Source of the DNA: Opitutia bacterium | GTDB lineage: Bacteria; Verrucomicrobiota; Verrucomicrobiia; Opitutales; T3Sed10-336 | Reading direction: 5' to 3' | Assembly: GCA_050506795.1 (NCBI GenBank) | Contig: JBJHCF010000074.1 | Location: forward strand, 1-12,040 | Length of the DNA: 12,040 nt | Notes under the pieces: generated by a model | What the model saw: only the letters and a program-made list of their open reading frames with translations | What the model was told of the DNA's origin: nothing | Databases searched by the model: none | Shown: piece by piece, positions 1-12,040 of the stretch | Numbering within the stretch: position 1 is the first letter of the stretch | Layout: every line of letters starts with the position of its first letter | Translations under genes and position numbers: made by a program

Positions 1-208
1 GTTCGATCCAAAAGAATGTTCGGTTGGTACGATCATTTTTCGAACTTGAAGACACAAAATACATTATCCAATAGTGCAAGAACTTTTGCAACGATTAATA
101 CCGGCTCCGGCGGCGGTCCGCGGGACGAGGGGCTTTTCCTGTCTCAAGCGGAGAGCAATGAGCGAGACGAAGCGAGAGAGGCTTGGGACCCGGAACGGCC
201 GTGGCTGA

Positions 209-430
209 GGGGGACTGGCGGCTGGCGGAGAATTTCAGAGCGTCGCATGGGTGCCCTGGCAGGAACCGGTACCGATCACGTTTCGGACGCAATCCGAGGA
301 GGTGACCGTTTACGACATGTACTTGCGCGAGAGCCAGGTGGTACGAGCCGATGAGGATGGTCACATCGTGATCGAGGCTGGGGAGGAGCCCGTTTACATC
401 CGGGGGCTGACGTCGCCGGCCCACCCGTAG
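209..430 (+). pseudogene. Probable C-terminal gene remnant (or very short CDS) resembling the beta-strand tail of large glycoside-hydrolase/sugar-binding proteins
   Basis: Not in the ORF track. Frame +2 is open from 209 (after TGA 206-208) to TAG 428-430: GGLAAGGEFQSVAWVPWQEPVPITFRTQSEEVTVYDMYLRESQVVRADEDGHIVIEAGEEPVYIRGLTSPAHP*. Composition is protein-like, with a 'VTVYD...DG.I.I....PVYI.G' pattern. There is no ATG near its start (a GTG lies at 251). The family resemblance is from recall only. Confidence 0.4.
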
Positions 431-438
431 GCTGTTTG

Positions 439-480
439 GGTTTCAGGTGTGAGGAAGAAATATATCAATCACCTGAAACC
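439..480. repeat. Perfect 11-bp inverted repeat (hairpin) with 20-nt AT-rich spacer; possible terminator-like or REP-like element
   Basis: GGTTTCAGGTG (439-449) and CACCTGAAACC (470-480) are exact reverse complements, 8 nt after the TAG at 428-430. No clear U-tract on either side. Confidence 0.6.
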
Positions 481-724
481 TGCTACCGGGAACCTTTTCC
501 CGCCGATTTATGGAAACCGAACATTCGTGAAATGATTCCGCCACTTTTGTTTGGCTCGACGCGTGAAAAGGACCCACGGTTTCGTGCAGGGCGCGCCGCC
601 GGAAGGCTTTGACATGGGAAATAGAGGAACGACTTAACCGGAATACGGCAACGACGGCGCGTTGCCCTCGTGTGCCCGGCTCCGCCGGGTTGGGAAGCAT
701 CTGTTTTCGGAAATGTTCTTATTT

Positions 725-1612
725 TCAGAAAACGCATTCTTCGAAGGCTTCGCGGGCGATGGCTGCGTAGAGGATGGATTCGGCGTAGCGGTCGCTTTCT
801 TCGACGAGACCGCCGCCGGCGTCGGGAAAAACCCGGGCGTAGTAGATGGTGGAGGCGAGCAGTTCGGGGGCGAAAATCAAAACGTCGCCCGCTCCCGCGT
901 TGGCTTTGAACCCGGCCATGGCCCGGCGCCACATTTCCTTGAAGTGCGCGAGATAATCGACGCCGACAGCCATTCGGGGGCGCTCCGAGAGGTGTTCGAT
1001 CGGCGCCTGCATAAATCCCGGCGCGGCGATCCGGCCATGGAGGAAACCGGTCCGGTCGAAAATAGGTTGCATGAAATCGAGCCTGGCTTCGAAATCGCCG
1101 TAAACCATCTCCTGCCCGCAATAGTAATGACTGAAATCCCCGTTGAACCGGACTTCCGGAAAGGTTTCGGTCAATCGGACCGTGCGCCAGAGATCCTGGG
1201 TGATCGTCGCCCGGTGGGTTTCGATGAACGCCGGCAGGTCATGCGTCTCCGACGCGGTCAGTGTGGCTTCGACCAGCCGGTGTGCTGTCGCGTCGTCCTC
1301 AATCCCGGTGCCGAGGTGAAGCGTGAGACACGAGTCGCCGCGTTGTTTGTGTTTGGAAAAAACGGTGTCGGCGTCTTCGGGAGCGTCGAGCCGGTCCAGG
1401 CCACAATAGGGCAGGCGGCCGCCCTGGAGCGGTGAATGATCTCCACCGAGCTGCACGCCTTCAAAACCGTCCGCCTCGATCCGCTCCGCAGCCGCGGGCC
1501 AGGCGAGGCCGGATCCAATCGAATGAGACGGCAGGGCGAAAAGCGTATCGAGATTCAAGTAAACCCGGAGTTTGGGTGCGTCCGCGGTTCCGTCGTTCAG
1601 GTATTCGGCCAT
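725..1612 (-). CDS. Xylose-isomerase-like TIM-barrel protein (sugar-phosphate isomerase/epimerase family)
   Basis: 295 aa. Motifs ADGFEGVQ, IETHR, FNGDFSHY, LHGRI and FAPEL fit the E/D/H/E metal-ligand pattern of the xylose isomerase/AP-endonuclease-2 fold. Starts 22 nt after the upstream stop. Substrate unknown. Confidence 0.7.
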   Translation of the reverse strand: MAEYLNDGTADAPKLRVYLNLDTLFALPSHSIGSGLAWPAAAERIEADGFEGVQLGGDHSPLQGGRLPYCGLDRLDAPEDADTVFSKHKQRGDSCLTLHLGTGIEDDATAHRLVEATLTASETHDLPAFIETHRATITQDLWRTVRLTETFPEVRFNGDFSHYYCGQEMVYGDFEARLDFMQPIFDRTGFLHGRIAAPGFMQAPIEHLSERPRMAVGVDYLAHFKEMWRRAMAGFKANAGAGDVLIFAPELLASTIYYARVFPDAGGGLVEESDRYAESILYAAIAREAFEECVF

Positions 1613-1634
1613 GATTTTATGAATGTGTGGCGGA

Positions 1635-3932
1635 TTAGAATTCGTCGAAAGCGATTTGATCCGGCGTGACGCCGAGTTTTTGCGTGAGCATTTTGGTGCA
1701 TGCTTTGATCATCATCGGTGGACCGCACAGGTAAAATTCGACCGCATTCAAGTTGGGATGGGTTTCCAGGTAGTGGATCAGGACGACTTCGTGGATAAAA
1801 CCGGTCAATCCGGTCCACCGGTCTTCGTCGAGGGGATCCGAGAGCGCGAAATGGAAGTCGAAGTTCGGGTGTTCCGCCGCCAGTTTCTCGAAATAGTCCG
1901 TGTAGAAAAGTTCCTGTTTGGAACGGGCGCCGTACCAATAACTGACCTTGCGGGCGGTTTTCTCGTTCTCGAAGAGGTGGGAAATGTGAGCCCGCAGGGG
2001 AGCCATGCCGGCGCCGCCGCCAATGTAAACCATCTCCTTGCGGGTCGGTTTGATGTGGAAATCCCCGAAAGGGCCGATGGCGGTCACGGTATCGCCCGGT
2101 TTGAGGCTGAAGACGTAGCTGGAACCGATCCCCGGGAGACAATCCTGCCCCGGTGGCGGCGTGGCGATGCGAACGTTGAACCTCAATTGGCGTTCGGTGT
2201 GAAGGTTGCTGGCGATCGAATAGTTGTTGCGGCGTCCCGTTTCGGGATTGCCGACGGTCAGGTCGAAGACATGCTGGCGTTCCCAAACGGCGGCGTACGG
2301 CTCGGGAATGTCGAAGTCGCGGAACCGGATTTGGTCGTACGCGGGGATGTCCAACTGGATGTAGTCACCCGGGGTGAAATCGATCCTTTCCTCGGGATCG
2401 ACCGGCTCCAGGACCAATTCCTTGATAAAGGTGGAGACGTTGCTGTTGCTCACCACGCGAAGCGTGTACGTCTTTTGGTGTCGTGCTCCATCGCCGCCCG
2501 GGTTCTGGATATTGAGCCGGATACGCCCATTGCGCTCTTCGATGGGGTACGTTGCGAGACCCCGGCAGACGGGGGCGCGGGCGGGAGAACCGTCGGCAAG
2601 ATTAAAGCGACCGTTGTGCTTCGGGCACTCGATGATTTTTCCCTTTACCAAACCGTCCGAGAGATGGGTGTTGCCGTGGGTGCAGACGCCGTCGGTGGCG
2701 TATAAAAGACCCTCGGCATCGCGACACAAGGCGAACGTCTTTTTGCCGTGATCGAAGCGGATGACATCTTCCGGTCCGAGATCGGCGCCGGCGCAAATCT
2801 CCAGCCACCCTGCGGCGTCGGGAGAAGCGTCGGAGCGGTGGCCGGATTCCTGCGAGTGTTCTTTCGACGGCGGAAGTTTCCGTTTCACGTGGTAGGTCGG
2901 ATCCTTCACCTGCTTGAGCACGGCCGGGATGATCTCTTTCCAGGCGGCGAAGAGACTTGGGTAGGGTTCGGGCATGTCGTCTTTGACGGCGTCGTGCAGT
3001 TTTGGCAAGGCGTGGTATGGAACAAGCGGAAACATGTGATGCTCCACATGGTAATTCATGTTCCAATACAAAAACCGGTGAATCGGATTCATGTAAACCG
3101 TCCGGCAATTTAGGCGGTGGTCGAGAACGTTCTCGGCCAGGCCGGCGTGCTGCGTGTACCCGTAGATCGGCATCAGCCAGGCTCCGAAAAGATTGCAGCC
3201 GCCGACCAGGAGGATCGGGAGAATGCTTCCCGTGTAGACGCTGAGTGCTATCACGGCGGCGTAGATGGCGACGTAAATGCGGGCCCGGCGGTACACCTTG
3301 GGGAATTCGCTCTCGGGAATGAACGTCTTTTCGTCCTCCGACATCTTTCCGAAGCTGTGCAGGACGATCGATTTAAAGTAGGTGAAGTAGACTTTCCAGT
3401 TGATGAAACTGAGGATCAGCGCCCTGATATTCGGCGGGCGAGGGACGGCGATTTCCGGGTCCCGGCCGACGATTATGGTGTCGCTGTGGTGGCGGGTGTG
3501 GCTCCAGCGCCAGACGGTCGATTCGCGCATCACCATGAACGAGGCGATTTCATAGAGCCAGTTGTTCATCCAATCGGTTTTGAATGCGGTGCCGTGTCCG
3601 GCTTCGTGCCAACGGGAATCGGAAGTCGACGCGTAGAGGGCGGCGTAGCACAGATAGGGAAGAACCGCCCACCAGCTTCCCCAGAGCAGAAAGGTCAGGT
3701 AACCGAATCCGACGATCAGCCCGAGCCAGAGGAGGGTGTCCCGAATCGCCGGCCCGTCCTTGCGTACCAGCAGACTGCGCATGGTGGCGCGGGGCACCGG
3801 CGATTGATACCAGTCCGCTTCGGCCAGACCGAGCTCGACCGCTCGTTCGGCGTTCTTTCCGGTCAGACTGTAATCCAGAGTGGAAGGGGGGCGCTGCAGG
3901 GCGGTCGTCCCGTGATCGTGATCGTGGTCCAT
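1635..3932 (-). CDS. Fusion protein: fatty-acid-desaturase-superfamily (MocD-like) di-iron oxygenase + Rieske [2Fe-2S] ferredoxin (MocE-like) + NqrF-like FAD/NADH oxidoreductase
   Basis: Likely start is ATG 3932 (MDHDHDH..., 765 aa); the ORF-track extension to 4202 overlaps galM. His boxes HEAGH, HTRHH, QH and NYHVEHH plus hydrophobic helices (~3932-2880). Rieske CTH...CPKH (~2810-2505). FNR-family reductase with TFIKEL, NVRIATPPP, GPFGDF, IGGGAGMAP, YWYGARS, CGPPMM and terminal FDEF (~2470-1635), closely resembling the NqrF C-terminal domain. Confidence 0.9.
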   Translation of the reverse strand: MDHDHDHGTTALQRPPSTLDYSLTGKNAERAVELGLAEADWYQSPVPRATMRSLLVRKDGPAIRDTLLWLGLIVGFGYLTFLLWGSWWAVLPYLCYAALYASTSDSRWHEAGHGTAFKTDWMNNWLYEIASFMVMRESTVWRWSHTRHHSDTIIVGRDPEIAVPRPPNIRALILSFINWKVYFTYFKSIVLHSFGKMSEDEKTFIPESEFPKVYRRARIYVAIYAAVIALSVYTGSILPILLVGGCNLFGAWLMPIYGYTQHAGLAENVLDHRLNCRTVYMNPIHRFLYWNMNYHVEHHMFPLVPYHALPKLHDAVKDDMPEPYPSLFAAWKEIIPAVLKQVKDPTYHVKRKLPPSKEHSQESGHRSDASPDAAGWLEICAGADLGPEDVIRFDHGKKTFALCRDAEGLLYATDGVCTHGNTHLSDGLVKGKIIECPKHNGRFNLADGSPARAPVCRGLATYPIEERNGRIRLNIQNPGGDGARHQKTYTLRVVSNSNVSTFIKELVLEPVDPEERIDFTPGDYIQLDIPAYDQIRFRDFDIPEPYAAVWERQHVFDLTVGNPETGRRNNYSIASNLHTERQLRFNVRIATPPPGQDCLPGIGSSYVFSLKPGDTVTAIGPFGDFHIKPTRKEMVYIGGGAGMAPLRAHISHLFENEKTARKVSYWYGARSKQELFYTDYFEKLAAEHPNFDFHFALSDPLDEDRWTGLTGFIHEVVLIHYLETHPNLNAVEFYLCGPPMMIKACTKMLTQKLGVTPDQIAFDEF

Positions 3933-3981
3933 AAACGTCGTGAATTGAAGGTTTAATTGGTTGGGTGTTCGGCGACTCGGT

Positions 3982-5037
3982 TCAAACGGTGCCGAAGGCG
4001 TAAATCGTGGTGTGGTGTTGCGGTTGGCCCGGCCGGACCAGTATGTCGCCGAATCCTGTGACATTGGTGGCTTCCGGGTATTCCTCGCATTCCAGGCAAA
4101 ACGCGCCGAATCTTTCGTATGGACGGCCGGCTTTGCCGCGGATGCTGCCATCCAGGCTGCTGCTGAAGAAGGTTTGGAGACAGCTGTTGGTGGTCCGGAC
4201 ATCGAGGACCCGGCCGGTCGATGGATCTTCGATGCGGGCCGCCTGCCTCAGGGTTTTGTCAGTGCCGATCCAATACAAGTCGCCGTGGCTCTGCCACAGG
4301 CCGGGAATGACCGTTCCGAGACGGACCGGTGTGCGCATGTCAGCCGCCCGGCCATCCACCGGTTCGAGGCGGTTGAGAAGCGTCATTGCCTCGTCGGAGG
4401 GAATGATTTGGGAGCTGTAGATTTGAGCCCGGTGGTCGAGGATCGTGCCGTTGCCCTCGCCGGCCAGATTGAAGTAGGAATGGTGGGTGATGCTCGCCGG
4501 AGTGGCCCGGTCCGATTCGACGAAGGTCTCAAAGACGAACTCATTGGCGGCGGTGACGGTGTAGGTCACGGCGACCTTGAGATTGCCCGGGTAACCTTGG
4601 TCCCCGTCCGGACTCTCGCAGCTCAGTTTCAGTGATGGAGCGCCATCGGGCCTCTCGACAGGTTCCGCTTTCCAGACTCGGGTATGCAATGCTCCGGGAC
4701 CGCCATGGAGGTGATTTGGGGGGTTATTGACCGGAAGCTGGAATGCCTCGGAGCCGAATTTCAACGTTCCCCCGGCGATCCGGCCCGCGACCCGTCCTAT
4801 CGTGGCGCCAAAGTAAGCAGGATTTTCCAGGTACGGTTCGAGATCCGGATACCCCAGGACCAGATCGGCAAACGAGCCGTTCCGGTCGGGAGCGGCCAAC
4901 CGGCGGACGATCCCCCCGAGGGTAAGGATTTCGAGCTCGAGGCCACCCGCGCCCTTCAGAGTCCAGGCTTCAACGGATTGGCCGTTGGGCATGGTACCAA
5001 AGTTTGCGGATCGCGATTGGGCATGGGTCTCGATCAT
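3982..5037 (-). CDS. galM: Aldose 1-epimerase (mutarotase)
   Basis: 351 aa. Motifs DLVLGY, YFGATIGRVAGRI, NHLHGG, DGDQGYPGNL, HHSYFNLAG and FCLE (catalytic His and Glu retained). Confidence 0.92.
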   Translation of the reverse strand: MIETHAQSRSANFGTMPNGQSVEAWTLKGAGGLELEILTLGGIVRRLAAPDRNGSFADLVLGYPDLEPYLENPAYFGATIGRVAGRIAGGTLKFGSEAFQLPVNNPPNHLHGGPGALHTRVWKAEPVERPDGAPSLKLSCESPDGDQGYPGNLKVAVTYTVTAANEFVFETFVESDRATPASITHHSYFNLAGEGNGTILDHRAQIYSSQIIPSDEAMTLLNRLEPVDGRAADMRTPVRLGTVIPGLWQSHGDLYWIGTDKTLRQAARIEDPSTGRVLDVRTTNSCLQTFFSSSLDGSIRGKAGRPYERFGAFCLECEEYPEATNVTGFGDILVRPGQPQHHTTIYAFGTV

Positions 5038-5045
5038 AAGATGAC

Positions 5046-5076
5046 ATAATGCCCTCTATGCAATACGGTTGTCTTC
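5046..5076 (-). promoter_or_regulatory. Putative internal promoter upstream of galM (GAAGAC-N19-CATTAT)
   Basis: Lies in a 129-nt intergenic gap. The -10-like CATTAT (5051-5046) is 8 nt before the ATG. GAAGAC (5076-5071) sits at the same 19-nt spacing as in the mtaC upstream region. Confidence 0.3.
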
Positions 5077-5166
5077 TCGTTTTTCTACCGGAAGATTTCG
5101 CTAATTGTCATTCCGCGTCTTTCGGTGCTTACAGGTTGGGGTGGGGTAGTACGTCCTCGTGGTCCG

Positions 5167-6738
5167 TCAGCGGTCGTGATCGAGCGGATCCAGGGGCATG
5201 CAATCGATGAAGTGGTCTTCGAAGGACTCGACCTGGTTGAGTTCGATTACCCGGGCGTTGGCGCGGAGCGTCTCAATGGCGGATTCGTTTTCGGATTGCA
5301 GCATCAGTGAGGCCCCGCCGAGGGAAGCGTTGCCGATCACCCTGAGTCGGTCAAACGGGACGTTGGGAAGCATTCCGACCGCCATGGCGTGTTTGCGGTC
5401 GAGGTGATAGCCGAAGCCGCCGGCGATGAAGATCGTTTCCAAATCGTCCGGCCGGAGATCGGCCACTTCCAACAGGGTCGTCACGCCGGCGGCAATGGCG
5501 GCTTTGGCTTGGATAAGTTCCGCGACGTCGGATTCGGAGACAAAGAGCCGGCTGTGGATCGTCACCCGGCATTCCGGTCCGTCGGGACCTGCGCGTGTTT
5601 CGACTTCGGGATGGTTCGACTCGAATCGTCCCATTGCGTTGAGCAGGCCTTCCGTCCGGGCGAGGGCAAGGAAGTCGACGTAGGCCGCTCCCGATATCGC
5701 CGACGGGCGGACTCGTTGTTCGCCGATGGAATGCAGTTGGGACCAGCGGCCGGATTCGCGGGTAAGAGCTGAAATCACGTTTTTGGCGGCCGGGGCGCCG
5801 CAGTTCAGGCGGCCGCCTTCGAAGGCGGGGCCGGCGGCGGTGGCGGTGGCGAGAAAGCCGTCGGCGGTTTTGAGCAGAATTTCGCCGTTGGTGCCGAAAT
5901 CGATCAGGAGAGCCGGGCGTTCGAGTTCCAGAATACCGGAGGCCAAAGCGCCCGCGATGATGTCGGCCCCGACGAACGGTCCGAGACTGCCGGCGAGCAT
6001 GAGGGGGAAATCGGTTGAAAACCCGAGGCTCGCGGAGGGAACGGTGCTGGCTTCGAGGAACTCCGGCTCGAAGGGGTACGAGGCGAAGCCCGATAGCCGG
6101 GCTCCGGTCAGGCTGTGCAGCATCACGGTGTTGCCGGCGGCGATGCCTTCGGTGATTTTCGACGGTTCGACGTCGGCGTTCCGGCAAAGACGGTCGATCA
6201 AAGGTCCGAGAGCGTCCCGGACCAAGGCTGCTTGCAGTTTGGGGCAGGCGCCTCCTTGTGTAACGGCATGATCGATACGGGAAAGGACGTTGTCGCCGTA
6301 GCGCCGTTGTTCGTTGGCGGCGGATCCGCCGGCGAGGCATTTGCCGGTCGCGAGATCCCAGAGCGCGGCGGCGACGGTGGTGGTTCCGATATCGAGAGCC
6401 AGGCCGATGCCGGGCCGGCGGCGAAGCGCATGGGAATGTGTTCCGATCTCGAAGGAACTCACTCCGTTCAGACTTTGGTCACGCACCGACGCCTCGGGGA
6501 TGCGTATCGAGGCCCCGTCGGCCGGGAGCTGGGCGCAGGTGATTTGGCAGGCGCGGCGCGGAGTTCCGTCGACCTCCACCAGGCAGCTTCGGCAAAGTCC
6601 GCGTCCGCCGCAGCGCGTGTTCAGCGGAAGATGTTCCGTTTCGAGCCACTCGGAGAGGATCCGGGATGTGTCGGCTGGAGTGGCGCGGAGGTAACGGCGT
6701 CCATCGGGCATGTCGATGAGAATGTCGGATCGGGACAT
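5167..6738 (-). CDS. ASKHA-domain ATP-dependent reductive activator of corrinoid proteins (RACo/DUF4445) with N-terminal [2Fe-2S] domain
   Basis: 523 aa. N-terminal CGGRGLCRSC...RACQ. ASKHA motifs LDIGTTT, YGDNVLSRI, AGNTVMLH, FVGADI, IDFGTNGEI, AAGPAFEGG, QAKAAIAAG, IAGGFG and GNASLGGA. Context is a corrinoid methyltransferase cluster. Confidence 0.92.
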   Translation of the reverse strand: MSRSDILIDMPDGRRYLRATPADTSRILSEWLETEHLPLNTRCGGRGLCRSCLVEVDGTPRRACQITCAQLPADGASIRIPEASVRDQSLNGVSSFEIGTHSHALRRRPGIGLALDIGTTTVAAALWDLATGKCLAGGSAANEQRRYGDNVLSRIDHAVTQGGACPKLQAALVRDALGPLIDRLCRNADVEPSKITEGIAAGNTVMLHSLTGARLSGFASYPFEPEFLEASTVPSASLGFSTDFPLMLAGSLGPFVGADIIAGALASGILELERPALLIDFGTNGEILLKTADGFLATATAAGPAFEGGRLNCGAPAAKNVISALTRESGRWSQLHSIGEQRVRPSAISGAAYVDFLALARTEGLLNAMGRFESNHPEVETRAGPDGPECRVTIHSRLFVSESDVAELIQAKAAIAAGVTTLLEVADLRPDDLETIFIAGGFGYHLDRKHAMAVGMLPNVPFDRLRVIGNASLGGASLMLQSENESAIETLRANARVIELNQVESFEDHFIDCMPLDPLDHDR

Positions 6739-6742
6739 GACA

Positions 6743-7468
6743 TCAGGGGCGGGCGACGAGGGTGCCGTCGGAATCGGCCTCGATCGAATGATCGGGCGGG
6801 ACGATCAGAAACCGGTCGGAGTGCCAGTCCCGGTTGATGAGCTGGAGGAGAAAGGAAGGATCCGCTTTCAGGCATTGGAATTCCCAGCCCTGGTGGGAGG
6901 CACAGTCGCGGCAATAGTTTTCGGCGGCCGGTTTGTTGAAAATGGAGAGGTAGGCCGCGCGGTTGTGGTGGGCTAAAGCTTCCCGGTCGGCGTCGACCAA
7001 TTCGTCGAGCATCTCCTCGTCGTCGCCGTAACGTTCGGAGTAGAGTTCACGCAGGTGTTGTTCCCGGTCAGGCCCGGGGACGCGTTTTCCGCGGATCCAC
7101 CCTGGCGAGTAGAAATAAGTCCCCGGATTCTTCTTCAGGACGGCGTCGTGCTGAGCTCGTCCGCCGAGCAGGATGGAAATGCAGTCGTGTGCCTGCGGGA
7201 GGATCAGGCGGCAACGTTCCGCCCTGACGCCGAGCAAGCCGTTTCCGCAGCGGCCGTAGGCGAGTAGGATGGTTTGCAGTTGCGGGTGGTCGGCCTCGAG
7301 GGAAGCGATTTGTTGTTGGACTGTTTCCCGAAGTTGGTCCGGCCGGTCGTGGAGTCCCATCTCCAGGAAGACCGCGGCGCACCAGGGAGGGGAGGCTGTT
7401 ACAAAATGGTTGATTTCCTCCTTGAAAACATCGCAGGCGAGTAGGGCGTGATGGCCGGCTGGTTTCAT
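6743..7468 (-). CDS. DUF1638 family protein (associated with corrinoid methyltransferase clusters)
   Basis: Likely start is ATG 7468 (MKPAGHHALLACDVF..., 241 aa), overlapping the upstream stop in ATGA. Motifs ACDVFKEE, LEMGLHDRP, YGRCGNGL, AHDCISILLG and GTYFYSPGW. Confidence 0.85.
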   Translation of the reverse strand: MKPAGHHALLACDVFKEEINHFVTASPPWCAAVFLEMGLHDRPDQLRETVQQQIASLEADHPQLQTILLAYGRCGNGLLGVRAERCRLILPQAHDCISILLGGRAQHDAVLKKNPGTYFYSPGWIRGKRVPGPDREQHLRELYSERYGDDEEMLDELVDADREALAHHNRAAYLSIFNKPAAENYCRDCASHQGWEFQCLKADPSFLLQLINRDWHSDRFLIVPPDHSIEADSDGTLVARP

Positions 7469-8733
7469 GGAGCCGCCATCCCATTGAACTCCCGCACTGC
7501 ATCGAGCATGGCGACGACGTTTTCGGTGGGAGTGCGGGCCTGGATGTTGTGAATGGTGTTGAACACGAACCCGCCGCCCGGGCCGAAAATCCGGCAGCGT
7601 TCGATCACTTCGTCGCGGACCTGCTGTGGGGTGCCGAATGGAAGCGTTTGCTGGGTATTGACGCCTCCGCCCCAGAAGGTGAGGCGGTCGCCGTATTTGT
7701 TTTTCAACAACTGTGGATCCATGCCGTCGGCCGAGCATTGGACCGGATTGATGATATCGAAGCCCGATTCGATAAAACTGTCGAGCAATGGTTCCACGGC
7801 GCCGCAAGAGTGCTTGAAGGTTTTCCAGCGTGTGTTTTGATGGATCCAGTCGTTGATCTTTTTGTAGCGCGGCAGCCAGATCCGTTCATAGGTTTCGACG
7901 CTGCAAAAGAGGGAGGTTTGGGTGCCGAAGTCGGTGCCGCAGACGACCACAACATCAATCACATCGCCCGCAATTTTGTGGAGTTTTTCCATATTGTGAA
8001 TGGCGATCTCGGTCTGCCGATCGAAGATTTTTCCGACGAAATCGGGTTCCTCGGATGTGAGCATGTACCAGTCCGCCACGCCCCGGACTCCCTTGGGATG
8101 GGTCAGAAAAGGGGCGGGAACCAGAGCGATGTCGCCGAGGCCGGTGCCGTTCAGATGGACGGAGACGGCCCGGTCGGAGCCCCGGGAGAGTTCGGCCTGT
8201 TCCTTCCAATACGTTTCCTCCTCCGTCGACATCGGGCCGAACTCTTCGAGATTGTCTTCGAGCTTCAATTCGTCCTCGTCGAAGTCCGGGTCGATTCGCT
8301 CGATGGTGTCAAAGAAGTAGCCGGTCTTGGGCATATGACCGCTGGGCGGGGCGGACCGGTCGCCTTGGGGAAAGATGAAGGTGTTCCCGTGCGGGTCGGT
8401 GGTGGTTTGAAAATGTTTGGAGACCAGCACCTGTTGTCCCCAGGGAGTGGTCCATGGCGTCCAATCCTCGTTGGGAAACCCGAAGATGGTGCGTTGCGGG
8501 AAGATCGGCCGGACATCGATTCCCATGGCGTCGAGCAGGTCTTCCTCGACGACCCCAAGCATCTGGTAGGGCTCGCCGATTTTGACCGGGCGTTCGGTGA
8601 GACCGTAGTGGTGTCGCAAACCTTCGACGACGCTGCAGTGGATGCCGGTGATGAAGGAGCTGCCGAAATCGATCGGGATGCGGTCGGGCTCGCGGTGGTT
8701 GAGACTCTCGATGACGCGTTGTTTGGAAGTCAT
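7465..8733 (-). CDS. Uroporphyrinogen-decarboxylase-fold (URO-D/MtaA-like) corrinoid-dependent methyltransferase
   Basis: 422 aa. N-terminus MTSKQRV...HREPDRIPIDFG, then GTDFGTQ, KHSCG, GFDIINPVQ, LTFWGG, LPFGTP and GGFVFNTIHNIQ. These are typical of bacterial URO-D-family methyltransferases rather than true HemE. Confidence 0.85.
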   Translation of the reverse strand: MTSKQRVIESLNHREPDRIPIDFGSSFITGIHCSVVEGLRHHYGLTERPVKIGEPYQMLGVVEEDLLDAMGIDVRPIFPQRTIFGFPNEDWTPWTTPWGQQVLVSKHFQTTTDPHGNTFIFPQGDRSAPPSGHMPKTGYFFDTIERIDPDFDEDELKLEDNLEEFGPMSTEEETYWKEQAELSRGSDRAVSVHLNGTGLGDIALVPAPFLTHPKGVRGVADWYMLTSEEPDFVGKIFDRQTEIAIHNMEKLHKIAGDVIDVVVVCGTDFGTQTSLFCSVETYERIWLPRYKKINDWIHQNTRWKTFKHSCGAVEPLLDSFIESGFDIINPVQCSADGMDPQLLKNKYGDRLTFWGGGVNTQQTLPFGTPQQVRDEVIERCRIFGPGGGFVFNTIHNIQARTPTENVVAMLDAVREFNGMAAP

Positions 8734-8757
8734 GGGCTGAAGGTGTCGGTGTCAGGT

Positions 8758-10143
8758 TTATGGCTGCGCGGCGAGGTATTCTTCCGGGTTGAATTTGGTG
8801 CGGTCGGATTCTTCGAGCATTTCGTCGATGAACTCGTCCTCGGTGTCGGGCATCTCGTCCAATTCGTCCTCCATGCGTTGGAGCCAGGAGGTTTCGCGGG
8901 GGTCGCTGGGCAGGCAACCCCCTTCGGTGGCTTCGCGAAGGATGGTGATCGCCGTCCGGGCGGCGGCGATGCCGGCGTGGTAGTGAGATTCCGATTCCAC
9001 GATCGATCCGGCGATGCGGACGCTGCTCTCGGGGGAGATGATCAGGGCCTGAGGATCGTGACCGGCATCCGATTTCACCAGCCAGTTGCGCAACGTCAGG
9101 GCCGATTCCTTGCCCTCGCCGGAGGCGCAATTCATCAGGCGGCAGTCGTAGACCAATTGCTCCATGTAGCAAGTGGGGGCCATGCCGGCGAGCAGTTTGA
9201 TGTTCTGGACGGATTCGTTCGACCAAAGATCGGCGGTGGCGGCGGCGAGGTTGCCCATCGGGCTGAGGTGGGCACAGGCGGCGGTTTTCCCTTCCATGCT
9301 CATGGGGCATCCGGTGATCGCCTTGAGGATCGGGTTTTCGTAACCGCAGTCTTTTCCGGGCCCGACGGCACCGCATTCGTAGGCGACGAGGGAGCGGACG
9401 GCGGTGATTGCCCGGACGACGGAGGCAAAGATGCGGGGGATCATTTTCCGTTCCGCCAGGACCATGGCGGTATTGCCGAAGCCACAAGCGGTGTCGCCGG
9501 CGGCGTATGCGCCATGCTTGTTCGCGATTGCGACGATATGATCCCAGAGGAATCGCATGTCCCGCACTCCGAGCACGCACAGCGCAAAAATTACGGCGCG
9601 AAGGTCGCCGTTGACCAGCGCGTCATCGTGCACCTCTTTGCCGCCCACGCTTTCGATGCTGAGGAATTCCGTGCCGGCGGCGGCGGAGCGGTCGAAGAGT
9701 TCGAGCATGGCGTCGAGGTAGCGCCCTCCGCGCATCACCGGGGGCCGGACGAATTCGCGGTTGTCGTTCGGCGTGCAACGCAATGTCGCCCTGAGGCCGT
9801 ACTTGTCGTGGGCGTGTTCGATGCCGTGGAGAAGGATGTCGACCACCTCCATGCCGAGGTCCGGAAACTCGGTCATCGGCGGCAGCGTTTCGAACTCCAG
9901 CATCACGCCGGGAATCTCCAGTTCCGCGGCCCGTTCGAGGGCGCCGGTGACGATCTGTTTGTAATGCCGGGCGATGGCGGGCATCGATTCCTTCCGGATG
10001 TCGATATCGGGTAGGGTGAAGTTGAGCTCCGGATACACGGTTCCCCCGCCGATGACCATGCCGTGGCGGGTGGTGATCGGGTGAGGCGCGTTTCCGTAGA
10101 TCAGGTCGACGGGATTGGAAATGGCGAGTTTGTTGAATGTCAT
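8758..10143 (-). CDS. mtaB: Methanol:corrinoid methyltransferase (MtaB family, MT1)
   Basis: 461 aa, similar along its length to bacterial (acetogen-type) MtaB as recalled: IGGGTVYPELNFTLP, LRCTPND, LSIESVGGKEVHD, GDTACGF, GPGKDCGYE, SMEGKTAACAHLS, WSNESVQN, EQLVYDCRLMN, DPQA. The Glu/Cys/Cys zinc ligands are present. Confidence 0.92.
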   Translation of the reverse strand: MTFNKLAISNPVDLIYGNAPHPITTRHGMVIGGGTVYPELNFTLPDIDIRKESMPAIARHYKQIVTGALERAAELEIPGVMLEFETLPPMTEFPDLGMEVVDILLHGIEHAHDKYGLRATLRCTPNDNREFVRPPVMRGGRYLDAMLELFDRSAAAGTEFLSIESVGGKEVHDDALVNGDLRAVIFALCVLGVRDMRFLWDHIVAIANKHGAYAAGDTACGFGNTAMVLAERKMIPRIFASVVRAITAVRSLVAYECGAVGPGKDCGYENPILKAITGCPMSMEGKTAACAHLSPMGNLAAATADLWSNESVQNIKLLAGMAPTCYMEQLVYDCRLMNCASGEGKESALTLRNWLVKSDAGHDPQALIISPESSVRIAGSIVESESHYHAGIAAARTAITILREATEGGCLPSDPRETSWLQRMEDELDEMPDTEDEFIDEMLEESDRTKFNPEEYLAAQP

Positions 10144-10169
10144 CGGCTGCGTTCGGTGTTAAGAGTCGG

Positions 10170-10802
10170 TTATCCGGCCAGAGCTTCCCGGGCGGCATCG
10201 ACGGCGCTGGCGGCGTCGCGCGAGTAGCCGTCGGCGCCGATTTCCGCCGCATAGGAATCGGTGATCGGCGCGCCTCCGACGAGGATTTTCAGATCGGTGT
10301 GACCGGCGTTGCGGATCGCGGCGACGGTATCCTTCATCGCCGGCATGGTGGTGGTCAGGAGGGCGGAAAGCCCGACCAGGTGCGGTTTGTGTTGGTCGAT
10401 GGCGGCGAGGAAGGCGTCGGCGCTGACGTTGACACCGAGATCGATCACTTCGAACCCGGCTCCCTTCCACATCGTGGCGACGAGATTCTTGCCGATATCG
10501 TGCAAGTCTCCCTCGACGGTACCGATGACGGCGGTGAATTCCGGCTTGATGCCGGCCGCGACCAATTTCGGTTCGATCTCGGTCATCGCCTGCTTCATGG
10601 CGCGCGCGGCGACCAGCATTTCCGGAACGAAGATTTCGTTTCTCTTGAAACGCTCGCCGACGACCGACATGGCGGGAATCAAGGCCTGTTCCAGGATGGC
10701 GGACGGTTCGACGCCGGAGTCGAGGAGGTCCGGCATGATGGCCTTGACCTCTTTGCGTTTGCCGTTGATTACGGCGGTTTTGAGATCTTCGAGTGTGCTC
10801 AT
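10170..10802 (-). CDS. Cobalamin-binding corrinoid protein (MtaC/MtbC/MttC-like methyl carrier)
   Basis: Likely start is ATG 10802 (MSTLEDLK..., 210 aa); the ORF-track extension to 11033 overlaps the regulator. Cap domain (GERF...EIFVPEML) and B12-binding GDLHDIGKNLV (DxHxxG), DLGVNV, GLSALLTTTM, VGGAP, IGADGY. Confidence 0.95.
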   Translation of the reverse strand: MSTLEDLKTAVINGKRKEVKAIMPDLLDSGVEPSAILEQALIPAMSVVGERFKRNEIFVPEMLVAARAMKQAMTEIEPKLVAAGIKPEFTAVIGTVEGDLHDIGKNLVATMWKGAGFEVIDLGVNVSADAFLAAIDQHKPHLVGLSALLTTTMPAMKDTVAAIRNAGHTDLKILVGGAPITDSYAAEIGADGYSRDAASAVDAAREALAG

Positions 10803-10871
10803 GACGATGTGTGGTGGACGGACGATTGTTGTCTTGTTTGGATTCCGGACAACGGAACGGTCAATTGGGGC

Positions 10872-10902
10872 AGTATAACCGAAGCCGACCGGTCGGGTCT
10901 TG
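10872..10902 (-). promoter_or_regulatory. Putative activator-dependent sigma70 promoter of the methyltransferase operon (CAAGAC-N19-TATACT)
   Basis: Near-consensus -10 TATACT (10877-10872) with no consensus -35, as expected for AraC-activated promoters. A perfect 12-bp palindrome CCGACCGGTCGG (10885-10896) lies in the spacer. Confidence 0.45.
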
Positions 10903-10918
10903 TAATCCGAGCTGGTTT

Positions 10919-11989
10919 TCAGGTACACACGTGTTTTTTGCCGGTTCGGACCCGTTTTCGGTAGTCCCCCGGAGACAGGGTTAGCGCGGCGCGGAAGGTT
11001 TTGTTGAAATGGCTTTGATCGTAGAATCCGCATTCGGCGCCGATCTCGGCGAGGCTCTTGTCGGTGCGGGCCAGCAATTCTTTGGCTTTGTTGACCCGCA
11101 TCTGGGAAAGCAGGTGGGAAAAGGAACGGCCCATCCGTTCGGTGACCAGCTTGCTGAAGTGACTTGGTGAAACGCCGGCGACGCGGGCCACATCGTCGCG
11201 GCGCAGGTGCTGGTGAAGGTTGGCCTGCATGTGGCGGATGGCTCGCAGGAGCAGAACGGAGTGGGGAAATTCGTGATTGCCGCGGATGCAGTCGATCAGC
11301 GTTTCCAGCATACGCCGAACCCAGGTGGAAAGATCCTCTTCGTCCTCGATTTCAGAGAGTTCCGTCAGAGAGCGGTAGTTGCTGCCAAGCGCGGTGGATG
11401 GTTCGGCGCCGGCTTCGACCGCGGCGCGATTCATCATGACGATCAGTTCGAGGACGCTGCTCTTTAAAAGATCCATGCGGTCTCCGGCGAGGGCGTAAAT
11501 CGCCGTAAGGATCCGGTTCAGGATGGATCGGGCGCGTTGGGTGTCGCTCTCTTTGATGGCGGCAAGCAAGTCGGGTTCCTCGTCCAGGTAGATGCTGCGC
11601 AAATCGTCGCTGACGGAATCTTTTTTGGCCGCTTCGATAGCATAGAAGCGGTCGCTTTCACGGGCGGCGCGTTGGCGGGCCAGTTCGACGGCGGCTCGCG
11701 GGAGAAGATTCTCGCGCAGGGCGAGTTTGAGGAGGGCGCCGGCCGCGTGTTGGACCCGGCCAGGCAGGTCCGGAGCGCCGGTTTCGAGATCGATGCCCTG
11801 GACAATCAAGGCTCCCTTGAGCGCATTGTTGTCCATGATCGGGACACCCCACATCGCGTAGCCGTTGTCGCAGCAGAGGTTGATCACCGTCTCTCCCCAG
11901 TAGAGGGTTTGCTCGGCGGCCTGGAGGCGGCGGCGTTGATTCTGCGACCGGCAGAAGCAATCGGTTCGGGGCTGGCCGCCGGCGACCAC
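10919..11989 (-). CDS. AraC-family transcriptional regulator with Cys-containing PocR-like N-terminal sensor (start uncertain)
   Basis: C-terminal double HTH: LRRDDVARVAGVSPSHFSKL...RVNKAKELL...LAEIGAECGFYDQSHFNKTFR...SPGDYR. N-terminal DCFC...NLCCDNGY..WGVPIM....KGALIV resembles a PocR domain. Helical middle region ELIVMMNRAAVEAGA. An in-frame TAA at 12017-12019 limits upstream extension. Confidence 0.88.
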   Translation of the reverse strand: MVAGGQPRTDCFCRSQNQRRRLQAAEQTLYWGETVINLCCDNGYAMWGVPIMDNNALKGALIVQGIDLETGAPDLPGRVQHAAGALLKLALRENLLPRAAVELARQRAARESDRFYAIEAAKKDSVSDDLRSIYLDEEPDLLAAIKESDTQRARSILNRILTAIYALAGDRMDLLKSSVLELIVMMNRAAVEAGAEPSTALGSNYRSLTELSEIEDEEDLSTWVRRMLETLIDCIRGNHEFPHSVLLLRAIRHMQANLHQHLRRDDVARVAGVSPSHFSKLVTERMGRSFSHLLSQMRVNKAKELLARTDKSLAEIGAECGFYDQSHFNKTFRAALTLSPGDYRKRVRTGKKHVCT

Positions 11990-12040
11990 ACCGCCGGCGG
12001 CATTTGTCAGCAGGAGTTAGAAACTGCTGGAGGTAGTGTA

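Follow-up and report, generated by a model that had tools for sequence, protein, structure and literature searches.

The rhizobial genes mocD, mocE and mocF, associated with catabolism of the rhizopine 3-O-methyl-scyllo-inosamine, encode a membrane FA_desaturase di-iron protein, a MocE-family Rieske protein and a flavin reductase, for which a demethylase chemistry has been proposed. The moc genes are named in PMC10107442. In marine Bacteroidota, a P450 demethylase acts on 6-O-methyl-D-galactose (PMC6292453). Three-component corrinoid O-demethylases (Mtv, Odm, Mto) remove methyl groups from aryl methyl ethers in anaerobes; they comprise a methyltransferase MT I, a corrinoid protein, a methyltransferase MT II and an activating enzyme, and URO-D-fold enzymes are known as their substrate-side methyltransferases (PMC8630106). 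Further corrinoid systems are MtaABC of Methanosarcina and acetogens, and the split methionine synthase and MtgBC glycine-betaine demethylation of aerobic Roseobacter (PMC5764234, PMC12478193).

Here we describe a contig of 12,040 nt (hereafter the window) from a soda-lake, oxygen-respiring bacterium of the Verrucomicrobiota, in which a B12-dependent methyl-transfer module lies next to an oxygenase-containing sugar cassette. We consider the chances about even that this contig carries an island for the catabolism of a sugar with a methyl ether, in which demethylation can follow two chemically distinct routes. This reading rests on gene context among related, non-independent genomes.

Gene order and assembly

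Nine genes, all co-oriented on the minus strand, occupy the 12-kb contig. They encode a PocR/AraC regulator, MtaC, MtaB, a methyltransferase of 422 amino acids (aa), a DUF1638 protein, RACo, GalM, an oxygenase and a TIM barrel of 295 aa. All domain calls of the original prediction, which had described this make-up, were reproduced with Pfam and NCBIfam. Three ORFs, when taken at their greatest length, overlapped their upstream neighbours, and their starts were reset to internal ATGs (3932, 7468 and 10802). At its start, the DUF1638 gene overlaps the stop codon of the 422-aa gene. Between the B12 module and the sugar cassette lies a gap of 129 nt (5038..5166), and reading the minus strand of this gap revealed no terminator-like and no promoter-like site. 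Possibly, both the B12 module and the GalM-oxygenase cassette lie behind one regulator.

An assembly artefact does not explain the gene order. A contig of the probable source run, made by a second assembler, spans 621-11992 with 0 differences. Furthermore, soda-lake metagenome contigs from another study, ~95-96% alike, bridge the GalM/RACo, RACo/DUF1638, 422-aa/MtaB and MtaB/MtaC junctions. The source genome, a draft assembly (82 contigs, 97.8% complete), has four strong heme-copper oxidase matches. The window ends in assembly breaks, and Logan contigs place one of them at 11992-12003.

The gene at 10919..11989 had been predicted to encode a PocR/AraC regulator. Its AraC-type helix-turn-helix was matched by HTH_18 (89 bits) and HTH_AraC, but the PocR-type sensor domain was matched in the window copy only at E 0.2. 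PocR matches seven of the nine aligned family members at E ≤1, the window copy included, with a best value of 2e-9. The window regulator has 356 aa against 396-439 aa in eight full-length homologs (~40-80 residues shorter), and its 5' end was probably cut by the assembly break at the contig end. The regulator, MtaC and MtaB form a conserved AraC-MtaC-MtaB trio in relatives.

The corrinoid module

The MtaC-like corrinoid (B12-binding) protein (10170..10802; 210 aa from the internal ATG) matches B12-binding_2 (78 bits) and B12-binding (101 bits). Its DxHxxG motif (D99-x-H101-x-x-G104) is invariant in 12 aligned homologs. Its scores lie below the NCBIfam cut-offs (pyl_corrinoid, 174 vs 215 bits).

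The MtaB-family zinc methyltransferase of the methanol:corrinoid type (8758..10143) is the sole copy in the genome and matches PF12176 over its full length (557 bits; positions 3-459 of 460). It aligns with chain A of 2I2X at 304 bits across residues 3-456. At the three zinc-ligand positions both proteins have the same residues, namely E (motif LSVES), C (GDTDC) and C (GKDCGYEN); we take the Glu/Cys/Cys ligands of Methanosarcina barkeri MtaB to be E164, C220 and C269. The window protein, which scores below the methanogen equivalog cut-off (MtaB_Meth, NF040651; 430 vs 720 bits), is a member of the family that may or may not share the function of the methanogen enzyme. Because the zinc-ligand residues are kept and MtaB is followed by its own canonical MtaA in one relative (L112), it probably acts on methanol rather than on a sugar ether.

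The RACo-type ATP-dependent reductive activase of corrinoid proteins (5167..6738) has the middle domain (Raco_middle, 130 bits) and the ASKHA C-terminal domain (RACo_C_ter, 198 bits). Its N-terminal Fer2 match is weak (E 0.0017; 18.7 bits vs a cut-off of 21), and the AcsV-like model gave 279 bits at a cut-off of 800. The adjacent gene (6743..7468) encodes a DUF1638 protein (PF07796, 127 bits), a family described as a partner of RamA/RACo-type corrinoid reactivation (PMC5764234, PMC12478193).

An acceptor-side methyltransferase of any of four known types was not recognised anywhere in the 97.8% complete draft genome of the window. The URO-D-type matches were HemE and the 422-aa gene only, with no canonical MtaA. 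Hcy S-methyltransferase was found only within MetH and never stand-alone, Pterin_bind only in a FolP-like gene and MetH, and MtrH was not found.

The oxygenase cassette

The aldose 1-epimerase (GalM-like mutarotase; 3982..5037) matches Aldose_epim (PF01263) at 196 bits, below the Leloir cut-off (galM_Leloir, TIGR02636; 216 vs 398 bits). The oxygenase (1635..3932; 765 aa) combines, according to Pfam and NCBIfam, a MocD-like FA_desaturase domain (PF00487, 127 bits), a MocE-family Rieske domain and an NqrF-like FNR (FAD_binding_6 / NAD_binding_1) in a single chain. It contains the His boxes HEAGH (109), HTRHH (145) and HVEHH (295), a Rieske motif CxH..CxxH at 417-439, and hydrophobic stretches at 65-91 and 217-256. 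The full length of the MocE-family model (TIGR02377) was matched at 113 bits, below its cut-off of 136 bits. The oxygenase has at least 603 relatives. Over residues ~6-476 (~60% of the query), most of the 25 matches listed were 52-56% identical, the lowest 49.7%; these are rhizobial gene pairs annotated as 'fatty acid desaturase family protein' and 'MocE family ferredoxin'. All 553 matching plasmid records were <60% identical.

Gene neighbourhoods of the oxygenase were surveyed in 80 related loci. GalM was located directly upstream of the oxygenase in 30 loci and the 295-aa TIM barrel next to it in 27, while 18 loci had a divergent cupin-type AraC and 13 had an MFS sugar porter. In one locus (L062), RhaA, RhaT and an FGGY kinase lie directly upstream on the same strand. 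Sugar genes recur, and no lipid genes recurred beside the oxygenase among the 80 loci. From these counts, the cassette looks like a sugar cassette.

The 295-aa protein (725..1612) gave no Pfam or NCBIfam match, PF01261 (AP_endonuc_2) included, with Pfam searched to E 10. A profile of its family matches AsbF (3DX5) at E 0.004. Its AlphaFold2 (AF2) model (pLDDT 92) resembles UlaE, Art22, a C-glycoside deglycosidase, AsbF, ketose 3-epimerases and IolE at TM 0.5-0.6 in Foldseek, with probability 1.00 for UlaE, Art22, AsbF, DTE and IolE. Residues H99, E131, H133, D159, H162, H192 and E250 are invariant. By its predicted fold, the protein, whose gene is conserved downstream of the oxygenase, would be a xylose-isomerase-like TIM-barrel metalloenzyme. 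A simple demethylation offers no obvious role for it.

The 422-aa MtaA-fold enzyme

The 422-aa protein (7465..8733) matches Pfam URO-D (55 bits) in its C-terminal half only (residues 214-416) and scores below the MtaA/CmuA cut-off (TIGR01463; 47 vs 235 bits). The best Foldseek matches of its AF2 model (pLDDT 91) were M. mazei MtaA (4AY8/4AY7; TM 0.56 / 0.68, E 4e-11), followed by UroD. Around residues 74-135 the model carries an additional beta-rich insert. Residues H308, S309, C310, G311 and H395 do not vary across 23 sequences. The zinc site motif of MtaA and CmuA is, we assume, H-x-C ... C. At the position of the third ligand, the 422-aa group has an invariant His (H395), and the three paralogs with weak URO-D matches (L113:5965, L139, L144) as well as the five canonical URO-D rows have Cys.

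Orthologs with 67-76% identity were found in 10 of the 400 other sampled genomes. The gene-neighbourhood survey suggested in the original prediction used MtaB as the B12 component, but it is the 422-aa enzyme that accompanies the oxygenase: all ten genomes with an ortholog (at least 67% identity) have the oxygenase, and only five have MtaB. In L024, L026 and L140, the 422-aa gene lies beside GalM or Sugar_tr and the oxygenase under a cupin-AraC, with MtaB and MtaC absent within these loci. In four of the five MtaB-less genomes, the 422-aa gene shares a contig with an MtaC-like gene (63-67% identity), which directly adjoins it in G080, G035 and G377 and lies ~2 kb away in G107; in the fifth, G174, the two genes are on separate contigs. 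The two genes are also directly adjacent in G288, G044, G281 and G282, and ~3 kb apart in G117. In the window the 422-aa gene is co-operonic with MtaC, with MtaB in between.

The recurring module order is MtaC, the 422-aa gene, and then a second URO-D-fold gene or an Hcy S-methyltransferase (L139, L157, L158). The second URO-D-fold gene is of the canonical MtaA type in L136-L138, and weaker or unresolved in L142, L144 and L145. CobW/DUF1638 and RACo follow within the locus in L136, L139, L142 and L145. From the MtaC-like neighbours and the predicted MtaA fold, we propose that the 422-aa protein is a corrinoid enzyme and, more specifically, a candidate substrate-specific (methyl-sugar:corrinoid) methyltransferase.

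More distant homologs (55-60% identity) occur in sugar loci of five genomes, none of which has a heme-copper oxidase match (0/5). Gene orders in such loci are AraC-Sugar_tr-422aa-GH2-sulfatase (L152), AraC / FGGY kinase-422aa-Sugar_tr-TIM barrel (L153) and sulfatase-422aa-GH16-esterase-GH2 (L156). The family is large and rich in paralogs (80 of the 401 genomes; at least 8000 database proteins), and hence specificity is not transferable from its neighbours.

Linkage of the two modules and distribution over oxygen-respiring genomes

Co-occurrence of the two modules elsewhere had been proposed as a check. The B12 module and the oxygenase are indeed linked repeatedly, in varied gene orders, in Verrucomicrobiota and Acidobacteriaceae, but the full module lies within 10 kb in only 4 of the 80 loci. 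Physical linkage of a full B12 module to the oxygenase was found in the window and in L051, L054, L057, L062, L112 and L113; in L057 the oxygenase is located between B12 genes. A 422-aa homolog occurs within 10 kb of the oxygenase in 7 of the 80 loci, and 17 of the 29 oxygenase genomes are without a 422-aa homolog at ≥55% identity. MtaB and the oxygenase are on different contigs in three of the six genomes that hold both.

Oxygen dependence was investigated in a sample of 401 genomes, which are related and not independent. Heme-copper oxidase was present in 132 of them. In keeping with its expected O2 dependence, the oxygenase is confined to genomes with this oxidase (29/29). The corrinoid genes are mostly found in genomes without heme-copper oxidase: only 21 of the 80 genomes that carry the 422-aa family have it, as do 9 of the 26 that carry MtaB. 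Genomes with both routes all contain the oxidase. In Phaeobacter and Ruegeria, which are aerobes, corrinoid methyl transfer that depends on RamA/RACo and DUF1638 is functional (PMC5764234, PMC12478193). The original prediction had reasoned from corrinoid systems being typical of anaerobes to an oxic/anoxic split, which is not forced, as the same machinery occurs in aerobes (PMC12478193). Since all two-route genomes have the oxidase and corrinoid transfer works in aerobes, an oxic/anoxic division of labour is not required, and the premise that the B12 route is anoxic only is weak.

Proposed demethylation routes

In the first route, the sugar would enter the cell and GalM would equilibrate its anomers. 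The oxygenase would use NAD(P)H and O2, together with the FNR and Rieske domains of the same chain, to hydroxylate the O-methyl carbon, after which the hemiacetal would collapse to free sugar and formaldehyde. The 295-aa metalloenzyme would perform a subsequent isomerase- or epimerase-type step. In the second route, the 422-aa enzyme would move the same methyl group onto Co(I) of MtaC, while RACo and DUF1638 would re-reduce the cofactor upon oxidation. MtaB, which would share MtaC, most likely serves as another methyl donor enzyme, acting on methanol. We infer from gene context which class of substrate is used and which way each methyl group is transferred, and likewise that the two routes serve different oxygen (or B12) regimes and that both modules act on one methyl ether.

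As written, the second route is incomplete in this genome, because an acceptor-side methyltransferase was not recognisable. Moreover, alkyl methyl ethers donate their methyl group much less readily than the aryl ethers on which known O-demethylases act.

Alternative explanations

The two modules could instead be independent neighbours, the B12 module serving methanol utilisation or methanol-to-methionine transfer and the sugar cassette having landed alongside as an unrelated module. MtaB would then load MtaC from methanol set free from methyl esters, and the 422-aa enzyme would be the acceptor-side methyltransferase. The full-length alignment of MtaB to the methanol-specific 2I2X, with the residues at the zinc-ligand positions conserved, is consistent with this scenario, and so are the fold of the 422-aa protein, matched best by the acceptor-side enzyme MtaA, and the distance of 129 nt between the halves. 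In addition, G231, G044 and G281 have PocR/AraC-MtaC-MtaB as a trio of its own, separate from the oxygenase, and the 422-aa gene fills the slot in the window that canonical MtaA occupies after MtaB in L112. RACo and DUF1638 of the window are also closer to those of MtaB-type modules (56-67% identity) than to those of 422-aa modules (43-50%). Against independent neighbours, however, the 422-aa orthologs track the oxygenase (10/10 genomes) rather than MtaB (5/10), and occur within the sugar cassette without MtaB in L024, L026 and L140. They also accompany an acceptor Hcy S-methyltransferase in G107 and G117 (L139, L157) and in other loci, and this obvious acceptor alongside suggests a donor-side role for the 422-aa enzyme. 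Finally, the halves are linked recurrently in members of two phyla, in gene orders that differ. We regard independent neighbours as unlikely.

Somewhat less probable still is that the oxygenase is not a demethylase at all, but hydroxylates or desaturates a C-H bond of a sugar, cyclitol or lipid, with the TIM barrel processing the product and the B12 enzymes acting on another compound of the same polysaccharide. The FA_desaturase superfamily carries out many oxidations, and the 295-aa fold, which resembles isomerases, dehydratases (AsbF, IolE) and a C-glycoside deglycosidase, would be unneeded for plain demethylation. The reaction of the rhizobial homologs is likewise only proposed, and MocC is a protein of unknown function according to PMC10107442. 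In contrast, sugar genes rather than lipid genes recur alongside the oxygenase, its closest named kin are of the MocD/MocE type, and a methyltransferase-fold gene is found repeatedly in the same operon.

A further alternative is corrinoid-mediated hydrolysis of the methyl ether, in which the 422-aa enzyme would load Co(I)-MtaC from the sugar and MtaB, running in reverse, would pass the methyl group to water. The net reaction, sugar-O-CH3 + H2O -> sugar-OH + methanol, would need neither methyl acceptor nor oxygen; if true, it would be an oxygen-free, acceptor-free unmasking of methylated sugars beside an isofunctional oxygen-dependent enzyme. MtaB and the 422-aa enzyme are the only methyltransferases able to serve MtaC that were found in the genome, the closest relative (G231, MtaB 81% identical) has no canonical URO-D match of ~200 bits besides HemE, and all five genomes with MtaB ≥64% identical carry the 422-aa ortholog and the oxygenase. 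However, the genomes showing this co-occurrence are closely related, and in G288 and G098 MtaB has canonical MtaA-type or Hcy methyltransferase genes as neighbours. An acceptor enzyme may be unassembled or of an unrecognised type, given a draft in 82 contigs and a window ending in assembly breaks, and we know of no physiological route that uses reverse MtaB activity. We consider hydrolysis improbable.

Comparison with known systems

No described operon with this combination of genes was found in the literature, in line with the original prediction, nor was any paper on B12-dependent sugar demethylation. As to the individual parts, the proposed two-route island resembles MocD/MocE/MocF in combining a membrane FA_desaturase di-iron protein, a MocE-family Rieske protein and a flavin reductase. 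All three parts form one chain in the window, whereas mocDEF-like megaplasmid operons of Sinorhizobium, Rhizobium and Ensifer have unfused pairs. The reductase of the window is NqrF/FNR-like (nqrF model, 339 bits), while the third gene on pSymB of S. meliloti encodes a separate 'FAD-dependent oxidoreductase'. The IolE-like fold of the 295-aa TIM barrel recalls MocC, which presumably resembles IolE. Unlike MocDEF, the oxygenase has GalM (aldose-type), AraC and, in relatives, an MFS sugar porter as neighbours, and no inosamine genes. The P450 demethylase of marine Bacteroidota carries out what is proposed for the first route, the oxidative removal of a sugar methyl ether, which unblocks catabolism (PMC6292453); this P450 is not related to the oxygenase, is soluble, contains heme and has separate redox partners, and the likeness is a functional analogy only.

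With the corrinoid O-demethylases, the window shares a DxHxxG corrinoid protein, a URO-D/MtaA-superfamily candidate for MT I and a RACo-type activase. Those systems need MT II, which was not recognisable in the genome of the window, whereas relatives have a second methyltransferase. Furthermore, they act on aryl methyl ethers in anaerobes, in contrast to the carbohydrate context and the host with heme-copper oxidases found here, and the module of the window adds DUF1638 (CobW in relatives) and an operonic MtaB gene. As in MtaABC, a full-length MtaB with its zinc-ligand positions kept lies beside an MtaC-type protein; here, however, the host is an oxidase-bearing member of the Verrucomicrobiota and the adjacent MtaA-fold enzyme is the divergent 422-aa form.

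The Roseobacter systems share a corrinoid protein, a RamA/RACo-like activase and DUF1638 with the window (PMC5764234, PMC12478193). They differ in their donors, which are MttB-family MtgB or a pterin-binding domain rather than MtaB and a URO-D-fold enzyme, and the window has linked sugar genes. The likeness extends to the acceptor side, where relatives of the window use an Hcy S-methyltransferase (L113, L139, L157, L158).

Gene content and assembly of the cluster

The genome (4.9 Mb in 82 contigs, 97.8% complete) contains the 12,040-nt window in full as contig C74, and the real genes of the window are all minus-strand genes. From the first to the last transcribed, they encode an AraC-family regulator (10919-11989), an MtaC-like corrinoid protein (10170-10802), MtaB (8758-10143), a 422-aa protein of the URO-D/MtaA fold (7465-8733), a DUF1638 protein (6743-7468) and a RACo-type activase (5167-6738). 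After a gap of 129 nt (5038-5166) these are followed by GalM (3982-5037), a 765-aa FA_desaturase-Rieske-FNR fusion (1635-3932) and a 295-aa protein (725-1612). Domain searches, motifs and a predicted fold confirmed the co-oriented cluster and the domain assignments of the original prediction, with minor corrections. The corrinoid protein has the DxHxxG motif, and MtaB can be aligned over its whole length to the solved M. barkeri enzyme, with conservation of the Glu/Cys/Cys positions, which we take to be the zinc ligands of that enzyme. The 295-aa protein had no sequence-family match. Its predicted fold (pLDDT 92, high confidence) is a xylose-isomerase-like TIM barrel, nearest to UlaE, Art22, C-glycoside deglycosidase, AsbF, ketose 3-epimerases and IolE, and its His/Glu/Asp residues are invariant.

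A second assembler's contig from the probable source run spans 621-11992 without a single difference. Furthermore, soda-lake metagenome contigs from a different study, ~95-96% alike, bridge four gene junctions, including RACo/GalM and MtaB/422-aa. Misassembly as the origin of the hybrid gene order is ruled out by these independent contigs across the junctions, and the gene order is genuine. Only a mine-tailings metagenome run contained all sequence words of the window, and it is possibly the source; near-identical or related DNA was also present in soda-lake, salt-lake and lake-water runs. RNA runs were not among the matches, and the four runs whose contigs were compared with the window are all DNA. 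The contig ends (11990-12040 and 1-101) are assembly breaks. In the probable source run, breaks of the Logan contigs fall at 11992-12003 and near 72-101 and 621, and one Logan joint connects position 1 to 73 on opposite strands. The N-terminus of the regulator is short, with an assembly break at the same place, and the gene is probably truncated at its 5' end. The PocR match of this copy is marginal (E 0.2); seven of the nine aligned members of the regulator family, the window copy included, match PocR, the best at 2e-9. Scans of the window returned 2 promoter-like sites (2.7 expected) and 17 terminator-like sites (12.9 expected); in the latter scan, itself near chance counts, no terminator-like site was seen in the 129 nt between RACo and GalM.

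The oxygenase and its sugar genes

Three histidine boxes, those of membrane di-iron enzymes, are present in the fusion, along with a CxH...CxxH Rieske motif and two hydrophobic stretches. At least 603 relatives emerged when one genome per species was scanned. The best 80 are 67-80% identical and belong to Opitutaceae, Terrimicrobiaceae, Chthoniobacterales, Akkermansiaceae, Acidobacteriaceae, Kiritimatiellia, Phycisphaerae and a few Bacteroidota. Among the loci of these best 80 of at least 603 relatives, many of which are cut by contig ends, GalM lies directly upstream of the fusion in 30 and the 295-aa protein directly downstream in 27. Clustering of the neighbours added a divergent cupin-type AraC regulator (18 of 80 loci) and an MFS sugar porter (13 of 80), and in one locus (L062) RhaA, RhaT and a sugar kinase are located immediately upstream. 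Another locus with GalM and the oxygenase (L061) belongs to a cultured strain of Oleiharenicola lentus. Lipid genes were not a recurring neighbour in the 80 loci. On this gene context of sugar genes, a role as lipid desaturase was rejected.

On rhizobial megaplasmids, adjacent genes annotated as 'fatty acid desaturase family protein' and 'MocE family 2Fe-2S ferredoxin' match the fusion over its first two thirds, at 52-56% identity in most of the 25 matches listed (lowest 49.7%). On pSymB of S. meliloti, the corresponding set follows a LacI regulator and consists of three genes, one of them for a separate FAD oxidoreductase, whereas the window encodes one chain. Because sugar-type genes and no lipid-type genes recur beside it, and because of its identity to the MocE pairs, we regard the fusion as a probable single-chain relative of MocDEF with a free sugar or sugar-like compound as putative substrate. 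O-demethylation is the reaction proposed for MocDEF. The moc genes are named in PMC10107442, the accessible passages of which term MocC a protein of unknown function.

Contigs of a soda-lake run and a salt-lake run, ~96% alike on both flanks, join position 2389 to 2711. The 321 nt left out by this joint (107 codons, in frame) encode the Rieske domain, at fusion residues ~407-514. It seems that in a related population the fusion lacks this domain.

Co-occurrence of the B12 methyltransferases with the oxygenase

MtaB, the fusion and the 422-aa enzyme were searched in the same 401 Verrucomicrobiota genomes, including that of the window. MtaB-like genes were found in 26 genomes, the fusion in 29 and the 422-aa family in 80, where multiple paralogs were common. 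MtaB and the fusion occurred together in six genomes, namely that of the window and exactly the five with an MtaB at least 64% identical to the window's; the two genes are less than 6 kb apart in three of the six and on separate contigs in the other three. Beyond the window's genome, orthologs of the 422-aa enzyme (67-76% identity) were present in 10 genomes; the fusion was found in every one of them and MtaB in just five. The original prediction had named MtaB as the gene to look for beside the oxygenase. The combination of a B12 half with the oxygenase does recur, but its partner is the 422-aa enzyme rather than MtaB. Comparative genomics lends good support to a putative link of the MocDEF-like oxygenase with B12-dependent methyl transfer, and this link runs through the 422-aa enzyme.

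In three loci (L024, L026, L140), the 422-aa gene lies directly ahead of GalM or a sugar porter and the fusion, under a cupin-AraC regulator, and neither MtaB nor MtaC was found within these loci. In four of the five MtaB-less genomes, the 422-aa gene shares a contig with an MtaC-like gene (63-67% identical). The two are adjacent in three genomes and ~2 kb apart in a fourth (G107); in the fifth (G174), the MtaC-like gene is on another contig. The module is ordered as MtaC, 422-aa and a second URO-D-fold gene, with CobW/DUF1638 and RACo later in some loci. This second gene is of the canonical full-length MtaA type in L136-L138 and weaker or ambiguous in L142, L144 and L145; in some genomes it is replaced by a homocysteine S-methyltransferase as putative acceptor. 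Since other enzymes fill the acceptor role in the relatives' modules, the 422-aa enzyme is most simply read as a candidate donor-side methyltransferase. Enzymes of the URO-D superfamily hold the donor-side role in aryl methyl ether O-demethylases, according to the accessible part of PMC8630106, in which methyl-Co(III) formation with MtoB/MtoC was followed by UV-vis.

Structurally, the nearest match to the predicted fold of the 422-aa enzyme (pLDDT 91) is MtaA of M. mazei, followed by UroD and MetE. The enzyme has an additional beta-rich insert, and its H-x-C-G...H pattern is invariant. By sequence, it gave only weak UroD tails against solved structures (E 0.1 or worse). Databases name the family just 'uroporphyrinogen decarboxylase family protein' or 'methyltransferase', and the automatic ESM Atlas entry, a label only, reads 'Putative methyltransferase CmuC'. 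The family is strongly expanded in some Verrucomicrobiota (G301, G262, G323 and others), with up to 96 first-look candidates per genome. Among cultured bacteria, Pelagicoccus mobilis has a homolog (P0057) with 74% identity to the 422-aa enzyme.

Five genomes with a 55-59% identical homolog, without the fusion and without a heme-copper oxidase match, and three further genomes, carry the gene in carbohydrate loci. The arrangements are AraC, sugar porter, 422-aa, GH2 and sulfatase; AraC / sugar kinase, 422-aa, sugar porter and TIM barrel; sulfatase, 422-aa, GH16, esterase and GH2; and 422-aa beside GH97, GH65 or GH20. The loci of the fusion-less genomes point independently to a link of the 422-aa family with sugars. 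Glycoside hydrolases also lie beside B12/422-aa modules, with a GH2 LacZ-type beta-galactosidase at L113:1371-4523 and GH39 and GH95 at L137:14670-18520, and are possible pointers to the parent glycan.

A merged module and candidate methyl acceptors

Relatives have two separate B12 modules, one of methanol type and one of 422-aa type with its own corrinoid protein. In the window the two are merged. In the methanol-type module of L112, the order is PocR/AraC, MtaC, MtaB, MtaA, CobW, DUF1638 and RACo, and the 422-aa gene of the window occupies the slot of this MtaA. RACo and DUF1638 of the window share 56-67% identity with the MtaB-module kind versus 43-50% with the 422-aa-module kind, and the sugar cassette, which starts 129 nt after RACo, is without its own cupin-AraC.

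In the window's genome, we found no other URO-D-type methyltransferase, stand-alone homocysteine methyltransferase, extra pterin-binding enzyme or MtrH. Possibly the acceptor enzyme lies outside the assembly or is of a novel kind. It is also possible that the 422-aa enzyme itself, in the MtaA slot, serves as the acceptor side for methyl groups derived from methanol. Improbable, even with both enzymes present and no recognisable acceptor methyltransferase in this genome, is that MtaB and the 422-aa enzyme form halves of one cycle with net hydrolysis of methyl ethers to methanol.

Several features of the relatives' modules were also observed. At L112:15530-16453, a CobW-type GTPase, of a metal chaperone family, lies just ahead of DUF1638 in a B12 methyltransferase module, and at L136:6417-8015 the two form one ORF, or two adjacent genes joined by the longest-ORF call. 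This arrangement hints that DUF1638 may work with a metal-insertion step. Canonical MtaA-type copies (L138:11253-12608, L136:8130-9545, L137:8332-9699, L112:14100-15533) have a C-terminal extension of ~100 residues with a CxxC motif (CAPC), and the L138 extension weakly matches Thioredoxin_3. One gene, at L157:3767-5728, combines a homocysteine S-methyltransferase domain with an MTHFR domain. Its neighbours include RACo, a corrinoid protein and several paralogs of the URO-D fold, and the locus resembles an island for demethylation of multiple substrates that would supply methionine or folate.

Distribution of the two proposed routes in relation to oxygen

Heme-copper oxidases (E 1e-60 or better) were detected in 132 of the 401 genomes, with four strong matches in the window's own genome. 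In this tally of related genomes, which counts the heme-copper type and leaves out cytochrome bd, the oxidase was present in 29/29 genomes with the fusion, 21/80 with the 422-aa family and 9/26 with MtaB. The fusion is therefore confined to oxygen-respiring lineages, and the corrinoid enzymes occur mainly, not solely, in lineages without a heme-copper oxidase. One of two subunit I matches in a 2.0-Mb genome (G070:C3:14026-15366) is full length with 10 in-frame TGA codons; the copy may be decayed, the contig foreign or TGA recoded.

This distribution fits the division between an oxic and an anoxic route that had been proposed for the cluster, but every genome with both routes has a heme-copper oxidase, and aerobes run the same machinery. 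The aerobes Phaeobacter and Ruegeria carry out corrinoid methyl transfer with the support of RamA/RACo and DUF1638, according to the accessible parts of PMC5764234 and PMC12478193. Because of these carriers and aerobic precedents, the kinship of the genomes and the place of cytochrome bd outside the survey, the pattern is no proof of the division, and that oxygen decides which route is used is unproven. Two routes may equally be kept for reasons such as B12 supply, or because the methyl group ends up differently, as formaldehyde in one case and as methionine or folate in the other.

Discussion

The gene cluster is real, and its combination recurs in relatives. Our best reading, to which we give about an even chance, is that the fusion and the 422-aa enzyme remove the same sugar methyl ether. 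If true, this would be a concrete case of isofunctional O2-dependent and O2-independent enzymes within one operon, and the B12 route would connect the degradation of polysaccharides with C1 metabolism, by way of methionine, folate or methanol, in guts and in anoxic sediments.

Ordinary catabolism cannot proceed on sugars that carry methyl ethers, for example those of algal, moss and pectic glycans, and to our knowledge a cytochrome P450 system is the sole established bacterial remedy. In a literature search, partial on subscription journals, neither the corrinoid-dependent removal of methyl groups from sugars nor a fused FA_desaturase-Rieske-FNR oxygenase was the subject of any paper found. 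The known sugar demethylase is a P450, according to the accessible part of PMC6292453. If our reading holds, two more systems for removal of sugar ethers would stand beside it. The first would be a widespread, self-sufficient membrane di-iron oxygenase, and the second a family of B12-dependent methyltransferases, very common among Verrucomicrobiota that degrade polysaccharides, which would widen corrinoid O-demethylation from aromatic to carbohydrate ethers.

Follow-up and report, generated by a model that had tools for sequence, protein, structure and literature searches.

A widespread single-chain fusion of MocD-like oxygenase, MocE-like Rieske and NqrF-type reductase domains as a candidate sugar O-demethylase

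Methyl ethers block sugar catabolism. In the portions of the literature that our searches brought up, their removal from a free sugar is reported for one enzyme only, a system of three proteins in marine Bacteroidota in which a P450 acting with a ferredoxin and a reductase converts 6-O-methyl-D-galactose to galactose and formaldehyde (PMC6292453, PMC10033563). For the rhizobial MocDEF proteins, as far as the passages available to us describe them, a demethylase role rests on genetic models and annotation, not on enzymology. Here we compare these systems with a gene in a 12,040-nt stretch of DNA from an Opitutia bacterium (contig JBJHCF010000074.1, positions 1–12,040; hereafter the window), which encodes a three-domain oxygenase on which our literature searches found no paper.

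One gene with three domains

The gene is a 765-codon ORF without an internal stop on the minus strand (1635–3932), and its product begins MDHDHDHG. A longer frame starting at an ATG at 4202 was rejected; it overlaps the upstream aldose-epimerase gene (3982–5037), and the start that gives 1635–3932 is therefore the sensible one. All Pfam matches to the 765-residue protein exceeded their gathering scores. Residues 1–373 (2814–3932) form a MocD-like membrane di-iron oxygenase domain of the FA_desaturase family (PF00487, residues 86–329, E 1.5e-36, 126.9 bits, cut-off 29.7), with His boxes HEAGH (109–113), HTRHH (145–149) and HVEHH (295–299) that follow the HX3-4H, HX2HH, HX2HH pattern of the superfamily. 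A MocE-like Rieske [2Fe-2S] ferredoxin domain follows at residues 373–476 (2505–2816; Pfam Rieske, residues 376–463, E 4.4e-16), with ligands C417-T-H419 and C436-P-K-H439. Residues 487–765 and the stop codon (1635–2474) make up an NqrF-type FAD/NADH reductase module of the FNR fold, in which Pfam placed FAD_binding_6 at 559–626 and NAD_binding_1 at 637–746, and the NADH loop GGAGMAP lies at 639–645. The original prediction, one uninterrupted frame with three His boxes, a CxH…CxxH Rieske site and an FAD/NADH module, is borne out by ORF, Pfam matches and motifs alike.

Cofactor motifs are conserved across the family. All eight His-box histidines and all four Rieske ligands were invariant in 25 of 25 aligned fused homologues, as were N570-Y571-S572, the G638–P645 loop and C736-G737-P738. 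Hydropathy gave two long hydrophobic stretches (residues 65–91 and 217–258), candidates for the two hairpins, or four transmembrane helices, of this superfamily, and long helices occupied residues 59–112 and 207–272 in a full-length AlphaFold model that has a pLDDT of 76.4 and a pTM of 0.56, falls below pLDDT 50 in its His-box segments and is uninformative on domain docking.

Relation of the domains to MocDEF and NqrF

Residues 17/20–365/373 aligned end to end with four rhizobial MocD or MocD-like proteins at 55–56% identity, and residues 373–476 aligned with rhizobial MocE at 48–52%, again end to end. The MocE-family model TIGR02377 scored below its cut-off (113.1 against 136.15 bits), yet was covered from position 2 to 101 of 101. 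As judged from these alignments, the window protein is MocD and MocE joined head to tail. In a tree of N-terminal domains the fused proteins formed a clade (SH-aLRT 99) that was sister to the rhizobial MocD clade (SH-aLRT 90). At the four rhizobial plasmid loci examined, adjacent genes are named 'fatty acid desaturase family protein', 'MocE family (or Rieske) 2Fe-2S ferredoxin' and 'FAD-dependent oxidoreductase'; that MocD, MocE and MocF are separate proteins in rhizobia was true of all four.

The same comparison bears on the idea that the protein desaturates or hydroxylates acyl lipids and brings its own electron donors. Its N-terminal domain does belong to Pfam FA_desaturase, and the bacterial DesB model gave a weak match (26.6 bits, below its cut-off of 500). 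However, the proteins closest to it are MocD proteins encoded in operons for sugar or inositol, BLASTP at E 1e-3 did not find the second FA_desaturase of the host genome, which sat on a very long branch in the tree, and gene families of lipid metabolism do not recur around the fusion. The N-terminal domain, for which clustering with lipid desaturases had been named as the adverse outcome, falls beside rhizobial MocD in the tree, away from the other desaturase of the genome, and we consider a lipid substrate very improbable.

For the reductase, recruitment of the NqrF FAD domain had been suggested, and the searches show a module that is NqrF-like and not MocF-like: it matched the FAD domains of NqrF in the PDB at E 2e-84 and the best non-NqrF reductase at E 3.5e-18, and BLASTP gave no match to rhizobial MocF better than E 5.8. 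Genuine NqrF proteins from the phylum of the host were 49–57% identical to the module. The nqrF model TIGR01941 scored 339.1 bits, above its cut-off of 295, with only model positions 128–403 of 405 matched. Positions 1–127, the TM helix and plant-type 2Fe-2S domain of NqrF, were unmatched, and Pfam found no Fer2 domain; the Rieske domain occupies their place in the fused protein, from which both are absent, in keeping with the contrast drawn at the outset. Against NqrF (TIGR01941; PDB 7qu3 and 8a1t chain F), whose FAD/NADH module is homologous, the fused module keeps GGGAGMAP, CGPPxM and the C-terminal D-E/D-F, and has RRNNYS, with one residue inserted, in place of the FAD motif RAYS. In the reductase tree the fused domains formed one clade, apart from the 405–437-residue NqrF-type proteins, among which relations were not settled. 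At the level of sequence, then, MocF is replaced by an NqrF-type module in the fused protein.

Source names were available for 36 of the 120 best database relatives. Of these, 27 read 'NqrF' and 9 'MocE subfamily Rieske', and none named the oxygenase domain, so the mislabelling that had been foreseen is real. Taken at face value, the names would make the protein subunit F of the Na+-translocating NADH:quinone reductase, and the TIGR01941 score above cut-off agrees with the 27 names. Against this stand the unmatched front of that model, the oxygenase and Rieske domains, 486 residues in all, that precede the reductase module, the separate clade of the fused reductase domains, and the host genome, which at 97.8% completeness contains no match to NqrA (TIGR01936) or NqrB (TIGR01937); a second NqrF-grade match was likewise not found in it. 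Because no NqrA or NqrB was found in the genome, the 'NqrF' label is wrong. The assignment of the whole protein as subunit F is refuted, and we regard such a role as extremely improbable. 'NqrF'-named proteins in genomes without Na+-NQR constitute a systematic annotation error that can be corrected.

Distribution and gene neighbourhood

All 120 of the best database relatives have the same three-domain architecture (73–100% identity, 98–100% coverage), and the best 80 genome loci were distributed among Verrucomicrobiota (47), Acidobacteriota (30) and Planctomycetota (3). Far from being absent from other genomes, an outcome against which the original prediction had to be held, the fusion occurs in numerous genomes spread over three phyla, among them that of the cultured Oleiharenicola lentus. 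Since the architecture is shared by 120 of 120 best relatives, it is no assembly artefact, and chance is excluded. What emerges is a genuine and widely distributed family that is mislabelled as a subunit of a sodium pump.

In the window, the fusion lies in a row of minus-strand genes. An aldose 1-epimerase gene of the GalM family (3982–5037; Pfam Aldose_epim, E 8.5e-58) is situated 49 nt upstream, and a gene for a 295-residue protein (725–1612) 22 nt downstream. The latter had no Pfam or NCBIfam match and is a predicted xylose-isomerase-like TIM barrel: its model (pLDDT 86.8, pTM 0.88) retrieved sugar epimerases, isomerases and IolE in Foldseek at E about 1e-6 and TM 0.5–0.59. BLASTP showed no similarity of this protein to the rhizobial 'TIM barrel protein' or to a rhizobial PanB-like protein, and only E 0.023 to the other downstream family, of roughly 300 residues. 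Upstream of the fusion, the stretch 5167–11033 holds a full MtaB/MtaC corrinoid methyltransferase gene set, comprising a RACo activase (5167–6738), DUF1638 (about 6743–7450), an MtaA/CmuC-like URO-D protein (7465–8733), MtaB (8758–10143) and an MtaC-like corrinoid protein (10170–11033). The URO-D-like protein had no PDB sequence match at E 0.01 and carries only automatic names in Atlas, 'CmuC' or URO-D. An AraC-family regulator (10919–11989; Pfam HTH_18 and HTH_AraC) heads the row; the NCBIfam PocR model matched it weakly, at 67 bits against a cut-off of 500. No Rfam family reached its gathering score in the window, and scans for promoters and terminators did not rise above shuffled sequence (2 versus 2.7 and 17 versus 12.9). 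The corrinoid methyltransferase set also adjoins the fusion at loci L040, L055 and L124. MtaB as an obligate partner was rejected, with 20 of 26 MtaB-bearing genomes in a sample of the phylum lacking a full-length fusion.

Neighbours were counted at 105 non-redundant loci from the three phyla with a GC3-weighted ORF caller that misses some genes (DUF1638 in the window, for example), and the counts are lower bounds. They describe a conserved operon. A divergent AraC regulator was the commonest neighbour (at least 34 of 105 loci), GalM was found in at least 32, directly upstream and on the same strand in at least 29, and the 295-residue TIM barrel in at least 25, directly downstream in at least 24. 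An MFS sugar transporter occurred in at least 10, and at least 3 had L-rhamnose mutarotase (RhaM) in place of GalM. The wider flanks contained sulfatases, rhamnogalacturonan lyases, GH78 rhamnosidase, fucosidase, alpha- and beta-galactosidase, RhaT and FGGY kinase, as well as Gfo/Idh/MocA oxidoreductases paired with TIM barrels. Sugar neighbours accompanied only about one third of the loci; 73 of 105 had no GalM within four genes, and several fused loci had unrelated housekeeping neighbours. Among these neighbours and flanks, no gene with an obvious role in formaldehyde detoxification appears repeatedly.

Proposed function and known systems

The neighbouring genes fit O2-dependent demethylation of a free methylated sugar. 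Because of this setting and the homology with the rhizobial MocD/MocE system, we propose, at a probability of roughly 0.6, that the fusion is a self-sufficient membrane monooxygenase whose most likely activity would be O-demethylation of a free cytoplasmic sugar. NADH would reduce FAD in the C-terminal NqrF-type module, and the Rieske [2Fe-2S] domain would relay single electrons from FAD to the di-iron centre bound by the His boxes of the N-terminal membrane domain, predicted to have four helices, where O2 would be activated. Most probably the O-methyl group of the sugar would then be hydroxylated, and collapse of the resulting hemiacetal would give the demethylated sugar and formaldehyde, with the adjacent mutarotase and TIM-barrel enzyme processing the sugar onward. 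Genes at the rhizobial loci may point the same way. A PanB-like hydroxymethyltransferase gene stands beside a sugar-related gene at two of the four, one of which also has FolD, PurU, iolG and a sugar ABC transporter, and we count these PanB-like genes as compatible with C1-unit release in the MocD family.

The same electron chain could instead serve an O-methyl cyclitol such as pinitol or O-methyl-inosamine, as in rhizobia, and not an aldose. The closest genetically characterised relatives, in the parts of the literature that we drew on, act on 3-O-methyl-scyllo-inosamine and sit with iolE or iolG. One of the rhizobial loci, with iolE, two Gfo/Idh/MocA genes and a sugar-binding protein, resembles the rhizopine moc locus. 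At several loci of the fusion a Gfo/Idh/MocA oxidoreductase is accompanied by an AP_endonuc_2 TIM barrel, the types of protein to which IolG and IolE belong, and IolE was among the best structural matches of the 295-residue neighbour (TM 0.57–0.59). To our knowledge, however, inositol catabolism is not the only setting of such oxidoreductase and TIM-barrel pairs, and the commonest partner of the fusion is a mutarotase, an enzyme that acts on the anomeric carbon of aldoses, which cyclitols do not have. A cyclitol substrate therefore appears unlikely.

The chemistry might also differ, with hydroxylation of a C-methyl group or other C–H position of a sugar (the C6 methyl of rhamnose or fucose, for example), or another sugar oxidation, taking the place of O-demethylation. 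Class III di-iron enzymes such as AlkB are described as hydroxylating terminal methyl groups (PMC8918992), and neighbours related to rhamnose and fucose do exist (RhaM, RhaT, GH78 rhamnosidase, fucosidase). But rhamnose-linked loci are far fewer than GalM-linked ones, and the identity to MocD, which extends over the entire catalytic domain, speaks for a shared chemistry; we judge this alternative distinctly unlikely.

If O-demethylation is the correct reading, a single-chain, NADH-driven membrane enzyme, common among bacteria of three phyla that break down polysaccharides in soil, fresh water and saline habitats, would explain how these organisms handle methylated sugars. It would also offer a simple one-gene biocatalyst and a natural system for studying how a Rieske centre feeds electrons to a di-iron site in a membrane protein. 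A broader and rather doubtful proposal is that, among the Verrucomicrobiota, Acidobacteriota and Planctomycetota that degrade polysaccharides, this family is the main O2-dependent demethylase of methyl-ether sugars and is no relative of the P450, the only sugar demethylase known. In a subset of genomes, the window included, the fusion would be combined with a complete MtaB/MtaC/MtaA-like/RACo corrinoid system in a same-strand row, possibly one AraC-controlled operon, giving O2-dependent and O2-independent removal or use of the same methyl group.

Two described systems resemble the fusion in function or in construction. The P450, ferredoxin and ferredoxin reductase of marine Bacteroidota are a proposed functional analogue, depending on O2 and NADH, acting on the methyl ether of a free sugar and releasing formaldehyde; from what we could draw from the two reports, that system uses an unrelated haem catalyst and is soluble and divided among three proteins, and activity was demonstrated there, whereas for the fusion we infer it (PMC6292453, PMC10033563). 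The ferr_ferrR_AlkB proteins, compared here by description only and from part of the source, are likewise membrane class III di-iron oxygenases with all electron-transfer partners in one chain, and have similarly been mis-annotated, as desaturase or ferredoxin reductase, but they have their partners fused N-terminally, use a ferredoxin and not a Rieske domain as carrier, and act on an alkane (PMC8918992).

The closest known system is that of the rhizobial MocD, MocE and MocF proteins, with which we group the mocDEF-like cluster on S. meliloti pSymB (SM_b20818–20820). MocD and MocE, of rhizopine (3-O-methyl-scyllo-inosamine) catabolism, are homologous to the oxygenase and Rieske domains and occur in the same order, D then E, and rhizobial and fused-gene loci alike have a sugar or cyclitol catabolic setting under a sugar-type regulator. 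The rhizobial genes are three and separate, whereas the fused family has a single chain, in which the 410-residue FAD-dependent oxidoreductase MocF has no counterpart and an NqrF-type FNR module is found instead. Unlike rhizobial MocDEF, the fusion is hosted by Verrucomicrobiota, Acidobacteriota and Planctomycetota, and its partners are mutarotases and a novel TIM barrel, where those of the rhizobial genes are iol genes.

Domain content and affinities of the three parts

The longest minus-strand frame of the window runs from 4202 to 1635 and, from the ATG at 3932, encodes 765 residues without a stop. Because the frame upstream of 3932 overlaps an aldose-epimerase gene (3982–5037), 1635–3932 is the sensible extent of the gene. 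On this strand it encodes four Pfam domains, each over its gathering score, in the order FA_desaturase (residues 86–329), Rieske (376–463), FAD_binding_6 (559–626) and NAD_binding_1 (637–746). The motifs named in the original prediction were all found in this one uninterrupted frame: three His boxes (HEAGH 109, HTRHH 145, HVEHH 295), Rieske ligands C417xH419 and C436xxH439, and an FAD/NADH module with the NADH loop GGAGMAP 639. All His-box histidines, the four Rieske ligands, the NADH loop, the flavin motif N570-Y571-S572 and C736-G737-P738 are invariant across 25 aligned fused homologues. Two long hydrophobic stretches span residues 65–91 and 217–258. Among NCBIfam models, TIGR01941 (nqrF) scored 339 bits (cut-off 295), covering only model positions 128–403 of 405; TIGR02377 (MocE family) reached 113 bits, under its cut-off of 136, and a bacterial lipid desaturase model no more than 26.6 bits (cut-off 500).

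In BLASTP comparisons, residues 17–373 align end-to-end with MocD (55–56% identity) and residues 373–476 with MocE (48–52%), and no similarity to the 410-aa MocF was found. Judged from these alignments, the protein therefore consists of MocD and, fused directly to it, MocE, with a reductase other than MocF after them. A plasmid search with the N-terminal 370 residues matched 283 records, mainly from Rhizobium (145) and Sinorhizobium (85), every one below 60% identity and 272 covering at least 80% of the query. At all four rhizobial loci opened, three separate genes lie in a row, as expected for MocD, MocE and MocF, annotated 'fatty acid desaturase family protein', 'MocE family (or Rieske) 2Fe-2S ferredoxin' and 'FAD-dependent oxidoreductase'. 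The pSymB copy corresponds to the genes given in a published list as mocD, mocE and mocF (SM_b20818–20820). The R. leguminosarum bv. viciae locus (L064) additionally carries iolE, two Gfo/Idh/MocA genes and a sugar-binding protein, and looks like a rhizopine moc locus.

The reductase part matched solved NqrF FAD domains at E 2e-84, as against 3.5e-18 for the best non-NqrF reductase, which upheld the predicted NqrF-type module. Genuine NqrF genes from the window's phylum (~410–450 aa ORFs) are 49–57% identical to residues 487–765, and the motifs GGGAGMAP, CGPPxM and, at the C-terminus, DEF align. The NqrF flavin motif RAYS (RxYS) reads RRNNYS in the main fused group, a one-residue insertion at residues 567–572 (about nt 2217–2234); a side group (L054) reads RR-NYS. 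In a reductase tree of 44 rows, the fused domains formed one clade (SH-aLRT 99) in which three phyla are intermixed, and relations among the NqrF-type proteins collapsed into a polytomy; derivation from NqrF is thus supported only at the level of nearest relatives. The genome, 97.8% complete, contains neither NqrA nor NqrB, nor a second TIGR01941 match above cut-off, and the fusion is not a respiratory (Na+-NQR) subunit. The anticipated mislabelling is seen among the best 120 relatives, where 27 of 36 source names read 'NqrF' and 9 MocE-subfamily Rieske.

Distribution and phylogeny of the fused form

A search of 5.8 billion proteins returned 7,998 scored candidates, 3,774 of them relatives at E ≤ 0.001. 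The best 120 of these all share the Pfam architecture, at 752–809 aa and 73–100% identity. When one genome per prokaryote species was scanned, 555 relative-encoding stretches turned up; the best 80 all encode the fused form (67–80% identity) and fall in Verrucomicrobiota (47), Acidobacteriota (30) and Planctomycetota (3), with one cultured isolate, Oleiharenicola lentus. Within the window's phylum, 25 of 401 sampled genomes hold 30 full-length copies, and a few further copies end at contig ends. The possibility that the fusion was an assembly artefact absent from other genomes thus failed against its occurrence in three phyla and 25 of the 401 genomes. Clustering at 50% left essentially one representative of the full three-domain form (P0122, 65% identity), the remainder being fragments. 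Among these, P0138 spans the same three-domain order at 41% identity overall and 32% in the reductase part, and hints at a deeper branch.

The N-domain tree comprised 66 rows: 30 fused, 9 two-domain (8 representatives chosen from 150 listed, plus a 487-aa form from L060), 22 one-domain (20 from the same 150, plus one each from L060 and L061), 4 rhizobial, and, as outgroup, the other desaturase of the window's genome. It was a quick search, supported by SH-aLRT alone, with several long branches flagged. Fused proteins and two apparent two-domain rows formed one clade (SH-aLRT 99), sister (SH-aLRT 90) to another in which all four rhizobial MocD proteins fall. The alternative of a lipid desaturase would have the N-terminal domain group with the genome's other FA_desaturase; that protein lies far outside both clades.

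Intermediate forms were also observed. Locus L060 (genome G218) encodes a two-domain MocD–Rieske protein of 487 aa, whose gene has as neighbours a URO-D-like gene, an additional MocD-like gene and a regulator of the PocR/AraC type, and at L061 (G387) the MocD-like and Rieske frames are separate and adjacent, in the window's order. Five genomes carry two copies each (G288, L032/L040; G234, L038/L043; G117, L041/L047; G060, L042/L051; G377, L044/L053), all full-length and, within each genome, in different N-domain subclades, which suggests paralogues with different substrates. The mixing of phyla in the reductase tree suggests that the entire gene or module has moved horizontally among the three phyla. 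Loci L082–L149 (Acidobacteriaceae) and L103, L146 and L147 (Phycisphaerae) show 67–80% identity to the window protein.

Sugar and corrinoid gene neighbourhoods

In the window, a GalM-family aldose 1-epimerase (3982–5037, minus strand) lies 49 nt upstream of the fusion, and a 295-aa protein without a Pfam or NCBIfam match begins 22 nt downstream on the same strand. The latter was confidently modelled (pLDDT 86.8) as a TIM barrel resembling xylose isomerase; the top structural hits, to sugar epimerases, isomerases and IolE, are all distant (TM 0.5–0.59). Neighbours within four genes were counted over 105 non-redundant loci (28 phylum-sample loci, 80 genome loci and the window, pooled and cleared of three duplicate loci); the counts are lower bounds. 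A divergent upstream AraC regulator occurs at 34 loci, GalM at 32 (29 directly upstream, same strand), the TIM barrel at 25 (24 directly downstream, same strand), an upstream same-strand URO-D-like methyltransferase homologue at 12, and an MFS sugar transporter at 10, in varied positions. Second (~290 aa) and third (~275 aa) families without Pfam matches occur at 8 loci (7 directly downstream) and 6 loci (5 directly downstream). L-rhamnose mutarotase (RhaM) is found at three, including L138, and twice directly upstream in GalM's place. The module AraC/(URO-D-like)/GalM/fusion/TIM barrel is seen again in each of the three phyla. Farther out, the flanks carry sulfatases, rhamnogalacturonan lyases, rhamnosidase, fucosidase, galactosidases, RhaT and FGGY kinase, and Gfo/Idh/MocA oxidoreductases together with TIM-barrel genes. 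Since the tightest partner is a mutarotase, the neighbourhood suggests that a free aldose is consumed or formed.

Further upstream on the same strand (5167–11989), an AraC regulator heads a complete corrinoid methyltransferase set: MtaC-like, MtaB, MtaA/CmuC-like URO-D, DUF1638 and RACo. The longest MtaC-like frame (10170–11033) overlaps AraC (10919–11989), and that of DUF1638 (6743–7807) overlaps URO-D (7465–8733); as their Pfam matches begin at residues 81 and 147, the true starts are probably further in. The same set adjoins the fusion in G288 (L040) and G098 (L055) and, in identical order, in an acidobacterial MAG (L124). MtaB, present in 26 of 401 phylum genomes, occurs in 6 of 25 full-length fusion carriers versus 20 of 376 others, these genomes being kin and not independent, and adjoins the fusion in three. 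MtaB is present in four of five genomes that carry the URO-D-like/GalM/fusion module, in one case at a distance of ~7 kb and, to judge by contig number and coordinates, apparently on one contig with it. On these counts, the fusion–corrinoid link is recurrent, not obligate. The corrinoid system may use methanol, or may work on that same methyl group in an oxygen-independent way.

Predicted reaction and known systems

The best reading, to which we assign a probability of roughly 0.6, is that electrons would pass from NADH through FAD and the Rieske cluster to the di-iron site, which would hydroxylate a sugar O-methyl group, with subsequent loss of formaldehyde. A P450 system for 6-O-methyl-galactose offers an analogue (PMC6292453, PMC10033563). 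On two of the four rhizobial plasmids opened (L063, L065), a PanB-like 3-methyl-2-oxobutanoate hydroxymethyltransferase gene follows the mocDEF-like cluster beside a sugar-related gene, and in L063 the cluster is flanked by genes for FolD and PurU, by iolG and by an ABC transporter for sugars; C1-folate genes beside the rhizobial oxygenase fit release of a C1 unit (formaldehyde). Against O-demethylation, however, sugar-related neighbours are absent from about two thirds of loci, and no formaldehyde-detoxification gene recurs beside the fusion at the loci surveyed.

Our literature search found no paper on a MocD–MocE–NqrF-type fusion. A precedent for a self-sufficient membrane di-iron enzyme is AlkB fused to ferredoxin and ferredoxin reductase (PMC8918992); there, unlike here, the partners stand at the N-terminus, a carrier other than a Rieske protein is used, and an alkane serves as substrate. 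Among known systems MocDEF comes closest, and the fusion differs from it in being a single chain and in its NqrF-type reductase, non-homologous to MocF.

Follow-up and report, generated by a model that had tools for sequence, protein, structure and literature searches.

The window, the whole stretch of DNA that was analysed (12,040 nucleotides), comes from an assembled genome (G000; 97.8% complete, 82 contigs) of an Opitutales sediment bacterium, a polysaccharide degrader. Its minus strand carries one tight operon encoding an AraC regulator, an MtaC-like corrinoid protein, MtaB, a 422-aa URO-D-fold protein named here UROD420, a DUF1638 protein and RACo. On the same operon strand, 3' of RACo, lie an aldose epimerase gene, then a fused diiron oxygenase gene, then a sugar-isomerase-like gene. 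The gaps between the MtaC, MtaB and UROD420 genes are 24–26 bp (24 bp between MtaB and UROD420), the UROD420 stop overlaps the DUF1638 start codon (ATGA, as read from the sequence) and 4 bp separate DUF1638 from RACo. UROD420 and MtaB are the only two methyltransferases of the operon, and a genome search showed that G000 holds a single MtaB, the one encoded here.

The AraC-family regulator (10919..11989, minus strand) has a C-terminal HTH (Pfam HTH_18, 89 bits; HTH_AraC, 52.7 bits) and has homologues next to MtaC/MtaB in many related loci; its N-terminal sensor part has no family assignment and its true start is uncertain. The corrinoid (B12) carrier (10170..10802, minus strand) is MtaC/MtgC-like, with Pfam matches to B12-binding (101 bits) and B12-binding_2 (78.1 bits). 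Its His-on D-x-H-x-x-G loop reads GDLHDIG, the loop residues being invariant in 16/16 sequences, and it scores 175 bits against the NCBIfam model pyl_corrinoid, under the cut-off of 215.3.

MtaB (8758..10143, minus strand) belongs to the methanol:corrinoid methyltransferase family (Pfam PF12176, 557.2 bits, E 3.8e-167, cut-off 25), with profile positions 3–459 of 460 covered. Against Methanosarcina barkeri MtaB (2i2x) it scores 303.6 bits, and E, C and C are identical at chain positions 164, 220 and 269; the motifs SIE/SVE, GDTAC/GDTDC and GKDCGYEN are seen in the alignment to 2i2x_A. We take E164, C220 and C269 (2i2x chain numbering) to be the zinc ligands. The score of 430.1 bits against the methanogen-MtaB equivalog NF040651 does not reach the cut-off of 720, and at the sequence level the protein is classed as a bacterial relative and not as a methanogen orthologue. 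The pairing of MtaB and the corrinoid protein with a URO-D-fold enzyme, claimed in the initial annotation, was confirmed by Pfam at the positions given here.

The RACo/RamA-type ATP-dependent reductive activase (5167..6738, minus strand) matches both the middle and C-terminal ASKHA domains (Pfam Raco_middle, 129.6 bits; RACo_C_ter, 198.5 bits); its N-terminal 2Fe-2S match is weak and its NCBIfam AcsV score, 279 bits, is under the cut-off of 800. The DUF1638 protein (6743..7468, minus strand; Pfam DUF1638, 125.2 bits) represents a family that co-varies with RamA-like activases and is required for B12-dependent methionine synthesis in Phaeobacter, according to the portion of PMC5764234 available to us.

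The aldose 1-epimerase (GalM-like mutarotase; 3982..5037, minus strand), 130 bp downstream of RACo, matches Pfam Aldose_epim (196.5 bits) and scores 216 bits with NCBIfam galM_Leloir, under the cut-off of 397.65. The next gene (1635..4202, minus strand) encodes a fusion of FA_desaturase (membrane diiron oxygenase; Pfam, 126.6 bits), a MocE-like Rieske ferredoxin (58.8 bits; NCBIfam MocE_fam_FeS 113.3 bits, cut-off 136.15) and an FNR-type reductase (NAD_binding_1, 64.2 bits; FAD_binding_6, 25.5 bits). The ORF overlaps GalM, which makes a true start downstream of 4202 probable. Judged from its domains the fusion is a possible O2-dependent demethylase, and homologues occur beside UROD420 or MtaB loci (L114, L125, L141, L233). 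The last gene, orf295 (725..1612, minus strand), has no match in Pfam or NCBIfam and probably encodes a xylose-isomerase-like TIM barrel (AP_endonuc_2-like) sugar isomerase/epimerase. Its nearest ESM Atlas clusters (0.97–0.98; a lead only) are named xylose isomerase-like TIM barrel/sugar phosphate isomerase, and a homologue (57%) adjoins the oxygenase in L125.

UROD420 and its genomic neighbours

UROD420 (7465..8733, minus strand) is a URO-D superfamily member (Pfam URO-D, 55.3 bits, cut-off 23.9, residues 214–416 only). Its AF2 model (pLDDT 96.2) has the URO-D TIM-barrel fold, with similar scores against true URO-D (1j93; Z 24.7, rmsd 3.6, 314 aligned) and MtaA (4ay7; Z 23.5, rmsd 3.5, 315 aligned), and carries a beta-rich insert of ~120 residues. 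The motifs KHSCG (residues 307–311) and FNTIHNI (391–397) are present as first annotated. The zinc motif H-x-C...C is incomplete: H308-x-C310 is kept and aligns with LHICG of Methanosarcina mazei MtaA (4ay7), and the third position is H395, a column occupied by Cys ('ECD', 'GCD') in the MtaA-like paralogues UROD386, UROD430b and MtaAlike359 from related loci. The initial annotation had set this His against the third zinc-ligand Cys of methanogen MtaA/MtbA; its H-x-C part is borne out by the 4ay7 alignment, and the third-Cys comparison stands as one with these paralogues. Among 60 diverse family members, H308 is found in 60 and H395 in 53; C310 is found in 53, and 7 have Asp instead.

Assignment of UROD420 as MtaA was rejected on the His replacing the third Cys and on its score with TIGR01463 (MtaA/MtbA/CmuA), 47 bits over residues 211–416 only against a cut-off of 235.4; with NF040654 (MtaA/CmuA models) it scores 41.5 bits (cut-off 400). 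CdmB (9rui), the only characterised MT1 compared, aligns over the last ~58 residues (E 0.0027). At 50% identity and E<=1e-30 the UROD420 family comprises 825 clusters, a very large number, and its hosts are polysaccharide degraders of the Verrucomicrobiota, Bacteroidota, Acidobacteriota, Planctomycetota and others. A complex of UROD420 with MtaC was predicted with a score of 0.87 (best control 0.00). Of 157 solved complexes 116 attain that value, as do 2 of 215 mismatched pairs. At least 97% of contacts agree between runs and the partner pLDDT is at least 89. In this predicted complex the B12 loop docks at the mouth of the UROD420 barrel beside H395.

The neighbourhoods of 160 related UROD420 loci (80 from genomes, 80 from metagenomes) were surveyed. 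A XylE-like sugar porter (NCBIfam XylE, up to 544 bits) directly adjoins UROD420 on the same strand in 25 loci (16/80 genome, 9/80 metagenome), and further neighbours include glycoside hydrolases, GFO/IolG-like dehydrogenases and AP_endonuc_2 barrels. A corrinoid protein directly adjoins UROD420 in 18/160 loci, or 19 with one fusion (5 genome loci plus the fusion, 13 metagenome loci); the 5 kb around UROD420 gave none, whether free-standing or as a fusion, in 67/80 genome and 61/80 metagenome loci, and a small stand-alone B12-binding protein is present in 5/5 whole genomes tested for this linkage. For orthologues of at least 66% identity, 7 of 9 loci combine a corrinoid protein, UROD420 and a second URO-D protein (H-x-C...C or MtaA-like).

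The acceptor-side partners in the clusters of relatives are MtaA-like/URO-D paralogues (L009, L133, L135–L139, L159, L160) or homocysteine methyltransferase, HcyMT (L016, L017, L039, L041, L051, L140, L149). In L017 and L039 HcyMT, which is fused to the corrinoid protein or lies next to it, is the sole other methyltransferase found near UROD420, and L051 has the same set at 2–3 kb. Because HcyMT is an acceptor-side enzyme, UROD420 would be placed on the donor side, and the sets of corrinoid protein, UROD420 and MtaA-like protein or HcyMT fit, as gene arrangements, a donor-side (MT1) enzyme for a methylated sugar. Unlike its relatives, the window operon holds no acceptor-side methyltransferase partner for UROD420.

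UROD420 and MtaB are adjacent in 2/160 UROD420 loci, one of them a near-identical sister MAG, and the junction is preserved in a 96%-identical MAG contig (L006) and in a soda-lake contig. On an unrelated metagenome contig (L235) GFO, AP_endonuc_2, UROD420 (57% identity) and MtaB (48%) follow on one strand with gaps of 0–27 bp, the UROD420/MtaB pair standing inside a sugar operon; no corrinoid protein or methyl sink was found nearby. From the MtaB side, the neighbours in 20 other Verrucomicrobiota loci are HcyMT in 4 cases, URO-D paralogues (MtaA-like or related) in 3 and UROD420 in 1. Where MtaB adjoins real methyl sinks in this way, the simple interpretation is its ordinary forward reaction, in which methanol is the donor. 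In G098 one locus contains UROD420, a paralogue, HcyMT and MtaB together, so that MtaB is unneeded as a sink there.

Methyl sinks and the proposed fate of the methyl group

Pterin_bind was absent from the 17 window ORFs scanned (Pfam), in agreement with the earlier statement that the window has no pterin-binding methyl-THF methyltransferase, and in the whole of G000 the domain occurs only in FolP (DHPS equivalog, 282 bits) and MetH. The genome check for acetogen and methyl-acceptor genes proposed in the initial annotation gave no match in G000 for ACS (PF03598), FTHFS (PF01268) or MTHFR (PF02219). Nor was an MtaA-like protein, a stand-alone HcyMT or a pterin methyltransferase found, the matches being HemE, FolP and MetH; in these searches (ACS/CdhC, FTHFS, MTHFR, pterin-type methyltransferase) the Wood-Ljungdahl methyl branch and ACS had no counterpart in G000. 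Except for MetH, no corrinoid methyltransferase was found in G000 beyond the window operon, and no pectin methylesterase that could be an internal source of methanol. MTHFR was likewise without a match in 2/3 other genomes of the family (96–97% complete each) and matched in 60/81 genomes of the order sample; G000 thus seems to lack the usual source of methyl-THF. With 97.8% completeness and 82 contigs, a sink gene could be unassembled.

The best reading, tentative and with slightly less than an even chance of being right, is that a methyl group passes from a methyl-sugar to the corrinoid and on to methanol, with MtaB working in reverse. Two donor-type methyltransferases with one common carrier would constitute corrinoid-dependent methyl ether cleavage. 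UROD420 would bind an imported O-methylated sugar or sugar-like cyclitol, activate the ether oxygen at its His/Cys/His metal site, presumably zinc, and hand the methyl to Co(I) of the MtaC-like protein; reversed MtaB would transfer the methyl of CH3-Co(III) to water and free methanol, with the net reaction R-OCH3 + H2O -> R-OH + CH3OH. Carrier oxidised to Co(II) would be re-reduced by RACo and DUF1638, the released aldose would proceed via the mutarotase and the adjacent fused oxygenase might carry out the same demethylation using O2. MtaB activates methanol in a slightly exergonic step, and for its reversal methanol would have to be low.

The observations behind this scheme are which genes are present, the families they belong to, their conserved residues and genomic associations, and the lack of other methyltransferases found in the assembly; we infer the class of substrate, the identity of the metal and, most of all, the direction in which MtaB works. 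In favour of the scheme count the tightness of the operon, the size of the UROD420 family, the predicted UROD420-MtaC complex, the UROD420-MtaB junction shared with L006 and the soda-lake contig, and the reversible in-vitro methyl transfer by one MT1 with a corrinoid protein (PMC13618148). The same route from methyl ether to methanol had been put forward in the initial annotation, and it is partly supported: UROD420 is not MtaA, its ties to sugar genes and corrinoid proteins and its donor slot agree with it, as do the lack of sinks found in G000 and the L235 operon, and the reversal of MtaB is the part that we infer. Counted against the methanol-releasing scheme are the occurrence of MtaB with HcyMT (4/20) or URO-D paralogues (3/20), the G098 locus, the rarity of UROD420-MtaB pairs, the UROD420 loci without a corrinoid protein, the chance of an unassembled sink gene and the low methanol that reversal would demand. 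The presence of MetH without MTHFR also suggests a need for methyl groups and not for their disposal, which speaks against methanol release.

Anabolic methyl scavenging is a less likely but serious alternative, in which MtaB (from methanol) and UROD420 (from methyl-sugar) both load the common corrinoid protein and the methyl goes to homocysteine to give methionine; the acceptor would be either the full-length MetH, through its homocysteine-binding module working in trans, or an enzyme that escaped recognition or assembly. In its favour, such modules are joined to homocysteine S-methyltransferase in L114, L118, L119, L122, L140, L149, L016, L017, L039, L041 and L051, the genome has MetH but gave no MTHFR match (nor did two of three other family genomes), and in Ruegeria one corrinoid protein, with RamA and DUF1638, is used for the demethylation of glycine betaine and also for making methionine (PMC12478193, in the part available). 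However, no stand-alone HcyMT was found in G000, none of the literature consulted documents that MetH takes a methyl group from a foreign corrinoid protein, methionine demand is far below the methyl load of a growth substrate, and MtaB within the sugar catabolic operon of L235, with no corrinoid protein or sink found nearby, is left unexplained. In a canonical three-component methanol system, which we regard as rather unlikely here, MtaB would methylate MtaC from methanol and UROD420, as the MT2, would have THF, a thiol or some other nucleophile as its methyl acceptor. The combination of MT1, corrinoid protein, URO-D-fold methyltransferase and activase is the textbook set (PMC5770442, as far as available). 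The intact E, C and C of MtaB at the zinc-ligand positions, the alignment of the UROD420 H-x-C with the MtaA zinc motif and the tie of MtaA with true URO-D as nearest fold point the same way, and methyl-THF production would fill the MTHFR gap. Against this stand the scores of UROD420 below the MtaA/CmuA models and its His in place of the third Cys. THF-dependent MT2 enzymes, moreover, belong to the pterin-binding family. One of them, the MtqA-related CdmA, was modelled on a methyl-THF-binding structure (PMC13222342, in the part available). The neighbours of the UROD420 family are sugar transporters and sugar enzymes, relatives pair UROD420 with MtaA-like or HcyMT sinks with no other donor enzyme found there, and the pectin methylesterase that could supply methanol internally was not found in G000.

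It is very improbable that UROD420 is no corrinoid methyltransferase at all, for example a metal-dependent sugar-modifying URO-D-fold enzyme, with the partners of MtaB/MtaC elsewhere. The many loci without a corrinoid protein within 5 kb and a fold score with true URO-D as good as that with MtaA agree with such a role, but it is opposed by the overlap of its stop codon with the DUF1638 start and a spacing of 24 bp from MtaB, the corrinoid proteins adjacent in 18 (19) of 160 loci, the shared gene set in 7/9 closest-orthologue loci, the complex prediction (0.87 vs 0.00 for the best control) and the small B12-binding proteins in all five whole genomes tested.

Extending the methanol-releasing scheme, polysaccharide degraders of several phyla may hold an unrecognised O2-independent, B12-dependent sugar O-demethylation in which UROD420 is combined with interchangeable sinks (a thiol via MtaA-like proteins, homocysteine, or water via reversed MtaB); this broader proposal is possible, though less likely than not. 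If true, UROD420 and MtaB would together act as a 'methyl ether hydrolase' that depends on a corrinoid, and methanol in anoxic sediments and soils would have a biological source in this pair.

Relation to known methyl transfer systems

The MtaABC systems (methanol:CoM in methanogens, methanol:THF in acetogens and sulfate reducers) share with the window an MtaB family member, an adjacent MtaC-like His-on carrier, an ATP-dependent activase and a URO-D-fold partner. Here, in contrast, this partner falls outside the MtaA models, has 422 aa with an insert and has His replacing the third Cys. Its host, a polysaccharide degrader of the Opitutales, gave no CoM-type MT2, ACS, FTHFS or MTHFR in the searches, and the proposed flow is reversed.

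Demethylation of sugar-like O-methyl compounds is also carried out by a P450 of marine Bacteroidota, which acts on 6-O-methyl-galactose, and by MocDEF, which acts on the rhizopine 3-O-methyl-scyllo-inosamine; both routes need O2 and yield formaldehyde. The corrinoid route would serve the same task free of O2 and yield methanol or a methylated acceptor. The fused FA_desaturase-Rieske-FNR protein of the window shows the domain set of MocD+MocE+MocF.

The type 1 mlp clusters (Kountz and Balskus preprint, PMC10418091) differ from UROD420 loci, as far as the available part indicates, in that their proteins are close to the CoM methyltransferases, occur in obligate anaerobes, mostly Firmicutes, and are linked to methyl-sulfur/methyl-selenium metabolism; a term search of that part gave no MtaB partner (the sole mention being in a methanogenesis figure legend) and no match for 'sugar' or 'Verrucomicrobia'. 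In roseobacters, the split, RamA/DUF1638-dependent B12 methionine synthase and the MtgBC system for glycine betaine resemble the window in having a stand-alone corrinoid protein, a RamA-like activase and DUF1638, and in these bacteria, which are not strict anaerobes, one carrier is common to a catabolic donor and methionine synthesis. Their donors are MttB-family or pterin-binding, with no MtaB and no URO-D-fold enzyme, unlike the window (PMC5764234, PMC12478193, both in the parts available).

Parallels are also offered by the UroD-superfamily MT1s, namely the aromatic O-demethylases MtvB, OdmB, VdmB and MtoB and the chloromethane dehalogenase CdmB, which like UROD420 are barrels of ~420–430 aa with early insertions; they use a separate corrinoid protein, activase and MT2, and many of their paralogues have unknown substrates (PMC13222342, in part), as in the expanded UROD420 family. 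CdmB has no metal according to the same partial source, whereas UROD420 has the conserved His/Cys/His triad, and the sequence likeness is marginal. The known enzymes are from Bacillota and have genes for aromatic or haloalkane metabolism as neighbours, whereas UROD420 lies among sugar porters and sugar enzymes in Verrucomicrobiota, Bacteroidota, Acidobacteriota and Planctomycetota. In vitro, one MT1 with a corrinoid protein shuttles methyl groups reversibly between O-nucleophiles via CH3-Co(III) without a second methyltransferase, and components from different systems can be mixed (Kroutil group; PMC13618148, in the part available). That shuttle is laboratory catalysis on catechols, whereas the arrangement proposed here would use two different natural MT1s, with water as the acceptor for MtaB, as part of cell physiology.

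The operon and the methyltransferases of its genome

Algal and plant polysaccharides commonly contain methylated sugars (such as 6-O-methyl-galactose, 2-O-methyl-fucose, 2-O-methyl-xylose, 4-O-methyl-glucuronate and O-methyl-inositols), and of interest here is how anaerobes and sediment bacteria deal with them. Literature searches returned no report of corrinoid-dependent sugar demethylation, nor of MtaB in the phyla concerned.

The window, an entire contig (C74), belongs to a 4.94-Mb genome (82 contigs, 97.8% complete) whose closest public records are MAGs of Opitutales and other Verrucomicrobiota, including L006 (record title Opitutales bacterium; 96% identical); a protein of the cultivable relative Pelagicoccus mobilis shows 74% identity. 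Behind an AraC-type regulator (10919-11989; this and all window genes cited below lie on the minus strand) five genes are tightly packed: an MtaC/MtgC-like corrinoid protein with the loop GDLHDIG (10170-10802), MtaB (8758-10143; PF12176, 557 bits), the 422-aa URO-D-fold protein UROD420 (7465-8733), DUF1638 (6743-7468) and a RACo-type reductive activase (5167-6738). Successive genes are 24-26 bp apart as far as UROD420, whose stop codon shares the sequence ATGA with the start codon of DUF1638; RACo begins 4 bp beyond DUF1638. This is a genuine corrinoid methyl-transfer operon, and an unusual one. An aldose 1-epimerase (3982-5037) lies 130 bp past RACo. It is followed by FA_desaturase (membrane diiron oxygenase) fused to a MocE-like Rieske ferredoxin and an FNR-type reductase (1635-4202), and by orf295 (725-1612), placed by the ESM Atlas among xylose-isomerase-like TIM barrels, which is a lead only. 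Metatranscriptome contigs from an RNA library of alkaline sediment are 98-99% identical to 6971-7220 and 8094-8402, parts of DUF1638 and UROD420; they weakly suggest expression in situ, DNA carry-over being possible. The library is represented by contigs only, and uncovered parts of the window carry no meaning.

As the initial annotation had observed, the window encodes no pterin-binding methyltransferase, and the genome search that it had proposed found neither ACS, FTHFS nor MTHFR (PF02219) in this genome. Of three further genomes from the family, all 96-97% complete, two likewise lacked an MTHFR match, whereas MTHFR was matched in 60/81 genomes sampled from the order. There is one MtaB; HemE (408 bits) is the only URO-D protein besides UROD420; Pterin_bind proteins are limited to FolP and MetH, and the S-methyl_trans domain occurs within MetH only. 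A tblastn search of the genome with all partner proteins found nothing further. In this draft assembly, then, MtaB and UROD420 are the only candidate methyltransferases for the corrinoid carrier.

The family, fold and motifs of UROD420

The AlphaFold model of UROD420, a confident one (pLDDT 96.2), is a URO-D barrel, and it matches true URO-D (1j93; Z 24.7, rmsd 3.6, 314 residues aligned) as closely as it matches MtaA (4ay7; Z 23.5, rmsd 3.5, 315 residues aligned). Assignment of the protein as MtaA was rejected, since it scores 47 bits against the MtaA/CmuA model (cut-off 235.4) and 41.5 against the MtaA model (cut-off 400), with the C-terminal half alone aligning. In a PDB sequence search with UROD420 as single query, URO-D matches were marginal at best. 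Some 120 residues, rich in beta structure, are inserted behind the first strand of the model; extensions at a similar place are described for CdmB, a 429-aa donor-side methyltransferase (MT1, which passes the methyl group from substrate to corrinoid), in PMC13222342. CdmB was absent among the matches listed in both fold searches with the UROD420 model.

The motifs reported by the initial annotation are present, KHSCG at residues 307-311 and FNTIHNI at 391-397. The H-x-C aligns with LHICG of Methanosarcina mazei MtaA, and where UROD420 has H395 the MtaA-like paralogues of related loci have Cys; the earlier observation holds as a whole. Of 60 diverse family members, all have H308, 53 have C310 (the other seven have Asp) and 53 have H395. 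Window MtaB has retained Glu, Cys and Cys at the positions which we take to be the zinc ligands of M. barkeri MtaB. The UROD420 family is very large: at least 8000 matches were obtained in one search (all 8000 scored candidates matched), and a search among 50%-identity representatives gave 9321 matches at E<=1e-3, 4279 at 1e-10 and 825 at 1e-30.

Neighbours of UROD420 and its probable placement on the donor side

The neighbourhood of UROD420 was surveyed in 80 genome and 80 metagenome loci, using as queries the window proteins and proteins picked from those loci. A XylE-like sugar:H+ porter (up to 544 bits to XylE) stands directly beside UROD420 on the same strand in 16/80 genome and 9/80 metagenome loci, and within 5 kb in 22/80 and 11/80, respectively. 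Corrinoid proteins adjoin UROD420 in 5/80 genome loci (plus one fused to a homocysteine methyltransferase) and 13/80 metagenome loci, and lie within 5 kb in 11/80 (plus two fusions) and 19/80. GH2, GH4, GH29, GH35, GH120, sulfatases, GFO/IolG-like dehydrogenases and AP_endonuc_2 barrels also occur nearby (Pfam, 124 ORFs, 20 loci). All five whole genomes tested encode at least one small stand-alone B12-binding protein each. In the predicted complex the B12 face of MtaC docks close to H395, on the mouth of the UROD420 barrel (score 0.87 against 0.00 for the best control; the mark applied is attained by 116/157 solved complexes and 2/215 mismatched pairs); contacts agree by at least 97% among runs and partner pLDDT is at least 89. 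The prediction supports binding, and is no demonstration of it.

In seven of nine Verrucomicrobiota loci with orthologues of at least 66% identity, corrinoid protein and UROD420 are accompanied by another URO-D protein, in many cases with DUF1638 and RACo after it; the first three recur together in L009, L159 and L160. This further URO-D protein either has an MtaA-type H-x-C...C motif or is MtaA-like, scoring 175 bits against the methylcobalamin:CoM model and ending in a thioredoxin-like domain. In L017 and L039 a homocysteine S-methyltransferase, either fused to the corrinoid protein or next to it, was the sole further methyltransferase detected in the vicinity of UROD420; in L051 the corrinoid protein and homocysteine S-methyltransferase lie 2-3 kb away. 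Since homocysteine methyltransferase works on the acceptor side, the donor side is the best placement for UROD420, which would then be an MT1. Combined with its sugar-porter and sugar-enzyme neighbours, this placement makes an O-methylated sugar or cyclitol its likeliest substrate, and the family is probably one of sugar-linked, corrinoid-dependent MT1 enzymes.

Several related loci show further arrangements. The exchange of UROD452, a URO-D protein of L159, for MtaB in the window was considered as evidence of polarity and discarded, being symmetrical and thus blind to direction. The MtaA-like protein of L122:4112-5467 (also L019:6795-8414) has a C-terminal thioredoxin-like domain (MJ0307 family/Thioredoxin_3) and the motif FVCG, without the His of H-x-C, which hints at a thiol or disulfide as acceptor. 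Frames of 442-460 aa beside UROD420 (L017:11379-12758, L041:13737-15095, L016:4548-5873) have a C-terminal homocysteine S-methyltransferase domain and a corrinoid-protein match overlapping or abutting the 5' end; they resemble MetH with its modules rearranged, that of L016 being either a fusion or two adjacent genes. In some Acidobacteriota-type loci (L041:5072-9146, L218 and L221:60-3191) MTHFR and FTHFS genes stand beside UROD420, DUF1638 and RACo, suggesting that the methyl group is passed into the THF pool there.

MtaB and the direction of methyl flow

MtaB adjoins UROD420 in one of the 80 genome loci (L006, a near-identical MAG) and one of the 80 metagenome loci (L235); a soda-lake contig preserves the junction as well. 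In L235 a GFO gene, AP_endonuc_2, UROD420 (57% identity) and MtaB (48%) form a tightly spaced operon within sugar genes, in an order differing from that of the window, which gives the pairing independent support. Downstream (L235:10794-12140) lie a glucuronoyl-esterase-like (GCE_fung) plus GDSL protein and a large outer-membrane barrel; glucuronoyl esterases act on esters of 4-O-methyl-glucuronate, and this neighbour could hint at the substrate.

MtaB occurs in 26/401 sampled Verrucomicrobiota genomes. The 20 loci fetched contain a corrinoid protein (14), RACo (nine), a CobW-type GTPase (eight), homocysteine methyltransferase (four), MtaA-like or related URO-D paralogues (three) and, in L114, UROD420 together with a paralogue, homocysteine methyltransferase and MtaB. 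MtaA-like genes were found in L125 by tblastn with an extended query set. UROD420 is enriched among MtaB-positive genomes (full-length at 50% identity or more in 11/26, against 27/375 MtaB-negative genomes, related genomes not being independent), the two genes being unlinked in most of the 11. MtaB had no match in five UROD420-bearing Acidobacteriota and Bacteroidota genomes, and was found in 3/351 Acidobacteriota genomes, with UROD420 adjacent in none of those loci. A genome with MtaB (G098) and its congener with homocysteine methyltransferase (G107) had appeared to offer a clean exchange of MtaB for the sink; the comparison was dropped because a family search located homocysteine methyltransferase in the former too, between URO-D paralogue and MtaB.

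The CobW/ZigA-like GTPase lies directly beside MtaB in those eight loci (L119:8312-9223, L120:10618-11547, L122:8347-9261, L124:2682-3608, L125:12531-13451, L128:8438-9340, L129:7933-8868, L131:8300-9355) and might supply MtaB with zinc as a chaperone; no such gene occurs in the window. In the fetched flanks of six of the 20 loci (L117, L123, L126, L127, L129, L131) no corrinoid protein was found, and some of these MtaB genes adjoin cobalt transport genes (CbiMQ, NikR, L123) or unrelated genes.

If UROD420 is a sugar-ether MT1, the methyl group would pass from the ether to the corrinoid protein and, with MtaB reversed, to methanol; given only two candidate methyltransferases, this would be the only sensible catabolic flux. 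The methanol release put forward by the initial annotation is thereby favored by the gene content of the genome and by the L235 operon, whereas MtaB beside methyl sinks in relatives fits the ordinary forward direction, with methanol as methyl donor, as the simplest reading of those loci. For this genome, release of methanol by reverse MtaB is tentatively preferred to any other single explanation, at somewhat less than an even chance. PMC13618148 describes an MT1 and a corrinoid protein shuttling methyl groups in vitro between oxygen nucleophiles without an acceptor-side methyltransferase (MT2).

Alternatively, methyl groups might be scavenged for methionine: MetH is full-length (C11:~32650-35140; a 1283-aa frame with S-methyl_trans, Pterin_bind and B12 domains) and, with MTHFR not found, the cell may need methyl groups to make methionine instead of having to dispose of them, a reading considered rather unlikely. 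Canonical use of methanol with UROD420 as MT2 is judged unlikely, and that UROD420 is not a methyltransferase at all appears very improbable.

Implications and possible oxygen-dependent demethylation

Were UROD420 the missing demethylase, a function would be provided for thousands of "uroporphyrinogen decarboxylase family" annotations and B12 supply would be linked to glycan turnover. Reverse MtaB would give a textbook enzyme of methanogenesis a new physiological direction and would be a new way for microbes to release methanol, on which methylotrophic methanogens feed. As the parts are all small soluble proteins, the idea is directly testable.

Together with an AP_endonuc_2-like neighbour, the fused oxygenase (in the window, 1635-4202 and 725-1612) accompanies UROD420 or MtaB loci in four further genomes or contigs: L114, L125, L141 and L233. 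Possibly it serves as an alternative, O2-dependent demethylase. To our knowledge, all known routes of sugar demethylation need oxygen, and the domain set of the fusion equals that of MocD, MocE and MocF, which together demethylate an O-methyl-inosamine with O2.
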